DNA of 64,000 nt from Tequatrovirus NIC06P2. The notes under the pieces are model-generated. The model did not search any database. It saw nothing but the letters and a program-made list of their open reading frames with translations, and had not been told where the DNA came from. The stretch is from the sequence record OZ035760.1; one strand, written 5' to 3'. Positions 1 to 64,000 of the stretch are shown here, piece by piece; positions within the stretch are counted from its first letter, which is position 1; each line of letters begins with the position of its first letter. The position numbers were made by a program, and so were the translations under genes.

Positions 1-47
1 TTTCTAGAATATCAATTTTGATTGTGTATTGAACTACGGATTGAGAA

Positions 48-167
48 TCAATAATCATAGACCTTCCCCTTATGTTTCTGTTTGCGATTAGATTCTTTAA
101 ACGCTTTCTTCTTATCCTTATGAACAGAAGCTTTATTAAAATTATGTTTTGCGACTAAATTGTTCAT
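48..167 (-). CDS. hypothetical small lysine-rich protein (39 aa)
   Basis: ATG at 167 preceded by GAGG Shine-Dalgarno; translation MNNLVAKHNFNKASVHKDKKKAFKESNRKQKHKGKVYDY; below ORF-track size cutoff. Confidence 0.3.
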   Translation of the reverse strand: MNNLVAKHNFNKASVHKDKKKAFKESNRKQKHKGKVYDY

Positions 168-360
168 AGTGCTGAATTACCTCTCTTAAACATTTGCATG
201 TGAATGAGAACTTTTTAGCTACACCACATTCAAATATATGTTCTCTTAAATCACGTGTATCAGTATATCCCATCTCAACAATAAAATGCCTTATTAGATT
301 TTTATCTTTATCATTGAGAGAGTTAAAATAATCGGATTTTGAATTAATTTCCCTGGTCAA
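142..360 (-). CDS. hypothetical protein (72 aa)
   Basis: ORF in track; part of compact minus-strand array downstream of motA; start may be over-extended. Confidence 0.4.
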   Translation of the reverse strand: MTREINSKSDYFNSLNDKDKNLIRHFIVEMGYTDTRDLREHIFECGVAKKFSFTCKCLREVIQHYEQFSRKT

Positions 361-640
361 ATTGAATCACCTTCAGTTGACGTTTTAGCTCTTTTATCAT
401 TTCTTCGTTCATCGCAATATAAAGATCGCGTAGAGCAGGTTTTAGCATTCCATTTACTGGAGAACTAAATGGGCACACATAATCTTTTCCTACGAGCTTT
501 TTAGTGAATTCCATATTACAGAACTGAAATGCCGGTTCATTGGCATAAATTCCCCATTTGGTTGACATCATTTTATTGGCATATTCCAGTGCCTGGATTT
601 GATTCATAATTCCATCAATTTGAAACTTTTTAATATTCAT
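344..640 (-). CDS. hypothetical protein (98 aa)
   Basis: ORF in track; start/stop overlap with neighbours typical of T-even early gene arrays. Confidence 0.5.
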   Translation of the reverse strand: MNIKKFQIDGIMNQIQALEYANKMMSTKWGIYANEPAFQFCNMEFTKKLVGKDYVCPFSSPVNGMLKPALRDLYIAMNEEMIKELKRQLKVIQFDQGN

Positions 641-1101
641 TAGTAAAGGTCCTCAGAGTAAAGTTCTTTTTCATTACCACCACGTTCAATACGTACTTGT
701 CCAGCGTAAGTTGCAATAATCATTGCTTCTTCACGTGTCCAATAATTACTATATTGGTCAATAAACCCTTGGTCATCATCACAAACTTGCTGAGTAACTA
801 ATTGAGGTTTAACTACATCTAAAACTTCTGCCATATCTTTAGAATAATGACGAGCACCTGGAATAATAAGAGTTCGTCCATCTTTTAATTTAAAACGGTT
901 GGCTGCACAGACAATTCGTCGTTGATACTTTTGGTTTTCATCCCAATACACAGTCTGCCAACAGATTTCAGGAACTTCATCTAAAACATTTTGTTCTGTA
1001 TATTCACCGCCGTAAGAAGCTAATTTAGCAGCCAGACTTTCCGGAGTCTCACGCGACAAAGCTTTATCTAACAGAGCTAAACGTTCTTTAAAAGTTTTCA
1101 T
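640..1101 (-). CDS. hypothetical protein (153 aa)
   Basis: ORF in track; stop/start overlap with flanking ORFs. Confidence 0.55.
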
Positions 1102-1427
1102 TTAAACCATCCTTTAATACGTTGCCACAAAGTTTTCTGCTGAGCTTTGTTAACACCAATTGAGCGAATAACCGGTTGAGATTCCTGGAATTCTTTATAA
1201 TCATCAAGGTAAATTTCGTAAGCTGCATCTGTAAATGAACTTATTGCTGCCATAAAATTATTGCGAATACCTACTGGAGCATCTTTACTTTCACGAATAA
1301 TCATGTATTTACCAGTCTTAATCTTTACGATAGTTCCAAGATAAGCTCCATGGTACCAAATATCCCAACCCTCTTGAGTAGGTTCTGCACAACGACGAAG
1401 TTCATTAACGATTTCTAACTTGTTCAT
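1098..1427 (-). CDS. hypothetical protein (109 aa)
   Basis: ORF in track; immediately downstream of motA. Confidence 0.55.
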
Positions 1428-1437
1428 TATTTATTCC

Positions 1438-2073
1438 TCACAGTTCAGATGCTACAATGATTACAGCTTCAATGTTTTCTGCCGAGCGTTTAATGTCAAG
1501 ATACACATTACCGTTTTTAGCGATTTTACATGACATTCCGATATCAGTAAATTTCTGAATATGATGTTCCATCATTTTGTATCCAAAAATTCGCATATTT
1601 CCATTGTTGTTAATTTCAAAATTACGAATTCCGTGAGTACGTTTTTCTAAAATAGCGAGATAGTTACTACGATAAGTTTCAACCTTTTTAAGAACAAATC
1701 CATTTTCATCTAGCAGTTTTAACATGAGGTCTTTATCTTCTTCCATATCGGAAGTAATCTCGCGAGCTTTACGAGTTGCTCGTTTTTTCAGCAGTTCCGG
1801 AGCATTTTCTTGTGCATATAAAGTTGCTGCGTTTGAAATAATATCCTGAGCTTCACCAGTAATGATTAATCCATCACCAGATTTCTCCACCAGGCCTTTT
1901 TTAATCAATACCCCAATATTACTATTAACTACTGCGTTACCTAAATCTGGATGCACCTCACGAACTTCTGCAGCTGTAATGAAATCTTTCTTAGCAATAG
2001 TAATTAAAATCGCAGCAGTTTTTTCATTCAGAACATCGTTAGAAGCTTTGATGATGTAAGTTACTTTAGACAT
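1438..2073 (-). CDS. motA: MotA middle-transcription activator
   Basis: 211 aa, N-terminus MSKVTYIIKASNDVLNEKTAAILITIAKKDF; length and sequence match T4 MotA from memory; position next to gene 52. Confidence 0.88.
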   Translation of the reverse strand: MSKVTYIIKASNDVLNEKTAAILITIAKKDFITAAEVREVHPDLGNAVVNSNIGVLIKKGLVEKSGDGLIITGEAQDIISNAATLYAQENAPELLKKRATRKAREITSDMEEDKDLMLKLLDENGFVLKKVETYRSNYLAILEKRTHGIRNFEINNNGNMRIFGYKMMEHHIQKFTDIGMSCKIAKNGNVYLDIKRSAENIEAVIIVASEL

Positions 2074-2114
2074 TTTCTAATCTCCGTAATTCTGTATCAG
2101 TAGTTGATAGTTGT

Positions 2115-2144
2115 ATAGTACCACAGTATGCTTTGGTTGTAAAC
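2115..2144 (-). promoter_or_regulatory. T4-type early promoter upstream of motA (minus strand TTTACA-N17-TACTAT)
   Basis: reverse complement reads GGTTTACAACCAAAGCATACTGTGGTACTATACAACTATCAACTAC; same cassette recurs many times in the window. Confidence 0.6.
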
Positions 2145-2173
2145 CGTTTTGTGAAAAAAATTTAAAATAAAAA

Positions 2174-2195
2174 AGGGAGAGCCTCGGCTCTCCCT
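2174..2195 (-). terminator. intrinsic terminator hairpin (GGGAGAGCC-GAGG-GGCTCTCCC) followed by U-run on minus-strand RNA
   Basis: perfect GC-rich inverted repeat flanked on plus strand by AAAATAAAAAA (U-tract in minus transcript); directly after the small ORF 2200..2349. Confidence 0.65.
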
Positions 2196-2199
2196 AAAA

Positions 2200-2349
2200 T
2201 TACTGCATGACTGTGATAACTGTCATGATAACACGTTGAATTCCGAACGCAAGAAGACCTCCTGCTACGGCTGGAACAACACCTAAACCCGCCAGTAAAA
2301 TGCTACCGGATACTAATGCAGCGCTTGTAATACCAATGAATGGACTCAT
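2200..2349 (-). CDS. small hydrophobic membrane protein (49 aa), 52.1-like
   Basis: ATG overlaps gene 52 stop (ATGA); translation MSPFIGITSAALVSGSILLAGLGVVPAVAGGLLAFGIQRVIMTVITVMQ; below ORF-track cutoff. Confidence 0.5.
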   Translation of the reverse strand: MSPFIGITSAALVSGSILLAGLGVVPAVAGGLLAFGIQRVIMTVITVMQ

Positions 2350-3674
2350 TTGATTTCCTCTAAATCTTTGGTGTATTCTGTAACTACATCAGTAGTTTTC
2401 CAATATTCGTTTTCTTCTTTTTTAGCTTTAGCTTCTTCTGCAAGTTTCTTTGCTTCGTCGGAAGTCATATGAAAAATATTCATTCCGACTAGTTTATCAA
2501 CATAAGAAGAATACATATCGATTTTCGAAAGTTCTTCGGTCAGTTCTTTACGAGTTTTACCCTGTACAACAATTTCACCTGAAATTACTTTCTTAATGAA
2601 ATGCGCCTTGGCAAAGGCTAAACGAAAAGCGGACTCAGTTTCTTTAATTTTGTTATCAATTCGTTTTTGGACATAAGTTTTACGAACTTCAACAAAGTCT
2701 TTAATTAAATCAACTACGTTATCGTAAACTTGTAGTTTTCCTTTCTCATTAATAACGGTAATATTCTGAGAACGACGCTCAATCAACCCGAAGTCTTTCA
2801 TAATTTTTGCATGGCGTTCTTCTTCGTTATCGCTCAAAGAATATTCTTTACGGAATTTAACTTTGAATCCAAAACCATGCTCACCACAAGCATCATCCCA
2901 TGTAATGAAGCCTTTATCTTCAAGTGGGTCTAAAATTTTACTCACGTAAGTTTCACGATCATACTTATACGGAATCTCAGTGATATGCATTTGAGTTCGT
3001 GAAGTAAACTTATATGTTCCACGAATTTCATATTGTCCATCAATTTCAACGACTTCACCACGAAATTCTGGGAATTCTACCTTCGGTTTAGTTACTTTCT
3101 TTCCTTGAAGAGCTTGCAGTACAGCTTTCTTGACAGAAGAAACACTATGAGGAAGAATGTAAGTTGCATAACCAGTTGCAATACCGGAAACGCCATTAAG
3201 AAGAACAGTAGGAATAACAGGCAAATAGAAAGCAGGCGGAATGTGTTCTTTATCTTGATGTACCGGAGCATATTCAGTATCTTTATATACGTTATAGAAA
3301 TTTTTACTTACACGAGCAAAAATATAACGACTTGCCGCTGCCTTTTGGACAGTACGAGAACCAAAGTTTCCTTGACCATCTAACAGAGGAAAATTATTAT
3401 TCCAAGTGTTAGCCATCAAAGCACCTGCGTCTTGCGCAGAGTTTTCACCATGATGATATCCAAGGTCCGCTACACCGCCTGCGATAGAAGCGAGTTTGTG
3501 AAACTTATCTTTATTTCCTCGTGCCAAATCAAGAGCTCGAGCAATAACAAATCGTTGAACTGGCTTAAATCCGTCAATCATATTTGGGATAGCACGATTT
3601 TCAACCGTGTACATAGCATAAGCCAATGCTTCATTATCAATGATACTTTTTAAATCGCGATTATTCAGTTGCAT
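2346..3674 (-). CDS. 52: DNA topoisomerase II medium subunit (GyrA-like)
   Basis: 442 aa, MQLNNRDLKSIIDNEALAYAMYTVENRAIPNMIDGFKPVQRFV; same length as T4 gp52 and characteristic GyrA N-terminal motif. Confidence 0.95.
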   Translation of the reverse strand: MQLNNRDLKSIIDNEALAYAMYTVENRAIPNMIDGFKPVQRFVIARALDLARGNKDKFHKLASIAGGVADLGYHHGENSAQDAGALMANTWNNNFPLLDGQGNFGSRTVQKAAASRYIFARVSKNFYNVYKDTEYAPVHQDKEHIPPAFYLPVIPTVLLNGVSGIATGYATYILPHSVSSVKKAVLQALQGKKVTKPKVEFPEFRGEVVEIDGQYEIRGTYKFTSRTQMHITEIPYKYDRETYVSKILDPLEDKGFITWDDACGEHGFGFKVKFRKEYSLSDNEEERHAKIMKDFGLIERRSQNITVINEKGKLQVYDNVVDLIKDFVEVRKTYVQKRIDNKIKETESAFRLAFAKAHFIKKVISGEIVVQGKTRKELTEELSKIDMYSSYVDKLVGMNIFHMTSDEAKKLAEEAKAKKEENEYWKTTDVVTEYTKDLEEIK

Positions 3675-3678
3675 AAAT

Positions 3679-3819
3679 TTACCATACTAGTGAATGTAGT
3701 GCCATAATAACATCAGAAATGAAAAGCACGACTTGAATTAATCCAAACATTACTCCATAATATAGTGCTACCAATAAAGCAGCAAGGGCTAATGAATAGC
3801 CCAAGATTTTCTTAATCAT
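3679..3819 (-). CDS. small membrane protein (46 aa)
   Basis: ATG overlaps stop of upstream small ORF; hydrophobic translation MIKKILGYSLALAALLVALYYGVMFGLIQVVLFISDVIMALHSLVW; not in ORF track. Confidence 0.4.
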   Translation of the reverse strand: MIKKILGYSLALAALLVALYYGVMFGLIQVVLFISDVIMALHSLVW

Positions 3820-3970
3820 TAGTAGATAACAACACAAATGTTAAATATGCACACATACCCTGGGCTAAAGCTTGTGAAAACACACTGCTGGCATCGATAC
3901 AGATAGTTAAAACACATGCTACTATCCAACAAATAAATGAAATAACTCCTAATAATTTTGCAATATTCAT
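3812..3970 (-). CDS. small membrane protein (52 aa), possibly ac-like
   Basis: ATG at 3970 with GAGGAG Shine-Dalgarno; MNIAKLLGVISFICWIVACVLTICIDASSVFSQALAQGMCAYLTFVLLSTND; located between ndd and 52 where T4 carries ac/stp. Confidence 0.45.
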   Translation of the reverse strand: MNIAKLLGVISFICWIVACVLTICIDASSVFSQALAQGMCAYLTFVLLSTND

Positions 3971-4066
3971 AATATTCTCCTCAACTATTTTTAAAACCTA
4001 AAATACCAAAGTTTTTAAAATTATTACGATAGAACTGCATCACATGTTCGTTATGGAAATTACTCA

Positions 4067-4525
4067 TTAATATGCCTGCAAAACAAATTTAAAGTTATCA
4101 GCCAACATACGGTTCATTTCTTCAAGCGTTTGATACTCAGAATGATGGTTACGAGTAAACGCCAAAGCTAACTGACCTTTTCCAAATCCTGTCGTCAGAG
4201 GTTTCATCTTAGAAGCAGGCAGATAAAACACTGTGTATGGAACATTGTTATTTGCAATAGTACGCGCAAGTTGAGACCGGCGTTGACGAATATGACTTAA
4301 AACCGCACTGAATCCTTGCTTAGAACGCTGATTACCTACATAAAATCGTGCAGACACACATGGATTACTAAATGGACGACCATCTAATTTACTTACTAAA
4401 AAGTAAAATCCAGGTTTAGATAAAATATCTTTATGTGGAGTTCCTAAAAACCATTCACCACCCTTGATTGTACCAATAACAGTAGCGCCTGCGTTGTTCA
4501 GATCAGTAACAGTCATATATTTCAT
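4067..4525 (-). CDS. ndd: Ndd nucleoid disruption protein
   Basis: ORF-track ORF trimmed to internal ATG with GAGGA Shine-Dalgarno; [43 protein letters not shown]; about 152 aa as T4 Ndd. Confidence 0.8.
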
Positions 4526-4585
4526 ATTAATTTCCTCTAAATTATTTTCTACTCCAAGGCCGCATGAATACACACGGCCATTAAA

Positions 4586-4801
4586 TTAATCGTCGCAGTC
4601 GACGCTCAATTCCCAAAACTCTTCTACGGTATAAGTTTCAGTATCATTTTCAATACAGAAACGTTCATTACTGTTATTTACTAAAGTAGCGTTAACTGTC
4701 GGTTTCTCGCTGGTGCTCTTAAGAGGCGAAACACGAATTAACTGATCACCGTTATCTAAACAAAAAATTTCACCAACTTTTACATCTTTAAAAATTTTCA
4801 T
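4586..4801 (-). CDS. hypothetical protein (71 aa)
   Basis: ORF in track between denB region and ndd. Confidence 0.5.
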   Translation of the reverse strand: MKIFKDVKVGEIFCLDNGDQLIRVSPLKSTSEKPTVNATLVNNSNERFCIENDTETYTVEEFWELSVDCDD

Positions 4802-4916
4802 AATTCACCTCAAGGAGTATAAAATCCAAATGCAGTTGTTGACCATCCCATCCAATATGGAAAATTTGCACCAATGTAAAACATAAGAATATAAAACCAA
4901 ATGTTTAGTAAATTCA

Positions 4917-5135
4917 TCATTTTACACCATTCCAAATTGTTTCAACTACGGATTTTAAACCATTTTGATGAATATCAATTCCGACTACTGTCATCAAATA
5001 GATTCCAACTACAACTGAACCTAAGGCAAAAATCAGCATGAAAATGAATAAAGCCGGAAAAATATTATCGAAAAACCATTCAATAAATGTAAAAGCACTG
5101 CGTTTACGCTTCATATTTTCCTCACATAAATCCAA
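4917..5135 (-). CDS. small membrane protein (72 aa)
   Basis: ORF in track; two predicted hydrophobic helices. Confidence 0.5.
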   Translation of the reverse strand: MDLCEENMKRKRSAFTFIEWFFDNIFPALFIFMLIFALGSVVVGIYLMTVVGIDIHQNGLKSVVETIWNGVK

Positions 5136-5235
5136 AGTAAACGTTTAATACATCAATCATTAAAACGATTGGGAATATACTCAAAACTAATAATATTATA
5201 ACTACATTCCATATAGCTTTAATAATCTTTTTCAT
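5122..5235 (-). CDS. small membrane protein (37 aa)
   Basis: internal ATG with GGAGGA Shine-Dalgarno directly downstream of promoter cassette; MKKIIKAIWNVVIILLVLSIFPIVLMIDVLNVYFGFM; the 82-aa ORF-track call reads through the promoter. Confidence 0.45.
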   Translation of the reverse strand: MKKIIKAIWNVVIILLVLSIFPIVLMIDVLNVYFGFM

Positions 5236-5263
5236 TTTCTGTTCCTCCGTAGTTGATAGGGTA

Positions 5264-5293
5264 ATAATACCACAGAGGAACAGTCTTGTAAAC
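5264..5293 (-). promoter_or_regulatory. T4-type early promoter (TTTACA-N17-TATTAT on minus strand)
   Basis: reverse complement GTTGTTTACAAGACTGTTCCTCTGTGGTATTATTACCCTATCAACTACGGAGGAACAGAAAATG. Confidence 0.6.
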
Positions 5294-5478
5294 AACTTTT
5301 TTAAAAATATTCGTAATAAATGTGAATACCAACTACTACCGCTGAAACCTGTGCAACCCACCACGCACAAGCAATAAGTACAGAATTCATAATTTTCATA
5401 ATAACCTCATTACAAAAGTAAATGTTAAACAAATTACTGGAATACTAATTAACCAAACAAAACACCACCACAGTGAAC

Positions 5479-5742
5479 TCATAGCTCAATCTCAATGATT
5501 TCAAGATTATTTTCTTTAATAGCTTTCTTTAAATCATCGTAAATAAGAACTTCCCAAGAATTGTTTAAATCACCATTCAACAAACGCTCTTGTTGCAATT
5601 TATCAGTAAGATATGGTTGATCTGATTCATATTTAGACAATCCCAATGAAATAAATGATGTTGCATCATCAATTTCAGAATATTGTACATAAACAAATTC
5701 ACCTGTGATTTTATGTTTAACATAAAAGAATTTAAATTTCAT
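5479..5742 (-). CDS. hypothetical protein (87 aa)
   Basis: ATG preceded by GGAGGA and by the promoter cassette at 5769..5799. Confidence 0.6.
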   Translation of the reverse strand: MKFKFFYVKHKITGEFVYVQYSEIDDATSFISLGLSKYESDQPYLTDKLQQERLLNGDLNNSWEVLIYDDLKKAIKENNLEIIEIEL

Positions 5743-5768
5743 TTTTGTTCCTCCGTAGTTGATAGGGT

Positions 5769-5799
5769 AATAGTACCACGGTCCTTGTGGTATGTAAAC
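5769..5799 (-). promoter_or_regulatory. T4-type early promoter
   Basis: reverse complement CTAGTTTACATACCACAAGGACCGTGGTACTATTACCCTATCAACTACGGAGGAACAAAAATG. Confidence 0.6.
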
Positions 5800-5815
5800 T
5801 AGTTTATGAAAATTT

Positions 5816-6373
5816 TTAGATGGAAAGATACCATCCGTTGTAGTTGCTTTTTCGCACTACCTTACGAAGGTCTTCTCTATCCCCAATGAACTTCGGAGTG
5901 TACTGGATGACACCTGGATGAATTTCTTTAGTGTTGAATATAATTATACAGTCCGCGACTTGATGATTTAGAATGGGCCCTAGATTTATTCCAGAACCGT
6001 ATGGATACTCTCCGCTGCATCCTGTTGTTACCGAAATCCAACGTGAGTCAGTTTGATGTGTCTTAACTTCTACACGAAGCCCACAGTATTTTGGATGTGC
6101 TAAAACATCCCATGCATATGTGTACGGATCATCGACATCTTCTTGGCCTTTATTGACATATCCGCTTAGCCAATCTGCCACAAAAAACTCTGCGTACACA
6201 GCGATACGGCATCTTTCGATAACTTCTGCCTTATCCTGATTTGGGTTCTGTTTTAAAGAGTATCTTACAGTATCAGCAATTTTGACCTTCATTTCATTGG
6301 TTAAATCGCTGTTCGATAGAGTAAATGTCGGAATCTGAAATAGTCTCTGTAACCCAGGATTCGTTTTCTGCAT
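5816..6373 (-). CDS. denB: endonuclease IV (DenB)
   Basis: 185 aa, same length as T4 DenB; position immediately downstream of rIIB on the minus-strand transcription path. Confidence 0.75.
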   Translation of the reverse strand: MQKTNPGLQRLFQIPTFTLSNSDLTNEMKVKIADTVRYSLKQNPNQDKAEVIERCRIAVYAEFFVADWLSGYVNKGQEDVDDPYTYAWDVLAHPKYCGLRVEVKTHQTDSRWISVTTGCSGEYPYGSGINLGPILNHQVADCIIIFNTKEIHPGVIQYTPKFIGDREDLRKVVRKSNYNGWYLSI

Positions 6374-6431
6374 TTAAACTTTCCTTTATGTCGGAATCAC
6401 TGATATTCATATAATAAATCATAATTTCTCT

Positions 6432-6455
6432 TAAAACAAAAGGGCCGAAGCCCTT
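6432..6455 (-). terminator. stem-loop GGGCCGAAGCCC with U-run in minus transcript
   Basis: minus RNA reads AAGGGCUUCGGCCCUUUUGUUUU; UUCG tetraloop on 4-bp GC stem. Confidence 0.55.
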
Positions 6456-6458
6456 ATT

Positions 6459-6653
6459 TTATTTGAATTGTGCAATTCTTTTCTCTAGACATTCAGCATA
6501 AGATTTCATTGAGATGAACTGTGAAAGTAACAGTTCTTGCTCAACTGCGTTAACTGTTAGAAACTTTGTGCTTTCTAAAAATTTGCTCAGTGCATTAATT
6601 TTGAGCATTAATTGATCGTATTCTTCTTTTACTCGTGCTTGATAACCTAACAT
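6459..6653 (-). CDS. hypothetical protein (64 aa)
   Basis: ORF in track bracketed by two GGGCCGAAGCCC hairpins; Shine-Dalgarno AAGGA upstream. Confidence 0.5.
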   Translation of the reverse strand: MLGYQARVKEEYDQLMLKINALSKFLESTKFLTVNAVEQELLLSQFISMKSYAECLEKRIAQFK

Positions 6654-6668
6654 AATTTTCCTTAGTTA

Positions 6669-6680
6669 AGGGCCGAAGCC
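6669..6680 (-). other. intergenic RNA stem-loop GGGCCGAAGCCC between rIIB stop and next gene Shine-Dalgarno
   Basis: identical 12-nt hairpin recurs at least six times in the window. Confidence 0.5.
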
Positions 6681-6681
6681 C

Positions 6682-7620
6682 TTATTTAAATTGTTCAGTA
6701 ACGTCTTCAACTACTTCGTATTGGCAGGTACGCATTTTAGCATCGTTGTAATCAATCGGAATTGATACTACATCACGCGGATGTACTTTAACTTTTACAA
6801 CTCGGCTGGTTGAACTGCCAAAGTGACGAATATAAGATTTAGAACACACATGCAGACCACGAGAACAAGTTTGTGTATCATCGTCATTCACACGAGTACG
6901 TGGCATTTTAACTACTTTACCCGGACTGTTATCAAAGGTGTTTGAGTGACAGTCAAAGTAGTTGTCACGAACTACTTTCCAAGCATAGAAGTAACCATCT
7001 TCGGTGATTTCAATATCGTTTGCTACCAAGAAATCAAAGAGTCGAGATACCGCTTTTTGGCTTGGGTTTTCCAACAGATTTTCCAGGAACGGAAAATAAA
7101 ATTCAAAGTTTTCACCTTTTTCCATCGAGTCAAGAATACGATCAATTAAACCAGACCGCAATTCAATATTTTGATAGAACAAGCTTCCACCTTCAATTCG
7201 AACATCACCGGAAATATATTTTTCAACAGCGCGACGAACGTTAATTTTTTGCGCAGCTTCTTCCAGCTTATCCGCTACAAGCAGATTAAGAATTTCCTGG
7301 AAGTTTGAATGAGTATTAGGAGTTGCGTTATAAGTTACACCGTCAACAGTAATTGAAATGAATTTTTTAGATGCATTCCAAATAATGTCAGATTTAGCAA
7401 CCGGAGCAATAACTGCATCGCTATTAACTTTAACTGTAATATCACCGCTAATAGTAACTTTAGGGCGTTTAGCTTCTTCAGCATTTTTCAAAACACGACG
7501 GATTGTGTCAACCGATACACCTTGCCAATCAGCCAATTCCTGTTGGGTGTAATTACCACTTGAGTACAGCTTAACAATTTCAGCTTGTTCGTTTTTGGTC
7601 AGGCATTTAATATTGTACAT
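6682..7620 (-). CDS. rIIB: rIIB membrane-associated protein
   Basis: 312 aa, MYNIKCLTKNEQAEIVKLYSSGNYTQQELADWQGVSVDTIRRVLKN; length identical to T4 rIIB; directly follows rIIA. Confidence 0.93.
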   Translation of the reverse strand: MYNIKCLTKNEQAEIVKLYSSGNYTQQELADWQGVSVDTIRRVLKNAEEAKRPKVTISGDITVKVNSDAVIAPVAKSDIIWNASKKFISITVDGVTYNATPNTHSNFQEILNLLVADKLEEAAQKINVRRAVEKYISGDVRIEGGSLFYQNIELRSGLIDRILDSMEKGENFEFYFPFLENLLENPSQKAVSRLFDFLVANDIEITEDGYFYAWKVVRDNYFDCHSNTFDNSPGKVVKMPRTRVNDDDTQTCSRGLHVCSKSYIRHFGSSTSRVVKVKVHPRDVVSIPIDYNDAKMRTCQYEVVEDVTEQFK

Positions 7621-7631
7621 AATTTTCCTTA

Positions 7632-9809
7632 TTAGGCCGCAAGGGCCTTCATAGTTTTAGCGATTTGGGAAACTTCATCATCGCTCAAAGAGTTGCGATA
7701 ACCGATGAAGTCGGAAACAATACTGAATTTCTTGGTAAACTCAGCAACCATTTTATCACTATTTTTTGAAGCATTACGTGATAATTCATCAAAAAGATTA
7801 GTTACCGTCCAGATGTCATGACCGATGGTATCTTTTCCACCATTAAAATATACACCCTGTAATGAACTAACCATATTAGCGAGTCGTGTATATTCTTCAG
7901 AAACTTCATCTACACTGAAGTACTTCATCATAAAATCTAGCTCAGGATACTTGATAATTTTATCAATATATCGTTTAGCTGAACTTGAATAACCTACATA
8001 CTTATCATAATCTACATCATCAAAAGCATCTACATATAAATCACGCAAAGCTTCAAAAATACATTGGCACTGACCGAGTTCTTTTACCTTTTTCTGTAAA
8101 AGCGGACGAATAACATAAAATTCATTAATGCCAATAAGATTAGCCATACGAATCAAAATATTCATAGATGGATGACAAAGAGATGTAGTACCATCCATAG
8201 AGAAAATATCAGAACGATGCATATACGCTACATAACCAGTAATTTCATCTGCTTCTGACGTAAGTGTAAACAGTTCCTCTTTTTCCCAACGCCCGTCTTT
8301 AATTTCAAACTTAAATGCTGTAGCAGCTTTAGGACGAGGAGCTTTACTTTTAACTACCTTTGGAATATAGCTTTTAACTAAAGCTTCAATTTCTGACAAA
8401 TAATGAATGTTAACTTCATCACTTTCAAACATCGCCATAATATCAGGAAGCAAATCAATCTGCGATTCTACTTCTGGATTAATAAACAGAAGACGTTCGT
8501 TGTGATGAATATTCAAAGTGTTATTAAATTCACTATCATCTAACGCACGTGCTAATCCACGGACAATATTAACACGATTTTTAATATTATCAATAACGAT
8601 ATTAATTTTTGTTGTATTAATACCAAACAGACGATAACTTGATGCAACGGCTGAAGTTTCATGACTTTGCTTAATGCGCTTCAGTCGAGGGTCAAGATTT
8701 ACTTCATACACAACTCCTGCATTGCATAACTTACTATCAGGTTCAAACATACTCTGCATCTTCTTATATGACAGATTTTTAGTCGTGAATTTGACTGAAT
8801 TACTAATCATATAATCTCGAGCAGAATACCCCATCTTCATCAATTCACGATATGTGTGACGAGGAGATGTAGATTCTTTAAATCGTTTTACATCTTCATT
8901 AAATGCTTTCTCACTGAGTTCTTTAACTCGTTCAATAATATTTTTACGAGTACGATCATCAAGTGAAAGAGCCTCGCGAGATGGAGCAATATCAAGTGAA
9001 CCCATTGGAAACTTAATGTAATTCACTTCATTGCGAATGCTTAACCAGTTGCGGTCTCTAATAACACCATCAATAGGATAAACAATACCGCCATAGATAG
9101 CATATAATCCACCACGATCTGGCCAGTATCTTTCTGGATTTACACCGTAATAATCATCAAAATCCGGAAAATAATCAATTTCGCGGTCAAGACCATTAAT
9201 GATAGCCAAATCTTTGAACGGTCGCATGATATAAGAAACTTCATAAGCAAAGTTTCTAAAGTCTTTTTCTTCAACTGGAACTACGATTTCAATACCAGTT
9301 TTATCATCTGGACCCATTTCTTTTACGAATGTAGGTTTAATCTGTGGACCATCACCATCCATGTAAGCTACATAACCACGAATTTCACCTTTATGATACG
9401 AAGTAATACTAAACGTATCAGTATAACTAAACGGAGATTTAGAACCTAAACCAAATCCGCCAATGAAATCGTTAGATTCAGCCTTAGATGAACTGAAGTA
9501 TGAATTATACAGACCAGGAGAATTATCATCACCCTGAATATCAAAATCACTCATACCCGGACCAAAATCTCGACAAACAAATCGTGGATCTAAACGTCCA
9601 GGAACTTGTATGATAAATTTTTCAGGATTTCCATTGAGAGCATGGGCATCAATCATGTTGGTAATCAATTCACGGACTACTGCGCGAATTTTGTTTGTAT
9701 ACAAATCAGATGACAGAATTTTAAATACTTTAGGAGATGCTGTGATGCTAAATGCTTTTGATTTAGAACCATTACCAAGAATTGTTTCTTTTTCAGTGGT
9801 GATAATCAT
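7632..9809 (-). CDS. rIIA: rIIA membrane-associated ATPase-like protein
   Basis: 725 aa, [55 protein letters not shown] (GHKL-type ATP-binding signature); length identical to T4 rIIA. Confidence 0.95.
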
Positions 9810-9819
9810 AATTTCCTCA

Positions 9820-10023
9820 TTAATTCATATTACGCTTAATAACTTCAGCAACTTCTAGTAATTCATCTTTAGTTGCGGTGTCGGATTGAATTTTATCTCT
9901 AATATCCTTAAAGCGGTTTTTAAATTCTTCGGCTTCTCCCATATCGAAAAAGCGTTGAATGATTCTATATTCTCGATGAACTGCTTTATCAAAAAGTTCT
10001 AAATTTACTTTATATGATTTCAT
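9820..10023 (-). CDS. rIIA.1-like small protein
   Basis: 67-aa ORF between topoisomerase gene and rIIA, the position of T4 rIIA.1. Confidence 0.65.
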
Positions 10024-10047
10024 TTCAATATCCTCATTTGCCCAATT

Positions 10048-10078
10048 AATTATACCACATCCTTGTGGTAAAGTAAAC
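10048..10078 (-). promoter_or_regulatory. T4-type early promoter with consensus -10 (GTTTAC-N17-TGTGGTATAAT) for rIIA.1-rIIA-rIIB
   Basis: reverse complement GTTTACTTTACCACAAGGATGTGGTATAAT; near-identical copy at 55857..55887. Confidence 0.7.
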
Positions 10079-11895
10079 TACTGGCTCATCCATTCTTTAC
10101 GAAGGTCAGCGTTATCTCCCATGAGCATTTCAAAAAGCTCTTTCCAATTCTCAGGAAGTTTAACAACATCATATACTGGATTTTGAATCATCTCACGATA
10201 TTCAGATTTTTCCAAAGAGCCAAGTCCTTTAATATAACGGATGCTATGTTTAGGTAGAGCATCTTTGGCACTCTCATATTCAGCGACTGTATAAAACCAT
10301 TCTTGTTTTTTACCGACCTGAGCGATGATTACAGGAGTTTTGACAAAGCGAATTCGTCCTTGCTCAAACAATTCTGGCCAATTACTAAAAAATCCGAGCA
10401 GAGAAGGATAAATGCTTCCTAGACCATCATGGTCAGCATCAGTCATAATAGCAATATTATGATAATTCAAGTTTTCAGCTTTTTCACCGAGAACTAATCC
10501 AGTGATTGCGCAAATATCAAATAGTTCTTTGTTTTTAAGCATATCAGCATATGACATACCCCAACTGTTGAGAACTTTACCACGTAATGGATAACCACCG
10601 TGAAGTTCTTTATCACGAACATCAATAAGATATCCGATAGCCGAATCACCCTCAGTCAAGAAAAGAGTAGTATCAGCATCTTTACCACAAAGATTCGCTT
10701 TAATATGTTTATGAACCTTAGCTTTAGAAGCCTTTTTAGCTGCTTTAGTTTCTGCTGCTTTTTCTGCCGCTAATTTACGAGCCAAAGCAGCTTCAATAAT
10801 CGGCATTAGAATTGCTTCATTATTTAGAATAGCACGTGAAATCTTTTTAGCATCAAGCTGAATATGACTACGGATTTCACCAAATGGAGAAGTCAAGCGC
10901 TCTTTAGTTTGAGAATCAAATCGCATGTTTTTCATATCACGAACAAACATAACGATAGTCAAACATTCTTTAACACGTGCTTTAGTTACATCAATTTTGA
11001 ACTTACGTTTGATTTGTGGAATAAGGTCTTCACAAATATCATCCATAACACAGTCAATGTGATGGCCACCATTCTTAGTGTGGATGTTATTGACGTATGT
11101 TAATTGACGAAAACCATCCGGTGAACGACCAACCGCAATAGAACAATTTTCTTGTTCTTGAACAATAGCATGCTCATCATATTGGCGTGCATATTTCTTA
11201 AAATTGCCCTGAACCTTTTTACCATTAAAGGTAAATTGAATATCAGGATAAACAACAGCAAGTGTCTGGAGACGATCTAGTGTAATGTCAAGATAAACTT
11301 GGGACAGCTCATTAGTTTCAAATGACATAAAATCAGGAATGAAAGTAACACGAGTTCCTTTCCATTTTCCAGGAATATCTTCCCATGATTTATTTTCCAT
11401 GCCGTTTGAACAACGAACTACAATATTATTTTGACCATCACCAGTTTCACCGACAAACATCACAGAAAAAATGTTTGTCAAACTAGAACCAACACCATTC
11501 ATACCACCGGTGACGCGCTCTTTATCATCACCGAAGTTACCACCTGCTTTTGGAATAGTCCACGCAGCAACAGGTCCAGGAATTTCTTCACCGGTAGGTG
11601 TTTTAACCATCGCTTGTGGAATACCGCGACCGTTATCTTCAACTGTTACTTGATTGTTTTTAATAGTAACATTAATTTTATTTGCGAATTTAAACTTAGT
11701 ACGAATACCTTCATCTACTGAGTTATCGATAATTTCATCAATAAGCTTAACAAGACCAGGTACATACTGAACACTTTCCCATTTACCAAACAGAAAGCGC
11801 TCATGCATTTCATTAGCAGAAGAGCCAATGTACATGCCGCTACGCTTTTTGATATGTTCAATATCGCTCAGAATTTTAATTTCATTCTTAATCAT
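10078..11895 (-). CDS. 39: DNA topoisomerase II large subunit (GyrB-like), single uninterrupted gene
   Basis: 605 aa from ATG at 11895 (the ORF track starts at an upstream GTG); MIKNEIKILSDIEHIKKRSGMYIGSSANEMHERFLFGKWESVQYVPGLVKLIDEIIDNSVDEG; corresponds to T4 gp39 plus gp60 in one frame. Confidence 0.93.
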   Translation of the reverse strand: MIKNEIKILSDIEHIKKRSGMYIGSSANEMHERFLFGKWESVQYVPGLVKLIDEIIDNSVDEGIRTKFKFANKINVTIKNNQVTVEDNGRGIPQAMVKTPTGEEIPGPVAAWTIPKAGGNFGDDKERVTGGMNGVGSSLTNIFSVMFVGETGDGQNNIVVRCSNGMENKSWEDIPGKWKGTRVTFIPDFMSFETNELSQVYLDITLDRLQTLAVVYPDIQFTFNGKKVQGNFKKYARQYDEHAIVQEQENCSIAVGRSPDGFRQLTYVNNIHTKNGGHHIDCVMDDICEDLIPQIKRKFKIDVTKARVKECLTIVMFVRDMKNMRFDSQTKERLTSPFGEIRSHIQLDAKKISRAILNNEAILMPIIEAALARKLAAEKAAETKAAKKASKAKVHKHIKANLCGKDADTTLFLTEGDSAIGYLIDVRDKELHGGYPLRGKVLNSWGMSYADMLKNKELFDICAITGLVLGEKAENLNYHNIAIMTDADHDGLGSIYPSLLGFFSNWPELFEQGRIRFVKTPVIIAQVGKKQEWFYTVAEYESAKDALPKHSIRYIKGLGSLEKSEYREMIQNPVYDVVKLPENWKELFEMLMGDNADLRKEWMSQ

Positions 11896-11964
11896 CACTT
11901 ATCCTCGTTTGGTTTCGGGAATATTATACTCCGGTAATCATAAAGCTAAAGGCCCGAAGGCCTT

Positions 11965-12234
11965 TTATTTAAAACGAATAGTTGAATCCTTAAAGAACAG
12001 CCCAGAACATACTGTTCCTTCTACTTTCTGCCCAGTAGGTCCAATAGCACGAAATCCAGTATGTTGGAAATCATTTTCAGAGCAACCGAACCAATTATAT
12101 CCAGTGATTTCAATATTAGTAAAACCACTTGAAGACAAAACTTTGGTTGCATTATCAGCATCAGTACATCCTATTAAAGACACTGCTAATACTAATGCTG
12201 CGATAGAACGATTAACATATTTCATAATTTTCAC
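11965..12234 (-). CDS. putative lipoprotein (89 aa)
   Basis: signal peptide with lipobox-like LIGC: MKIMKYVNRSIAALVLAVSLIGCTDADN. Confidence 0.6.
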   Translation of the reverse strand: MKIMKYVNRSIAALVLAVSLIGCTDADNATKVLSSSGFTNIEITGYNWFGCSENDFQHTGFRAIGPTGQKVEGTVCSGLFFKDSTIRFK

Positions 12235-12602
12235 TTAAATTTAATGGCTTGAAGGAGACTAATAATTCTTAAACGGCTTCTTTCATCTTTAACTGTAAAA
12301 GAAAGAGGATCGCCAGATTTCATAGTGATAGTGCATTCAAAATCAAAATCTTCGGAAACTTCTTTGAAGAAGTCAAATTCTTCATCATAAATTAGAACAT
12401 TACTCTGACAACTATGAAGAATTTTTCCATCATTTCCAGATGCTGTACTAATCATTGTAACATTATGACCTTTCATATCTTCAACGATAAATTCACTAGT
12501 CAATATTACAGCATTAATAGAACTATTCCTATTACTAGCAGAAAGTAGATATTTCTGTTCTTCACCTTCACGAATGCAATATTTCTTACCGATTTTAAAC
12601 AT
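12231..12602 (-). CDS. hypothetical protein (123 aa)
   Basis: ORF in track; ATG overlaps stop of upstream zinc-ribbon ORF. Confidence 0.55.
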   Translation of the reverse strand: MFKIGKKYCIREGEEQKYLLSASNRNSSINAVILTSEFIVEDMKGHNVTMISTASGNDGKILHSCQSNVLIYDEEFDFFKEVSEDFDFECTITMKSGDPLSFTVKDERSRLRIISLLQAIKFK

Positions 12603-12604
12603 AA

Positions 12605-12781
12605 TTACCCTTTAAGTAAGTCGTAAAAACCACCATTCACATGCTTAGGAGCAGAAGGCCGACGAGTAGACAAACGATGACATTTAGGGCAAACATCATT
12701 TTCTCGTTCAGAAATCTTTTTAATTTTTTCATATTCATGCCCGCAATCTTCGGATTGGCATTTATAATCATACATTGGCAT
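12605..12781 (-). CDS. small zinc-ribbon protein (58 aa), FmdB-like
   Basis: MPMYDYKCQSEDCGHEYEKIKKISERENDVCPKCHRLSTRRPSAPKHVNGGFYDLLKG; two CxxC pairs; not in ORF track. Confidence 0.5.
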   Translation of the reverse strand: MPMYDYKCQSEDCGHEYEKIKKISERENDVCPKCHRLSTRRPSAPKHVNGGFYDLLKG

Positions 12782-12783
12782 AA

Positions 12784-13209
12784 TTATTCCTTAAAATGAG
12801 CTTTCAGCATTTGATACAAAGACCATGCCTGTTCATTATTTTCAATAGTAACTTTCATGACTGGGAATTCTGTGAAATCTTCTATTTGTTCTTGCTCTTT
12901 CTCTTCCTGCTCTTGCTCTTCAGCTGCCTGGTATGGATTTTCAACTTCATCAAAGAATTCAGCTTCGCTAGTAGAAAGCCAAATAAAATCTTCATCCAAA
13001 ATATCTTTACCGGAGGATAATGCCAATCTTCCAGTAGATGTCACAATTTTAGTAGGACGACCAAGATAGTCAATATCTATAACTTTAAAAGGTTCCATAC
13101 CTAAACGTCGTGCATAAATTCCGTTTTCAGTGTGGTCTTTAATAAAAGCTTCTTGAGCTTGTTTATTTTTAAATTGATACCATTTATTAACTTCAAATTT
13201 AATAGCCAT
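12784..13209 (-). CDS. hypothetical protein with acidic EQEQEE tract (141 aa)
   Basis: ORF in track; low-complexity acidic segment [14 protein letters not shown]. Confidence 0.55.
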
Positions 13210-13424
13210 TAATAAATTTCCTTCCAGTAAGTTGTACCGTCTTCAGTGATTTCACGGAATACACCGTAAATCGGTTGTTTATCACCAACCTTTTCATACA
13301 CATAAACCGAAGTCAAGTGAATAAACTTGATGGTGTGTTCCTTTTGAACTACTACCAAATCTGGATCAAATAATACATCTTCAAATTCGTCATTAGTGCA
13401 ATTCTGAACAATTTTACGTTTCAT
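13209..13424 (-). CDS. hypothetical protein (71 aa); size and position compatible with T4 cef
   Basis: ORF in track; assignment by size and position only. Confidence 0.45.
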
Positions 13425-13437
13425 TACAATTTCCTCA

Positions 13438-13719
13438 TTAATTGAACAGTGGAGCGATGCGTTTCAGAAGAGTAGCAGCACCTTTAGCGAATTTTACATC
13501 ATGAAAAACAGTTTCTTCTTCCGTTACAACACGAGCTTTAATGTTTTCACAATCCCAATTTTTGCGAACAATCTTCAAAAGCTGCAGTAAATCTTTACAT
13601 TCAGCAATATCGATAACACATCCACGAGAATCTTCCATTATAGCACGATAACCGTAAGCCATACCATAATCGTTGAAAGATTGCTCGATGATAATTAAGT
13701 TTTCCATTTTATTCTCCAA
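13438..13719 (-). CDS. hypothetical protein (93 aa)
   Basis: ORF in track. Confidence 0.5.
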   Translation of the reverse strand: MENKMENLIIIEQSFNDYGMAYGYRAIMEDSRGCVIDIAECKDLLQLLKIVRKNWDCENIKARVVTEEETVFHDVKFAKGAATLLKRIAPLFN

Positions 13720-13731
13720 GTTGTTTTCTGT

Positions 13732-13774
13732 ATCAGTAGTTGATATTGATATAGTACCATAATCAACTACTGAT
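13732..13774. repeat. perfect 13-bp inverted repeat (ATCAGTAGTTGAT / ATCAACTACTGAT) with 17-nt loop containing a promoter-leader-like TATAGTACC
   Basis: read directly; arms are exact reverse complements. Confidence 0.7.
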
Positions 13775-13803
13775 GTATATAGTTTTATGAAAAAATTTAA
13801 ACT

Positions 13804-14295
13804 TTATGCATAGCGAGCTTTGCTGTAGTGTTTAATCCAACTTTCAGGAATGACTTTGTATGTTCCTAAAAATACCACATTGTACAGCTTAACACCATCT
13901 TCTACCCATTGATCAGTAATGTATGCACACATAGCGCGAGTACGCTGAGGAAGTGGTTGTCCACCTTCGGTAAATTCAAACTCATAAGGAGCAATGAACT
14001 TGATAGCTTGACCAAGTTTCCACTTAAAGTCTACACCTACATGTGAAGTATCAATCGTTTCAATTCCTTTAGCAGGAACAGCTTTCAAAAACGCAGATTC
14101 AAGAAATTTCGCGCGAACATAACCAAACTGAGGTTTAGACTTTCCATCTTTAGGAATGATACGCACTTTTACTTCAGAATCTTCATCTTTAACGCCGTGT
14201 TTAAGCTGAATGCTTACAATTTCGACCAATTTTCCTGCTGCTTTAGAACGGGATTTATCAGATACACGAGCAATTTCACCAATATTAATAATCAT
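13804..14295 (-). CDS. hypothetical protein (163 aa), MotB-position; paralog of 14372..14914
   Basis: ORF in track; C-terminal motif ITDQWVEDGVKLYNVVFLGTYKVIPES shared with next ORF. Confidence 0.6.
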   Translation of the reverse strand: MIINIGEIARVSDKSRSKAAGKLVEIVSIQLKHGVKDEDSEVKVRIIPKDGKSKPQFGYVRAKFLESAFLKAVPAKGIETIDTSHVGVDFKWKLGQAIKFIAPYEFEFTEGGQPLPQRTRAMCAYITDQWVEDGVKLYNVVFLGTYKVIPESWIKHYSKARYA

Positions 14296-14339
14296 AGTTA
14301 TTTCTCACTTGTTAAAAAGATTTTATACTCCGCGGGACC

Positions 14340-14369
14340 ATTATACTCTGGTCCCAAGAGTTTGTAAAC
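14340..14369 (-). promoter_or_regulatory. T4-type early promoter (GTTTACA-N17-TATAAT)
   Basis: reverse complement AGTTTACAAACTCTTGGGACCAGAGTATAATGGTCCCGCGGAGTATAAAA; also contains inverted repeat GGGACCA/TGGTCCC. Confidence 0.6.
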
Positions 14370-14371
14370 TA

Positions 14372-14914
14372 TTAATTCAAAATAGCTACCACTGCACTAC
14401 GAGGTACTACGCTAAAATCACCTGCATGAACAACGTTCAGAAGTTCAACACCATCTTCAATCCATTGGTCTGTTACCCAACCACAGACCGAAATAAATGG
14501 AGTCTTGATAGCTACCGCATGAGTTAGAAGGTCGGTAGGGTCTTGTTCTTCAACTTCTTGGAACAGGATGAACTCATCTTCATAAACCAGGTTTTTCTTT
14601 ATTTTGTTATTATCTAACCGGCGACCGTGGATGACGTAAGATTTGTCAAACCACTCACTTTTGGCAAATTCTTCAACAATAAATTCGCCTTCGCCAAAAA
14701 CATCAGTCAGAGTTTTATGACCGGAAATCAAGGCATTAGTTTTAATTTTAGGTTCAACCAGTTTGTAGGTTTTGCCGATTTCAATAGCGGTAGTCATAGT
14801 AGGTTCCTTAATTTCCAGCGGTTTAACAGGGCATACATAAGTGCTTACAACATCAAAATCAATCAGTTTAGCTACCGGATTTGGTATGTATTCAGGATTA
14901 TAATTAAATTTCAT
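14372..14914 (-). CDS. hypothetical protein (180 aa), paralog of 13804..14295
   Basis: C-terminal VTDQWIEDGVELLNVVHAGDFSVVPRS matches preceding ORF. Confidence 0.55.
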   Translation of the reverse strand: MKFNYNPEYIPNPVAKLIDFDVVSTYVCPVKPLEIKEPTMTTAIEIGKTYKLVEPKIKTNALISGHKTLTDVFGEGEFIVEEFAKSEWFDKSYVIHGRRLDNNKIKKNLVYEDEFILFQEVEEQDPTDLLTHAVAIKTPFISVCGWVTDQWIEDGVELLNVVHAGDFSVVPRSAVVAILN

Positions 14915-14916
14915 AA

Positions 14917-15456
14917 TTATCTCATTTCAATAAAATCTACGAGTTCAGCATGCGATTTGCGGAACATTACTTGGTGCCCGCCAATGATAACTTGGTCATC
15001 TGGCACTTCGTATACAGCAAGATAAAATCCTTTAGAAGCTAATTCTTCACGCTCTTCTCGTGTGAACCATCTCATCATATCATATTCACTAGCGAAAGCA
15101 AAATGATAAAGACCTATAAACCATCCGGGAATATGATATTCTACTCCAACATAATCTTTCTTGAACTTAGTATTAATTACTATATTAGCGTTTTTAACTA
15201 ATAGTTTATCTTCGTGTGGTAAAGGAATTCTTTTATTATTATCGCTATGATGCATAAAATTAGGTCTGTCATAACCTACGTGTAATAGCCACTCTTCGCT
15301 CCATGAATCTATTATACTCCTATACGGCGTTATTTGAACACAAAGATTTCGACGTATTGTTATAGCATCTTCATAATCAAGAATACTAAACGATGATTCA
15401 ACACGATAAATTTTCATTTTATTATCCTCAGTAGCTATGGTGTTATAATACCACAA
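14917..15456 (-). CDS. hypothetical protein (179 aa)
   Basis: ORF in track. Confidence 0.55.
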   Translation of the reverse strand: MWYYNTIATEDNKMKIYRVESSFSILDYEDAITIRRNLCVQITPYRSIIDSWSEEWLLHVGYDRPNFMHHSDNNKRIPLPHEDKLLVKNANIVINTKFKKDYVGVEYHIPGWFIGLYHFAFASEYDMMRWFTREEREELASKGFYLAVYEVPDDQVIIGGHQVMFRKSHAELVDFIEMR

Positions 15457-15474
15457 CTAACCGAGGAAGTAAAC
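15445..15474 (-). promoter_or_regulatory. T4-type early promoter (GTTTAC-N17-TATTAT)
   Basis: reverse complement GTTGTTTACTTCCTCGGTTAGTTGTGGTATTATAACACC. Confidence 0.55.
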
Positions 15475-15480
15475 AACTTT

Positions 15481-16164
15481 TTATCGTTTTGTTGGAAGAG
15501 ACAGAGGATCGCACTCTTCCTCTGATGGAGCATCTTCAAGACCCATAGCGTATCGCAAAGCATACTTCATCATCAGGATGTCTTTCGCACAGTCATGAAT
15601 AGAATTATGCGCAACAAATCCATCTAAAGTTCCCTTTGGAAGGGGACACGTTGTCATATCACGAACAAGTAGAAGTGCTTCAATTCTGGTACGAATATCA
15701 CGCTGATTCCAAAATTTACAAGGTTCTAACTTAAATGTATCAAGCTCATTCTCGGAAACGCCGTTAAGACGTTGAATATCGCGAATGAGATCGACTAAAA
15801 TTGGAAAATCAAACGACATTCCACGGCACCAGCCTTGAGATTTCCAAGGATCGATATTATGCGCATTGATGTAATCATTAAATTTTGCAATACCATCGAT
15901 AGTGCTTACATCTTCATCTGATGGCGCAATATTTTTTCGAGCTTCAGGAGATTGATTCTTCCACCATTCGATAGTGCTTTTAGTAAAAAGACGATGTCCT
16001 TTTTGGCTTTTTAAATCAAATTTGATTTTAATGCCACGTGAAACTAATTCATCAAATGTTTCAACGACTTCTGGATTAGGGTCAAAAGCAATTACAGCCA
16101 AATCAATAACAGCTGCTTTTTCACCGCTTCCCATTGTTTCAAAATCTATAATAAAATCAAACAT
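15481..16164 (-). CDS. dexA: exonuclease A (DEDD-type 3'-5' exonuclease)
   Basis: 227 aa as T4 DexA; MFDFIIDFETMGSGEKAAVIDLAVIAF has the DxE exonuclease motif. Confidence 0.85.
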   Translation of the reverse strand: MFDFIIDFETMGSGEKAAVIDLAVIAFDPNPEVVETFDELVSRGIKIKFDLKSQKGHRLFTKSTIEWWKNQSPEARKNIAPSDEDVSTIDGIAKFNDYINAHNIDPWKSQGWCRGMSFDFPILVDLIRDIQRLNGVSENELDTFKLEPCKFWNQRDIRTRIEALLLVRDMTTCPLPKGTLDGFVAHNSIHDCAKDILMMKYALRYAMGLEDAPSEEECDPLSLPTKR

Positions 16165-16439
16165 TAAATTTTCCTTGCTAAATCGCGAATTTGACCTACA
16201 GTATAATCTTGGATATAAACTTTATTAATAGGCTCATCAATAAATTTTGCCATAGATTCAATATCTTTTTGTATCTCTTCAAGACTGTATACTATCTTTA
16301 AAGCTTTTTCGCGAATAGTAATATTTTCAGGACTAGAATTTTCCTCAATGACAGCTTTAACATTTGTCATAAGAGATTTAAACTGATGCAAACTTAATTC
16401 AATCATTAATAACCGCCTTATAAAGATGGCTAATTTCAC
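16164..16439 (-). CDS. hypothetical protein (91 aa)
   Basis: ORF in track; C-terminus resembles next ORF. Confidence 0.45.
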   Translation of the reverse strand: MKLAIFIRRLLMIELSLHQFKSLMTNVKAVIEENSSPENITIREKALKIVYSLEEIQKDIESMAKFIDEPINKVYIQDYTVGQIRDLARKI

Positions 16440-16659
16440 CTAAAACATAATCACTGATTGTAACAGTTTTTACTTCACCACAAAAGAATTCTAACGCAAT
16501 TAAATCTCGTTCAATTTCTTCTAATTGAAGCATTAACTTGCCTGATTCAGTTTTCACGTTTTTGCGATTTTTACTATAAGCCAATTCATAAATTTCATTT
16601 ACTTTATCTTGAAGAAGATAAAACTGATCTTTAGTTATTTCCACGAATAGATTCCTCAA
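16399..16659 (-). CDS. hypothetical protein (86 aa)
   Basis: ORF in track; C-terminal ISDYVLGEISHLYKAV resembles IQDYTVGQIRDLARKI of the neighbour. Confidence 0.45.
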   Translation of the reverse strand: MRNLFVEITKDQFYLLQDKVNEIYELAYSKNRKNVKTESGKLMLQLEEIERDLIALEFFCGEVKTVTISDYVLGEISHLYKAVIND

Positions 16660-16891
16660 ATTTAATTAGTAATTTACAGACACTTTCATCTAGTGTAATT
16701 ACCGTATCTGTATTACTGTGATATGATTGTTTTTCAATTCGTTTAATTGCTAATATAGTATCACTTATAAGATAAAGCTTATGAAGGAGCTCAGCTCCTG
16801 TTACCATAACATCGAGATTATCTTGCTTATTAGTATGCTTCCTTATACCATCTATTAGACGATTTAAATATTTTGAATTGATGTTAATCAT
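16631..16891 (-). CDS. hypothetical protein (86 aa)
   Basis: ORF in track. Confidence 0.45.
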   Translation of the reverse strand: MININSKYLNRLIDGIRKHTNKQDNLDVMVTGAELLHKLYLISDTILAIKRIEKQSYHSNTDTVITLDESVCKLLIKFEESIRGNN

Positions 16892-16897
16892 ATAGCC

Positions 16898-18217
16898 TCA
16901 CACATAAAACACATCATAACGACCACGGGTAACACCAACATAAAGAAGTTGTTGAGCTAATTCAGCATCTGCATAATGAATACAAGGCGTATAAATGAAA
17001 GCACGGTCTACAGACATACCCTGAGCTTTATGGAATGTTGATGCAGGAAGTGCTTTCACTTTACTAAACTGTGATTTAGCATCCCAAAAATCACTCCACG
17101 GAGCTTTTCCGCCTTTATTCCAATTTTTATAAGTTTCTGCCGTTTTACCTAAAAATAAGTTAAACTTATACAGCTCTTCATCAGATGAAATTATTTTAAT
17201 CTTTTCACGATAATATTCATCATCGCCGTAAGTTTCTACTGTCAAATCCCAATGACGAATTAGATATTCTCCAGAAACACCACGAGCTTTAACAAAGGTT
17301 GATGTATACTCTGCTTCTATAATACGAACTAATTGTCCGTTATTAAAAATAATTTCTGACACAGGCTTTCCATCAATTTTATATGTTTTAATTAATGGTT
17401 CCTGCATTACAATAATTTCGCCGACAATAAAATCTTTATCAGTTTCAAAAATCTTTTTGCGAATAATATTGTTTAACTTATCAACAGATTTATTCGTAAA
17501 TGCCATTACGCGATTTTCAAACAAATCATCTAGTGATTTGACGATTGAAAAATAATTTACCATAAAATCGCGTAAAGCGGTATCACCAGTAAATCCACGT
17601 ACTCCATGCCCGTCAACAACTTTATCATAAATCCACTTACCGTTGCGAACATCAGTAGCTACATCAATAATAGGAGCATTACTGCGTTTAACTTCAGTAA
17701 GTTCACACTGATAAAAATCTTTGTGTGTAAAGAATGGACTGATATAAGCAGTATTTTCTCCTGGATCAACAGGTCTAATTTGCTTATTATCACCTATTCC
17801 AATTATAGTACACCAAGGTGGAATAGTTGAAAGCAGAATTTTAAATAGCTTTCTATCATACATTGACACTTCGTCGCAGATTAATACCCTGCATTTAGCT
17901 AAATCTGGTACTTCCTTCTGTTCAAAAAGAACGTTTTCTTCATACGTAACTGGGTTAATTTTAAGAATACTGTGAATAGTACTCGCTTCTTTCCCTGACA
18001 GTTTTGAAAGAATCTTTTTAGCTGCATGAGTAGGAGCTGCTAAAATAATACCAGTTTCACCCGTAGATATTAAAGCTTCAATGATGAACTTAGTAAGAGT
18101 AGTCTTACCAGTACCAGCAGGTCCATTAATAGTTACATGATGTTTCTTTTCTTTAATAGCCCTCATAACGATGTTAAAGGCATTTTTCTGGCCTTCTGTC
18201 AAATCATCAAATGTCAT
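16898..18217 (-). CDS. dda: Dda DNA helicase (SF1)
   Basis: 439 aa as T4 Dda; Walker A GPAGTGKTT in MTFDDLTEGQKNAFNIVMRAIKEKKHHVTINGPAGTGKTTL. Confidence 0.92.
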   Translation of the reverse strand: MTFDDLTEGQKNAFNIVMRAIKEKKHHVTINGPAGTGKTTLTKFIIEALISTGETGIILAAPTHAAKKILSKLSGKEASTIHSILKINPVTYEENVLFEQKEVPDLAKCRVLICDEVSMYDRKLFKILLSTIPPWCTIIGIGDNKQIRPVDPGENTAYISPFFTHKDFYQCELTEVKRSNAPIIDVATDVRNGKWIYDKVVDGHGVRGFTGDTALRDFMVNYFSIVKSLDDLFENRVMAFTNKSVDKLNNIIRKKIFETDKDFIVGEIIVMQEPLIKTYKIDGKPVSEIIFNNGQLVRIIEAEYTSTFVKARGVSGEYLIRHWDLTVETYGDDEYYREKIKIISSDEELYKFNLFLGKTAETYKNWNKGGKAPWSDFWDAKSQFSKVKALPASTFHKAQGMSVDRAFIYTPCIHYADAELAQQLLYVGVTRGRYDVFYV

Positions 18218-18525
18218 CGTAAATTCCCTGCAATTGGTATACTAACAATACGCCCAGTATCTAAAATTCGCTGATATAATCTTTGTGTGTCTACGTCAGG
18301 CTTAACATGTTTAACTTCTATTTTATTAAACCAAAATTTACGTGGAGTCTCAACTAATCTTGGAATTCCCTTACCTAAAGCTAGTTGATACTGCTCTTTA
18401 AGAGTGGTAAATACTTTATCAGCAATCTTCCATTCAAAAAATACAGCAGGACGATGTTCATCAAGCGGAACTGGCGCAGTAAATCCGTCTTTGTCTCGGT
18501 AAACTATCGCGTATACATAAACCAT
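18214..18525 (-). CDS. hypothetical protein (103 aa), dda.1 position
   Basis: ORF in track; ATGA overlap with dda. Confidence 0.55.
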   Translation of the reverse strand: MVYVYAIVYRDKDGFTAPVPLDEHRPAVFFEWKIADKVFTTLKEQYQLALGKGIPRLVETPRKFWFNKIEVKHVKPDVDTQRLYQRILDTGRIVSIPIAGNLR

Positions 18526-18526
18526 A

Positions 18527-19273
18527 TTATCCTCGGATAAGTTTAAAAATTGAACAATTTAGCGGGTATCCTCTTTTCAGTTTAAGTTTATCAATAAAAG
18601 ACAAGTTTTGATACCGCTCTACACCTTGAATAATTTTATCACACATATCATATTGCATTTCTGCTTCTGACAACTTTTTCACAATTTTCCAATCCGAGCC
18701 TTTAAGAAGAACGTTCAGTTTAACAACTTCAGCGCCTTCTGCTATGCGAGAACCATCAATACGAGCTTTAAGCGCTATAATTCTTAGCTTAATGTCAGAG
18801 GTCTGTTTTGATTTAGAAAGCTGAGAAATGTGTTCAATTCGGTTTTCACGTTTTTTCTGTATAGCTTTAATTTGATTATAAGTCTTTTTGATTTTAGCCC
18901 ATTTCTTTTCATCTAAATTTAGTTTATGAACTTTTTTCGCAGATGAACGACCAATTCGCAAAGCAAACAAATCACGCTTTTCGATTAACTCTTCTAAAGT
19001 ATAATCAGAACGAAATGTATTATACTTTTTCTTTACTGCAATAACATTCCCTTTAATGTATCCAACGTTATTATCAAAACGTTCTAATGATAATTTCTCT
19101 CCTTCAATACGATTATCAAAAGGTTCTCCCGAGTAAGCACAAACTTTTTGATCTAAAATGTTCTTAATGTAATTGAAGTCTAAGTTAAAATCTTTAGAAC
19201 GTCTTTTTGCAGATGCCTGAGTATGCTCTAGACGACGTTTAATTTTACGAATTTGGCTATTAGACAGCTTCAT
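18527..19273 (-). CDS. srd: Srd-like protein (248 aa)
   Basis: size and position between dda and modA match T4 srd; basic, coiled-coil rich. Confidence 0.6.
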   Translation of the reverse strand: MKLSNSQIRKIKRRLEHTQASAKRRSKDFNLDFNYIKNILDQKVCAYSGEPFDNRIEGEKLSLERFDNNVGYIKGNVIAVKKKYNTFRSDYTLEELIEKRDLFALRIGRSSAKKVHKLNLDEKKWAKIKKTYNQIKAIQKKRENRIEHISQLSKSKQTSDIKLRIIALKARIDGSRIAEGAEVVKLNVLLKGSDWKIVKKLSEAEMQYDMCDKIIQGVERYQNLSFIDKLKLKRGYPLNCSIFKLIRG

Positions 19274-19308
19274 ATTTTTCTCACATCTTACGGACGGTTA
19301 ACTACTTA

Positions 19309-19339
19309 TACTATAACATTTTTACTTTAACTTGTAAAC
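19309..19339 (-). promoter_or_regulatory. T4-type early promoter upstream of srd
   Basis: reverse complement GTTGTTTACAAGTTAAAGTAAAAATGTTATAGTATAAG. Confidence 0.5.
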
Positions 19340-19396
19340 AACTTTATGTAAAAATGCTTTAAAAATTTCATGGTATAATGAATCTAAGTCCTTCCA

Positions 19397-19999
19397 TTAT
19401 AGATTAAATCCTTCAAAATCAAGAGTATAGATAGTGTATGTTGAATACTTTTTGTACTCATATCTATCTGCAATTCTAAATACGCTTCCAGCTGGTATCA
19501 TTACTTCTTGTTCATCTGAAACTAATTCCATATTACGATAACGATGACTATCCGGAAACTTAAAGTTTGGATTGTATTCTTTACAGCGTAGAGCTTTTAT
19601 AGCATACTCCTGGAAATTGAATACCATAGGAGCTTTGAATTCAAAAATAACTTGTGTGTTATACTCTAAACCAGAAGCAAAATGTAGAGCTATATTTTTA
19701 TCATATGAAGCTGATACGACTTTATCAAATGTAATAATATCAATTCCTTGATTTAATACTTGTTTAGTCTCAGCTGGAACACCTCTCCAAAGAGGTTTAT
19801 CGTTTGGTTCCAAACGATATTTGATTATTTCATTTAACCAAGAATGATCGTCTGGTTTATTAGTAATACAATGAATTAAAAGTTCAATTTCAGATAAATT
19901 AAACCCTTCAGAAAGTAATTCTTCACGAATAGAAGCACGCACCGATGCATCCATTGATTTTATTTTAAAATCTTTTAGTTGCATTACTGAGTATTTCAT
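19397..19999 (-). CDS. modA: ADP-ribosyltransferase ModA
   Basis: 200 aa as T4 ModA; adjacent paralog ModB; position between srd and soc region. Confidence 0.75.
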   Translation of the reverse strand: MKYSVMQLKDFKIKSMDASVRASIREELLSEGFNLSEIELLIHCITNKPDDHSWLNEIIKYRLEPNDKPLWRGVPAETKQVLNQGIDIITFDKVVSASYDKNIALHFASGLEYNTQVIFEFKAPMVFNFQEYAIKALRCKEYNPNFKFPDSHRYRNMELVSDEQEVMIPAGSVFRIADRYEYKKYSTYTIYTLDFEGFNL

Positions 20000-20619
20000 T
20001 CAACTACCTCAATATCATATACTTTAAATGTTCCAAATGAATCGTGTAATTTTTCTTTTGAAATAGAAGTTATTTTATACTTTCCAATTGGAATCATCCA
20101 TTCTTGTTCACGCACAATCATCATTAAGTTATCAGTACGCTCTGAATCTAATCCATCAGTATCTTCATACGTGTACTTAAACTCAGTATTAGGAGAAGAA
20201 AGTATAATATCGCTGATATGGTCAGAATAATTAAAAGCTTTATTAGTTTTTAAGCGAAGTATTATTTTAGTAAAATATTCAGCGTAAGAAAAAGAACATG
20301 CTGTGAGCAAACTAGTAGTAAATGAATCTACTCTATTCGTTGAAAACACTTCTCCAACTTGTAAATCTTTAATAAGTTCTTCTGTTGATTTTGATATACC
20401 ACGATATAACTGATAAGGTGATTTAGTTAAATGCTTTTTAATGATTTTATTCAATTGCCGATGAAGAGCTTCATTCTTTTTGGCTTCCATACATTGCCAA
20501 AGAACTGACTGCTCAAAGTCAGTAAATTTTTCACAGACCTTTTTATACATATCATATTGAAAATCAACGCTTTCAGCTTTTATAGATAACTGTTCAACAT
20601 CTGCAAGATTAATAATCAT
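19996..20619 (-). CDS. modB: ADP-ribosyltransferase ModB
   Basis: 207 aa as T4 ModB; ATGA overlap with modA. Confidence 0.75.
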   Translation of the reverse strand: MIINLADVEQLSIKAESVDFQYDMYKKVCEKFTDFEQSVLWQCMEAKKNEALHRQLNKIIKKHLTKSPYQLYRGISKSTEELIKDLQVGEVFSTNRVDSFTTSLLTACSFSYAEYFTKIILRLKTNKAFNYSDHISDIILSSPNTEFKYTYEDTDGLDSERTDNLMMIVREQEWMIPIGKYKITSISKEKLHDSFGTFKVYDIEVVE

Positions 20620-20686
20620 GATAGCCTCCGTATACTTCAGAAGCTATCATATCATCGTTAGAAAGGAAAGTAAACAACTTTTTGAA

Positions 20687-20869
20687 TTATTTTGCCCAGG
20701 GAGCCCAAGGCGGAGGGTCAAGATGGTATGAAGCTAGTTCTTCTAGAAGAGCATCTGGGGCTTCAATTCCATAATTCTGTAATACTATACGGTACTCTTT
20801 CTTATAATCACTAGAATCATTCTGGATATTCGTAGAATGATTATCTTCTAACATCTCAAATAAATCCAT
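20687..20869 (-). CDS. hypothetical protein (60 aa)
   Basis: ORF in track. Confidence 0.4.
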   Translation of the reverse strand: MDLFEMLEDNHSTNIQNDSSDYKKEYRIVLQNYGIEAPDALLEELASYHLDPPPWAPWAK

Positions 20870-20877
20870 ATTAATTC

Positions 20878-21348
20878 CTAGCGATAAAAACCAAAATGAC
20901 GATTAGCTTCAGCAATCTTTCTTTCTTCTTCGGACATTCTCCAGCGTAGTCCAACATCAAAATGAGCCCAGACCATTTTAACAAATGCGTGTATGTCTTT
21001 AATATCTTCAATAATGAATGTTTTACTTTTCGAAGGTTGACTCGCTAATTTAACCTTATCATCTTCAAACAGGTCAAAAAGACCATATTCATGAGCTCTT
21101 TTATAGCCTTTAATAGTTAAAGCTTCGGAAGAAGAAAACGGTGAATCAGTATTTTGCAAAATATCTTCAGTATGCTTTATAATTAGAATAATATTTTCTG
21201 GATATTTTCTTTCTTTTATATCTTTAATTAAAAAATCCGGATTTTCTGCTAAAGGAATAATTAATGAGCATTTTTTATCAAGTGTATTTACTGATTTACC
21301 TTCTTTAGACATAAATTCTATTGAATAATGTTTTGCTACTTCAATCAT
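20878..21348 (-). CDS. hypothetical protein (156 aa)
   Basis: ORF in track. Confidence 0.55.
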
Positions 21349-21501
21349 GGGATTTCCTTTTGCCTACTAATGGACCATCGGGAATTTTGTTTTCCTGGAT
21401 ATATTTCTCATTTTCTTCCATCATTTTACTACCTATTTTAAGAAGCAAATCCATTGCTTCATTTGCTTTAGCTTTAGCCTCTTCTAACGTCATATCTTTG
21501 T

Positions 21502-21705
21502 TCATGATTTATCACCATAGATGTCTCTCATCAATTTAAGCGCTGAGCGTTCTAATTTCTTTTCTTTCTCAGCACTAATCATTGATTTCATCCATTCTTC
21601 CGATTCGTTCTGCATTTCTTTATTTGCTTGTTCAACCCAACCATCATCAATATACATTGAGTTTGGTCTATTGAACCATTCAAGCATTTTCTTCAGAGCT
21701 TTCAT
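21502..21705 (-). CDS. hypothetical protein (67 aa)
   Basis: ORF in track. Confidence 0.4.
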
Positions 21706-22177
21706 TTGTTTTACCTAAAACAATAGTAGGAGCATCGTCAAATTCATGAATTTTTAGCAAATTTGGATTTAAATTATTCCATAAAGAGGTAATAAAATAT
21801 GATAAAGCATCTTCGTCCACAATTATAAACTTATTTCCTTTATCTATTTCCCAACTATATGCTGAATCATATGAATAAAAAGATAAAGGTTTATCATTAT
21901 ATTTTTCTGTGTTAACATTAATGTATTCTGATTTAGTAAATGCTTCAATTGCTCTAAATGGAATATTTTGTACAGTTTCAATAATACCAATCTTTTTAAG
22001 TTTTATTTCAGCATCTTCTGGAACTGGCATTGAAACGAAATTTTTTACGAGATACATTGGGTCACAATAACCCTTATCAATCATTACAGCTACAGTAATT
22101 GGAACATCTTTAGCAAACGACATGCTATTACTGCTAATATACATTTCAAACAAAATCGCTTCCATAATTTTCCTCAA
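21680..22177 (-). CDS. hypothetical protein (165 aa)
   Basis: ORF in track. Confidence 0.55.
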
Positions 22178-22515
22178 TCACAAGATGTGGATGAACAACT
22201 AGAATCACAAGAACTTCCACATGAATCGCCCGTCCATACATGAACAGGAACATTAGTATCATATGAATCAGAACTAGACTGTGTATTCTGTGCATTAGAT
22301 GATGTAGTAGGTACTGACCAACGCCAAGGATTTTTATAATATTCTTGGGCTTCTTCATAAGTCATAGTGACTGCTTCTACTGTTCCATCTCCCATATAAA
22401 CATACTCAACTACAGTTAAAGGAAGGTCGTCATTTGAAATAGGAACTACACCTTCCCCAGGAACTGTAGAGAAAAAATCCGTAAAGAAATTTTTAAACCA
22501 ATTAAAGATAAACAT
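22174..22515 (-). CDS. hypothetical protein with Cys/Ser-rich C-terminal tail (113 aa)
   Basis: C-terminus [18 protein letters not shown]; hydrophobic N-terminus. Confidence 0.5.
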
Positions 22516-22721
22516 TACAAAAAGCCTCTTTTGAATTCAACTTGCTTCTCGCCATAATCGTATCGAATCTCTGCATTAAATTCAACAGAACCATCTGCGT
22601 ACATCATAAATGAATGCACAACAACTTCTGTAGACCATGGTTGCAATTCATATTTCTTCATTACGTGTCGTGAAATGATAATATCTAAATCTTCATTCGG
22701 TTTAATCCAACGATTTAACAT
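22515..22721 (-). CDS. hypothetical protein (68 aa)
   Basis: ORF in track. Confidence 0.45.
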   Translation of the reverse strand: MLNRWIKPNEDLDIIISRHVMKKYELQPWSTEVVVHSFMMYADGSVEFNAEIRYDYGEKQVEFKRGFL

Positions 22722-22791
22722 AGCGCTCTCCTCTATAAGATAATTCTATTATACCATACTCATTTTGATATGTAAACCATTTAAATGAAAA

Positions 22792-22813
22792 AAGGACTCC
22801 CGAAGGAGTCCTT
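22792..22813 (-). terminator. intrinsic terminator hairpin downstream of soc
   Basis: minus RNA AAGGACUCCUUCGGGAGUCCUUUUUUCAU; 8-bp stem, UUCG loop, U6. Confidence 0.65.
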
Positions 22814-22819
22814 GAATTA

Positions 22820-23056
22820 TTAACCACCTATTTCTGTTGGCGTAAACATTGCAGCATTCTTAGTTTTCCAGTCAGCTGCATCAGAAACTACAGTAGAATA
22901 TGCTGCCTTTTCAGAAGGAAAGGTCTGATAATGAGAATCTGCAATACGATGCTCGTTAGAATAGATTTCAAACGGAACAGAAACTTCCATACCTTTAACT
23001 TCTTTGCCTTCACCTGCTGGATGAGTAAAGGTCTTGATGTTAACGAAACCGCCCAT
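22820..23056 (-). CDS. soc: small outer capsid protein Soc
   Basis: 78 aa; AGGAG Shine-Dalgarno; HYQTFPSEKAAYSTV segment matches T4 Soc from memory. Confidence 0.85.
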   Translation of the reverse strand: MGGFVNIKTFTHPAGEGKEVKGMEVSVPFEIYSNEHRIADSHYQTFPSEKAAYSTVVSDAADWKTKNAAMFTPTEIGG

Positions 23057-23090
23057 AATAAACTCCTTTATTGTTTAATTACAGGTGTAT

Positions 23091-23927
23091 TTATAAACCA
23101 TTTTCAAATCTCTTTATCATGTTTATATAATTTTCGTCAGGATAACCTAGGCTAACTGCTAACTTTCTAAAATTGACATATTTAGGTTTGTTGTTATTAA
23201 TCCATAATTCTCTAAGCTCTTTTTCATAATTCCATTTAAGTTGATTTCTGCGTGCAATTTTGCTTAAAGTTTTTCCTTTAGCTTTTAAAGCTTTTTCAGA
23301 TGACTGTTTTAATTTTTGAATATTTAAAACTTCTTCTATAGATAAATTATTTTCCTTTGAATATCTTATGCAAAAATCTTTTACTACGGCTATTAGGCAA
23401 TTTTTGTGAGTACCTAAAATTTCTGGATTATTTTCTTCAACTAAAATTCCCCAATATCTTCGATAGCGAGGCATATCCCTTGAAATCCAGTCATTATACC
23501 AAAAATCAAAGTTGGAATACATGAAAGATTTTCTTTTGCGAAGAGTATCTTGGTTTATCCATTGCTCACGTTTATCAGCCCATAACTTAATAGTAAAGTC
23601 TTTCTCTAAGTCAGAAAGCTTCTTAAATTGCGAGCTATTTACTGAGGTCATTCTCTGGAATGCATTCAGCAATCCAAATCTTCCAGTTGAACATAAGAGA
23701 TAGTGAACATATATGTGTTGATATATTGGGAGATATACTCTATTCCAAGGATATGTTTTAAAATCACTGTACTCAGGAAATGCGCATTTAGGAAGTATAT
23801 GATGGGCTTCTGTTTTAGATTTAATGTGAGTGTTTAACTTATACTTATCTATAATTTTTAAATACTCATCTAAAAGTTCCCATTGCGGGAACTTTTCTTT
23901 AAGAGCAGATTTGAAATTAATATCCAT
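23091..23927 (-). CDS. putative HNH homing endonuclease (free-standing)
   Basis: HNH-like motif EAHHILPKCAFPEYSDFKTYPWNRVYLPIYQHIYVH; ATG lies within the last codons of gene 56; C-terminal GYPDENYINMIKRF module shared with ORF 59252..59971. Confidence 0.65.
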   Translation of the reverse strand: MDINFKSALKEKFPQWELLDEYLKIIDKYKLNTHIKSKTEAHHILPKCAFPEYSDFKTYPWNRVYLPIYQHIYVHYLLCSTGRFGLLNAFQRMTSVNSSQFKKLSDLEKDFTIKLWADKREQWINQDTLRKRKSFMYSNFDFWYNDWISRDMPRYRRYWGILVEENNPEILGTHKNCLIAVVKDFCIRYSKENNLSIEEVLNIQKLKQSSEKALKAKGKTLSKIARRNQLKWNYEKELRELWINNNKPKYVNFRKLAVSLGYPDENYINMIKRFENGL

Positions 23928-24435
23928 TATCTTGACGTTCAAAATTATGTTTGTTCTTCAGATAATAAAGTTTAAAGATTTCTTCTGCTGTAAGACCAAG
24001 ACCTTGGAACATGTTCAGAACAAAATGAAGAATATCAATCATTTCGAATTTAATTTCTAACTGATCCTGTGGAGACAAATCAGTAATCAAAGTTTCACGG
24101 CGTTCACCATGCTGCGACTTCCAAGGTTTCCATACAGCAGATGCATCTTTTTCGCCATTGCTCATACCGCCAAGAGAAGTTAGAAGTTCGCGGAATTCAT
24201 CATCAATATAATCTTTCTGATTACGCAGCCAATCAACAACTTCACCTGCGGTAGCCAAATCATCAGGATGACGGTTATATTCAGGTTTATCTTTAGCTAA
24301 ACGAATCTGTAAAGATTTCTGCATATCAAGCATTACCTGCAGCGGGTCTTTTTCATCACCGAGAATATCCCAATATTCATTTTGAGCTTTATCAGCGCCT
24401 TCGATCAGTTGACTACATTCGTTGAAATGTGGCAT
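23917..24435 (-). CDS. 56: dCTPase / dCTP pyrophosphatase
   Basis: 172 aa vs 171 in T4 gp56; MazG-like EExxE region; between soc and 61. Confidence 0.88.
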   Translation of the reverse strand: MPHFNECSQLIEGADKAQNEYWDILGDEKDPLQVMLDMQKSLQIRLAKDKPEYNRHPDDLATAGEVVDWLRNQKDYIDDEFRELLTSLGGMSNGEKDASAVWKPWKSQHGERRETLITDLSPQDQLEIKFEMIDILHFVLNMFQGLGLTAEEIFKLYYLKNKHNFERQDNGY

Positions 24436-24471
24436 GTTATTTTTCCTTTCAATTCATGGGTTAGTAGATTA

Positions 24472-24495
24472 ATTATACAATAAATATATAAAGCA
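24472..24495 (-). promoter_or_regulatory. MotA-dependent middle promoter for gene 56 (MotA box TGCTTTA, 11 nt, TATAAT)
   Basis: reverse complement TTGCTTTATATATTTATTGTATAAT. Confidence 0.55.
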
Positions 24496-24508
24496 ATAAG
24501 GAGGACAT

Positions 24509-24709
24509 ATGGTACAAAAATTAATGGCACTTGTTAATGCCATAAAAGGTAATAAGAAACGTATAGCTTTTACTATTTCTGCTATGGTAGGAATTTTACT
24601 CTGGAACTTTATTCTATCACCTGTTGCAATTGCACATGGTATTAATATTCCAGTAGTTACTCTTGATACATTTGTAGATTTAGCATTTGCTTTAGTTGGG
24701 TTGATTTAA
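24509..24709 (+). CDS. small membrane protein (66 aa) on plus strand
   Basis: strong Shine-Dalgarno AAGGAGGA 4 nt before ATG; MVQKLMALVNAIKGNKKRIAFTISAMVGILLWNFILSPVAIAHGINIPVVTLDTFVDLAFALVGLI; opposite strand to flanking genes. Confidence 0.5.
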   Translation: MVQKLMALVNAIKGNKKRIAFTISAMVGILLWNFILSPVAIAHGINIPVVTLDTFVDLAFALVGLI

Positions 24710-25734
24710 ATCTTAGCATATTTAGATAGCCGCATTTTAGCCATCAACCCCTGTGCAATATTATTTTTCATATATTCCATAATTTGTTCAGGGGTTGCAC
24801 CTTCCTTTCTAATCATATCATTAACATCTTTTGATTTCCAGGGAGATTTATCCCAAAACATAACCCTTTCTCCTGCATCAACTAATTTAGTCATTCGTTT
24901 AATAGTGTCAGGGTGACGAGGTTCATTATCTAAAACCCACACTCGTCTATCTTTAAATGGAACAACTTCTAGGTCTAATTGACCACCCGTAATAGCTATA
25001 CCATTTTCAATAAAAAGTGAATCTATAGGTCCTTCTAGAACATATACATCACCATCTTTAACTCGTTCGACTCCATAGATTTTTGTTGCCTCAGGATAAG
25101 CTTTGATGGTGATATATTTTTGAGGAGCATCTTTCTTTAATGCGCGTCCTTGAAAAGACTCAGCTTTTCCATTAGCATTATAAATTGGAATAACAAGACG
25201 AGGCTCAGAAATTTCCTTTTTATATGTTCCCGGTGCTATGCTATTAACCAATTTAGGCCATTCGGTTGTAAACCAAAGATATTTCCATTTATCCTTTGGA
25301 ATACAACGAGCTTTTACATATTTTATAATTGGATGGTCTTCCGCCAGTTTATCTAATCTAACACATGACGGAAGAGATTTAATTATTTTCTTCTCAGGTT
25401 GTTTAGGAAGTTCTTTAGGTTTTTCTACTGGACGACTTTTACCTTTTTCTTTTCTTATTTCAAAGATATACTCACGATATAAATCAGGTTCAAACTCCTT
25501 TAAATATATTCCGATTGGTGCATGATAGTTACAGTTATAACAATGAATATTTCCTTCATTATTATCACCATAATACCATCCACGAGCTTTATTCTGGTCT
25601 GTTTTTGAATCTCCACAAACAGGGCATCTAAACCGTAATTTAAAAGTTGAACTATTATTTACTTGTGTGAATTTAGGTAAATGAGCTAATGCACGGTATG
25701 CGAACTCATTATCAATCCAAGGTATTGATGACAT
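24706..25734 (-). CDS. 61: DNA primase
   Basis: 342 aa as T4 gp61; N-terminal zinc-binding CPVCGDS...CYNC; TOPRIM-like region. Confidence 0.92.
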   Translation of the reverse strand: MSSIPWIDNEFAYRALAHLPKFTQVNNSSTFKLRFRCPVCGDSKTDQNKARGWYYGDNNEGNIHCYNCNYHAPIGIYLKEFEPDLYREYIFEIRKEKGKSRPVEKPKELPKQPEKKIIKSLPSCVRLDKLAEDHPIIKYVKARCIPKDKWKYLWFTTEWPKLVNSIAPGTYKKEISEPRLVIPIYNANGKAESFQGRALKKDAPQKYITIKAYPEATKIYGVERVKDGDVYVLEGPIDSLFIENGIAITGGQLDLEVVPFKDRRVWVLDNEPRHPDTIKRMTKLVDAGERVMFWDKSPWKSKDVNDMIRKEGATPEQIMEYMKNNIAQGLMAKMRLSKYAKI

Positions 25735-25913
25735 TTTTACTCTTCTTTTTCTTTAGATTCCTCTTTTTTCTTTTTAGGAATCTGTTCAGGACCTTTATTT
25801 ACTACAGCGCCTGACGTTGTTCCAGTAGAGATATTTTCAGGACTACCACCTGAATCTCCAGCGACCATATCTTCTTTGATAAATTCTTTAAACGTTTTCA
25901 TATTAGCCTCTAA

Positions 25914-26207
25914 TTATTCACCTACCACTTCAGCGATGATATTTTTATTATTAAAGTTTTTATCACAATACAGAACGTAATTATACTGCATTACACCACC
26001 AGACTTAAGCTGTTTTTGCACTTCAGCTTTCATTTCAGGACGATCACGCTCAACGATATTCATAATATCTGCTTCAATTTGAGTTTCAACCTCAGTCTGA
26101 TCCGCAGTCATAGACCATTCGCACAAATCTTTATCATAACCTGCCATAGCAGGCTGAGCAGCACAAGAAGCTAAAGCAAAAATTGTAGCAAAGATAAATT
26201 TTTTCAT
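25914..26207 (-). CDS. sp: spackle-like periplasmic protein (signal peptide)
   Basis: 97 aa from ATG with GAGGAG Shine-Dalgarno; MKKFIFATIFALASCAAQPAMAGYD; the ORF track over-extends upstream. Confidence 0.6.
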   Translation of the reverse strand: MKKFIFATIFALASCAAQPAMAGYDKDLCEWSMTADQTEVETQIEADIMNIVERDRPEMKAEVQKQLKSGGVMQYNYVLYCDKNFNNKNIIAEVVGE

Positions 26208-26268
26208 GATTAATCTCCTCAGTAGTTTATGTTTATATAGTATCTCAATTTCCAATAAAAGTAAACAG

Positions 26269-26526
26269 TTATTTTAAAACTTTTGCGTAATCACATGTTA
26301 CAAACTGTTTCTCTAGCTTAACGATCTTACGAAAATACCTTTTACACTGACGAATCTGCCGCTTCGTAGGGCGAACAGCAAACTTAATAAATTCCACTCG
26401 ACCAAATGGAGGACTTTCTTCTGCTGGAATATCTAACGCCAATTCCCACGTATCGGCAATAAGTGCTTTGAATTGCGTATTTTTCCTGACGTTATACGGA
26501 GTAGGTTTAAATAAAACAATATGCAT
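26269..26526 (-). CDS. hypothetical protein (85 aa), 61.x position
   Basis: ATG immediately after dmd stop with GAGGA Shine-Dalgarno; ORF-track start is further upstream. Confidence 0.5.
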   Translation of the reverse strand: MHIVLFKPTPYNVRKNTQFKALIADTWELALDIPAEESPPFGRVEFIKFAVRPTKRQIRQCKRYFRKIVKLEKQFVTCDYAKVLK

Positions 26527-26527
26527 A

Positions 26528-26710
26528 TTATCCTCGGCAATCCACTTCACATACTTTCTTGTCATCAATGAAAGCTTTAACTAATGCTTTATTAACATCA
26601 GCATATTGAGTAGTAGCCCATTGAACGTCATCTTTCATCATTGTGATTTCTTTAGTAAACGTGCTTTCATTCTTAAACCACCCCATAAAAACTACCTTTA
26701 CCAATTCCAT
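26528..26710 (-). CDS. dmd: Dmd antitoxin (inhibitor of RnlA/LsoA toxins)
   Basis: 60 aa, MELVKVVFMGWFKNESTFTKEITMMKDDVQWATTQYADVNKALVKAFIDDKKVCEVDCRG; directly downstream of gene 41, as T4 61.5. Confidence 0.7.
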   Translation of the reverse strand: MELVKVVFMGWFKNESTFTKEITMMKDDVQWATTQYADVNKALVKAFIDDKKVCEVDCRG

Positions 26711-26768
26711 AACAATCTCCCCATTTAACCAACAAGACTACTATACCATAGTCTTGTCAGCTTGTAAA

Positions 26769-28196
26769 CTAAAATTTTAATTCATTCGCCAAAGCATCTA
26801 ACTGAGCTCGAGTCGATTCGTTTCTTTGATAGCGATTCTGTTCAGCCTGAATCTGTTGTGAACCTGCTACCTCACTCACTTCAGTTGGAGTAGAATCTTG
26901 TTCAATTTCTACCCATTTCTGATTTCCTTTTTGAACACCCATCAAAAACTTATTCCACTTATTCTTATCACCATATCGTGATTTGATTTGCTTAATGAGT
27001 TGTTGTTCAGCAGCTGCTAGCTCCTCGGTTTCAATGACCGCAAGCATAAAATCAGCTGTTGCTGGAAGACCAGCAGATTCTGCGATATCACTCATGTTAA
27101 CATCAGAAGAGTCCCAAGCTTGTTTACCAACCTGTGCTGCAGTCCAAAGAACAGTTTCGGTTTCAACAGCCAGAGCACGCAATTCCTCTGCGATAGCTTT
27201 AACAGTTGTGTAACTATTTTCTGAATAAACTCTAATGCGGCAAGATTTACAAATACCTAGATAGTCGACAATAATGATTGTTGGAACAAAATTCTTCTTG
27301 AGCTTCAATTCGTTTAAAAGTGATCGAAATGTATTAGCGTCTGCTCCACCAGTAGGATATTGCTTAACGATTAAACGACCAAGGGTAGATTTCTCACGCC
27401 ATTTTTCCATTTTTCCTTTATATTCAGCGTAAGAAATATGTCCATCATCAATATCGTCAAGAGAAACATCGAGCATGTTAGCATCAATACGTTTAGCACA
27501 GACTTCTTCTGCCATTTCCATGGAGATATAAAGAACGTTATGACCAAGCTGCAAATAATCTGCTGCTAATGAACAAAGTCCTAATGATTTACCAACGTTA
27601 ACGCCAGCCATTAAAACGTTCAGTGTTCCAGTCTCAGCTCCGCCTTTAGTAATTTTGTTTAGAATTCTGAGTTTAAATGGAACCTTACGAGCTTTATTCA
27701 TATAAGATAGCCAACGCGCTTCATAGTCATCCATCCAATCATGACCAACGTAGCTATCAAATGAAATTGATAATGCTTGGCGCATGATGTCAGGAATAGC
27801 ACCTACATCTGGCATTTTCTTATTTCGTTTTTCCGGAGGAAGCTCAGCATTAGTTTGAATTTCGATTATTTTAGACGTAGCATTAAACATCGCCCTTTGC
27901 TGAACATATTTTTCTGTTTCTTTTATTAACCAACTGTGGTCTTCCGGAGAATCAGCCAGTTTTGAAATAAGTGTTTTTACACCAGAATATTCTGTTTCAG
28001 TAAATGAACTATTTTCTAATGCAACATTTAACGCATTAATAGATGGAACGCTATGGTACTCATTAACATGAGATTTAATTAATTTGAATGTATTTTTAGC
28101 TGGACCACTTTCAAAATATTCTGAATCCATATATGGCCAAACTTTTGAAAAATAAGCTTGATCAAATATAAGATGAGAAAGAATAATTTCTACCAC
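26769..28196 (-). CDS. 41: replicative DNA helicase (DnaB-like)
   Basis: 475 aa as T4 gp41; Walker A GVNVGKS. Confidence 0.95.
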   Translation of the reverse strand: MVEIILSHLIFDQAYFSKVWPYMDSEYFESGPAKNTFKLIKSHVNEYHSVPSINALNVALENSSFTETEYSGVKTLISKLADSPEDHSWLIKETEKYVQQRAMFNATSKIIEIQTNAELPPEKRNKKMPDVGAIPDIMRQALSISFDSYVGHDWMDDYEARWLSYMNKARKVPFKLRILNKITKGGAETGTLNVLMAGVNVGKSLGLCSLAADYLQLGHNVLYISMEMAEEVCAKRIDANMLDVSLDDIDDGHISYAEYKGKMEKWREKSTLGRLIVKQYPTGGADANTFRSLLNELKLKKNFVPTIIIVDYLGICKSCRIRVYSENSYTTVKAIAEELRALAVETETVLWTAAQVGKQAWDSSDVNMSDIAESAGLPATADFMLAVIETEELAAAEQQLIKQIKSRYGDKNKWNKFLMGVQKGNQKWVEIEQDSTPTEVSEVAGSQQIQAEQNRYQRNESTRAQLDALANELKF

Positions 28197-28205
28197 ACTT
28201 ACTCC

Positions 28206-28568
28206 TTAAAAGAATTTAAACTTTTTCTTTGACCTTTTATTAAATGCATCTTGTAGTTGCATTGTAATACATTTTTCTACATGAGGAGCTAACTCAGCTT
28301 TTCTTTCTTGGTCAAGAACAGCAAAGTCCATTACGACTTTTCCATCAACCCAATCTAATTTTGTCACATACACAATGTGTGTAGAACCATCTTCTAGTTT
28401 AATGACAATCTCCTGGATAACATTTTCCATAGCGGATTTAATTATCTTAAGAGACTCATTAAAAAGACGTTCTTTTCTTTCTTCTTCCCCCTCCGAAGAG
28501 GGGGATTCATCGATAATTTCTAGATCTAAATCTAAATCATCTTTATTCATTAAATTCTTCCATATCAC
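28206..28568 (-). CDS. 40: head vertex assembly chaperone gp40-like
   Basis: 120 aa; between uvsX and 41 as in T4. Confidence 0.7.
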   Translation of the reverse strand: MIWKNLMNKDDLDLDLEIIDESPSSEGEEERKERLFNESLKIIKSAMENVIQEIVIKLEDGSTHIVYVTKLDWVDGKVVMDFAVLDQERKAELAPHVEKCITMQLQDAFNKRSKKKFKFF

Positions 28569-29724
28569 TTAACTGTTCGAGGTCAGTTTCTAAATCAGCA
28601 GCTGATTTACTTTTACTTTCTGGAGATTTAAATTTTTCAACCTTTGAGTTAATCAATTCATCAACTTCAGCTTCAACAATTTCATTACTATCAATAGCAC
28701 CTAACTGATAAGCACGTTTAATAGCATCTCGGAATGGTTGATGCTTAAATAAAGGACCCCAGAATGTAGTGCAGTTGGTATCTTTTGCACGCCAAGATTT
28801 TTCTTCGCGAATCATCTCACCGGTTTCTTCATCAAGAAATTCACGGGCATACCAGCCATTTTTAGGTTTTACTACAAATCCTAATTCTAGAGCCATATCT
28901 AACAATCCAGAATAAGGATCGATACCACCGTCAAATTTAACATCAATAAAGAATTTACTTTTTTCTTTAACGGTACGAGATTTTTCTACATTTAGAACAA
29001 ATTGATACCCCTGAAGATCAGAACCATCTTTAATTTGACGTTTACCGATAATGAATACAGTATCAGCCGAATACATTACGCCTGTACCGCCTGTCATCAC
29101 GGTTTTACTAAACATTTCAATTGTTTCAATTGTATGGTTAACCGCAACGCACGGAATATTTTTAATGCTAAAATAAGGAGTAACAATACGGAATAATGAC
29201 TTCAGTGATTTAGCACGAGTCATATCTGCCACAGATTTTTCATTCAAGGCATCTTCCGTTTCTTTCTTAGAAGCCATATTACCGATTGAGTCGATGAATA
29301 CAATAACCTTTTCACCACGCTCAATAGTTTCAAGCTGATTCACCATATCAATTTTCAGCTGTTCAACTGATTGGATTGGCGTATGAATTACTCGTTCCGG
29401 GTCAACACCCATAGACTTAAGATAAGCCGGAGTGATACCAAACTCTGAGTCATAGAACAAACAGATAGCATCAGGATACTTATTCAAATAAGCTGCTACC
29501 ATTGTCAGTGACATATTAGATTTAAAATGTTTAGAAGGCCCTGCGAAAATAGTTAAACCAGACTGCATACCACCATCAATCGCACCGCTAATTGCAATAT
29601 TAAGCATTGGAATTTTTGTACGAATTACATCCTTTTCATTAAAGAATTTAGATGTAGTCAGTTCAGCAGTCATTTTAGAAGTGGAAGCTTTAATCAAACG
29701 GGATTTTAAATCTGCAATAGACAT
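28543..29724 (-). CDS. uvsX: UvsX recombinase (RecA-like)
   Basis: 393 aa vs 391 in T4; RecA-fold Walker A GPSKHFKS. Confidence 0.95.
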   Translation of the reverse strand: MSIADLKSRLIKASTSKMTAELTTSKFFNEKDVIRTKIPMLNIAISGAIDGGMQSGLTIFAGPSKHFKSNMSLTMVAAYLNKYPDAICLFYDSEFGITPAYLKSMGVDPERVIHTPIQSVEQLKIDMVNQLETIERGEKVIVFIDSIGNMASKKETEDALNEKSVADMTRAKSLKSLFRIVTPYFSIKNIPCVAVNHTIETIEMFSKTVMTGGTGVMYSADTVFIIGKRQIKDGSDLQGYQFVLNVEKSRTVKEKSKFFIDVKFDGGIDPYSGLLDMALELGFVVKPKNGWYAREFLDEETGEMIREEKSWRAKDTNCTTFWGPLFKHQPFRDAIKRAYQLGAIDSNEIVEAEVDELINSKVEKFKSPESKSKSAADLETDLEQLSDMEEFNE

Positions 29725-29801
29725 TCATTTTTTCCATAGGCATCATTATATTTTCCTCACTGGTTAAAGATAGAGTAATTATAACACAATAAATTTAGGC
29801 A

Positions 29802-30644
29802 TTAATCAACTGCTATTGGATGAATAGCATTAAACTTATGAAATGCTTCTGATTTTTCTTTACGAGAAACACACATGCGAAGAACCTTTAATGGCTCGTC
29901 TTCTTCACCCAACGATTTTCGTTTTTCAATATTAGAAGTTTTCCAACGAGCTTGCTCTGGAAACTCTCTATTGATTTGCTCAAGCGCTCTATTATGTTTA
30001 GAATTACTGCGAATTGAACTGCACCCGCCAGGAGCTTGTGCTTTTCCAGATACAACCAGATATTTGAACAAGGCCAAATGCGGATAACCTTGATTAATTA
30101 AATTGAGAAATGCATACATATCTTCGCATAAATCAATTTTTCCATACCCAATTTGTTCTGTGGTAAGTTTTCCGAGGTCATACCATGTATTCGTGAATCC
30201 GTATGAATTTTCACGATAATTACCCCAAGATGAAGTAATTTTAAAAATTGGTAGACGAGCATGACCGTGATAATACCCGCAATCCATGGCATCTTCAACG
30301 TATTGAATCAATTCATAGAACTGTTCACGAGTTAATTGATTAATTTTATCTACACATCGGCGATCATCTCTTTTTCGCATTGAACTCATACGAATAGTAG
30401 TATCATCGTCAATCATCCAGATTCGTTGACCTGCATACATATCAGTAATTGCTTTACGAGTACCGGCAATTCCGTTTACATCATCAGGAATAGTTACAAT
30501 TTTAGCTTTAGACCCATAGGCATCATAATAAGCTTTTTCTTCATGTTCACGTACTACGATATGAGGTTCATAATCAGTCGGAAACATATCAAGGGCAGAA
30601 ACTGCCCCTACACGTTGATAGCTCGGAATTACGAATTGAATCAT
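29802..30644 (-). CDS. GT-A fold glycosyltransferase, probably beta-glucosyl-HMC-alpha-glucosyltransferase of T2/T6 type
   Basis: 280 aa; VIPSYQR N-terminal motif and DDD (DxD) motif at IWMIDDDT; occupies the T4 beta-gt locus. Confidence 0.6.
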   Translation of the reverse strand: MIQFVIPSYQRVGAVSALDMFPTDYEPHIVVREHEEKAYYDAYGSKAKIVTIPDDVNGIAGTRKAITDMYAGQRIWMIDDDTTIRMSSMRKRDDRRCVDKINQLTREQFYELIQYVEDAMDCGYYHGHARLPIFKITSSWGNYRENSYGFTNTWYDLGKLTTEQIGYGKIDLCEDMYAFLNLINQGYPHLALFKYLVVSGKAQAPGGCSSIRSNSKHNRALEQINREFPEQARWKTSNIEKRKSLGEEDEPLKVLRMCVSRKEKSEAFHKFNAIHPIAVD

Positions 30645-31282
30645 TTAAGTGCCTTACATTTGTCAAAATGGTATCTTGTCATATTTGGCCCACGTCCTTT
30701 TAGTCCGCAATGCGGACATATTTTTTCTATCAAATTATGAGGTTTTCCTTTACGATTTTTAGACATCGTTTCTTTAATTATTTTAGCTTTTTCTACGCCA
30801 AAAATTTCTTCATAAGTTTTACCAGAATTTTCCTTGGCTCGATTTATAATTCCATATGCCTGCTCATTTTTACCATACATTGGATTACCTTCGCCTTTCA
30901 TTCTTTTAGAATGATCAGGACGCTTGATTCCACGAAAGGCATTTCCGCACTTATATCTTTCTTCTGGAGATAGTTTTTTACCGTACATTCCATTTAATTT
31001 GCCTGGAAAACTTCCTCCCCATGCTTCATTCTTTAAATTATATGAATCCGGACAATTAGCAGCATCTAAACAAGTTAAAATAATTTCTTCAACCTGTCTA
31101 AACATTGGTCCTTCATATAATATTTCTTTATTAAAGAATTTTATTCCATATTTCTTTTTAGCATGTTGCCAAACTACACCCGAACCATCATAATTCGGGT
31201 TGTGACCATCATGACTTCCTATATACCACTTTTTAGTTTTAGGATGTTTATACTTATAAACATGTGGCACATTTACTTCCAT
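30641..31282 (-). CDS. GIY-YIG homing endonuclease (Seg-like)
   Basis: VYKYKHPKTKKWYIGSHDG GIY-YIG motif; C-terminal zinc finger CPHCGLKGRGPNMTRYHFDKC; start overlaps stop of gene 42, stop overlaps start of glycosyltransferase. Confidence 0.7.
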   Translation of the reverse strand: MEVNVPHVYKYKHPKTKKWYIGSHDGHNPNYDGSGVVWQHAKKKYGIKFFNKEILYEGPMFRQVEEIILTCLDAANCPDSYNLKNEAWGGSFPGKLNGMYGKKLSPEERYKCGNAFRGIKRPDHSKRMKGEGNPMYGKNEQAYGIINRAKENSGKTYEEIFGVEKAKIIKETMSKNRKGKPHNLIEKICPHCGLKGRGPNMTRYHFDKCKALK

Positions 31283-32013
31283 TTTCCAGTATAATCCTTT
31301 TTAGCAATATGAGTCTCACCGGTGTTCCACCAATGGTCAACTAAATAAAACTGATTTTCGTACACATGAAGACTTCCAACGTTCCATATAATAGAACCTG
31401 CTTTATATTGCCGCGATGGGTCGCCTGCATTCAAATCAGATACTAATTTATATAGTACGTATTTTTGCCAAGCATAATCATTACGATAGCCTGCCCAGCA
31501 ATCATTGCTTCTCATGCTAACAACCGCATTGACTTTCTTATCACGAATCAGGTACTGTACTGTATTAGTACACATGAAATCTGACATGCCATCTTTATTG
31601 TAGTCAAACTGCATAGATGGACGAGTATAAATCATGATACCACGTCGAGAATCAGGATTTTGACCAAGTTCAGCTAAACACATATCATACTGGGCATAGT
31701 TATCTTCTGACCAGATAGCCCAACCATAATTTGAGTTAATTTCGCCTTTAGAAGATGCTACCTGTTGCCAAATCTTCGGTGTTTCACCCGGAATATCTTT
31801 AACAAACAGACTTTGAGACTTGTACCATTCAAGTTCACGCTGAATGTATTCATCATTAAGAGCGCCAAAAATAAACGGTTCATCTGCTACAAATGATGCG
31901 CCAATAATTTCAATAGTTTTAACACCAGTTTTATCAACTACGAAATCTTTTTCCTTTAATGCAGTTCCCAAATAAAAACGGATTTCTTCAACTGTCATAG
32001 AGTCATTAATCAT
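31273..32013 (-). CDS. 42: dCMP hydroxymethylase
   Basis: 246 aa as T4 gp42; thymidylate-synthase-like fold. Confidence 0.92.
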   Translation of the reverse strand: MINDSMTVEEIRFYLGTALKEKDFVVDKTGVKTIEIIGASFVADEPFIFGALNDEYIQRELEWYKSQSLFVKDIPGETPKIWQQVASSKGEINSNYGWAIWSEDNYAQYDMCLAELGQNPDSRRGIMIYTRPSMQFDYNKDGMSDFMCTNTVQYLIRDKKVNAVVSMRSNDCWAGYRNDYAWQKYVLYKLVSDLNAGDPSRQYKAGSIIWNVGSLHVYENQFYLVDHWWNTGETHIAKKDYTGKWK

Positions 32014-32166
32014 TTAAACCTCAATTGATGCATTCATATTTAAATTGTAACAGTAATAAACCCCACCCTATGATAAGAGTTGGAATCATAGCAGGAACTG
32101 TTACGCTATAGTATATACTTATTATAACCATCAAGATTAAAAGCAACACTGCTATAATTTTGCTTT

Positions 32167-32418
32167 TCATTCTTTCTCTCTGATGATAATTACCTGATTT
32201 GGCTGTGCAGACTTTTTAGTTTCACCAGCAATTGACCAAATAAATGTAATAAACCAACCAATAATTGACCAGTTAAACAGTAAAGATGTGAAAAAGATTC
32301 CTACTGTCGATTTTGACCCACGCATCAAGGCGATAAACCATGGAAGCATGTATATAATAATAGCCAACACGCCTGAAACTAAAACCATAAAAATTGAACC
32401 TGCTACTAAAGTTTCCAT
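32167..32418 (-). CDS. imm: Imm superinfection immunity membrane protein
   Basis: 83 aa as T4 Imm; two hydrophobic helices. Confidence 0.85.
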   Translation of the reverse strand: METLVAGSIFMVLVSGVLAIIIYMLPWFIALMRGSKSTVGIFFTSLLFNWSIIGWFITFIWSIAGETKKSAQPNQVIIIREKE

Positions 32419-32425
32419 GTTTTCC

Positions 32426-32806
32426 TCACTTAGTCAAATTTTTTACACATGAATTATAAGAATTCACTACATACTCCATCGGAGCATTTTTACCTGTACG
32501 CCATTGGTAATTATTAGCCCAATTTGCCCAAAGTTCTGCACAGTAATTTTCAATTTTTTCTTCGCGTGTAATTACATCCGAATTACGATATGCTTGAGCA
32601 GATTCATCTGGACGAATAGCTTCGTCAAAATTCGCCTGCATTTGTTCTACTGTCTCTTTTGGAGCTTCTTTATAACACTTGACATTAGGATTATAAAACT
32701 TGCTTGAACAGTTTACAATTTTTCCTACATCAGACTGATTTACTACCGGTCCTTGAGCTACACAACCAGTAAGACCTAATGCAATAACCAAAATAGCGAT
32801 TTTCAT
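32426..32806 (-). CDS. putative lipoprotein (126 aa), imm.1 position
   Basis: signal peptide with lipobox LTGC. Confidence 0.55.
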   Translation of the reverse strand: MKIAILVIALGLTGCVAQGPVVNQSDVGKIVNCSSKFYNPNVKCYKEAPKETVEQMQANFDEAIRPDESAQAYRNSDVITREEKIENYCAELWANWANNYQWRTGKNAPMEYVVNSYNSCVKNLTK

Positions 32807-32816
32807 AATAATTTCC

Positions 32817-33065
32817 TCAAATGCAAGTAGTAATTACTCCAGTAGTGCTTATGCAGGTATTACCCATTTGCACACCTAAAGATCCATTTGTATTCACATG
32901 AAGATTATCATCAATTTTAACTGATATTTTACCATTAGTGTGAATAACGGTGCTAGATTCAATCACAGGTTGAGTATCATTTTCAACACTAACAAATGGA
33001 ACTGCTGCTAATGCAACTAAACAAACTGCTAAGCATCCCATAACAATTTTCATTTTATTCTCCAA
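32817..33065 (-). CDS. secreted small protein (82 aa)
   Basis: N-terminal signal peptide MKIVMGCLAVCLVALAAVPFVSV. Confidence 0.5.
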   Translation of the reverse strand: MENKMKIVMGCLAVCLVALAAVPFVSVENDTQPVIESSTVIHTNGKISVKIDDNLHVNTNGSLGVQMGNTCISTTGVITTCI

Positions 33066-33086
33066 ATCCGTATTAGTTGATAGTTG

Positions 33087-33117
33087 TATAGTACCATGGA
33101 AGAACAGTCTTGTAAAC
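33087..33117 (-). promoter_or_regulatory. T4-type early promoter
   Basis: reverse complement CTGTTTACAAGACTGTTCTTCCATGGTACTATACAACTATCAACTAA. Confidence 0.6.
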
Positions 33118-33204
33118 AGTTTTGTGAAAATTTTTTAGGGAATTCTAAAGGTCCAGAATCATCTGTTTTTCATAAGTATAGATTTATATTACTTGTATGA
33201 AAAA

Positions 33205-33220
33205 GGGACCCGGAGGTCCC
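33205..33220 (-). terminator. intrinsic terminator hairpin downstream of gene 43
   Basis: minus RNA GGGACCUCCGGGUCCCUUUUUCAUAC. Confidence 0.6.
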
Positions 33221-33233
33221 TAGATTTATTCTA

Positions 33234-35930
33234 TCAGCCAAACAGGAAGTCTAACGAAGCTTTTTCTTCATAGTCCATACCAGCCGATTCACACATGCCT
33301 GCAAGCGGTTTAACAAACGATTTTTGGAACAAAGTTGAGTGGTCAATCCAAGATAGTACATCAGAACGAATTTCTTTTGGAAGTTCTGTACCCGACGGCC
33401 AAGCAATGCACTTGTCACCAAATGGATTTCCTTCACGTAATGGAAGAACCATTACCTTATTTCCATCCAAAATTGGAGCTACACCTAGACCGCTAACAGC
33501 TCGACGATAAGTTAGCACACCACGAATATGGAACGGACATTTAAATCCTGGCCAACCTTTATCATCATATTTCGCTATATCGTTCGCAGTTTTTACTTCA
33601 GCAATAACTTTATAGTCAAGTTGACGATATTCTTTCTCGAAGTTCTTGTAATATTCTTGGACAGACTCTTCACCTTCCTGAAGAATACGACGAATACTTT
33701 CTTCGAGAGCTTCTTGCACTGCTTTTGGTGTTGAACTCTGCTGAGTTTCCATACCCATGATTTTTAGATGCGGTTCAGCAAATCGTTTATCTTCCATATC
33801 ATAAACGTTCAGAGCATAACGCTTTTTCGCTTTCCAAAATCCACCAACGCCCTTTGAACCAAGTGGAGGGCAAGAAATAGCTTCACGGTCCATATGCATC
33901 AGATGCTCGCGGTTATTCATATAATCACATAACTCACGATATGCAACATCAATCATAGGTTCCATCTTTTTCTTACCGAACTGATTCATGAATTCAACTA
34001 AATCGTTCTGCTCTTTGAATCGGTCAAGACCTACTTTTTCAATAACTTTATCTACGCAAACATATACCGAATCAGTATCACCTGCTGCAATGAAATCTTC
34101 GCCATTAGTTCCGCATACTTTATTCAGATATTCATTAATTTTACGAGCAATCCACTGAATACCAACTTGGCCGAAAATTGTGATAGCAGTAGCATTTCGC
34201 AAATCATAGTAACGGAAATGAATATTACCAAGAGCACCATAAAGACTGTTAATAAGAATTTTACGGTTCAGCTGATTTGTGTTAGCAAGTGTAGCTGCTT
34301 TTTCACATTCTTCGATCAGACTATTAAGAACAGATTCAGTGTAATTCGATAATTCATTTAAGAAATCATCACTGAACTTAACATATCGTTCAACTTCTGG
34401 TTTAGTTGAACAAGACCCCGCGCCTTTCATAATAATCTTTTTAATAGCTTCGGCATTCATTTCTTCAGCGAACATTTTCTTTTTCCAGTCTTTACGCTGG
34501 AAAAATACTTTAGCGATTTCCTTTGGAATGATACCTTCTTGATGCTTATCATACATCCATCCATTCGGAGAACAAGAATATTCATCACTCGGTTTAGGAG
34601 CTGTTCCTGCAATATATTCATGAATTGGATGAACTTTAAACTGCCCACGAATAGTCTCAGGACTAATGTTAACCTGACGAATAATGCTAGGATACAGAGA
34701 CGTCAAGTCAAAACTCATAATATATCGACGAGCAATTGGTTTAGGTTCAAACACAAATGCACCTGGAAAACTTTGTTTAACGTGCGAACCCTGTTGAGGA
34801 ATAACCTTATGTTCACCTTTCAATGAGTTAAAAATAATAGCATCCCAAGTTTTAATAGGACTCATTACACCAGAAAAAGGCATTTTAGCATAATAAGACA
34901 TACTTAAAACTAGATCGATAAACCCGCGAATTTTATCAATTGCTTGAACTGATTCTACGTCAATGATGTTATAACTAATGTATCGTTGATGATTAGTCTC
35001 ACGAAGTTTATTAATAGGACCGTCGTATGGTAATTTACCTTTTTTGGTTTCATGCTGAGCAACTGATTCCAAAGAGAATGACGGCAAATTAGTAAAAGCG
35101 AATTTCTTGTACAAATCTAAATAATCAAGAATAGATACGCCATCAATAGAATAAATTTCTTTGCTACCGTACATATTTTGGATAAGTTTAGATTTTACTC
35201 GACCGATTGGAGAGAAGCGTTTCATACTACGTTCACCGAGAACCATTTTAACGCGATTCATGATATACGGAACGTCAAATCCCTCAATATTCCAACCAGT
35301 AAAAATAGCAGGTCGTTTCTGTTCCCAGAGATTGATATATTCCATGAGCATATCACGCTCATTATCGAATGGCATATAAATTACTCGGTCAAGAATTTCT
35401 TGAGGAACTTCATCACCACCTTCACAGTCAAGCTTAGCAGCTAACTTTGCATCCCATTTTGATACTGAACCATACATTGAATTCAAAAGGTCGAAAACAT
35501 AAAAACGATCATCAATTGAATCGTAATGAGTGATAGCATCAATTTCATATTCAGCTTTCATTGGGTCAGGAAATTTATCACCAGTAACCTCAATGTCACA
35601 GTTAGCTACACGAACAAATTTTCGGTCATAAACAATTTCTGAACCGTATGTATCACTGATATAAGCGAGTTTAAAATCGTTCATACCGAGAGCTTCGAGA
35701 CCGATGTCTTCCATTCGTTTCATCCAATCTCGAGCATCTTTCATTGATGGAAATTTTTGAGGAGCGCAGTTTTTACCATAGATGTCTTTGTACTTTGACT
35801 CTTCCTTACAATGCCTAAACATAGTTGGAAGATATTCTACTTCACGAGTACGTTCCTTTCCGTTTTCATCAATATAACGTTCAACAATGTTATTTCCGAC
35901 TGTTTCGATAGAGATATAAAATTCTTTCAT
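33234..35930 (-). CDS. 43: DNA polymerase (family B)
   Basis: 898 aa as T4 gp43; MKEFYISIETVGNNIVERYIDENGKERTREVEYLPTMFRHCKEESKYKDIYGK. Confidence 0.97.
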   Translation of the reverse strand: MKEFYISIETVGNNIVERYIDENGKERTREVEYLPTMFRHCKEESKYKDIYGKNCAPQKFPSMKDARDWMKRMEDIGLEALGMNDFKLAYISDTYGSEIVYDRKFVRVANCDIEVTGDKFPDPMKAEYEIDAITHYDSIDDRFYVFDLLNSMYGSVSKWDAKLAAKLDCEGGDEVPQEILDRVIYMPFDNERDMLMEYINLWEQKRPAIFTGWNIEGFDVPYIMNRVKMVLGERSMKRFSPIGRVKSKLIQNMYGSKEIYSIDGVSILDYLDLYKKFAFTNLPSFSLESVAQHETKKGKLPYDGPINKLRETNHQRYISYNIIDVESVQAIDKIRGFIDLVLSMSYYAKMPFSGVMSPIKTWDAIIFNSLKGEHKVIPQQGSHVKQSFPGAFVFEPKPIARRYIMSFDLTSLYPSIIRQVNISPETIRGQFKVHPIHEYIAGTAPKPSDEYSCSPNGWMYDKHQEGIIPKEIAKVFFQRKDWKKKMFAEEMNAEAIKKIIMKGAGSCSTKPEVERYVKFSDDFLNELSNYTESVLNSLIEECEKAATLANTNQLNRKILINSLYGALGNIHFRYYDLRNATAITIFGQVGIQWIARKINEYLNKVCGTNGEDFIAAGDTDSVYVCVDKVIEKVGLDRFKEQNDLVEFMNQFGKKKMEPMIDVAYRELCDYMNNREHLMHMDREAISCPPLGSKGVGGFWKAKKRYALNVYDMEDKRFAEPHLKIMGMETQQSSTPKAVQEALEESIRRILQEGEESVQEYYKNFEKEYRQLDYKVIAEVKTANDIAKYDDKGWPGFKCPFHIRGVLTYRRAVSGLGVAPILDGNKVMVLPLREGNPFGDKCIAWPSGTELPKEIRSDVLSWIDHSTLFQKSFVKPLAGMCESAGMDYEEKASLDFLFG

Positions 35931-35990
35931 AGATATTCCTTAGTTTATAGCCCGAGTTATTAGGCTCTTGATATATTATACTCCAAATAA

Positions 35991-36004
35991 GGGGCCGAAG
36001 CCCC
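35991..36004 (-). other. intergenic RNA stem-loop GGGGCCGAAGCCCC between regA and 43
   Basis: read directly. Confidence 0.5.
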
Positions 36005-36008
36005 TTGC

Positions 36009-36377
36009 TTAATTACCAATCGTATATTTAGGAACAAGTTTCCATTCATGTTTTTGTTTAAAAGAAATAACTCGGAAGTTATTAGTTAAATCTTTCATAA
36101 AAGTTCTTTGTCCAGGAACGATTTCAATCAGTCCCCAATCTTCTAACAGCCATGCAATCGAATCACGACGAACTTCATCTTCTTCTGTCATTTCAACTTG
36201 ACGGCCATCCATACGAAGCATTTCTTTAAAATGAACGATATAGTATAGTCCTTTTTTCTGAAGAATATGACAGGACTGATACAGAACTTTATCTTTATTA
36301 TTAGCAATTCCCATACGAGTCAAAGTTTCTTTTACTTTCAGAAAATCTTCAGGTTTTTTAAGAGTAATTTCAATCAT
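36009..36377 (-). CDS. regA: RegA translational repressor
   Basis: 122 aa as T4 RegA; MIEITLKKPEDFLKVKETLTRMGIANNKDKVLYQSCHILQKKGLYYIVHFKEM. Confidence 0.9.
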   Translation of the reverse strand: MIEITLKKPEDFLKVKETLTRMGIANNKDKVLYQSCHILQKKGLYYIVHFKEMLRMDGRQVEMTEEDEVRRDSIAWLLEDWGLIEIVPGQRTFMKDLTNNFRVISFKQKHEWKLVPKYTIGN

Positions 36378-36378
36378 T

Positions 36379-36942
36379 TTACCATTCCAATGCTAGTTTT
36401 TTGAGTTGTTTCTGTTCTTTTACGTTCTTAGTCACTTCTTTCAAAAAATCATCCGTGACTAAACCTTTTAGTTCTTTTAATACTAAAGGAAGTTTTCCAT
36501 TTTTAGTAAGAATTGATTTATAGTTAATTGCATCATTTGTATTAACTTGATACCGCTTAGCAAGTAACTTAATAATCAATACTTCGGTGGAATCTTCAAC
36601 CAGTTTTGCCCATTTACCGTATCTTTTACCACGAGGAACTGCAGCCATTAGATAATTAAAATGAGCTTCATCACTTAAGCCTGATCCAATTAAATTCATA
36701 GCATATACAGCTGGCATGCACTCTGGAAATTGTGATAATGCATTTTCAACCATGAATTTTGAATAATCTTTTTGAGCAATAGAGCATTTAGTTTTATTAT
36801 TAATAGCTCCAATTATTTCAAAAAATTCATTTTCAGCTTTTTCTTTAAAAGAATCAGCAGCAGATTGGACAGCTGTCCAATCTTTTGAATACCAAGCAAC
36901 TTGATGCTCGTTTAATTGAATATCATCTTCAAATAAGCTCAT
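36379..36942 (-). CDS. 62: clamp loader small subunit
   Basis: 187 aa as T4 gp62; position between 44 and regA. Confidence 0.9.
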
Positions 36943-36943
36943 A

Positions 36944-37903
36944 TCACTTCCACTGCATTTCGCATGCTAATTGAATGAAAAGATAAGCTAGATGCAATTC
37001 AGTATTAGCTGCAATACCATGATACTGATTATTTTCGCCGACAATTTCGTACATACGAATAATACTCTGTGGAGTTACACGTGAATAGATTTCTTCGGCA
37101 AGTTTACCCACGAACCACGAATAATCGGCTGCATATTTTGGTGCTAAAGCTCTGAGTTGTTTAACATCTTTATTTTTGAGAGACTCAAGAACATCATCAA
37201 TAGCACCACGATCGTTAGTAACCAGTGATAAAATACCAGCATCCAAAACACCTTTAGATGAATAACTATCGAGCTCGCCAATAGTTTTACGAAAATCAGG
37301 AAAATTCTTTTTAACCAAAGCTGCTACAACTTTCATATCAGCTATAGCAATTCCTTCACGCTTGCAGATTTCAGTCAACCGACGAATCATCTGCTTCATC
37401 ATTTCAATTTTATCTTCATCGGTCGGTTGACCGAATGTGATAACTCGACAGCGTGACTGAAGCGGTTTAATAATACCATCAATATTGTTAGCAGTAATAA
37501 TAATACTACAGTTTGAACTATAAGCTTCCATAAAGGAACGAAGATGTCGCTGAGATTCTGCTAAACCTGAACGGTCAAATTCATCAATAACAATTACCTT
37601 TTGACGACCATCAAATGAAGCTGCACTCGCAAAATTAGTTAAAGGACCACGAACGAAATCAATTTTACAGTCTGATCCATTTACAAACATCATATCAGCA
37701 TTTACATCATGACACAATGCTTTTGCTACAGTTGTTTTACCTGTTCCTGGAGAAGGAGAATGAAGAATAATATGTGGAATCTTACCTTTACTTGTAATAG
37801 ATTTAAAGGTTTCTTTATCAAAGGCGGGAAGAATACATTCATCGATAGTAGATGGACGATATTTCTGTTCAAGAATGTGTTCTTTTTCATTTACGGTAAT
37901 CAT
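36944..37903 (-). CDS. 44: clamp loader ATPase subunit (AAA+)
   Basis: 319 aa from ATG with GAGGA Shine-Dalgarno (the ORF track starts at an upstream TTG); Walker A SPGTGKTT. Confidence 0.93.
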
Positions 37904-37937
37904 AATTTCCTCATTCAAGTTTTAGTGTAAATTATAA

Positions 37938-37951
37938 AGGGCCGAAGCCCT
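37938..37951 (-). other. intergenic RNA stem-loop AGGGCCGAAGCCCT between 45 and 44
   Basis: read directly. Confidence 0.5.
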
Positions 37952-37954
37952 CTA

Positions 37955-38641
37955 TTAAAAATCGTGGGTAGAATCAGCTTCAAGAGCTACTACATAATTC
38001 GCGTGTTCACCTTCAAATTTAGCAGCGCCTTGTTTACCTTTTGCCCAGAGCAGAAGTTTATAATTTCCTGGTTGCATTTTCATATTTGCCATATTGATAA
38101 TGAAATTAAATGTATTTTCACCATCATAATCACCAAGAGTCAAAGAATATTTAACACGGGTCAGAGCAGAATCTTCTACTTTATTAAAACCGTTAATTAC
38201 GATTTTACCTTCTTTTACCGTGATAGCAATTGTATCAATTTGCAGACCACGAGATACACGCAACAGTTGTTGAAGGTCTTCAGCTTTAATTTCAGTAACA
38301 ACAGATGCTACCGGGAATGGAATTGGTTTATTAGGAGCAACTACTGTACTCGGATCAGCTGCTGGCCAAAAAATTGTTGAACGAGCATCAGCAATTTTAA
38401 TATTTCCATCTTCTGACTGGGAAATTTCTGCATCATCATTAACTAGAGACAGAATACCGAGAAAACCGTTCAAATCGTAAATTGCTACATCAAAATCAAT
38501 AACGTCAGAAATATTTGCTTCCGCATAAGTTGTACCATTAACTGCGCGAGTCATAATAAATTGACCGGATTTAAGCATAATACCAGAGTTAATAGTAGCG
38601 AAATTTTTAAGCAGAGCAGTAGTATCTTTAGACAGTTTCAT
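37955..38641 (-). CDS. 45: sliding clamp
   Basis: 228 aa as T4 gp45. Confidence 0.93.
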   Translation of the reverse strand: MKLSKDTTALLKNFATINSGIMLKSGQFIMTRAVNGTTYAEANISDVIDFDVAIYDLNGFLGILSLVNDDAEISQSEDGNIKIADARSTIFWPAADPSTVVAPNKPIPFPVASVVTEIKAEDLQQLLRVSRGLQIDTIAITVKEGKIVINGFNKVEDSALTRVKYSLTLGDYDGENTFNFIINMANMKMQPGNYKLLLWAKGKQGAAKFEGEHANYVVALEADSTHDF

Positions 38642-38696
38642 GTAATTTCCTTCAATTCAAATGAGATTTAATTTTATAACTAATTAAATAAAGCAA

Positions 38697-39086
38697 TTAA
38701 CGATTAAAATCAGCCGCAATTGTTTCCGCAACAATTTGAGCAGCAACAATTAGACGTTCATCTGCATTACCGCAATAATCATCTTCAAGACGTTCACCGC
38801 ATGAAGTCATAATAAATTTAGCACCGGCGTTTAGGGATTCTGTAGTATGTTTGCGCATTAGTTCAATCCATTTATTACTTACTTCACGATCGATAGCTTC
38901 ATAATACGCATGACGAGCAGGTGCAGATTTAATTTTGTTCTGAATAACTTCCATTGCGTTATCAGAAAGAGACAAAACCCATGCTCGACGAATTTTATTT
39001 TGGTTTTGTGGATTTGATTCAGAACGCACATGTTTTGGCTGAATATCTTTTACATCAACAGTATAATTCACAGTAATTTTAGTCAT
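38697..39086 (-). CDS. rpbA: RNA polymerase binding protein RpbA
   Basis: 129 aa as T4 RpbA; position downstream of 45. Confidence 0.75.
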
Positions 39087-39095
39087 AATACACCT

Positions 39096-39287
39096 TTAGT
39101 CATAATAATCAGTAACAGTCCAAGCTTCATTTCTATTGGACATTATTTTTGTATATTCTGCTTTAAATGCATTCCTAAGCATAGATTCAGTAACTATATG
39201 CTCTTCATTAGAAAAATTATTTCTCAGAATATATCGTTTTATTTCAGGAATAGTTAATAGATGCTGTCCAGTTGAATATTCTGCCAC
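39096..39287 (-). CDS. hypothetical protein (63 aa)
   Basis: GTG start with GGAGGA Shine-Dalgarno. Confidence 0.45.
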   Translation of the reverse strand: MAEYSTGQHLLTIPEIKRYILRNNFSNEEHIVTESMLRNAFKAEYTKIMSNRNEAWTVTDYYD

Positions 39288-39338
39288 AGTTCCTCCGTAT
39301 AAATATGTTTATCACTCGCTGTATCAAAAGGATATGTT

Positions 39339-40052
39339 ATGAATTATAAACTAATTTACGAAAAGTTAATCTCTAATGCTAAATCTCGAAAACTTGATTG
39401 CTATACTGAATCTCATCACATTATACCACGCTGTTTAAATGGCAGCGATGATGCTTCAAACTTAGTAGATTTAACACCAGAAGAGCACTATGTAGCTCAT
39501 CAACTTTTAGTAAAAATTTATCCTTCTGAACCAAAATTAGTCTATGCTGCTAACATGATGACAGTTTCCACAAAATACGCTAAACGCAACAATAAAACTT
39601 TCGGTTGGATTCGTCGTAAACTCTGGGAAATAGAAAAGAATAAAGAATTCTCCCAGGAGACACGAAAGAAAATGTCTGATGCAGTAGCTAATAAAGCAAG
39701 ACTAACTTGTCCTCATTGCGGTAAGTCTGGATTAAGCGGGAATATGAATCGTTGGCATTTTGATAACTGCCCAAATCACCCTAATCCTAAAGTTAGACCA
39801 CCAATGTCTAAAGAACACAGAAATAATATCTCAAACGGGCTTAAAGCAATCGTTCTTGAAGAAACATCCTGCGAATTCTGCGGAATGATAGGCAAGAAAT
39901 GCGTTATCGCAGCGCATAGAAATTTCTGCAAGAAAAATCCAAATGGACGCAAGAAAACTGAAAAGACTGGTACTTGCGTCCATTGTGGTAAAGTTACCAC
40001 TTTCGGAAATTTATCAAGGTGGCATAATGATAACTGTAAGCACAAACATTAA
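39339..40052 (+). CDS. HNH homing endonuclease with three C-terminal zinc-finger-like repeats, plus strand
   Basis: HNH motif TESHHIIPRCLNGSDDASNLVDLTPEEHYVAHQ; repeats CPHCGKSGLSGNMNRWHFDNC, CEFCGMIGKKCVIAAHRNFC, CVHCGKVTTFGNLSRWHNDNC; opposite strand to all neighbours; stop overlaps stop of gene 46. Confidence 0.75.
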   Translation: MNYKLIYEKLISNAKSRKLDCYTESHHIIPRCLNGSDDASNLVDLTPEEHYVAHQLLVKIYPSEPKLVYAANMMTVSTKYAKRNNKTFGWIRRKLWEIEKNKEFSQETRKKMSDAVANKARLTCPHCGKSGLSGNMNRWHFDNCPNHPNPKVRPPMSKEHRNNISNGLKAIVLEETSCEFCGMIGKKCVIAAHRNFCKKNPNGRKKTEKTGTCVHCGKVTTFGNLSRWHNDNCKHKH

Positions 40053-41737
40053 TTAATAGTGGCAACACTAAATCTACCAACTTTTTCCATTTTAATATGC
40101 TGTCCATAATCCTGCGGATCATGGTCTTTATGCGAAATTATGAAGAAGTTGGTATCCTTCAAACCATCTAAAATTTTAGCTACATTTTTAATGCCTTCAG
40201 CATCAAATGCACCGTCATACACTTCATCAAGAAATAAACAACTTATTTTAACACCTGAAACTTTTTCAGCAATATCACGCCAAGTAAATAAAAGAGCAAT
40301 ATCAATTCGTGCTTTTTCACCTTGACTGAATGAAGCATAACTAAAATCTTCGCGACCACGGGATTTAATTGTCTCATTAAATTCTTCATCTAATGTAAAC
40401 ACATAATCCGCTTCCATTATTTTAAGATAATGGTTAATCTGCTTATTAAATAATGGAATGTACTTTTTAATAATAGCACCTTTAATACCAGAATCTTTGA
40501 GCATATCAGTCAAAATTCCTCGGTGGTATTTTTCCATTACTAAATTAGTTTTTGTCTTAACAATTTTATCAAGTTCTTCTTGAAGCAGTGCTATTTCATC
40601 AGCATGGTCAATAAACTCAGAAGATGCTTTTTCTATAGCCGCTTTAACCTTTTTAGCTTTATCTACTGCTGCGATCAGAGATTGCTTTTTATTGCGAATA
40701 TCATTTGCCAACGACTGTTGGGTTTTAATATTATCTCGGTATTCATCAACAAGAACTTTTAAATTATCACGGTGTGTTGAAAGCTGTTCAAACGAATGCG
40801 TACATTCAGAAACTTTATCTTTAATTTTAGAAACAACTTTATCACCGGAACTTAATTGTGACAAGCAGGTTGGACATAATCCACCTTCGTGATACATATT
40901 AATGACTTTATTATACGAGTCAATTTTTGATTTAATTAAAACTGCTTCTTGACCGATTTTATTAAATGCATCAGTCGGGTCTTCATCTAAAACAATATTA
41001 ACTAATCTTTCATTAGCTTCTTCTATTTCCGATTTTAGCATTCTAGCTTCTTTTGCCAAATCATCATACATATTTTGCAGACGAGTAAGGTTGTCACCCG
41101 TTAATTTTTTCTGGCGTTCAACGTTATCATTATATATTTTAATTTGTTGGATAATACTATCTTTTTTAACATCAAGCACTTGGTTTTGTGAATTTAATTC
41201 ACGTATTAGTGCTTTATTAAGCTTATCCATTTCAGCTAATGTTCCTACCTCGAGCAGGTCTTCCACAAGCTTTCTTCGTGCAGGGGTCGACAAACCCATG
41301 AAAGGGGTATACCCTGCTGTACCAAGGACAACAATCTGCTTGAAACTGGCATATGACATTCCGATAAGCTGTTCAAATTCTGCTTGGAAATCTTTACTGC
41401 TGGCAGATTCATTAAGACGTGTACCGTTAACGGTGATTTCAAAAACGTTCGGTTTTTGTCCTCTTTTGATATAGTACTTTTTCTCATCATATTCCATCCA
41501 CAGTTCAACTAAAAGTTCTTTCTTATTTGTGCTGTTTATTAATTGACCTTTCTTTACATCACGGAATGGCTTGCCAAAAAGCCCAAATGTGATGGCTTCT
41601 AACATAGTAGACTTACCACCGCCATTTCGTCCAGTAATAAGAGTTTTTTGAACCTTATCTAATTGAATGTCAATAGGATTTCCACCTACTGACATTATAT
41701 TTTGATACCTAACTCGGTTTAGTTTAAAATTCTTCAC
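40049..41737 (-). CDS. 46: recombination nuclease subunit (SbcC/Rad50-like)
   Basis: 562 aa vs 560 in T4; Walker A GRNGGGKST; long coiled-coil middle. Confidence 0.93.
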   Translation of the reverse strand: MKNFKLNRVRYQNIMSVGGNPIDIQLDKVQKTLITGRNGGGKSTMLEAITFGLFGKPFRDVKKGQLINSTNKKELLVELWMEYDEKKYYIKRGQKPNVFEITVNGTRLNESASSKDFQAEFEQLIGMSYASFKQIVVLGTAGYTPFMGLSTPARRKLVEDLLEVGTLAEMDKLNKALIRELNSQNQVLDVKKDSIIQQIKIYNDNVERQKKLTGDNLTRLQNMYDDLAKEARMLKSEIEEANERLVNIVLDEDPTDAFNKIGQEAVLIKSKIDSYNKVINMYHEGGLCPTCLSQLSSGDKVVSKIKDKVSECTHSFEQLSTHRDNLKVLVDEYRDNIKTQQSLANDIRNKKQSLIAAVDKAKKVKAAIEKASSEFIDHADEIALLQEELDKIVKTKTNLVMEKYHRGILTDMLKDSGIKGAIIKKYIPLFNKQINHYLKIMEADYVFTLDEEFNETIKSRGREDFSYASFSQGEKARIDIALLFTWRDIAEKVSGVKISCLFLDEVYDGAFDAEGIKNVAKILDGLKDTNFFIISHKDHDPQDYGQHIKMEKVGRFSVATIN

Positions 41738-41997
41738 AAAAGATTCCTTTTAATGTATCTTTTAGACCATTCTATCATATCATCATAATCTAAAAAGTAT
41801 TCATCAAATTCAGCCATGCAAACAACACCTTGTGCTGCTTTTGATGTGATATAAATTATTCCAACATATCTAGAATCTTCTTCGGTATAATCAATGTTTG
41901 CTATGAATTCATCGTTAATGTCAAATGTCGAAAACTTCACAGTATGCATCCTTAATACAAGATACAGCCATATCTTGTAATGATTTAGGTGTGTCAT
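41734..41997 (-). CDS. hypothetical protein (87 aa)
   Basis: ORF in track between 47 and 46. Confidence 0.5.
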   Translation of the reverse strand: MTHLNHYKIWLYLVLRMHTVKFSTFDINDEFIANIDYTEEDSRYVGIIYITSKAAQGVVCMAEFDEYFLDYDDMIEWSKRYIKRNLL

Positions 41998-42184
41998 TAT
42001 CTAAAATGTTGAAGTTAAAAGATACAGCCCAATCTGTGCAGACCGTAACCTTTTTAATACAATTATCTTCAACCTCTAGTGGTTCAAACCAGTATTCAAT
42101 AATTTCTTTATGCCCAATATCATCTTTCACTTCGCATTCAAAATGCTGACTCATCATAACATTTTTAAATTCATCAAAAGTCAT
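41921..42184 (-). CDS. hypothetical protein (87 aa)
   Basis: ORF in track; start may be over-extended (overlaps the next ORF by 77 nt). Confidence 0.45.
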   Translation of the reverse strand: MTFDEFKNVMMSQHFECEVKDDIGHKEIIEYWFEPLEVEDNCIKKVTVCTDWAVSFNFNILDNDTPKSLQDMAVSCIKDAYCEVFDI

Positions 42185-43200
42185 TGTGTTGCCTCTACAT
42201 ATAGCTGATTTGCATATTGAATAAGTGCTTCACGGTCAGAATCAGTGATGTCTGGAATTGCATTAATGTATTCTTCCATCAACGTCTGAAGAGATTGAAC
42301 TTCAACTTCTTCACTGTCATCTGACTCGACAGAGTTATCAATTTTTGACACAACTCGTAATGAATGCACAACTTTTTCTAGTTCAGATTCGAACTTCGTT
42401 AGATTTTTGTCTACTTCAGTTACTATAACACGTACTGATAGATTTGTAAAATCTTTATAGTCAATTTTTCCTTTAAATGGATAATGAATTCTACGATGCC
42501 AGGTAGTGTTGTTTGGAATAAATTCCATTTGTTCTGTTTCTGTATCAAACATCCAGAACCCACGAGGGTCATTCTCGTCACCTGCAGTTAGTGTCCATGG
42601 TGTCCCAATATATCTGACGTTAGCAGCCTCAGAGATAGTATGGAAGTGACCAGACCACACTTCTTTATAAGTCTTAAGGAAATCAGGTTCAAGACCATGA
42701 GATTTCATTCCTTTATAAAAATAAAATCCGTTCAGTTCCCAGTGACCAACGCAAAAAGAAGCAGATGAAGTTTTGATGTGTTCAAGAATTTCACCAGTAT
42801 TTTCTTCACACATCCAAGGAATTAAATCAATTAAACATCCGTCAAAATCTACTGTAGTAGGCTTATCATATACTTTAACATTAGGATATTTAGCCAAAAG
42901 CTCAGTAGAGGCATTTGGATGCATTACATTTTTGTAGTGAAGATCGTGATTTCCTACAATAGTATGTAATGTGATTCCAGCACCATCAAGCATTTGAACT
43001 ATTTCACGGGCAAACTCCATAGTTTTATGCGTGATCGCTTTTCGCACATCAAAAATATCACCGTATTGAATCCAGGTAGTAATTCCATTTTTCTTAGAAT
43101 ATTCTATCGCTTGCTTAATTCCATCAATTTGAATACCGCGAATCCACTCATCATCAGCTTTAACGCCTAAATGCCAATCACCTAAATTTAAAATTTTCAT
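42181..43200 (-). CDS. 47: recombination nuclease subunit (SbcD/Mre11-like)
   Basis: 339 aa as T4 gp47; phosphoesterase motifs DWHLG and GNHD. Confidence 0.93.
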   Translation of the reverse strand: MKILNLGDWHLGVKADDEWIRGIQIDGIKQAIEYSKKNGITTWIQYGDIFDVRKAITHKTMEFAREIVQMLDGAGITLHTIVGNHDLHYKNVMHPNASTELLAKYPNVKVYDKPTTVDFDGCLIDLIPWMCEENTGEILEHIKTSSASFCVGHWELNGFYFYKGMKSHGLEPDFLKTYKEVWSGHFHTISEAANVRYIGTPWTLTAGDENDPRGFWMFDTETEQMEFIPNNTTWHRRIHYPFKGKIDYKDFTNLSVRVIVTEVDKNLTKFESELEKVVHSLRVVSKIDNSVESDDSEEVEVQSLQTLMEEYINAIPDITDSDREALIQYANQLYVEATQ

Positions 43201-43360
43201 ATATCAAGAACCGTCATTGAAATGCAAAATAAAATTATTGAAATAAATCCATCTGGAGTGCTAAAGAACCCAATCCAACATGCTCTAGTGAATAGATAAA
43301 ATGCAAGAAAAAGTATCACATATCCAAGAAATATCATTATATCAAACTCCGTATAAAGCT

Positions 43361-43378
43361 AAAGGGCCGAAGCCCTTT
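43361..43378 (-). other. RNA stem-loop AAAGGGCCGAAGCCCTTT at 3' end of alpha-gt
   Basis: read directly. Confidence 0.5.
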
Positions 43379-44579
43379 ATTTTGTAATAATGTCAAACTG
43401 TTCTTTAAAGCAGAAGCTTGAATCTTGATGCTGATACAAAAATTCATATGCTTTTTCTCGCTCACGGTCATAAAGAGCTCGGTCAGATGACAGTTCTTTA
43501 ATACGCTCGAATGTTGATTCCATGTCATTTTCATCAAACCAAACGATACCGCTATCATGCGAGGTCAAAGGAGTATTATCAACACGGAATTTTAAATTTT
43601 CTCCAGTAGATTTCCAAAATACCGGAATTGTTCCACATGCACCAAGCTCGAGGTGAGTATATTCTAAAGAGCGCTGTAGATATTTTTTATCCAACTTACT
43701 CAACTGATAACCAAATCCAGATTTACTCATACGTTCAAGCATTTCGCTATTTACATAACGATCGAGAATTTGCGTTGGTAAATTAGGAGCAATTTTAATT
43801 TGGTCTACTTGATGAAGACGATAATACTCGTATGGAATTCCTTTTTCTTTAATAGGAATGAACGCTGGAGAACGTTCCAGACCTTCCATAATAGTACTTA
43901 GTCCTGCAGGTTTAAGATGTTTTTCGTGAAAATCAAACATCTGATAAAAACCTTTCCATGTAGTCGTACGACCAATCCAACGGTTGATATTCATGTTAAT
44001 TTCAGAAACATCTTTCCAGTAGGTTGATCGAACCTTCGCAATATCCATAGGAGGCTGAAAGTTGTATACGGTCGGTGCTTCTTCAATATCATCAAACAGA
44101 GAAACTGTTTCTGGATACCATTCTTTCATCAGAACTTTATTAAAATCGCCATTATCAGAATGGCTAAAAATAACATCAGCTCGACGAACAGTTTCTTCTA
44201 ATCCCAAATTTCGACGCAAAGAAAGAGAAGAATGGTCATGTTGATAAACTACAACACGAACCGAAGGTTTAATGTTATCAATAATTTTTTTATAGTTATT
44301 AATAGTGTCTTCTTCAACTGAAGTAGCAGGAACGGAATTGATAATTAGAATATCACAATCATTTACCAGCTTAAGTGTTTTATCGTATTCTTTTGCCAAT
44401 AAAACCGGAATTGAAAATGATTTATAATCATGCGCGCAATTACGGGTAAATGATTTATCTTTAGCATAAACCAAAGTTACTTCATGACCATTTTTAATAA
44501 ACCAATCACGTTGCTCAAGAGAAAATTTAGTTACGCCGCAACCTTCAAGACCTCGAGCCATAAAAATGCATACTTTCAT
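43377..44579 (-). CDS. agt: alpha-glucosyltransferase (HMC DNA)
   Basis: 400 aa as T4 alpha-gt; MKVCIFMARGLEGCGVTKFSLEQRDWFIKNGHEVTLVYAKDKSF closely matches T4 sequence from memory. Confidence 0.9.
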   Translation of the reverse strand: MKVCIFMARGLEGCGVTKFSLEQRDWFIKNGHEVTLVYAKDKSFTRNCAHDYKSFSIPVLLAKEYDKTLKLVNDCDILIINSVPATSVEEDTINNYKKIIDNIKPSVRVVVYQHDHSSLSLRRNLGLEETVRRADVIFSHSDNGDFNKVLMKEWYPETVSLFDDIEEAPTVYNFQPPMDIAKVRSTYWKDVSEINMNINRWIGRTTTWKGFYQMFDFHEKHLKPAGLSTIMEGLERSPAFIPIKEKGIPYEYYRLHQVDQIKIAPNLPTQILDRYVNSEMLERMSKSGFGYQLSKLDKKYLQRSLEYTHLELGACGTIPVFWKSTGENLKFRVDNTPLTSHDSGIVWFDENDMESTFERIKELSSDRALYDREREKAYEFLYQHQDSSFCFKEQFDIITK

Positions 44580-44603
44580 TTAATATCCTCATTGTTTTGG
44601 TTT

Positions 44604-44627
44604 ATTTTACCAAAAATTTATAAAGCA
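44604..44627 (-). promoter_or_regulatory. MotA-dependent middle promoter upstream of alpha-gt
   Basis: reverse complement TTGCTTTATAAATTTTTGGTAAAAT (MotA box, 11 nt, -10). Confidence 0.5.
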
Positions 44628-44822
44628 ATATAGGAGCCGAAGCTCCTATCCGCATAATACACCATACAGAGGCTCATTAGAGCTTCTAAATTTTATGCGC
44701 TTATATTTTATAGTTCCTTCCGCTTTAGCTTTATCATGAGACTCTTTAAAGCGTCTCATCATTTCCTCTTTAGAGGAACGAATTTTATTATAATCTATTT
44801 CAGAAGTCTGGGTGTTCATCTT

Positions 44823-45029
44823 TCACAGTTGCCACCATTTTTTGACTTGATAAGAATCAACCCACACTTTCATATTAGGGTCTGCTCTTACAATAGGAGG
44901 ATTAACTTCTTTAATTGAACTATCATGGTATTCTTTTTCAGAAATTTTCACACAAAGATGACCATTCAAAGATTCAGTAAATCCTGCATTAATTTTAAGA
45001 CGCTTGAATTTTACGTGTGTAAGCATCAA
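44823..45029 (-). CDS. hypothetical protein (68 aa)
   Basis: ORF in track. Confidence 0.4.
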   Translation of the reverse strand: MMLTHVKFKRLKINAGFTESLNGHLCVKISEKEYHDSSIKEVNPPIVRADPNMKVWVDSYQVKKWWQL

Positions 45030-45312
45030 TCATATCCTCAATCTGCGATCTAGTAGTCTTCCAAAGAATACTGATGAGTTCATCGTTATATGGCTGTTTT
45101 AGAATATCCCGACTTTTCTTGATAGCATATTCGTATTGAGCAAAATTATTATTTTCAGCTGCGATCTGAGCGTGCTTATAAAGACGATTCAGTTCGCGTT
45201 TGTTTTTAGACAATAACTTATTTGCTTTTCTTTCTGCTTCAAGACGGTTCTTTTCTTCAATAGAAGAAATAAGCTTTTCCACTTCATCATTAATTTCGGG
45301 TTTATCAGTCAT
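44995..45312 (-). CDS. hypothetical protein (105 aa)
   Basis: ORF in track. Confidence 0.5.
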   Translation of the reverse strand: MTDKPEINDEVEKLISSIEEKNRLEAERKANKLLSKNKRELNRLYKHAQIAAENNNFAQYEYAIKKSRDILKQPYNDELISILWKTTRSQIEDMIDAYTRKIQAS

Positions 45313-45313
45313 A

Positions 45314-45532
45314 TTATTTCTCTAATATAAAATAAAAATCATCATCTGTTAAATGATACCGATAGTTTAATTCTACACCATTAGATTTAAAAGCGGTATC
45401 ATACGGATTTTCTGGATCAATATCAATGTCAAGAGCTAAAACTTCCCTGAGATACATTTTAAGTAAATAGGGAATAGCTTCAACTTCAGGTATTTCTTCC
45501 AAGAATCCGGAGAGGTTAATCGTTAGCCTCAT
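45314..45532 (-). CDS. hypothetical protein (72 aa)
   Basis: ORF in track. Confidence 0.45.
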
Positions 45533-46073
45533 ATAAAAAATCCAAACTAGGAGAATCGTCTACAACACTTTTCTTTTCAGCCCCCGGTGTTCTATAGGTT
45601 GATTCTTCGTAATGCGTCATTTTATCGTAGATGTCTTGAATAAAAGTTTCATCTACTAACGCAACCATATCGTCGTCACGACTGTCATAGACATTGTGAA
45701 CGAAGTAACTATATTTCTTTGCAACTTCCTTACGTTCTTTTTTAATACGTTGGACGAATGCATTAAAACAAGCTTGAGTTATATACGCATGTGGGTTTTT
45801 ATATTTCGTTTCATCAAAATTGTGAAGCCCCTTAATAGAAGCTTCTATACCATCTGCAATCATTTCTTGTTTCCAAGACTGGGTGTATCCTGAAAAGTTG
45901 AAACGTTTAGATAAGCCTTCTGCAATAAGCATAATGGCTAATCCGATAGTATCATTCTGACGAACTACTTTATTTGGGTCTTTATTATTTGCTAATTCTG
46001 TTTTCCAATCAATAATAGCTTGTAAAAGCTCTTTATTGTTTACGTAATTATATTTAGGCTTAGTTTCTGACAT
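45516..46073 (-). CDS. 55: late sigma factor gp55
   Basis: 185 aa from ATG with AAGAGG Shine-Dalgarno (the ORF track starts at an upstream GTG); [27 protein letters not shown]. Confidence 0.9.
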
Positions 46074-46151
46074 TTTCACCTCTTAGCTCAATTCATAGAT
46101 CTATTATATCATAATATTTGAAGATCTATCTTAAAGCATAGAGGATATCAG

Positions 46152-46421
46152 TTATCTAAGTAAACAGTATGCTTGGAACACTTTCTCCATCATCTTTTTA
46201 AATTCATGAATATCTATATAATGACTAGTTAAATCAGCATGATATAAAAAGTCTAAAAACTTTTCATGTGTGCTAACATATTCACTTTCATTTAATTCAG
46301 AAACATGACTTTCCCAATATCCAACACCAGTCTTATTTGGGAAAAATGAAATTTTCATGTATTGGTCAACATAGAAAATGCCATAATTTTCAATAGTAAT
46401 AGAAATATTAATAAATTTCAT
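46152..46421 (-). CDS. hypothetical protein (89 aa)
   Basis: ORF in track. Confidence 0.45.
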   Translation of the reverse strand: MKFINISITIENYGIFYVDQYMKISFFPNKTGVGYWESHVSELNESEYVSTHEKFLDFLYHADLTSHYIDIHEFKKMMEKVFQAYCLLR

Positions 46422-46633
46422 ACATTCATCAACTTAGCCGCTTCAAGAGCTGCATCTAGTGAATCAAATTGGTCAACATATTCAATCAATTCGCCGTAAT
46501 TAGCATATAACCACCATTGGCTAAATTCATACTCAAGGATGAATCCATTTCCTTCAATTTGAGTTAAACCATTGCCATTTGTATTTACTTCATATCCAGC
46601 AAGACGCAAATCGTTAATAAGAGTTTCGTTCAT
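46418..46633 (-). CDS. hypothetical protein (71 aa)
   Basis: ORF in track. Confidence 0.45.
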   Translation of the reverse strand: MNETLINDLRLAGYEVNTNGNGLTQIEGNGFILEYEFSQWWLYANYGELIEYVDQFDSLDAALEAAKLMNV

Positions 46634-46635
46634 AA

Positions 46636-46962
46636 TTATACCTTAGTAATTTTCAGGTCTGCAAATTTTTTCTTGCGTTGATTTTTCATGCGACGAATAG
46701 TTTTATCGGAAATTTCATGCTTTTGATAAGCTTTAGATTCTACACCAAAAGCTTTAACATCAAATTCTGACAAGATATATTGAACCAACAATTCACGTAC
46801 AGTGTTGCGTCCAATCTTCTGATCATTCTGTTTCATCATTTGATGAAGCTCTTTTTCCCATTTATCCAAAATTTGAGGAGTTACAATATCGCCTTTTTCT
46901 AGCAAAGAAACTACTTTATCATATGCGTAAGAATTAATGACGTTTTTAATTTGAATAGTCAT
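46636..46962 (-). CDS. hypothetical protein (108 aa)
   Basis: ORF in track. Confidence 0.5.
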   Translation of the reverse strand: MTIQIKNVINSYAYDKVVSLLEKGDIVTPQILDKWEKELHQMMKQNDQKIGRNTVRELLVQYILSEFDVKAFGVESKAYQKHEISDKTIRRMKNQRKKKFADLKITKV

Positions 46963-47000
46963 ACATTATCCTCAATTACGTTAAAATTTTGTTATCCAAA

Positions 47001-47016
47001 AAGGGCCGAAGCCCTT
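47001..47016 (-). terminator. stem-loop AAGGGCCGAAGCCCTT followed by U-run on minus RNA
   Basis: minus RNA AAGGGCUUCGGCCCUUUUUGGAU. Confidence 0.55.
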
Positions 47017-47215
47017 AGCTAAACTTTTTGGCACCCTTCCAGCCTTCATACATCATTGCGGCTGATATTAATATTGCTCCTGAGCAACTTGAATATTTGT
47101 GATTCCAAAACCAGTTTAGAAAAACTTCATCATCAATACCTTGGGCTATCATATTTTCAAAGAACTGACGACGAGCTTCGGCAATTCGCTGCGATAATTT
47201 AGATTCAGGATTCAT
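47015..47215 (-). CDS. hypothetical protein (66 aa)
   Basis: ORF in track. Confidence 0.45.
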   Translation of the reverse strand: MNPESKLSQRIAEARRQFFENMIAQGIDDEVFLNWFWNHKYSSCSGAILISAAMMYEGWKGAKKFS

Positions 47216-47347
47216 TTAAATTTCCCAATTACCGTTTTCATCAATAAATTTAATCCAGTCATTTACTGACCACTTAGTTGTATCGCCTTTTGGAGTAACA
47301 TTTAAAGTATATAGCCCTTGCTTAAAAAGCATGCGTTTGATATTCAT
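47216..47347 (-). CDS. hypothetical small protein (43 aa)
   Basis: internal ATG with GAGGAAAAT Shine-Dalgarno; ORF-track 71-aa version overlaps the upstream gene. Confidence 0.4.
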   Translation of the reverse strand: MNIKRMLFKQGLYTLNVTPKGDTTKWSVNDWIKFIDENGNWEI

Positions 47348-47354
47348 ATTTTCC

Positions 47355-47648
47355 TCAGCTGTAACGATAACACTCGTTTGATTTACGTTTAGCAACTCGT
47401 TGAGAAGTATTATAATCAAAATCATCGTCAATGTAAACTGATTTTTTCAACTTTCTTACTTCACCACGTAATTGGCGATTTAGCTCATCTTTAACTTCTG
47501 AATCAATACCTTTCATTCTACGCCATTTATCTGAGCGAAAAATGTTTTCAACCATATCTTTATGACTTACCCCATCAGGAGCTTTACGCTTTCCGAAATA
47601 GTCATAATCACGCACTTTTAAGTCTTTACGACGATACGTTTTACCCAT
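47355..47648 (-). CDS. hypothetical basic protein (97 aa)
   Basis: ATG overlapping stop of upstream small ORF (ATGGGTAA); MGKTYRRKDLKVRDYDYFGKRK. Confidence 0.45.
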   Translation of the reverse strand: MGKTYRRKDLKVRDYDYFGKRKAPDGVSHKDMVENIFRSDKWRRMKGIDSEVKDELNRQLRGEVRKLKKSVYIDDDFDYNTSQRVAKRKSNECYRYS

Positions 47649-47817
47649 GGAGTTTAATTTCCTTAGCAACTGAACTAAATACAGCACGATCACAAACCAT
47701 GCGTTTGTTCCATTTAATCACAGTATAATGAACATCTAGATCATCGACTGCTGTAACAATAACGATATGTCCGTTAACACGATAGTACTGGTCAATTTTA
47801 ATCTCTTTATCAACCAT
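47641..47817 (-). CDS. hypothetical small protein (58 aa)
   Basis: ATG with GAGGA Shine-Dalgarno downstream of promoter 47848..47877; MVDKEIKIDQYYRVNGHIVIVTAVDDLDVHYTVIKWNKRMVCDRAVFSSVAKEIKLHG; not in ORF track. Confidence 0.45.
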   Translation of the reverse strand: MVDKEIKIDQYYRVNGHIVIVTAVDDLDVHYTVIKWNKRMVCDRAVFSSVAKEIKLHG

Positions 47818-47847
47818 ATCAATTCCTCAAAGGTAATTCATATGTTA

Positions 47848-47877
47848 ATAATACCACGGTTTGAACTTGTTGTAAAC
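47848..47877 (-). promoter_or_regulatory. T4-type early promoter
   Basis: reverse complement GTTGTTTACAACAAGTTCAAACCGTGGTATTATTAAC. Confidence 0.55.
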
Positions 47878-47975
47878 AACTTTGTGAAAAATATTTTAGG
47901 GAATGATAAGAAAGGAACGATAGCTTAGAATGGTAATATACAGAATGTGAGAAAGAAAGGCCCAGAGGGCCCGTC

Positions 47976-48299
47976 TTAATCTTCTATGATATCTCTATCA
48001 TATCCAAGTGAAATGAGAGTTTCTTTGAAGTGTTTAATGTTCTTTTGTCTAGAATCATTAATGAAAATGACTGGATAACGAATGTTAAGAGATGTGAATC
48101 CAGCGCGTTTAGCAAGAGATACAATCAGTGGACGATCATACTCAATCTTACCGTTATTTGTAAGAACTTTATAGAAAGTAAAAGGAGCATTGAGCTCCTT
48201 TAGAAGTTTTGTAACTGATTGACATCCAGGACAACGACCTACTTCATCTGGAATTCCATAGACTTCAATCTTATTCTTTAAGTTCGAGTTTTGTTCCAC
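47976..48299 (-). CDS. nrdH: glutaredoxin-like protein NrdH
   Basis: CPGC active site in EVYGIPDEVGRCPGCQSVTKLLKEL; start placed at GTG with AAGGA Shine-Dalgarno, start uncertain (ORF track extends to 48428). Confidence 0.6.
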   Translation of the reverse strand: MEQNSNLKNKIEVYGIPDEVGRCPGCQSVTKLLKELNAPFTFYKVLTNNGKIEYDRPLIVSLAKRAGFTSLNIRYPVIFINDSRQKNIKHFKETLISLGYDRDIIED

Positions 48300-48582
48300 G
48301 AGAAATAATTCCTTGGTAAGCCCAATAAGGAGGATTAACAGAATCCTCACCAGAGTTTTCTTCAGGAAAATAAACCTGGATAACAAATCCAGACGCATCA
48401 AAGGTAAAATAAACCGTAGGTAGTTCACCTAACAATTCGGCACGAGTATTAATTTCTTCGAGATCTCGTTCACGTCCAGCCCAAAAACTAGGATTTAGAC
48501 TACATTCGTAAAAATAATAGTCATTACCGAACATATCAAAACCCTTCCAACTCTCTACCACATACCGCTCAAAACTAATCAT
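48271..48582 (-). CDS. hypothetical protein (103 aa)
   Basis: ORF in track. Confidence 0.5.
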   Translation of the reverse strand: MISFERYVVESWKGFDMFGNDYYFYECSLNPSFWAGRERDLEEINTRAELLGELPTVYFTFDASGFVIQVYFPEENSGEDSVNPPYWAYQGIISRGTKLELKE

Positions 48583-48584
48583 AA

Positions 48585-48800
48585 TTAAGCCTTTTTATCA
48601 AGAACAGAATTCAGCTTGTTAGTAATTTTATCCAGACGCTCATTAAACTCACTAGAAGATAAGCCCTTTTCTGGAGAAATTAAACTAATAACGAAAAATA
48701 TAGCAATAAAAGGAATAAGGAAAATAGCTCCAACTGCCATAAACAGAAAGAATGTTACAGTTGTAAGAAAATCAGCTAAACCTTTACGAAATTTATACAT
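48585..48800 (-). CDS. small membrane protein (71 aa)
   Basis: hydrophobic helix FFLFMAVGAIFLIPFIAIFFVISLI. Confidence 0.45.
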   Translation of the reverse strand: MYKFRKGLADFLTTVTFFLFMAVGAIFLIPFIAIFFVISLISPEKGLSSSEFNERLDKITNKLNSVLDKKA

Positions 48801-48915
48801 ATTTTACCCTTAATTAATTAACAAAGCATTGATAAGTACTAAACTATATTGGGAATAAAATTCTGGACCAAAATGAAAAATCATATCATTTATAGTATCC
48901 ATAATGCAATTCAAT

Positions 48916-49386
48916 TTAATCATGTTTCCACACCCCATCGGTATTTGACCAAAGTCGCTGATTATCTGATCCTCGCCACAGCTTTTTAGTCGGAAGATTT
49001 TTCTCATACTTCCCATCAATAATAACATCAACATATTTAAGCATTTCTAGTTGTTTAATATCTTCAAACTTATATCCTGTCCACAACCAAATGCTTTTAT
49101 TGGGATAAAGATTTTTAATAGTTTGAACCACAGAGTGAATCACGTCTCTGTTATCAGGATAAAGAGGGTCACCTCCGGTTATAGTCAATCCTTCTATATA
49201 ATCATTATTCAAACATTCAATTAATTGTTCTAGTGTTTCACCAGTGAATGGAATACCATTTCTAGCATTCCATGTTGATTTATTATAACACCCTTCACAT
49301 TTATGCAAACAACCTGTAACGAAAAGAACGACCCTGCATCCAGGGCCATTCACAAAATCACAAGGATAAAATCTATCATAATTCAT
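48916..49386 (-). CDS. nrdG: anaerobic ribonucleotide reductase activating protein (radical SAM)
   Basis: 156 aa as T4 NrdG; CxxxCxxC cluster CLHKCEGC. Confidence 0.92.
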   Translation of the reverse strand: MNYDRFYPCDFVNGPGCRVVLFVTGCLHKCEGCYNKSTWNARNGIPFTGETLEQLIECLNNDYIEGLTITGGDPLYPDNRDVIHSVVQTIKNLYPNKSIWLWTGYKFEDIKQLEMLKYVDVIIDGKYEKNLPTKKLWRGSDNQRLWSNTDGVWKHD

Positions 49387-51200
49387 TGATGCTTAACCCT
49401 ATGCATGATTTCTTTATTTTTACCGAGATTAAATCCGCGTTCGTTCGGATTTCCCAAATAGCCGCATGTTCTTCTTATTGTGTTCATCTTTTTAGGATCA
49501 GTTTCTCCACAAATAGAACAAACAAATCCATTTTCAGTAGGAGTCATTTCATGGGTACTTCCGCATGTAAAACATTTATCTACTGGCATATTAACACCAA
49601 AATAATCTAAATGTTGTGCAGCATAATCCCATACGGCCTCAAGACCCTTTAAGTTATTTTTCATATCAGGAAGTTCAACATAAGAAATGTGACCACCTGT
49701 CGCAATGAAATGATATGGCGCTTCACGAGAAATCTTTTCAAACGGAGTAATATTTTCTTCTACTGAAACATGGAAACTGTTAGTGTACCAACCTTTATCG
49801 GTAACATCTTTTACGCTTCCATATTTTTCTGTATCGAGTTTACAGAAGCGATAACAAAGGTTTTCAGCAGGAGTCGAATATAAACTAAAAGCAAATCCAG
49901 TTCTTTCAGTCCACTGTTTAAGATGAGCATTCATTTTAGTTAAAATTTCTTGTCCAATATCACGACCGACAAGAATATTCAATTCGTGAATACCAATGTA
50001 TCCTAGGGACACTGAACTTCTACCGTTTTTAAATAACTCAATTATGTCGTCATCAGGTTTAAGACGAACCCCGAATGCACCTTCTTGGTAAAGAATAGGA
50101 GCAACAGTAGCTTTAACTCCTTTTAAGGAACTAATTCTACACATCAAAGCTTCAAAACACAAATCCATTCGTTCATTGAATAATTCAACAAATTTCTGTT
50201 CATTGAACTGTGTTCCAATATAAGAATCTAACGCGATGCGAGGAAGATTCAGTGTTACAACACCAAGATTATTACGTCCATCAAGAATTTCATTACCAGT
50301 CGAATCTTTCCATACGCTCAAGAAACTACGGCAACCCATTGGAGAAACAGGAACAGATGAACCAGTGATAGCTTTATTGTTCTTAGCTGAAATAATATCA
50401 GGATACATCCTTTTGCTTGCACACTCTAGAGCAAGCTGCTTAATATCATAGTTCGGATCGTCTTTATAAAGATTAACACCTTCTTCAACGAACATAACAA
50501 GCTTAGGGAAAATAGGAGTTATCCCATCACGACCAAGACCTTTAATACGATTTTTCAGAATTGCTTTCTGAATCATTCGTTCAGTCCAGTCAGTTCCCGT
50601 ACCAAATGTAATTGTTACAAAAGGAGTCTGTCCGTTTGAACTAAAGAGAGTATTTACTTCATATTCATAAGCTTGGAATGCATCGTATACATCTTTTTCT
50701 GTTTTAGATTGAGCATAATTCAACGCATCAGCGATTTGCCATTTTTCTGCATCCTCAATATGTTTTGCATAGGTGCGTTTAACATAAGGAGAAAGTACTT
50801 TATCGACATTAGCAAATGTAGTTCCGCCATATTGGTGAGAAGCAACCTGTGCAGTAATTTGTGCCATAATTGCAGTAGCAACACCGATTGATTTAGGAGT
50901 TTCAATCTGTGCATTACCAAGCTTAAATCCATTCTCAAGCATTCCTTTTAAATCTACTAAACAACAATTAGTAAATGGAAGAGCAGGGGAATAATCAATA
51001 TCATGGAAATGAATAATTCCGCTTTCATGCGCTTTCATAATAAAAGACGGGACCATATTTTTGGCAATGTGTTTAGACACAATACCAGCCATAAGGTCCC
51101 GTTGAGTTGGAAAAACACGAGAATCTTTATTAGCATTCTCGTTTAAAAGGTCTTTATTAGTTTTATGAATCAATCCTTCAATTTCTTTTTCAATTGTCAT
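49383..51200 (-). CDS. nrdD: anaerobic ribonucleoside-triphosphate reductase, uninterrupted
   Basis: 605 aa single ORF; C-terminal glycyl radical region and zinc ribbon CFTCGSTHEMTPTENGFVCSICGE. Confidence 0.95.
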   Translation of the reverse strand: MTIEKEIEGLIHKTNKDLLNENANKDSRVFPTQRDLMAGIVSKHIAKNMVPSFIMKAHESGIIHFHDIDYSPALPFTNCCLVDLKGMLENGFKLGNAQIETPKSIGVATAIMAQITAQVASHQYGGTTFANVDKVLSPYVKRTYAKHIEDAEKWQIADALNYAQSKTEKDVYDAFQAYEYEVNTLFSSNGQTPFVTITFGTGTDWTERMIQKAILKNRIKGLGRDGITPIFPKLVMFVEEGVNLYKDDPNYDIKQLALECASKRMYPDIISAKNNKAITGSSVPVSPMGCRSFLSVWKDSTGNEILDGRNNLGVVTLNLPRIALDSYIGTQFNEQKFVELFNERMDLCFEALMCRISSLKGVKATVAPILYQEGAFGVRLKPDDDIIELFKNGRSSVSLGYIGIHELNILVGRDIGQEILTKMNAHLKQWTERTGFAFSLYSTPAENLCYRFCKLDTEKYGSVKDVTDKGWYTNSFHVSVEENITPFEKISREAPYHFIATGGHISYVELPDMKNNLKGLEAVWDYAAQHLDYFGVNMPVDKCFTCGSTHEMTPTENGFVCSICGETDPKKMNTIRRTCGYLGNPNERGFNLGKNKEIMHRVKHQ

Positions 51201-51670
51201 TTTAAACTCTTTCTAAGCTGCTTCTTAAATGAAGCTATTAACTGTGTTTTGGTGTCAGATTCATTATATTCAAATCCTCTTTGAAGCATCTCGGCCATCA
51301 TTTCCTCTTTTCCTAAACGAGAAAATTCCTTTGATTTATCTCCAACAAAGTTAGGGTGAATATTATTTTGGGTGTAATCGGATTTTAAATAAGTAAGTAA
51401 ATTTTCTAACCATTCAAGATAATCAACACCTTGTCCCTTTAAGCCAGAACGATTAAATTTATGCTTCATTTGACCTTCTGCGGCATTGCAGAGATTACAA
51501 AGCAATCCACGTACCTTTCCTGCTTTTGGTCCATTTAATTCATGGTCATGGTCAAGGTGATTAGCTTGAACGTCAGGATTTAGTTCTCGTTGGCAAATTA
51601 AGCATTTACCATTTTGTGCATCATAAAATTTCTGTTTTTCTTCTTTATATAATTTGCCAGTCAATAACAT
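51197..51670 (-). CDS. 49: endonuclease VII (Holliday junction resolvase)
   Basis: 157 aa; MLLTGKLYKEEKQKFYDAQNGKCLICQRELNPDVQANHLDHDHELNGPKAGKVRGLLCNLCNAAEG matches T4 gp49 from memory. Confidence 0.93.
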   Translation of the reverse strand: MLLTGKLYKEEKQKFYDAQNGKCLICQRELNPDVQANHLDHDHELNGPKAGKVRGLLCNLCNAAEGQMKHKFNRSGLKGQGVDYLEWLENLLTYLKSDYTQNNIHPNFVGDKSKEFSRLGKEEMMAEMLQRGFEYNESDTKTQLIASFKKQLRKSLK

Positions 51671-51711
51671 AATAAACCCTTACCTTAAATAGATAAGGGT
51701 ATTTATTATTT

Positions 51712-52197
51712 TCAAGTATTGTAAAACATTTGATTCAATCGCTTATATTGCCGAATCTTTTGGTCAGAAAAAGAAATTTGAGTTTCAAGCCATTCAATGT
51801 ACTCTGCGGCAGCTTGCATCAGGTTACCTTCATAGCCATCGTTATTTTCTTGTGCAGCTAATTTAGCTAATGCGTATGAAATACGTTCACCTTGAAAAGC
51901 GGCTTCAGGCTTCTGAACAACTTGATTAGTTCGCTCTACAACTTCTTCAATTTCGCCATTTTCGACTGATTCAGCATTCCATAAGCACCAATACGTAATT
52001 GGCTTATCGTAGATGTTAATAATCTTTCCATCAGAAAGTTCAATTTCAATAATTCCAGTATCAGGTTCTATATCATCTTCGCATTCTTTTGCAAGTTCAC
52101 GAACTTTAAAGACAGTACCTGCACTAAGTTCCGGCCAGTAATTACATAGCCCTGTATCAGCACGATTAATTCTAAACCACTTATCTACTGTAATCAT
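51712..52197 (-). CDS. pin: Pin protease inhibitor-like protein
   Basis: 161 aa from internal ATG (MITVDKWF), size and position downstream of 49 as T4 pin. Confidence 0.65.
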   Translation of the reverse strand: MITVDKWFRINRADTGLCNYWPELSAGTVFKVRELAKECEDDIEPDTGIIEIELSDGKIINIYDKPITYWCLWNAESVENGEIEEVVERTNQVVQKPEAAFQGERISYALAKLAAQENNDGYEGNLMQAAAEYIEWLETQISFSDQKIRQYKRLNQMFYNT

Positions 52198-52320
52198 GTC
52201 CCATCTCCATATCAATTAAGTCATTTATCGTTGGTTCATTATATACTGTTTCTTCATCAGTGTAAACCGGTTCTTCCGGCTCTGGCTCTACAGTTTCCCA
52301 TCTAGCCGCCCACCAAGGTT

Positions 52321-52641
52321 TTATAGCGTAATCCATTCTCGTACTGTCTGAGTTACTACACGTTCTCGAAGCTCAACCAGTTCAACAGTAGGAACTGCAT
52401 AATACCAGTCAGAATGGTAAGAACCTGAGCGAGATTCATTTACGGAAACATATACGTAGTGTTTTGGGCTAAAGTAAATTACTCGACGATATTGGCATTT
52501 GCCTTGTTGAGTCCATTCTTCGGATTCAATCTGAATAAGATAGTCGGAAAAATCGAAATCATAGTTTTCCGAAAATGCATCATGGTCTTCGATGATTTCG
52601 CTCAGAACTGCATCAACATCTAATTTATTTTCAATAGTCAT
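52321..52641 (-). CDS. hypothetical protein (106 aa)
   Basis: ORF in track. Confidence 0.5.
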   Translation of the reverse strand: MTIENKLDVDAVLSEIIEDHDAFSENYDFDFSDYLIQIESEEWTQQGKCQYRRVIYFSPKHYVYVSVNESRSGSYHSDWYYAVPTVELVELRERVVTQTVREWITL

Positions 52642-52652
52642 TTTTTCACCAA

Positions 52653-52847
52653 TTAATTTCGCAATTTATTAAGTTCTTCATAATCAATCCAGGATTCTAA
52701 TCCTGATGGCAAATCAGATTCAATTTCCCAAAGAAGTTCTTCAATTTTATGAAGACGATCTAATTCTTCAGCTGGAATAGTAACCATTGATGGAGTTCTT
52801 GATACACTAATATCGTAAATCATATTTACCCCAGTTTGACCATGCAA
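52653..52847 (-). CDS. hypothetical protein (64 aa)
   Basis: ORF in track. Confidence 0.4.
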   Translation of the reverse strand: MHGQTGVNMIYDISVSRTPSMVTIPAEELDRLHKIEELLWEIESDLPSGLESWIDYEELNKLRN

Positions 52848-53041
52848 TCACCGTATTTCCACTTAGAAATAGACTTTTCACCATTAGAATAATAAACTTC
52901 GAGTTTAGCACGATTATTTTTAATTTGAATAACCTTGGCTGTCATCAAAGTTCCATACCCATAGTAAACTGCAACTTCATCACCTACATATACCGCGCTT
53001 CCGCGGTAGTCATGGATATAATCAGTTCCTTCGAGAATCAT
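52826..53041 (-). CDS. hypothetical protein (71 aa)
   Basis: ORF in track. Confidence 0.45.
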   Translation of the reverse strand: MILEGTDYIHDYRGSAVYVGDEVAVYYGYGTLMTAKVIQIKNNRAKLEVYYSNGEKSISKWKYGDCMVKLG

Positions 53042-53301
53042 TTAAAGTATTCCCGCAATTGGTCAAATCCACCAATATGACTTCCATCAGGAGCAAATAC
53101 CTGAGGCATCGTCAATCCGATTTGAGTATCACGACCTAGTTTAGTCAGAAGCTCAGCGATTTTCTCATCATCAAAAACACCTTTTTCCGGCATAATGTTG
53201 ATAAATTCAAACGGCTGTTTCTTCACGGTCAAAAGACGTTTTGCATTATCACAATACACGCATTTATGGATGTTGCTATCATAACCATATACTTTAAACA
53301 T
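53038..53301 (-). CDS. nrdC: thioredoxin/glutaredoxin NrdC
   Basis: 87 aa; MFKVYGYDSNIHKCVYCDNAKRLL with CVYC active site matches T4 NrdC. Confidence 0.9.
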   Translation of the reverse strand: MFKVYGYDSNIHKCVYCDNAKRLLTVKKQPFEFINIMPEKGVFDDEKIAELLTKLGRDTQIGLTMPQVFAPDGSHIGGFDQLREYFK

Positions 53302-53302
53302 A

Positions 53303-53560
53303 TTATTCCTTAATTCCTAGTACTTGTTTAAAAGTCTCGTCGTAATCAAGACTTTGGCCCGTTTGTTCTTTATGTTTGTATATAATATCACTTACTTCTG
53401 ATAGCATATTTTTATATGAACGAGTTAAAGCAGATTTAAGCACGCTGTATCTATCAGGAAATTTACCATGTTCATTATAATAAGCTATTGCTAATTCACG
53501 GACTGCCTTTTCAGCAGTCTCCATATATTCTTTACGCTTGGTCATTTTCTTCTCGGTCAA
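53303..53560 (-). CDS. hypothetical protein (85 aa)
   Basis: ORF in track. Confidence 0.5.
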
Positions 53561-53849
53561 ATCGGTGTTTACAATGGCGACATTTATAACGAAGATTACT
53601 AGTCTGCCAATGAACTAATTGTACCTGTTCAGTACCGCATTCAGGACAATTAGGAACGTTTTTAGAAGCACGTTCGCGGCGTTCAACCATAACCATAATG
53701 GCATCCCAAGCAGGAGGTTTAAAGTCTAAATCATCACAACCATGAATCTTTCCACGCATTTCCAAATCGTCTTCTTCACCGGCCATAATAATTTTAATTA
53801 AACTGAAATTACTTGAAGCTGCAATGTCTTCTAATAGACGCTTTTTCAT
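53532..53849 (-). CDS. zinc-ribbon protein (105 aa)
   Basis: [30 protein letters not shown]. Confidence 0.5.
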
Positions 53850-54775
53850 TTCAATACCTCAATAGCATTACGTAAACCATTTGCTTTTGCATTAAGAGCT
53901 TTTAACAATTTGGTGTGTTCTGCAATTTGGGCTTCAACTTCAATCAAACGAGCATTGAGATATTCGCGTTCTTCACTCAGATTATCAACCTTTTCTACTT
54001 TAGGCTCTTTTACAACTGTCTTATATGTATTAGGGTTCTTCAGTTTAATTAGAATGCGTGAACTGTATAACATTGAACCATTATCTTCGGTTTCGTCATA
54101 CATTTCCACTACGTCCATCATCTCCACCATCGTGCAGAGTTTATAAGACAACGAACGAATAATTTTGTTGTGCTTATTAATTTCTCTAGCTGTCATGGTG
54201 CCGAGATTACGTGAGTAATAATAAGGAACCTGGATATTAATTAATACTGATGAACCACCTGGCTTGTGTGTTACTTCATCAGCAATAACCCAATCCTTAA
54301 CATGAACTGTATTTGTACGGTCATCGCCCGCGGTAAATAGTTTACGAGCATGCTTAAAAAGCATATTCACTTGGTCATTGAATTGACAAGCGAATTTATC
54401 AGCAAATTTAGTTTCGGGAATGGTAGATAACCAATCAGCCAAATGAGTCTTTTTAACATCGTTAACAATAGTAAATTCAACCAAATCGGTTATAGATGTC
54501 TCAGATTTAATGAAGCTCGGCTTCATAAAGTTTTTAATGTTATCACTAGCTACAGTAGAAGATAACAGACGAGAACGTTTAAACCATTGAAGCAAATTGC
54601 CTAACGAATGAGAATAAGCGTTTTGAGTATCTTTACAGATATGATTTTCCTGGCCAACATATTGAAGGAAATCACGAAGAATATTATTGATTACTGCCCT
54701 GTGTCCTATCTGATAATTACGATGTTTAGTAATAAGACTGTCAAAATAATCAATATAATGTTTACGAGTTTTCAT
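53846..54775 (-). CDS. hypothetical protein with C-terminal coiled coil (309 aa), paralog family member
   Basis: N-terminus MKTRKHYIDYF and FKRSRLLSS motif shared with next ORF; C-terminal heptad-rich tail. Confidence 0.6.
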   Translation of the reverse strand: MKTRKHYIDYFDSLITKHRNYQIGHRAVINNILRDFLQYVGQENHICKDTQNAYSHSLGNLLQWFKRSRLLSSTVASDNIKNFMKPSFIKSETSITDLVEFTIVNDVKKTHLADWLSTIPETKFADKFACQFNDQVNMLFKHARKLFTAGDDRTNTVHVKDWVIADEVTHKPGGSSVLINIQVPYYYSRNLGTMTAREINKHNKIIRSLSYKLCTMVEMMDVVEMYDETEDNGSMLYSSRILIKLKNPNTYKTVVKEPKVEKVDNLSEEREYLNARLIEVEAQIAEHTKLLKALNAKANGLRNAIEVLK

Positions 54776-54827
54776 GTTCTTCTCACTTTGTTAATGATTT
54801 GTACTCCGAGCCATCCTTGGCTTTAAA

Positions 54828-55829
54828 TTACTTAATTAACTGTAAAGCTTGTTCTAGACGATCAAGACGATTAACGGATTCTTCCCAAATCTTTTTAGCC
54901 TGCTCATATTCTTTCTGCGCTTTATTAGAAATTTCTAGAACTTCCTTATAAGCTTTTTCTAATGCAATAACTTCTGGACGAATTTCTACCGGTTCAGGTG
55001 AATCATCAAGACATTCCATTAGTTCCTCAAGGGTAGTTTCTTCTTTAGGAGTATTCACAATTTCATCACATTTTTGTTGATAAATTTCTTTATCAGTAGG
55101 TGAGTACGCGCACTTTACTTCACGAAGACTAATTACAATTTTATATCCTTCCCAACCGCATATATTCTTAAAAGGATATGTATGAATATTTTCTACTGTT
55201 TCCATACAAAGTAATGCGGTCTCTAATTGACGAGTTATAGTGCTAGCAATTGAGAAAAATTTATTAATGTTCTTTTGGTTAGCTTCTGGTGTAAAAAATC
55301 CATAATTCACAAAAATAGATACTTTATTTTTATCAAGTTCATATTCTTTTATGATAATCATATCAGAAGCCAAAGGATGAATTTGACGATAATCGCCATA
55401 ACATAATTTAGAAGCTGATTTTAGAATCTGTCCTTTGAAAAGTCTGAAATTACTAATCCAACGACGAGTAAAAATATTCTCAGGGTCTTCTTTATTATTA
55501 AGATGATAAGAATTAACATCACCGAACCAATTATATCCTACTACATCTTTGGTTCGTTTAATTTCTTTCCCAAAATTACCAAGAATATCCCGATTAACCA
55601 AATATGAAAGAAGACGAGACTCTTTAAAGGTTTTCTTGATAAGATCTTTATCTACACGACTAGAAATTTTACGAATTTCATGAATAAATTTAGTAGAAGA
55701 AACAATACCTGCATCAACACTATTGAGCCATTGATTGATAATAGAAAGAACGCTATTTTGGCCAAACATCGGTATAGCTTTATCATCAATAACGCTATTG
55801 AATGATTTGATATATTCGTTACGAGTCAT
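54828..55829 (-). CDS. hypothetical protein with C-terminal coiled coil (333 aa), paralog family member
   Basis: ATG with GAGGAG Shine-Dalgarno directly after promoter 55857..55887; MTRNEYIKSF; FKESRLLSY motif; ORF-track version reads into the promoter. Confidence 0.6.
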   Translation of the reverse strand: MTRNEYIKSFNSVIDDKAIPMFGQNSVLSIINQWLNSVDAGIVSSTKFIHEIRKISSRVDKDLIKKTFKESRLLSYLVNRDILGNFGKEIKRTKDVVGYNWFGDVNSYHLNNKEDPENIFTRRWISNFRLFKGQILKSASKLCYGDYRQIHPLASDMIIIKEYELDKNKVSIFVNYGFFTPEANQKNINKFFSIASTITRQLETALLCMETVENIHTYPFKNICGWEGYKIVISLREVKCAYSPTDKEIYQQKCDEIVNTPKEETTLEELMECLDDSPEPVEIRPEVIALEKAYKEVLEISNKAQKEYEQAKKIWEESVNRLDRLEQALQLIK

Positions 55830-55856
55830 ATTAATCTCCTCAGTAGAAAGTAAGAA

Positions 55857-55887
55857 CATTATACCACATCCTTGTGGCAAAGTAAAC
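55857..55887 (-). promoter_or_regulatory. T4-type early promoter, near-identical to the one at 10048..10078
   Basis: reverse complement CTAGTTTACTTTGCCACAAGGATGTGGTATAATG. Confidence 0.65.
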
Positions 55888-56912
55888 TAGTTCAGTGCAT
55901 TTAGCGCATTGTTCAGTTTAGAACGTTGCTTTGTCAGATTTTGAACCCTTGACTGAGCTTGTTCTAACGCCTTTTCAGCTTCTAGCACTTCATTAGTTGC
56001 TTTAACGAGTTCATCATCTACTGCCTTAAGAGACTTCTCAATCGCATCTGCATGCCATTTTTCAACAGGTTTAAGACTCGGATTTTCAACAGGAAGAAAA
56101 TTCACTTTATTAAGTTTACATGCATCTATATTGCTTGAACTATGCATCCAAAATTTAGGATCGTTTGATAAGTAATTGGATAAATTTAAATTTAAGTTAT
56201 CTTGTACTTCTTGCTTTTTCTCTTGCGGGACTTCGTCCTTTCTCAAAAAATCATATTTAAATGAAACGATCATATCAAGTTCATATGATGTTGTATCTAA
56301 CTTAAATCGTTCAAAACGAGGTAAAATCTTAGATTGAACAGCAGCAACAACATCCATATACTTAAATGCTTCTGTCAGCTGTGATTTAAGACATTCACAA
56401 ATTGAAAGAGAATTTTTAGTATTAGGCTTAAAGCTAATTCGTGCAGTTCTATTATTTTCTTTTAACGGTCTTACTTCCATCTGAAGAGTATAACCATCAA
56501 ATTTCAGATTCTTTAAGTTAATATCAGAACCTTTTAATCGACTAGCAGTAGACAAAATTTGCTTTAATTGTTTACGGAATAGAGCAATAAATCTCCATTC
56601 AAGACGATAATGATTTGGATTAAAAAATCCTGTTGATAAATCGACCTTACTCTGACCAACGCCTTGAACAAATAAAGGATTTTTATAATCAATAGTTTTA
56701 CAGAAATCGGTGAGCTGCTCACGAGCAGTCATTTGAGTAATATACCCCGCTTTACTAAAATGACGTAACCATTCACTGCTATTCATATACTTAAAGTGAA
56801 TATCACGATTAACTTTATCAGGGTCTAAATTATTTTGGCACAAAAATGTCATAACATTACGGGTATAGCTGGCATTACGAACCATATCTTCAATTTGAGA
56901 ACGAGTTTTCAT
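55887..56912 (-). CDS. hypothetical protein with C-terminal coiled coil (341 aa), paralog family member
   Basis: N-terminus MKTRSQIEDM; C-terminal heptad-rich tail. Confidence 0.6.
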   Translation of the reverse strand: MKTRSQIEDMVRNASYTRNVMTFLCQNNLDPDKVNRDIHFKYMNSSEWLRHFSKAGYITQMTAREQLTDFCKTIDYKNPLFVQGVGQSKVDLSTGFFNPNHYRLEWRFIALFRKQLKQILSTASRLKGSDINLKNLKFDGYTLQMEVRPLKENNRTARISFKPNTKNSLSICECLKSQLTEAFKYMDVVAAVQSKILPRFERFKLDTTSYELDMIVSFKYDFLRKDEVPQEKKQEVQDNLNLNLSNYLSNDPKFWMHSSSNIDACKLNKVNFLPVENPSLKPVEKWHADAIEKSLKAVDDELVKATNEVLEAEKALEQAQSRVQNLTKQRSKLNNALNALN

Positions 56913-56920
56913 GGTGTTCC

Positions 56921-57823
56921 TTAAGATTTAAGTAAATCAATAATTTTAATTAATTTTTCACGTTCAGATTTAGCTTTACTACTCAATCCAGATAGTCTGA
57001 AAATTTCATCGTCATATTGTTGAATAGAAATATTCAGCTCTTCAATTTGCTTATTAAAATAATCAATTTGTTCAGAATGTTTTTCGTTACTACGAACTGG
57101 TACAGGTTTTGTAGGCAATTTAGTTGAACTGGATTCATCCGGGCGATAAATTAAAATACAACTTGAACCAATTGGACATTTTGCACCAGATGAATATTCT
57201 AATGTTCCAGCTTCTTTTAAAATTTCAAAAGCTAAACAGAGATGATGACCCATATTGGCATAATCTGTAGAGTGAGCTCTGACGTAATAATCATCTCCAC
57301 GAGTGCTAAATTTAAAGCATTTAAGGTCTTCTGTATTATTAGTTTTAAAAATCATTTGTTTATCTAGACCTTTAGCTAATCGAGCGCCTAATGCTAATAA
57401 TCGTCGTTGATTTTCCCACAAATCTGCGATCATTTGGTCAAATGATAATTTCGGCATTAGTCGACCATAAAGGTCGTATCCTTTATTATAATTGCGAAGG
57501 ATTTCACTCGCGTTAATGCGAGACAACGCTCCAATTTTATTAAGGGCTTTCATGATGCGATTAGATAAAAGCATTCCAGATCCGTTTGTTCGTTGTAAAT
57601 GTTTTTCTAATCCAAATCCAATATCAACTTTAAACTTATCTAAAATTTCGGCGTGAACATCTTTATCAATAACATTTAAATTTAGTACTGGGTTAAATTT
57701 ATGAAAAAATTTATCTGACTCGTCGCGTTGAAGTACAGTCCATTCATTTGATTTTTTATTAACTAAAGATTTAATTACTGCATTGACATTATTAATTACT
57801 ACTGACATATTTTCCTCACTCAA
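56921..57823 (-). CDS. hypothetical protein with C-terminal coiled coil (300 aa)
   Basis: ORF in track; C-terminal tail EIFRLSGLSSKAKSEREKLIKIIDLLKS. Confidence 0.55.
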   Translation of the reverse strand: MSEENMSVVINNVNAVIKSLVNKKSNEWTVLQRDESDKFFHKFNPVLNLNVIDKDVHAEILDKFKVDIGFGLEKHLQRTNGSGMLLSNRIMKALNKIGALSRINASEILRNYNKGYDLYGRLMPKLSFDQMIADLWENQRRLLALGARLAKGLDKQMIFKTNNTEDLKCFKFSTRGDDYYVRAHSTDYANMGHHLCLAFEILKEAGTLEYSSGAKCPIGSSCILIYRPDESSSTKLPTKPVPVRSNEKHSEQIDYFNKQIEELNISIQQYDDEIFRLSGLSSKAKSEREKLIKIIDLLKS

Positions 57824-58224
57824 TTTTCAATTTTACTAAATACACAGAATATGATGGAAAAGACTATATAAGCACCGCATACAGATTGAACTAATACCAT
57901 TCCAAAGAACCAAATAATATTATCAAACCATGTCTGTTTTACGTCGAAAGGACGTAAACTTACAGTAATATTATCACCTTTTTCTATTGAAGAATACATC
58001 TCTGGCGAAATATATTCGCTAAATCTATAACCGTCTTTGAGTTCATATACGGCAATAAACGATAAACTAGACCCCTTTCCTTGAGTTCCTGTAAGGGTAT
58101 TAACTACAGTAACATCATAATCTTTATAATGCATATAATCATTAATTGCGTAATAACCATATGCAATTACTATACATAAACAACATATCAATAAATTCAA
58201 TCTTTTAATTATCAACTGTTTCAT
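57820..58224 (-). CDS. membrane protein (134 aa) with N- and C-terminal hydrophobic helices
   Basis: LNLLICCLCIVIAYGYYAI and IIWFFGMVLVQSVCGAYIVFSIIFCVF. Confidence 0.5.
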   Translation of the reverse strand: MKQLIIKRLNLLICCLCIVIAYGYYAINDYMHYKDYDVTVVNTLTGTQGKGSSLSFIAVYELKDGYRFSEYISPEMYSSIEKGDNITVSLRPFDVKQTWFDNIIWFFGMVLVQSVCGAYIVFSIIFCVFSKIEN

Positions 58225-58279
58225 AATAATCTCAATTAAAAGGGCTTAGAACCATTATACCATCCTTGGTATAAAGCGG

Positions 58280-58807
58280 TTATGCGAGTACCGTCTTTAA
58301 CCGTTCTTCAAACTTCCGAAGAGTATTTTGGCGTTCAGCTCTTTGCTTTTTGTAAGTTTCAATACGCTCTGAAATGAGAGTGTATCGTTCATTTACTGAT
58401 TCTTTCATAAAATCAGGAATTTCACGAGAAGCTTTAATCTCGTCAAATTTATCAATAACAGCTTGCTCTTCAGCAATTAAGTTATCATACATCAAAATAT
58501 CTTTCTTGATGAACCCAATATCTTCTTGAGTTACACGAGATAATTTAGATGCTTTATCCTTTTTGTACTGTTCGTTAGTATCACGAGACCAGTGTAATGT
58601 ACGATTTTTATTCGTATTCTTGTAAATTTCTACAATACCAATCTCATCAATAATAACGATCCAATTCCAACGGGATTTGTAAATTTGTCCTCCATCAACC
58701 GTGATTTCACCTCCGATTGAGATGTCATTAAAGAACTTGCTTTGCGCTTCAGATTTAAATTTACCATCGTTGTAATTTACCAGGTTGAAAATATCTTTAG
58801 CGTTCAT
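58280..58807 (-). CDS. hypothetical protein (175 aa)
   Basis: ATG (MNAKDIF) downstream of promoter 58835..58864; ORF-track version reads through the promoter. Confidence 0.55.
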   Translation of the reverse strand: MNAKDIFNLVNYNDGKFKSEAQSKFFNDISIGGEITVDGGQIYKSRWNWIVIIDEIGIVEIYKNTNKNRTLHWSRDTNEQYKKDKASKLSRVTQEDIGFIKKDILMYDNLIAEEQAVIDKFDEIKASREIPDFMKESVNERYTLISERIETYKKQRAERQNTLRKFEERLKTVLA

Positions 58808-58834
58808 TTTGTGTTCTCCGTAGTTGATAGTTGT

Positions 58835-58864
58835 ATAGTACCACAGAGGAATGGTCTTGTAAAC
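58835..58864 (-). promoter_or_regulatory. T4-type early promoter
   Basis: reverse complement GGTTTACAAGACCATTCCTCTGTGGTACTATACAACTATCAACTACGGAGAACACAAAATG. Confidence 0.6.
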
Positions 58865-58866
58865 CA

Positions 58867-59181
58867 CTAAAAGAAACTTCTTTCACAATTTTTTCCACTG
58901 AACCAAGCGCTCACTGCTTTCTTAGTCTCAGGAGCAGTGTTATCCATAAACCATTCAAAGGCAGCCTTTTTATGATTCTGGAGGGCTTCTCGGGCTTTAA
59001 TCTGCTCACGGTCTATTAACACTAACATATGAGCCTTTCTTGTCACCATGGGCTTCTTATGATTTTTTGAATATTCCCAATCATTTGTCCATCGCATCGT
59101 TGTTGCGAATTGAAGTACAGCTTCTTTAATTTTAGTTTCGTAAATTTCACGAGCCTTTGAGTATAACATCATTACCTCCAT
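58867..59181 (-). CDS. hypothetical protein (104 aa)
   Basis: ORF in track. Confidence 0.5.
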   Translation of the reverse strand: MEVMMLYSKAREIYETKIKEAVLQFATTMRWTNDWEYSKNHKKPMVTRKAHMLVLIDREQIKAREALQNHKKAAFEWFMDNTAPETKKAVSAWFSGKNCERSFF

Positions 59182-59251
59182 TTACCAGTTTAATTCTAGT
59201 CATCTTTTTAATGGCAGTCCATATAATCTATTTCTGAACTGCCTTTTTGTC

Positions 59252-59971
59252 TTAGGATTCTTCTAAATGTCTTTTCTGAAAAGTTGATACCATACTACGA
59301 TACGGTTCATTTGGATATCCGTGTTTTATAGCTTCCTTTGTAAATTTTCTCCATCCATATTTAGTTTCTTTCCAAAGCTCGAATAATTCATCTTCATACT
59401 GCCATATAGTTAAATGAGAACGCTTTGCAGCTTTAATTCCATTAATATGCTTTTCTTTTACTGTAGGATTGCTTAGTTTCTTTTTAATAATATTACTAAC
59501 TTTTCTAACAAAAACTGGGTCCTTATATCGTTGCGAAGTTTTTATTGAAGTGTTTAATTTAGCTTCCGGCGTGGATGTGACCTCTTTCATCTTTTTCTTC
59601 ATATGCTGTATATGATTAGGATTTTTCCATAAATTTATAGAATGCTTTTTGCATTTTATCCTAGTTTCATCTGCAACCTTTCCTCCTTCACCCCCGTATG
59701 ACAGGTTAACACAGTTTTTTCCATATTTCAATTTACCTGCCATGATATATAATATTTCAGCTTGTACCATTTTATCATAATTATCAAAAACTTCTAAAAC
59801 CGTTTTTGATAATATGTGGTCATTTGACACTTTTACACGTTCTATATAATTTCCACTACCAACATACGAATCATTGATGTTATTAGTTATATGTCGACCA
59901 TAATAGTATTTCTTAATACCTGTCTTTAAATTTAATATTTCAGTTTTATAGATAGTAAAATATTTTTTCAT
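59252..59971 (-). CDS. putative GIY-YIG family endonuclease (Seg-like)
   Basis: N-terminal FTIYKTEILNLKTGIKKYYYGRH ... YVGSG ... NLSYGG resembles the GIY-YIG core; basic repeat-rich C-terminus; C-terminal GYPNEPYRSMVSTF module shared with HNH ORF 23091..23927. Confidence 0.5.
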   Translation of the reverse strand: MKKYFTIYKTEILNLKTGIKKYYYGRHITNNINDSYVGSGNYIERVKVSNDHILSKTVLEVFDNYDKMVQAEILYIMAGKLKYGKNCVNLSYGGEGGKVADETRIKCKKHSINLWKNPNHIQHMKKKMKEVTSTPEAKLNTSIKTSQRYKDPVFVRKVSNIIKKKLSNPTVKEKHINGIKAAKRSHLTIWQYEDELFELWKETKYGWRKFTKEAIKHGYPNEPYRSMVSTFQKRHLEES

Positions 59972-60954
59972 TTTAATAATACCGTTTCAGCAATTTCTTC
60001 CCAATGGTTTTTGTCGGTCATAATAAAGTCAGCAAGATAAAGAGCAGTACGCAGTGAAACATTGCGTAAACGATTAACATTGACTTTCATCCATGATAAT
60101 GCTTTATAAGTTTCTTCATCAGAAAGACCGCGCTTTTGCATCATGTCGGTTGAAAGAATAACATCTTCAACCCTGACCATAATTTCTTCATTAGTGTGAA
60201 CACCCAAATCCAAATAAACTGAGCGGGACACTAATGCTTGTAAATGTGGAGCAAGTTTAGTACCACGGTCTAATTCGCGGTCAATATCAACGTTTGTGAT
60301 AAAAACAATCGTTCCTTTAAATTCAAACTCACGCTCAATGCCTTTTTCTTCTAAGTAAGAAGATGCAGTGCTCCAGCAGACTTTACGGGTCTCTCCAGTG
60401 TCCAGAGCAGCTTTCAGAAGATTAAGAATGTCCATATCAGAGAAAACATCCACATCATCAATCAAAAGGACAGAATTCTCTTCACGATTATTCCAAAGCT
60501 GTTCATAAAGACCGATACCAGAGATTTTACCATTAATGCTTTTATACTCAATGTATCCAATATCATTTGCTTTATTCAAAGCTTTATCTAAAGAATACGT
60601 TTTACCAATACCTGCTGCTCCCGAGATAATTAATGAACGAATGTTTCCGTTAATAATACCATTCGTCATCATTCCCATAACATTAAATCTTTTATTAATG
60701 CGGGTTTTCATATCTTCATATGATTCTTTAACTTCTTCAACTTTTACACCATCATATGAAATGTCTGATTTGTAAACCCAAACACCGCGACGCTTACCGT
60801 CAATTTCAACAAAAACTTTACCATCTCCTTGTGCATCTACCGGAGCATTATCTGGGAACCATTCACCTAAGAGCTCAAAAGTTCCAGAGATTTCTTTACC
60901 GAAGTAGATACCCTTATTGATAGTTACAGTTTTCATTTTATTCTCCAATCTCAC
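59968..60954 (-). CDS. P-loop NTPase, AAA-like (328 aa)
   Basis: Walker A GAAGIGKT, Walker B LLIDDVD, putative sensor FITN; ATGA overlap with downstream endonuclease gene. Confidence 0.6.
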   Translation of the reverse strand: MRLENKMKTVTINKGIYFGKEISGTFELLGEWFPDNAPVDAQGDGKVFVEIDGKRRGVWVYKSDISYDGVKVEEVKESYEDMKTRINKRFNVMGMMTNGIINGNIRSLIISGAAGIGKTYSLDKALNKANDIGYIEYKSINGKISGIGLYEQLWNNREENSVLLIDDVDVFSDMDILNLLKAALDTGETRKVCWSTASSYLEEKGIEREFEFKGTIVFITNVDIDRELDRGTKLAPHLQALVSRSVYLDLGVHTNEEIMVRVEDVILSTDMMQKRGLSDEETYKALSWMKVNVNRLRNVSLRTALYLADFIMTDKNHWEEIAETVLLK

Positions 60955-60971
60955 ATTTGTTTTGATAGGGT

Positions 60972-61002
60972 AATAGTATCACACTACTACCCTTCTGTAA
61001 AC
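60972..61002 (-). promoter_or_regulatory. T4-type early promoter upstream of the P-loop NTPase gene
   Basis: reverse complement TGTTTACAGAAGGGTAGTAGTGTGATACTATTACCCTATCAAAAC. Confidence 0.5.
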
Positions 61003-61005
61003 AAT

Positions 61006-61269
61006 TTATTTTAACGTTCGCCAAATTTTTACTGCTTCACGGCGAGATACTTCTACAGCTCCAAGTTCTACAGCTTTTTGGCGTCGGCGAGCGTGTAAGT
61101 CATAATGTTTAATGCGTTTATCTTGAAACCAAGAACGTTTCATTCCTATTGCTTCTGCCATTTCATGAAGCTCTTCAATATCTCCATCAGTGAACATATG
61201 ACAATTTTTAGTTGGATGACCGCGAAGTTTCCATCCATGATTCATTAAAACATCTACGTAAACTGTCAT
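61006..61269 (-). CDS. DUF4031-like small protein (87 aa)
   Basis: MTVYVD...HMFTDGDIEELHEMAEAIGMKRSWFQDKRIKHYDLHARRRQKAVELGA pattern typical of DUF4031 from memory. Confidence 0.55.
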   Translation of the reverse strand: MTVYVDVLMNHGWKLRGHPTKNCHMFTDGDIEELHEMAEAIGMKRSWFQDKRIKHYDLHARRRQKAVELGAVEVSRREAVKIWRTLK

Positions 61270-61415
61270 TGATTCTTCTCCAAATAAGTTTCGATAATTT
61301 TCTGAGCGAGATAAACTGCATTATCTTCAGTTGCATCTTCTAAGAAACTTTCAAAACACTCTGAAATTTCTTCTGTGTCAATCAACTTTTTTACTTCAAT
61401 TGGTGTAATTTTCAT
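61266..61415 (-). CDS. hypothetical small acidic protein (49 aa)
   Basis: internal ATG downstream of promoter 61447..61477; ORF-track version overlaps the promoter. Confidence 0.35.
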   Translation of the reverse strand: MKITPIEVKKLIDTEEISECFESFLEDATEDNAVYLAQKIIETYLEKNQ

Positions 61416-61446
61416 TTTTCCGTTTAAGGGTTTGTTTTGATAGTTG

Positions 61447-61477
61447 TATAGTACCATAAAGCTTTATGCTTGTAAAC
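61447..61477 (-). promoter_or_regulatory. T4-type early promoter
   Basis: reverse complement GGTTTACAAGCATAAAGCTTTATGGTACTATACAACTATCAAAAC. Confidence 0.55.
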
Positions 61478-61508
61478 CATTTTGTGAAAAATTTTTGAAA
61501 TAAAAAAA

Positions 61509-61528
61509 AGGGAGCCCGAAGGCTCCCT
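61509..61528 (-). terminator. strong intrinsic terminator (GGGAGCC-UUCG-GGCUCCC plus U8) ending the nucleotidyltransferase operon
   Basis: minus RNA AUGAUAGGGAGCCUUCGGGCUCCCUUUUUUUUA. Confidence 0.75.
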
Positions 61529-61529
61529 A

Positions 61530-62543
61530 TCATTTATAATAACTTCGGTGGTTTTCAAGATAGACCTTCTCAAGGAAGTCATCCCAGAAACCCATGTCTA
61601 CTTTTTGCTGCATACCGTTCTTAGAAGCTTCAGTAGATGCTGCTTCTACTTGATCGACCACATCTTCCAAAAACTCTTGAACCGTTTTAAATGGATGTTT
61701 ACCCAACTTCACGTCGAGAATAAATGGAGCGTCTTGAAGTGGATAAACCAAGTCACCAGTTTTGTAAATTTCCAATAGTTGAAGTCCACCACGACAAGCA
61801 TGGCTCAGAGCTTTCCAGTCAATGCCTTCGTTGGCTTCGGCCTTACGAGCACGTTCACCGTATTCAGCATCTAATTTGTTCAGTGACTGCTTAAGCTCAA
61901 TAAGAGAAAGCGTTGTCTGATATTTACGACCCAACACAGTGTAGAACGTTTGTGGGCCTGTTTTCTCATGATTATGGAACACCCATTCACAGAATTCGTT
62001 TTCTGGAAGACGATGCTTAATATCTTCAACTTTAGTACGACGCTGCTTAATGGAACCGTCTTCTTGGTAATCAACCCATTGCTCAGGGATTTGATTAACT
62101 ACTTTCAATACATCACGTAATGCAGCCAAACGAGAACCCTTGACACCGTATTTAGAAGCTTGCTTGCGGACATATCCTAAATATGATTTCATGTTAGTCG
62201 TATAAAAACGAGAACGGTTGTCTTGAATAAACTTCCACACATCAGGCAAATCAGATTTAACCACTAGTTCAGGTGGAGTATGAAGCATATCCAATGCTAC
62301 AGTTTCACCATCTGCTGCTAATTTAAAGAAATATTTAAGACTGTATAGTTCATGGTCAATATCATCTTTAGTGTTTTTAGATGATGTGTTGTTAGTGTTT
62401 TTACTCATGTGCTCTTTAACATTTCCAATAAGAATATCACGAGCAGGAGGAACAAAGATTTCTTTAAAATCTACATCAGATTCTGGAGTAGAAGTTCCAT
62501 AAAGATGACTACCAAAATAGCTTTTCATTACTGTTTTCATCAT
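61530..62543 (-). CDS. Pol-beta superfamily nucleotidyltransferase-fold protein (337 aa)
   Basis: N-terminal signature SYFGSHLYGTSTPESDVDF (hG[GS]x10DhDh); ATGA overlap with upstream membrane protein gene. Confidence 0.6.
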   Translation of the reverse strand: MMKTVMKSYFGSHLYGTSTPESDVDFKEIFVPPARDILIGNVKEHMSKNTNNTSSKNTKDDIDHELYSLKYFFKLAADGETVALDMLHTPPELVVKSDLPDVWKFIQDNRSRFYTTNMKSYLGYVRKQASKYGVKGSRLAALRDVLKVVNQIPEQWVDYQEDGSIKQRRTKVEDIKHRLPENEFCEWVFHNHEKTGPQTFYTVLGRKYQTTLSLIELKQSLNKLDAEYGERARKAEANEGIDWKALSHACRGGLQLLEIYKTGDLVYPLQDAPFILDVKLGKHPFKTVQEFLEDVVDQVEAASTEASKNGMQQKVDMGFWDDFLEKVYLENHRSYYK

Positions 62544-63001
62544 TCAGCCTTATATTCAATAACAGGACATACTTTAGCTTTACGAGCTTTTAAAAATTCG
62601 ACGATAATCGATTTCTTGGGTTGAATAGGAGGTAAACCTTTATACGCCCTATCAATATTTTCTACATGTAAAGCATAATCCTTTTTCCATTTATAATCTT
62701 TATATTTTTCATGCAGTTGTGCAGGAATAACAAATGAACCGATAATAAGTAAAACAAGCAAAATGGCAAGTATAAATGCTGATGGAATAAGAGTCCATAA
62801 ACTACCAAAAATAAGCCATTTCTGTATGATTTCTGCGCAGATGATAGTTAGACCTACGAGTATAATACATCCGAAAAAAGAAACGAAAAATGTAGGGATA
62901 ACAATAGACCAAAAGTATGCGCATAGTGTCTTAGGTCGTTGCCATTCATCGTTAAACAATTTGAATAATTTATAGTGCCAAGAGTTTTCATTAATAATCA
63001 T
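62540..63001 (-). CDS. multi-pass membrane protein (153 aa)
   Basis: three hydrophobic segments (IVIPTFFVSFFGCIILVGLTIICAEII, LIFGSLWTLIPSAFILAILLVLLIIGSFVI); overlaps the nucleotidyltransferase start. Confidence 0.6.
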   Translation of the reverse strand: MIINENSWHYKLFKLFNDEWQRPKTLCAYFWSIVIPTFFVSFFGCIILVGLTIICAEIIQKWLIFGSLWTLIPSAFILAILLVLLIIGSFVIPAQLHEKYKDYKWKKDYALHVENIDRAYKGLPPIQPKKSIIVEFLKARKAKVCPVIEYKAE

Positions 63002-63003
63002 AA

Positions 63004-63525
63004 TTATCCTTTCATTGAAGGCGTAACGGTTGTTAAATACTTAATCATAGCTTCAGCTTCTGATTTTGATAATGAAATTTCTCCATTGTTTTGACGAATA
63101 GAAATAAAATCCGGATGACGGTCACCACCAGCTTTTAAAACACACATATAAGTATCAACTTCGCCTTCAATATTTGAAATGCTTGAAGCAGTTCCACATG
63201 AATGCGGTTTTTGATAAATCAATACAGCTTTTCTTCCACCGTTTGACTGTTCATAGGCTTTTAATACATCAAACAAATCAGTTCTTTTATCAATAGCTAA
63301 AATGTTATTTTCATCTTCAATGTTAAATCCTTCGGATACTTCATAAAGTGTCACCCATAAATCGCCAATATCAATAACAGCGTTCACTTTTCCATGACTT
63401 TCAAGAGCATGACAAATTTTCTTGATTTCGTCATAACTCATTTTAATAATATCATCTCCTTGAATAAGGAAGATGTCATTTTTAAATTCAACGCGAATTA
63501 AACCACTTCCACTTGAAATAAACAT
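63004..63525 (-). CDS. hypothetical protein (173 aa), paralog of next ORF
   Basis: C-terminal ISLSKSEAEAMIKYLTTVTPSMKG resembles VTFTKDEAIALKTYLDSVIPTMISK of ORF 63532..63999. Confidence 0.55.
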   Translation of the reverse strand: MFISSGSGLIRVEFKNDIFLIQGDDIIKMSYDEIKKICHALESHGKVNAVIDIGDLWVTLYEVSEGFNIEDENNILAIDKRTDLFDVLKAYEQSNGGRKAVLIYQKPHSCGTASSISNIEGEVDTYMCVLKAGGDRHPDFISIRQNNGEISLSKSEAEAMIKYLTTVTPSMKG

Positions 63526-63531
63526 ATTTCC

Positions 63532-63999
63532 TCACTTTGAAATCATAGTTGGAATGACAGAATCAAGATAAGTCTTTAGTGCAATAGCTTCGTCTTTGGT
63601 AAATGTGACAATATGTGATCGAAAATCGTCGATTTGGCGAATAGTTAAGACATCTCCCTCTTCATAACATTTTGATACATTTAAAAGAGTTTCATCATTC
63701 TGATTGCAAGCGTTAGTAATAATAGCATTGCAATTTTTGAGCCATTTTAAACTATGTTTTCTTTCATTAGAATAATAAAAATATTTAATCTTAGCTATAA
63801 AACTATCCCAATGGATAACTGATAAACACATTGACTCACTTTTAATATTAAATCCTGGGCATGAAGAATAAAAATGAATTTTGTGCTCATCATTGATGCT
63901 TACTATTTTATCAGTATAAGGATATTCAATTTGGGTTAAATGAATGATTTCACTAGGCGTAAAATATAGCATATCGTCTTCTTGCGTCAAACGATACAT
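63532..63999 (-). CDS. hypothetical protein (155 aa), paralog of previous ORF
   Basis: shared C-terminal motif; ORF may continue beyond the window end. Confidence 0.5.
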   Translation of the reverse strand: MYRLTQEDDMLYFTPSEIIHLTQIEYPYTDKIVSINDEHKIHFYSSCPGFNIKSESMCLSVIHWDSFIAKIKYFYYSNERKHSLKWLKNCNAIITNACNQNDETLLNVSKCYEEGDVLTIRQIDDFRSHIVTFTKDEAIALKTYLDSVIPTMISK

Positions 64000-64000
64000 G

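Follow-up and report, generated by a model that had tools for sequence, protein, structure and literature searches.

A putative late, free-standing Mob-type homing endonuclease gene and its linked gene 46 allele in Tequatrovirus

The locus and its annotation

At the junction of genes 45.2 and 46, phage T4 has no gene, only a 55-bp spacer. In the genome studied here the same junction is occupied by an open reading frame running against its neighbours, hereafter HEG, which raises the questions of what this gene encodes and, if it is a homing endonuclease gene, which sequence its product attacks. The window, meaning the whole 64-kb (64,000-nucleotide) stretch of DNA that was analysed, is a segment of the genome of a T4-like phage of the genus Tequatrovirus, and the region is 98-99% identical to those of fFiEco06, ESH35, RB51 and RB68. 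HEG (39339..40052, plus strand; equivalent to RB32ORF054w and RB51ORF057) begins with ATG and encodes 237 amino acids with no internal stops. It is the one member of the 51 open reading frames of at least 150 amino acids in the window that lies on the plus strand, among minus-strand genes (gp44, gp45, rpbA, 45.2, gp46, 46.1, 46.2 and gp47).

An initial reading of the DNA from its letters and reading frames, here called the sequence-only reading, had described a plus-strand gene antisense to its neighbours, inserted between the rpbA region and gene 46 at a position where T4 was said to lack a gene, and with a stop codon overlapping that of gene 46. The description is accurate on each of these points. 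The immediate left neighbour is gene 45.2 (39096..39287, minus strand), with rpbA beyond it. On the right, HEG converges on gene 46 (40049..41737, minus strand), which encodes a Rad50/SbcC-like recombination nuclease subunit, and the two stops share the tetranucleotide TTAA at 40049-40052: the TAA of HEG occupies 40050-40052 and the stop of gene 46, TTA on the plus strand, 40049-40051. Both flanking reading frames are complete beside HEG. The gp46 of the window has 94.5% protein identity to that of T4 and is 562 amino acids long, as against 560 in T4.

HEG is already known as an annotated Mob-like homing endonuclease gene, and is an ordinary member of its class. RB32ORF054w was described in the 2006 annotation of RB32 (DQ904452) as a 'putative site-specific intron-like DNA endonuclease, similar to mobB', and a homing endonuclease is annotated at the same site in RB51, RB68, RB33 and many recent genomes. 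The copies in RB32, RB51, RB33, RB68, fFiEco06, Aplg8 and Ozark represent one and the same gene and share its location. Compared with other Tequatrovirus carriers, HEG has 96.7-99.4% identity in DNA and 98-100% in protein; in one sample of carriers the REP2 protein was 100% identical and the remainder reached 98.7% or more. In the RB51 subtype, to which the window belongs, the HEG protein ends in CKHKH and gp46 in SVATIN; in the RB32 subtype the corresponding ends are CKYKPS and SLAKIS. A literature search returned no paper on HEG, nor is an element at 45.2/46 included in the reviews on mobile elements of T4 that it found.

That the gene is a free-standing HNH homing endonuclease gene, as the sequence-only reading proposed, is supported by a match to a homing endonuclease family (PHROG 655), by similarity to MobB and MobE, by an intact HNH domain, by the existence of empty sites and by a diverged flank. 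From these comparisons, HEG is likely to be a free-standing T4 Mob (HNH) homing endonuclease gene, probably expressed late, whose product would nick or cut DNA of competing phages, probably at the 3' end of gene 46.

Nuclease domain and zinc fingers

By homology to MobB and MobE, residues 1-100 (39339..39638, plus strand) constitute a Mob-type N-terminal HNH nuclease domain, within which the HNH core was placed at residues 24-54 (39408-39500, plus strand) from its conserved residues and a profile alignment. The HNH motif noticed in the sequence-only reading is genuine: residues 26-54 read HHIIPRCLNGSDDASNLVDLTPEEHYVAH, and the catalytic residues are conserved in 30 homologues, with H26, H27, P30, G35, N41, L45, H50 and H54 invariant. 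The protein matches PHROG 655, 'homing endonuclease', with an E value of 1.5e-68. The BLASTP comparison with Mob endonucleases that had been suggested as a check gave 44% identity over 126 aa with T4 MobB (residues 1-125; E 7e-30) and 36% over 141 aa with MobE (E 3e-23), both within the N-terminal domain; the C-terminal regions of the HEG protein and of MobB and MobE could not be aligned by BLASTP. A profile brings the HH...N...H core into residue-by-residue register with HNH motifs of solved structures, namely those of EcoKMcrA, a group II intron maturase and Cas8-HNH.

More general domain models respond weakly. The protein scores 17.0 bits against a Pfam HNH cut-off of 21.4, and two relatives tested (P0025 and P0031) also fall below this cut-off; in NCBIfam the sole match is sub-threshold, to the HNH region of IscB (23 bits against 175). 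When the PDB was searched by sequence, using the protein or a profile of 30 sequences, the matches to HNH motifs and zinc fingers were only marginal and no chain of I-HmuI was among them; fold searches with the whole AlphaFold2 model returned nothing informative. The model itself predicts a strand-strand-helix arrangement for the HNH region, at residues 24-27, 42-45 and 47-60, with pLDDT above 90. An HNH domain shared at the N-terminus and a C-terminal domain specific to the protein together place the predicted enzyme in the T4 Mob type. HEG is also free-standing, with its own start codon, Shine-Dalgarno sequence and promoter motif, and lies outside any intron or intein.

Three predicted zinc fingers follow. 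The first, C124-x2-C127-x12-H140-x3-C144 (CPHCGKSGLSGNMNRWHFDNC; 39708..39770, plus strand), has ligands that are invariant or nearly invariant; the second, C178-x2-C181-x11-H193-x3-C197 (39870..39929, plus strand), is conserved in all full-length orthologues; and in the third, C213-x2-C216-x12-H229-x3-C233 (CVHCGKVTTFGNLSRWHNDNC; 39975..40037, plus strand), the four ligands are invariant in 30 homologues. The sequence-only reading had counted the repeats correctly, but the motif it gave, CxxC(x11-13)C, has to be replaced: the ligands are Cys-x2-Cys-x11/12-His-x3-Cys, with the last cysteine 15-16 residues after the CxxC. Repeat 2 also contains an extra cysteine, Cys188, which is not conserved.

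These fingers are related to those of I-TevIII. Finger 1 matches the second finger in that enzyme at 50% identity, finger 2 aligns with its first finger, and fingers 2 and 3 together show 38% identity over 63 aa to its C-terminal zinc-finger DNA-binding domain (E 1e-8 for T4 I-TevIII, 8e-8 for the full-length protein of RB3 type). Residues 165-236 additionally match PADLOC 'HEase' and PHROGs 12324 and 27406. In the AlphaFold2 model, made with 30 homologues (mean pLDDT 86.6), a beta-beta-alpha unit is predicted for each finger, that of finger 1 comprising strands at 121-123 and 130-132 and a helix at 133-143; helices are also predicted at two NUMOD3-like segments, with finger 1 located between them. 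The segment at residues 103-115 misses the Pfam NUMOD3 threshold (12.6 bits against 20.4), and more distant relatives have NUMOD3 repeats instead of fingers and pass this model (P0031, 64.6 bits). Such swapping of fingers and NUMOD3 is the usual module shuffling in enzymes of this kind. The fingers of HEG can be assigned to the CCHC, I-TevIII type and are predicted to bind zinc and DNA, finger 2 with its x11 spacing being one residue below the published CX2CX12-13HX3C range. In the I-TevIII of RB3, the two motifs of this form are zinc-binding, DNA binding depends on them, and they lie within a dimerising region that yields a double-strand break (PMC1865063).

HEG therefore has to be set beside more than one known system. 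It is like MobB and MobE in having a homologous HNH domain of about 100 residues, in being free-standing between conserved genes and in carrying a family-specific C-terminal domain; it is unlike them in its genomic site and in the C-terminal region, which is unrelated and in HEG contains the three CCHC fingers. Furthermore, HEG is antisense to its neighbours with a late-promoter motif of its own, whereas mobE lacks its own promoter and is expressed by co-transcription with the genes upstream of it (PMC2790892). The likeness to the I-TevIII of RB3 lies in a homologous C-terminal pair of CX2CX11-13HX3C fingers, but that enzyme is encoded within the nrdB intron and has two fingers, whereas HEG is free-standing and has three, and the two HNH domains show no similarity by BLASTP. 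The overall plan is that of I-HmuI, encoded in an intron of SPO1, in which an N-terminal HNH nicking domain is joined to an extended modular DNA-binding tail. Weak NUMOD3 matches at residues 103-115 of HEG add to the likeness, while I-HmuI has a helix-turn-helix module and lacks zinc fingers.

Expression signals

A match to the T4 late-promoter consensus, TATAAATA, is found 33 nt before the HEG start codon (39298..39305, plus strand), and direct reading of the sequence reveals a Shine-Dalgarno-like AAAGGA 6 nt before the ATG (39327..39332, plus strand). Exact copies of TATAAATA number two in the 64 kb, against an expectation of 9.9 +/- 3.0. The motif is also present upstream of the orthologues of phages MHG19 and ST0, with a weaker TAAATA variant in EBPL and KpCCP1, and an AAGGA/CAGGA element is conserved upstream of the HEG orthologues. 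As the motif follows the T4 late consensus and is conserved in orthologues, expression of HEG is likely to be late and self-driven. A scan of the plus strand for sigma-70 promoters and terminators found nothing relevant, and no terminator is predicted after HEG.

Structures that sequester the ribosome binding site are known from other T4 endonuclease genes. An RNA switch of this kind was considered for HEG and rejected: the 5' UTRs of four orthologues, conserved in sequence, fold no better than shuffled versions (z -0.7 for the 5' UTR of HEG).

The cassette and the empty site

The extent of the insertion was established by pairwise and multiple alignment with T4, T2, RB6, RB14, PP01, PST and Ec_MI-02. 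A cassette of approximately 783 bp (39282..40064) replaces about 69 bp of T4, comprising the 45.2/46 spacer and the terminal codons of both flanking genes: in the alignment with T4 the window is identical along 45.2 as far as the second codon of that gene, and homology resumes in the last codons of gene 46. Both neighbours are slightly altered by the cassette: gp46 gains two residues, and the 5' end of 45.2 is specific to the cassette, reading GTG-GCA-GAA, with one extra Ala codon, where T4 has ATG-GAA. The same additional codon is seen in Mosigvirus carriers, in which 45.2 starts ATG-GCG-GAG, as against ATG-GAG at empty sites. Lost along with the T4 spacer is a strong hairpin (-20.5 kcal/mol, z -5.9), whose place is taken in the window by the cassette. 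Base composition was tried as an indicator of foreign origin and discarded; the GC content of the cassette, 36.4% against 34.4% for the window, does not mark it out.

Among approximately 500 Tequatrovirus records matching the flanks, a count that takes in RefSeq and GenBank duplicates, there are 58-59 carriers and about 440 empty sites, the latter all of one uniform length; carriers thus make up about 12% of records. In Mosigvirus there are 14 carriers, and the other records have empty sites. Comparison of the 45.2-46 junction with T4, T2 and other relatives, which the sequence-only reading had recommended, delimits the insertion and reveals that empty-site alleles are the majority. This majority, and the conservation of the HNH residues in alignment, are the two points on which that reading could have failed, and on both it stands.

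Orthologues and selection

Full-length orthologues, at the same site and in the same orientation, exist in at least four other T4-like lineages, with a common layout in which 45.2 is followed by HEG running rightward and gene 46 running leftward, their ends overlapping. They are represented by Yersinia phage MHG19, an unclassified member of the Tevenvirinae (63% identity in HEG, 65% in gp46), ST0 of Mosigvirus (58% and 82%), EBPL of Pseudotevenvirus (46% and 44%) and KpCCP1 of Slopekvirus (42% and 45%). Across genera, the divergence of HEG roughly parallels that of gp46. The HEG protein is under purifying selection, since all 12 orthologues examined are intact, with dN/dS values of 0.02-0.17; within Tequatrovirus dN/dS is 0.03-0.14, at dS of up to 0.15. 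No decayed copies occur among the 12. The way in which HEG tracks gp46, together with this lack of decayed copies, is explained by long vertical residence no less readily than by repeated cycles of invasion and decay. Such a pattern of vertical residence is partly unlike the classical cycle of homing endonuclease genes.

These data bear on whether the gene is still functional. It could be imagined that HEG is an inactive relic, a homing endonuclease gene in decay like the truncated I-TevIII gene of T4, given that the activity of MobE could not be demonstrated in vitro (PMC2790892) and that many of the mob genes of T4 lack a demonstrated activity (PMC2988022). All copies examined are nevertheless full length, their catalytic residues and zinc ligands are invariant, and dN/dS is held at 0.02-0.17 with dS reaching 0.15 within the genus, which makes decay highly improbable.

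The same selection could be taken as a sign of domestication, with HEG retained as a nuclease of benefit to the phage and active homing now minor or absent. The benefit might lie in the exclusion of markers from co-infecting relatives, or in late antisense transcription into gene 46, which could occur as no plus-strand terminator is predicted after HEG. The absence of decayed copies among the 12 orthologues, the occupation of one site in one orientation in five or more lineages, where HEG has diverged about as far as gp46, and the conserved late promoter motif belonging to the gene are all compatible with such a role. Against this, the low share of carriers, about 12% of records in Tequatrovirus and, with 14 carriers, a minority in Mosigvirus, implies that HEG is dispensable, and the empty sites are clean and uniform. 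Moreover, an active homing endonuclease would exclude markers in any case, so that this explanation overlaps with the main one. Domestication in place of homing is accordingly regarded as improbable.

The diverged 3' end of gene 46

Beside the cassette, the last 78 codons of gene 46 (40066..40300, minus strand) form a diverged block linked to carriage of HEG, which is a candidate for both the target and the immunity region. The block runs from the Walker B and D-loop motifs to the H-loop and C-terminus of the Rad50-like ATPase, with the motifs themselves kept. In a comparison of six carriers with seven non-carriers of Tequatrovirus, 20 fixed differences were found outside the cassette, all of them at 40068-40240, within the last ~190 nt of gene 46; there were none on the 45.2 side or further into gene 46, and outside the block polymorphisms are common to carriers and non-carriers.

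The block exists as three deep haplotypes, termed carrier, T4-type and T2-type, the latter two both being found among HEG-less phages. Between haplotypes, pS is 0.40-0.54 and pN 0.14-0.15, compared with 0.07-0.11 and 0.008-0.009 in the other 478 codons; synonymous divergence is therefore 4-7 times, and non-synonymous divergence about 17 times, higher than in the rest of the gene. Every Tequatrovirus carrier has the carrier-type block. Across the whole phage collection this block is at least 95% identical in 58 records and 93.6% identical in KMB22, with all other records at 80.4% or below, and so a search for an outside donor found no non-carrier record above 80.4% except KMB22. The latter is a Tequatrovirus with an empty site and a recombinant block, T4-type to about position 40100 and carrier-type beyond. 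In Mosigvirus, one block haplotype is present in all three carriers compared and also in ZQ3, which has an empty site.

No single carrier-specific substitution common to the Tequatrovirus and Mosigvirus carriers was found that would pin down the target. The TTGAAGATG segment (~40090-40098) is altered in six of six carriers compared from Tequatrovirus and two of three from Mosigvirus, with ESCO47 keeping it. The right flank near the cassette in Mosigvirus has one fixed substitution, a synonymous change in a His codon that is absent in Tequatrovirus. Since KMB22 and ZQ3 make the association of block and HEG non-exclusive, and since two deep haplotypes occur in HEG-less phages, the block may be variable for reasons unrelated to HEG.

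Candidate target and mechanism

For MobE, both mobility and nicking are proven: it nicks nrdB, a conserved gene beside it, some 120 nt within the gene, and nrdB polymorphisms at this target separate carriers from non-carriers (PMC2790892). The pattern at gene 46 matches that of MobE, in which a conserved neighbour is nicked and carriers differ at that place (PMC2790892), and by this analogy the 3' end of gene 46 is probably the target of HEG.

The same enzyme might instead recognise the empty 45.2/46 spacer, including the inverted repeat of its hairpin. The gene 46 block would then be a bystander, either a co-conversion tract left by an old donor or a region that varies independently. Intron-encoded enzymes recognise their insertion site, and the cassette removes the whole spacer, so that insertion alone would confer immunity. 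The spacer also shows no differences among seven Tequatrovirus loci with empty sites, the block is separated from HEG in KMB22 and ZQ3, and two of its deep haplotypes already exist among HEG-less phages. Yet Tequatrovirus and Mosigvirus have no conserved spacer sequence in common, although HEG is at the same site in both, as well as in MHG19, EBPL and KpCCP1, and all carriers examined, in both genera, have one particular block haplotype. Furthermore, the free-standing MobE of T4 cuts inside a conserved neighbour gene (PMC2790892). A spacer target is hence considered possible but rather doubtful.

With gene 46 as the preferred target, the enzyme would combine an HNH nuclease domain, one or two NUMOD3-like helices and three CCHC fingers. 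Its gene would probably be transcribed late in infection only, from the TATAAATA promoter, antisense to neighbours of the early and middle classes. In a mixed infection with a HEG-less relative, the protein would bind the DNA of the competitor through its fingers and either nick it, like MobE, or cut both strands as a dimer, like I-TevIII; the likely site is in the final ~250 bp of gene 46. With the carrier genome as template, repair would then insert the cassette at the empty 45.2/46 site and would co-copy the adjacent carrier-specific block of gene 46. The diverged block of the carrier would resist its own enzyme, and would thereby serve as the immunity determinant as well as being the co-converted flank.

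Significance

The impact on annotation is small, HEG being a recognised Mob-like gene that T4 happens to lack. What the analysis adds are the exact boundaries of the cassette, the identification of the fingers as CCHC and of I-TevIII type, the late-promoter motif, the fidelity to one site across genera together with purifying selection, the linked deep allele at the 3' end of gene 46, and the natural recombinants. HEG joins a Mob nuclease domain, a type for which in vivo data come from MobE only, to the biochemically tractable finger domain of I-TevIII. As natural carriers (RB32 and RB51), empty sites (T4 and T2) and the recombinant KMB22 are all available, mapping of the target and tests of immunity can start directly.

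For the biology of these phages, the block in the C-terminus of the gp46 ATPase represents another case of a homing endonuclease tied to sharp local divergence between alleles of an essential phage gene. A further-reading interpretation, in which HEG is an old and site-faithful resident of the 45.2/46 junction in at least five T4-like lineages, maintained by selection as a late weapon against the Rad50-like gene 46 of co-infecting relatives, is speculative and on present comparisons unlikely. Were it true, the three block haplotypes would record a prolonged arms race between nuclease and target, and KMB22 and ZQ3 would be naturally immune 'escapees'.

A hairpin and a promoter-like match within the endonuclease gene

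The plus-strand Mob-type HNH homing endonuclease gene (HEG, 39339-40052) between genes 45.2 and 46 contains a perfect inverted repeat of 12 bp with a 19-nt loop (39942-39984), positioned between the segments encoding the second and third zinc fingers. The repeat is predicted to fold strongly when read from either strand (minus strand, -23.0 kcal/mol, z = -4.9; plus strand, -21.6 kcal/mol, z = -5.5) and is unchanged in five further HEG-carrying phages. Because UUUGGAUUUUUCUU follows the hairpin on the minus-strand RNA, this structure could terminate gene 46 transcripts or mark them for processing; an internal terminator is present in mobE (PMC2790892). In either role the hairpin could substitute for the one found in the HEG-free 45.2/46 spacer of T4 (locus L008, 2880-2945, equivalent to T4 33241-33306), which is likewise strong (-20.5 kcal/mol, z = -5.9). 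At the matching position in Mosigvirus (ZQ3, locus L024, around 1625-1675), the empty spacer contains the inverted repeat GATGTGGT...ACCACATC, which differs from the T4 hairpin in sequence. Between T4 and Mosigvirus the structure of the spacer is conserved, while its sequence is not.

Antisense within the HEG, on the minus strand, lies a match to the MotA-box and -10 pattern of middle promoters, TGCTTTAAGCCCGTTTGAGATATTAT (39823-39848), oriented towards 45.2, rpbA and 45. This pattern is enriched in the window, where 17 matches occur (11 of them on the minus strand) and 4.8 were expected. The match within the HEG is retained in RB32 and F13076, and is not retained in orthologues from other genera. 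It could represent an embedded promoter serving the downstream genes, as has been described for segG, mobB and mobC (T4 review).

Variation at the junction with gene 46

Two subtypes of carrier can be distinguished by the 3' end of the HEG and the C-terminus of gp46 (window 40040-40066; 3640-3670 in the compared locus L003). In the RB51 type (seven records), to which the window belongs, the endonuclease ends ...CKHKH and gp46 ends ...SVATIN, with the genes overlapping by 4 nt; in the RB32 type the respective ends are ...CKYKPS and ...SLAKIS, and the overlap is 8 nt. The diverged 3' block of gene 46 linked to the HEG is also found alongside natural empty sites, in KMB22 (OR539217.1; locus L027, 1925-2260) and ZQ3 (L024, 1596-1935). 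In KMB22, the switch from T4-type to carrier-type sequence occurs near the equivalent of window 40100-40120. These two phages may have arisen by recombination or by losing the HEG, and their empty sites may be immune.

Two public records of this region have labels that look odd: PV654520.1, named 'Pseudomonas phage vB_PSGBLB0006', has this Tequatrovirus region at 97.6% identity, and NC_054913.1 (F2) is filed as a Tequatrovirus despite a region 98% identical to that of Mosigvirus ST0.

Other homing endonuclease genes

Two further Mob-like HNH homing endonuclease ORFs are present on the minus strand of the window. One, of 213 aa (30641-31282; PHROG 314), is flanked by the beta-glucosyl-HMC-alpha-glucosyltransferase gene and gene 42, and has a C-terminal CCHC finger resembling those of the HEG protein. 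The stop codon of the other, of 283 aa (23091-23942; PHROG 655, E = 1e-33), is overlapped by the sole copy of TATAAATA in the window (23088-23095, minus strand) besides that upstream of the HEG.

Some relatives have other homing endonuclease genes at the 46/46.1 and 45/rpbA junctions. Such neighbouring-junction genes are found in Aplg8 (L004, 5353-6207), PP01 (L012, 4639-5493), F13076 (L006, 1414-2301) and T2 (L009, 4639-5491), where the element at 46/46.1 appears to be split between two ORFs; F2 has another upstream of gene 46 (L022, 4090-4201). Elements of this kind have a hot spot in the 45-47 region.

Follow-up and report, generated by a model that had tools for sequence, protein, structure and literature searches.

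An old tandem array in Tequatrovirus NIC06P2: the nrdC.3-nrdC.6 proteins share a head-linker-tail plan with the anti-Dsr1 protein NrdC.5 of T4

The window analysed here is a 64,000-nucleotide stretch of Tequatrovirus NIC06P2 (sequence record OZ035760.1). As the first-pass annotation had described, four open reading frames lie in tandem at 53846-57823; all are on the minus strand, and they are the genes nrdC.3, nrdC.4, nrdC.5, and nrdC.6 of Tequatrovirus (Table 1), with the same neighbours in T4, Shfl2, and Bas37 according to our synteny comparison. The N-termini singled out earlier (MKTRKHYIDYF, MTRNEYIKSF, and MKTRSQIEDM) were all found in these frames, and the FK(R/E)SRLLS motif common to two of them belongs to NrdC.3 and NrdC.4. 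Identity to the T4 counterparts amounts to 60% for NrdC.3 (conserved ends, diverged body), 98% for NrdC.4, 94% over the full length for NrdC.5 (20 differing positions), and 94% over 259 aa for NrdC.6. The nrdC.3, nrdC.4, and nrdC.6 genes are orthologues of catalogued T4 genes of unknown function; the genes as such are already known and make up no new kind of system, while their family relationship is newly recognised.

The true start of nrdC.4 is the ATG of MTRNEY, preceded by the ribosome-binding site GAGGAG, and nrdC.6 begins at an ATG served by a GAGG ribosome-binding site, the frame from the TTG at 57823 being an upstream extension. A TTG-extended nrdC.4 frame reaching 55880 was set aside, as it overruns the gene's own putative promoter. 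Only 8 nt separate the stop of nrdC.6 from the start of nrdC.5, and the stop codon of nrdC.3 overlaps the start of nrdC.2 (ATGA, 4-nt overlap). This overlap recurs in the Marfa, IME523, HX01, and Gaprivervirus/Dhakavirus loci; in all genera examined, nrdC.2 shows translational coupling to whichever family gene comes last.

Table 1. Features of the nrdC.2-nrdC.6 region, in window coordinates
Feature	Position	Strand	Description
nrdC.2	53532..53849	-	105 aa; CPEC...CRHC, zinc-ribbon-like; ORF call
nrdC.3 (ORF A)	53846..54775	-	309 aa; window-type allele; PHROG 1435, E 1e-115
nrdC.3 C-terminal tail, predicted coiled coil	53849..53989	-	residues 263-309; C-terminus-anchored heptad register
nrdC.4 (ORF B)	54828..55829	-	333 aa; PHROG 1435, E 9e-169; AF2 pLDDT 82.9
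nrdC.4 tail helix, predicted	54831..54977	-	residues 285-333; AF2 single helix 285-332
Putative T4-early-type promoter, GTTTACT...TGGTATAAT	55858..55886	-	before nrdC.4; consensus match only, 10/12, extended -10 element
nrdC.5 (ORF C)	55887..56912	-	341 aa; Pfam DUF7235; orthologue of T4 anti-Dsr1 gene
nrdC.5 tail, predicted	55890..56063	-	residues 284-341; heptad register and QR.KL motif; alignment
nrdC.6 (ORF D)	56921..57808	-	295 aa; tail present, intact; PHROG 2257; AF2 pLDDT 77
nrdC.6 tail, predicted	56924..57088	-	residues 241-295; AF2 helices 241-271 and 277-294; invariant DDEIFRL motif

Family databases do not show the four proteins as one group. NrdC.5 scores 394.3 bits with the DUF7235 (PF23882) model, whose cut-off is 30 (protein 1-341, model 1-307); in the same Pfam search this model gave no match to NrdC.3, NrdC.4, or NrdC.6 at E up to 1. 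NrdC.6 matches phrog_2257 (E 3e-150), and according to the precomputed table PF26897 is carried by homologues of NrdC.4 and PF26899 by those of NrdC.6. PHROGs and Pfam accordingly split the array into three families (DUF7235/PF23882; PHROG 1435/PF26897; PHROG 2257/PF26899), so that what we recognise as a single superfamily appears as three unrelated-looking ones. NrdC.3, NrdC.4, and NrdC.6 are tied to NrdC.5 at the profile-profile or fold level only and are therefore its superfamily relatives, not members of DUF7235.

All-versus-all comparison bears out the locally duplicated, diverging family proposed in the first-pass annotation, with similarity reaching beyond the tails. NrdC.3 and NrdC.4 are 26.5% identical by blastp over 226 aa of the body and align by hhalign at 97.8% (E 9e-13), and both fall in the same PHROG, which argues strongly for common ancestry. 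For NrdC.4 and NrdC.5 there is good support in the alignment (hhalign 87%, E 4e-6, ca. 240 collinear columns) and in bridging proteins from phages with a single copy. One of these, P0237 (Klebsiella phage Marfa-type), was a full-length match to the NrdC.3/NrdC.4 profile in a search of 1.84 billion representatives (E 6e-6), and it also matches the NrdC.5 profile (93%, E 3e-7); the other, IME523 gp085, is matched by the NrdC.5 (7e-8), NrdC.6 (1.5e-7), and NrdC.3/NrdC.4 (4e-4) HMMs.

The place of NrdC.6 is a separate matter, as its likeness to the others might be convergence upon a coiled-coil tail and a similar size. Its hhalign values are low (44%, E 2e-4, collinear over 197 columns against NrdC.4; 1.3% against NrdC.5), its N-terminus lacks M(K)TR..YI, and the databases keep the families apart. 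Against this, Foldseek joins the NrdC.4 model to the NrdC.6 of JS10 over its full length (E 2e-5, probability 1.0); the NrdC.4 and NrdC.6 models retrieve the same set of Straboviridae proteins reciprocally (TM ca. 0.45-0.5) and have their secondary-structure elements in matching order; the NrdC.5 and NrdC.6 HMMs both match IME523 gp085 across body and tail; and an ILxxxxRL/KLxxG helix and a P-V-P-V/EKH tail entry are collinear between NrdC.6 and its relatives. From the Foldseek match, the order of the elements, and the bridging single-copy protein we judge NrdC.6 to be a likely relative, and its being unrelated to be very improbable. The link by hhalign remains sub-threshold, and the NrdC.6 model is of moderate confidence (pLDDT 77). 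The four proteins constitute one fold superfamily of phage-only, strongly diverged copies. No DNA-level repeats are left among the four genes, and the duplication is therefore old. Neither a PDB fold nor a named domain matching the array proteins was found: for the NrdC.4 model the best PDB Foldseek hit was Bet3/TRAPP (E 0.03; nothing below E 0.02), and lambda gpU scored E 0.32-0.52 with TM 0.33-0.43.

All four proteins follow a common plan, in which a disordered linker joins a basic alpha/beta body of ca. 220-245 aa to a helix of ca. 47-58 aa at the C-terminus. The heads have a pI of 9.0-9.6 and a net charge of +5 to +12; the linkers and tails, by contrast, range from neutral to acidic. Nucleic acid would be an equally conceivable ligand of such basic heads. 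In the AlphaFold2 models of NrdC.4 and NrdC.6 a low-confidence linker precedes the tail helices, and in all four tails hydrophobic residues occupy heptad positions a and d over 6-7 heptads in a single register anchored at the C-terminus. These predicted helices and the shared register agree with the earlier claim of a coiled-coil tail on every frame, and the amphipathic C-terminal helix most likely forms a coiled coil; the call is made on these grounds and not with a calibrated predictor, as a crude heptad score placed the tails only marginally above shuffles (p 0.03-0.2). A [QE]R.KL motif is common to the tails of NrdC.5, NrdC.6, and the Marfa and IME523 proteins. In tail-only hhalign the tails of NrdC.3 and NrdC.5 align in register (E 1.4e-4); comparisons between paralogs were mostly non-significant. 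The tails of NrdC.3 and NrdC.4 are 20-23% identical, and from one paralog to another the tails resemble each other no more than the bodies do.

Synteny and copy number were compared across T4-like phages, where one to four copies occupy a fixed slot. The distant T4-like phages Marfa and IME523 have a single copy there, the Mosigvirus, Gaprivervirus, and Dhakavirus arrays have three, and those of Tequatrovirus four; put by host, one copy was present in the slot in those T4-like phages of Klebsiella and Enterobacter that were examined, and three to four in coliphages. The order of an NrdC.6-type, an NrdC.5-type, and an NrdC.3/NrdC.4-type gene is kept in Tequatrovirus, Mosigvirus, Gaprivervirus, and Dhakavirus. 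Natural variants occur as well: P0124 is a natural fusion in which nrdC.4 is lost, phage ACG-C40 has lost most of nrdC.3, and a 1-nt deletion in the T4 reference frameshifts NrdC.6 and removes the tail that the window gene retains. For nrdC.3 there are several allele classes with ends 77-90% and bodies 37-57% identical, and the window allele belongs to another class than that of T4. This allele-cassette replacement in the nrdC.3 body is the striking form of variation here.

The dN/dS values of nrdC.3 to nrdC.6 (0.12-0.29) are 10-30x higher than those of the core neighbours nrdC and gene 49 (0.01). Constraint is strongest in the tails: dN/dS is 0.04 in the nrdC.4 tail against 0.19-0.31 in its body and 0.02 in the nrdC.6 tail, and across genera the NrdC.4 tail is 57-81% identical and the body 29-51%. 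The term "diversifying", used in the first-pass annotation, holds in so far as the genes evolve much faster than their core neighbours and nrdC.3 swaps cassettes. The tails are conserved, and since dN/dS is below 1 everywhere a codon-level arms race is not demonstrated.

Of immediate interest is that one member has a published activity. T4 nrdC.5 supplied in trans rescues nrdC.5-deleted T4 on E. coli carrying Dsr1; the plasmid-expressed gene alone restored infection by the deletion clone, and the Dsr1 rescue was specific (Srikant, Guegler and Laub 2022, eLife, PMC9391042). By its identity, position, and full-length DUF7235 match the window NrdC.5 is the orthologue of this protein, so the earlier label "unknown function" does not hold for it; the label stands for NrdC.3, NrdC.4, and NrdC.6, for which neither the HIDEN-SEQ paper nor the other literature searched held a phenotype or a link to defence. 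Likewise the literature searched yielded no anti-Dsr1 factor besides NrdC.5 and no published mechanism for it. The surroundings are also telling: T4 NrdC.1, to which the window protein is 100% identical, is a published anti-Septu factor; NrdC.8 is 99% identical to Bas37_0203, a published anti-Druantia III factor; and Gp49.2 is 88% identical to T4 Gp49.2, whose T6 orthologue is published to inhibit OLD. The array has the profile of accessory genes: its members can be lost, differ in presence between phages, evolve fast, and lie among orthologues of anti-defence genes. A host-interaction or anti-defence role, as suggested at first pass, is established by experiment for T4 NrdC.5 and, by inference, probable for the others. 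NrdC.3, NrdC.4, and NrdC.6 share its head-linker-tail plan as remote homologues and differ from it in their heads, their orthologue-specific tails, and the missing DUF7235 match. From this shared scaffold, together with the rise from one copy to three or four, three "hypothetical proteins" of T4 become specific counter-defence candidates, as possible inhibitors of defences other than Dsr1.

We therefore favour, as rather more probable than its alternatives taken together, the view that nrdC.3 to nrdC.6 stem from the expansion of one ancestral gene into tail-oligomerised inhibitors with a different host immune protein as the target of each. The ancestor would have resided in the fixed slot just upstream of nrdC.2, giving rise to three copies and, in Tequatrovirus, to four. 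The genes would be expressed early; the tail may oligomerise the protein; and the variable head would directly bind one host immune protein and block it. This suggests a division of labour in which specificity comes from the head and oligomerisation from the tail. NrdC.5 would block Dsr1, a SIR2-type NADase whose sensor domain it would plausibly occupy, and NrdC.3, NrdC.4, and NrdC.6 would each be directed at other defences. A model for such action is offered by DSAD1, an SPbeta-type phage protein that binds and neutralises the SIR2-domain NADase defence DSR2 (Garb et al. 2022; PMC11087589, PMC10973363); it is likened to NrdC.5 by functional analogy only, its target being DSR2 and not Dsr1, and the analysis found nothing to relate the two in sequence or fold.

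The paralogs might instead be subunits of one tail-held hetero-oligomer with one function in common, which would be to counter Dsr1 or to carry out another early task of host takeover. Joint retention of the three gene types in order across four genera would fit, as would the tight coupling of nrdC.7, nrdC.6, and nrdC.5 (and likewise of nrdC.3 and nrdC.2) and the tails, which are specific to orthologue groups and the most conserved segment, as co-evolving interfaces would be. We nevertheless hold this unlikely: nrdC.5 acted alone from a plasmid, one copy suffices in Marfa and IME523, the natural losses in P0124 and ACG-C40 are tolerated, NrdC.6 of T4 itself is tail-less, and the tails of different paralogs show no more likeness than the bodies. 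Equally doubtful is a third view, that the heads bind DNA or RNA and modulate early nucleic-acid transactions of phage or host, the Dsr1 rescue being indirect and immunity as such playing no role. It draws on the basic character of all four heads, on a gene block dominated by nucleotide metabolism (nrdD, nrdC, gene 49), and on the fact that a defence target is known for only one of the four proteins. Searches of Pfam, NCBIfam, and PDB, however, revealed no nucleic-acid-binding domain, the rescue on Dsr1 was specific, several adjoining genes are orthologues of proven anti-defence genes, and the array genes can be dispensed with and are not always present, which sets them apart from core replication or transcription factors.

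A bolder version of target-specific inhibition, to which we give a similarly small chance, would make the array a modular inhibitor platform, with the N-terminal stretch and the tail as recombination handles. Whole target-binding bodies would be exchanged between phages via the conserved ends, a pattern that the nrdC.3 allele classes fit because their ends are far more alike than their bodies. Which oligomers the co-expressed paralogs form, whether defined homo-oligomers or mixed ones, would be decided by the tail specific to each orthologue group, and NrdC.2 could be a shared partner of the array proteins. If this were true, a single array would present several heads and could neutralise a number of oligomeric immune sensors of the host simultaneously. 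In either form, inhibition of separate defences is reminiscent of the T-even anti-defence islands (dmd-tifA-adfA; gp49.2, nrdC.1, nrdC.8), likewise clusters of dispensable, early accessory genes whose members each counter one host system, and orthologues of proven members flank the array. The other members of those islands are small, unrelated, and single-copy, whereas the proteins of the array, 300-340 aa long, form a tandem family on a common scaffold.

The tandem array consists of four catalogued T4 genes, nrdC.3 to nrdC.6, one of which (nrdC.5) has a published function. In our analysis all four constitute one superfamily on the NrdC.5 scaffold, whose slot just upstream of nrdC.2 grew from one to four copies, a description that was not found in the literature searched. 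The superfamily relation and the expansion of the slot offer concrete experiments, and amount to no new kind of system. The first-pass annotation had taken the array for a single locally duplicated family; similarity outside the C-terminal tails, found by blastp, hhalign, Foldseek, and HMMs, bears this out, and the N-termini and FK(R/E)SRLLS motif that it quoted are present in the ORFs.

Features of the nrdC region discussed in the text (window coordinates)
Feature	Position	Strand	Remarks
Gp49.2 counterpart	52321-52641	-	106-aa ORF; 88% identity to T4 Gp49.2
nrdC.1	53303-53545	-	100% identity to T4 NrdC.1
nrdC.2	53532-53849	-	small protein; CPEC...CRHC zinc-ribbon-like motif
nrdC.3	53846-54775	-	309 aa; 60% identity to T4 protein
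nrdC.4	54828-55829	-	333 aa; 98% identity to T4 protein
T4-early-type promoter before nrdC.4	55886-55858	-	GTTTACT-N17-TGGTATAAT, textbook consensus match
nrdC.5	55887-56912	-	341 aa; 94% identity to T4 protein
nrdC.6	56921-57808	-	295 aa; 94% identity to T4 protein
nrdC.7	57820-58224	-	134 aa; hydrophobic segments at N- and C-terminal ends
nrdC.8	58280-58807	-	175 aa; 99% identity to Bas37_0203; long charged helix at end
Homing-endonuclease gene	59252-59971	-	GIY-YIG-like (Seg/Mob-type); between nrdC.9 and nrdC.10

Pfam and PHROGs divide the four genes into three families, with NrdC.3 and NrdC.4 both assigned to PHROG 1435. These two are clearly paralogs (blastp, 26.5% over 226 body residues; hhalign, 97.8%, E 9e-13). 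A paralogous relation of NrdC.4 and NrdC.5 is likewise well supported by sequence: they align over about 240 collinear columns (hhalign, 87%, E 4e-6), including the helices RW..F...ILKSAxKL and QLxxAxxYM. Searching 1.84 billion representatives with the NrdC.3/4 profile returned only 11 proteins, among them P0237 (315 aa, from T4-like phages of Klebsiella), which joins an NrdC.4-type N-terminus to an NrdC.5-type tail and matches the NrdC.5 profile (93%, E 3e-7). By sequence NrdC.6 is the weakest link to the family (hhalign, just 44%, E 2e-4, collinear across 197 columns). That it is not homologous to the other three is nonetheless highly improbable in our judgement: a Foldseek search of BFVD with the NrdC.4 model retrieved NrdC.6 of phage JS10 (E 2e-5, probability 1.0); the two models show an identical order of secondary-structure elements; and both match the same uncharacterised 300-370-aa proteins of T4-like phages from Enterobacter, Pectobacterium, Acinetobacter, Klebsiella, Yersinia, and Serratia. 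Moreover, the single-copy protein of Enterobacter phage IME523 is matched by the HMMs of NrdC.5 (7e-8), NrdC.6 (1.5e-7, body plus tail), and NrdC.3/4 (4e-4). We thus consider a common ancestry of all four genes very probable. The adjacent NrdC.8, which also ends in a helix, showed no relation to the four-gene family by hhalign.

The segment belongs to a Tequatrovirus (T4-like) genome. The block from nrdD to nrdC.11 is encoded entirely on the minus strand and reads nrdD, gene 49, pin, 49.1-49.3, nrdC, and nrdC.1 to nrdC.11. The starts of nrdC.4 and nrdC.6 were corrected relative to the mechanical ORF list: the former is the ATG of MTRNEY, with a GAGGAG site and the early-type promoter in front, and the latter the ATG at 57808, preceded by a GAGG site. 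The genes nrdC.7, nrdC.6, and nrdC.5 are closely packed, with 11 nt from the end of nrdC.7 to the start of nrdC.6, and the nrdC.6 stop 8 nt ahead of the nrdC.5 start; at the other end of the array, the stop of nrdC.3 and the start of nrdC.2 share an ATGA.

The slot holds a single family member in Klebsiella phage Marfa and in IME523, three in Gaprivervirus and Dhakavirus loci (.6,.5, and.4-type), three in Mosigvirus HX01 (.6-type,.5-type, and a.3-type with 85% identity to NrdC.3 of the window), and four in Tequatrovirus, where both.3 and.4 are present. In all these groups the nrdC.2 homologue begins inside the final family member, with an overlap of 4 nt. Because this ATGA overlap recurs across Tequatrovirus, Mosigvirus, Gaprivervirus, Marfavirus, and Kanagawavirus, it suggests that nrdC.2 and the last family member form a conserved coupled pair. 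A DNA-level repeat search of the array yielded only short chance matches, apart from the RBS-ATGAAAACTCGT start that nrdC.3 and nrdC.5 have in common; with no DNA repeats left between the copies, a recent repeat was ruled out as the origin of the array, and the duplications are therefore ancient. The array has remained plastic. One metagenomic protein (P0124) is an NrdC.5-NrdC.3 fusion without nrdC.4, joined at a short FN(K/D)(-/Q)VN microhomology; protein P0126 is an NrdC.6 with an internal duplication of 83 aa; and in phage ACG-C40 the last 72 codons are all that remains of nrdC.3 (NC_019399 47512-47727). Rescanning IMG/VR with the profile of NrdC.6 gave the same contigs again and no further loci. 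In the T4 reference (NC_000866) a 1-nt deletion, located by comparing its positions 11997-12200 with 56915-57125 of the window, lies just before the tail of nrdC.6 (GAGCTG-ATATTT versus GAGCTGAATATTT). Annotated T4 NrdC.6 is for this reason a tail-less protein of 275 aa, the tail sequence being intact in the +1 frame; either the laboratory strain has mutated here, or the old sequence contains an error.

The AlphaFold2 models of NrdC.4 (pLDDT 83, pTM 0.67) and NrdC.6 (pLDDT 77, pTM 0.65) share one layout: an N-terminal helical part; an alpha/beta region; a low-confidence linker; and a long terminal helix (285-332 in NrdC.4; 241-271 and 277-294 in NrdC.6). Searches of Pfam, NCBIfam, and PDB sequences gave no match explaining the fold, only sub-threshold noise (designed helical repeats, Smc coiled coil, tyrosine recombinase, PgrA). 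A Foldseek search of PDB with the NrdC.4 model had no hit under E 0.02; since the matches to Bet3/TRAPP, Rpb11, and lambda gpU were weak, we propose neither a fold nor a virion-decoy role for the head. All four tails are coiled-coil-like, as the first-pass annotation had proposed, with hydrophobic a/d positions over 6-7 heptads in register from the C-terminus, and end in an (I/L)xx(L/I)K-type sequence (…ALN in NrdC.5). The single-copy relatives of Marfa and IME523 carry the same heptad pattern and type of ending, and in their tails, as in those of NrdC.5 and NrdC.6, a [QE]R.KL motif places Arg at an a position. Our home-made heptad score placed the tails only marginally above shuffles, with no clear separation, so that the coiled coil is put forward as a structural inference and not as a calibrated prediction. 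In tail-only profile comparisons.3 versus.5 alone was significant (E 1.4e-4); by sequence, the tails cannot be regarded simply as copies of a single conserved module.

Within Tequatrovirus, dN/dS amounts to 0.29 for nrdC.3, 0.21 for nrdC.4, 0.18 for nrdC.5, and 0.12 for nrdC.6, as compared with 0.01 for nrdC and gene 49 and 0.04 for nrdC.8. The tails are the most constrained region (0.04 in.4; 0.02 in.6), and in.4,.5, and.6 constraint is lowest over the first 80-100 residues and in the linkers; pairwise Nei-Gojobori estimates per region detected no positive selection. Across genera, tail identity is 55-81% in NrdC.4 and NrdC.6, with bodies down to 29-54%, and 29-66% in NrdC.5, versus 21-40% for its body. 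Between paralogs the tails have diverged as much as the bodies. Among 653 phage records, nrdC.3 alleles fall into classes of at least 90% identity (358), 80-90% (4), 60-80% (191), and below 60% (100). Since NrdC.3 of the window and of T4 agree at the ends (about 90% in the first 60 residues, 77% in the tail) and only at 37-57% in the body, this variation resembles the exchange of a cassette whose flanks are conserved.

T4 nrdC.5 supplied in trans allows an evolved T4 deletion clone to plate again on E. coli with ECOR17 dsr1; NrdC.5 is therefore an anti-Dsr1 factor (PMC9391042). T4 nrdC.1 counteracts Septu, and Bas37_0203 counteracts Druantia III (HIDEN-SEQ; PMC13716836). Bas37 was traced to phage KarlGJung (MZ501089), and Bas37_0203, considered as one of the four family genes, was rejected as such, being the NrdC.8 orthologue. 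Gp49.2 of phage T6 inhibits OLD (PMC13096335). Recognition of phage major capsid proteins by the Dsr1 TPR sensor is reported in a 2026 preprint (PMC12803255). From the published functions of the nrdC.5, nrdC.1, NrdC.8, and Gp49.2 orthologues, the four genes thus lie inside an anti-defence island (NrdC.1, Gp49.2, pin, nrdC.5) extending roughly over 51.7-58.9 kb. The host-interaction or anti-defence role read from the sequence at first pass is supported overall, and the array itself confirmed.

We regard it as fairly probable that the four proteins are early, tail-oligomerised inhibitors, each head with its own immune target. Early expression would follow from the promoter consensus and T4 knowledge; that the tail oligomerises the protein is suggested by its helix, its heptad register, and how strongly it is constrained, and each protein would bind a single host immune target through its variable basic head (pI 9-9.6). 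In the case of NrdC.5 this target would be Dsr1, bound most simply by occupying its sensor, by analogy with DSAD1 on DSR2. Paralogy, genomic context, and evolutionary behaviour suggest other targets for NrdC.3, NrdC.4, and NrdC.6. Given tails and basic heads in all four, they might instead assemble into a single hetero-oligomeric complex, or bind nucleic acid, with the rescue from Dsr1 being indirect; we hold either to be unlikely, and equally so.

NrdC.7, tightly coupled upstream of nrdC.6, is a predicted membrane protein in the T4 annotation, and is annotated with 129 aa in Bas37 and 105 aa in Shfl2. T4 has no gene at the position of the homing endonuclease, and mobD lies further on; the presence of this gene in the window is thus a sign of local mosaicism.
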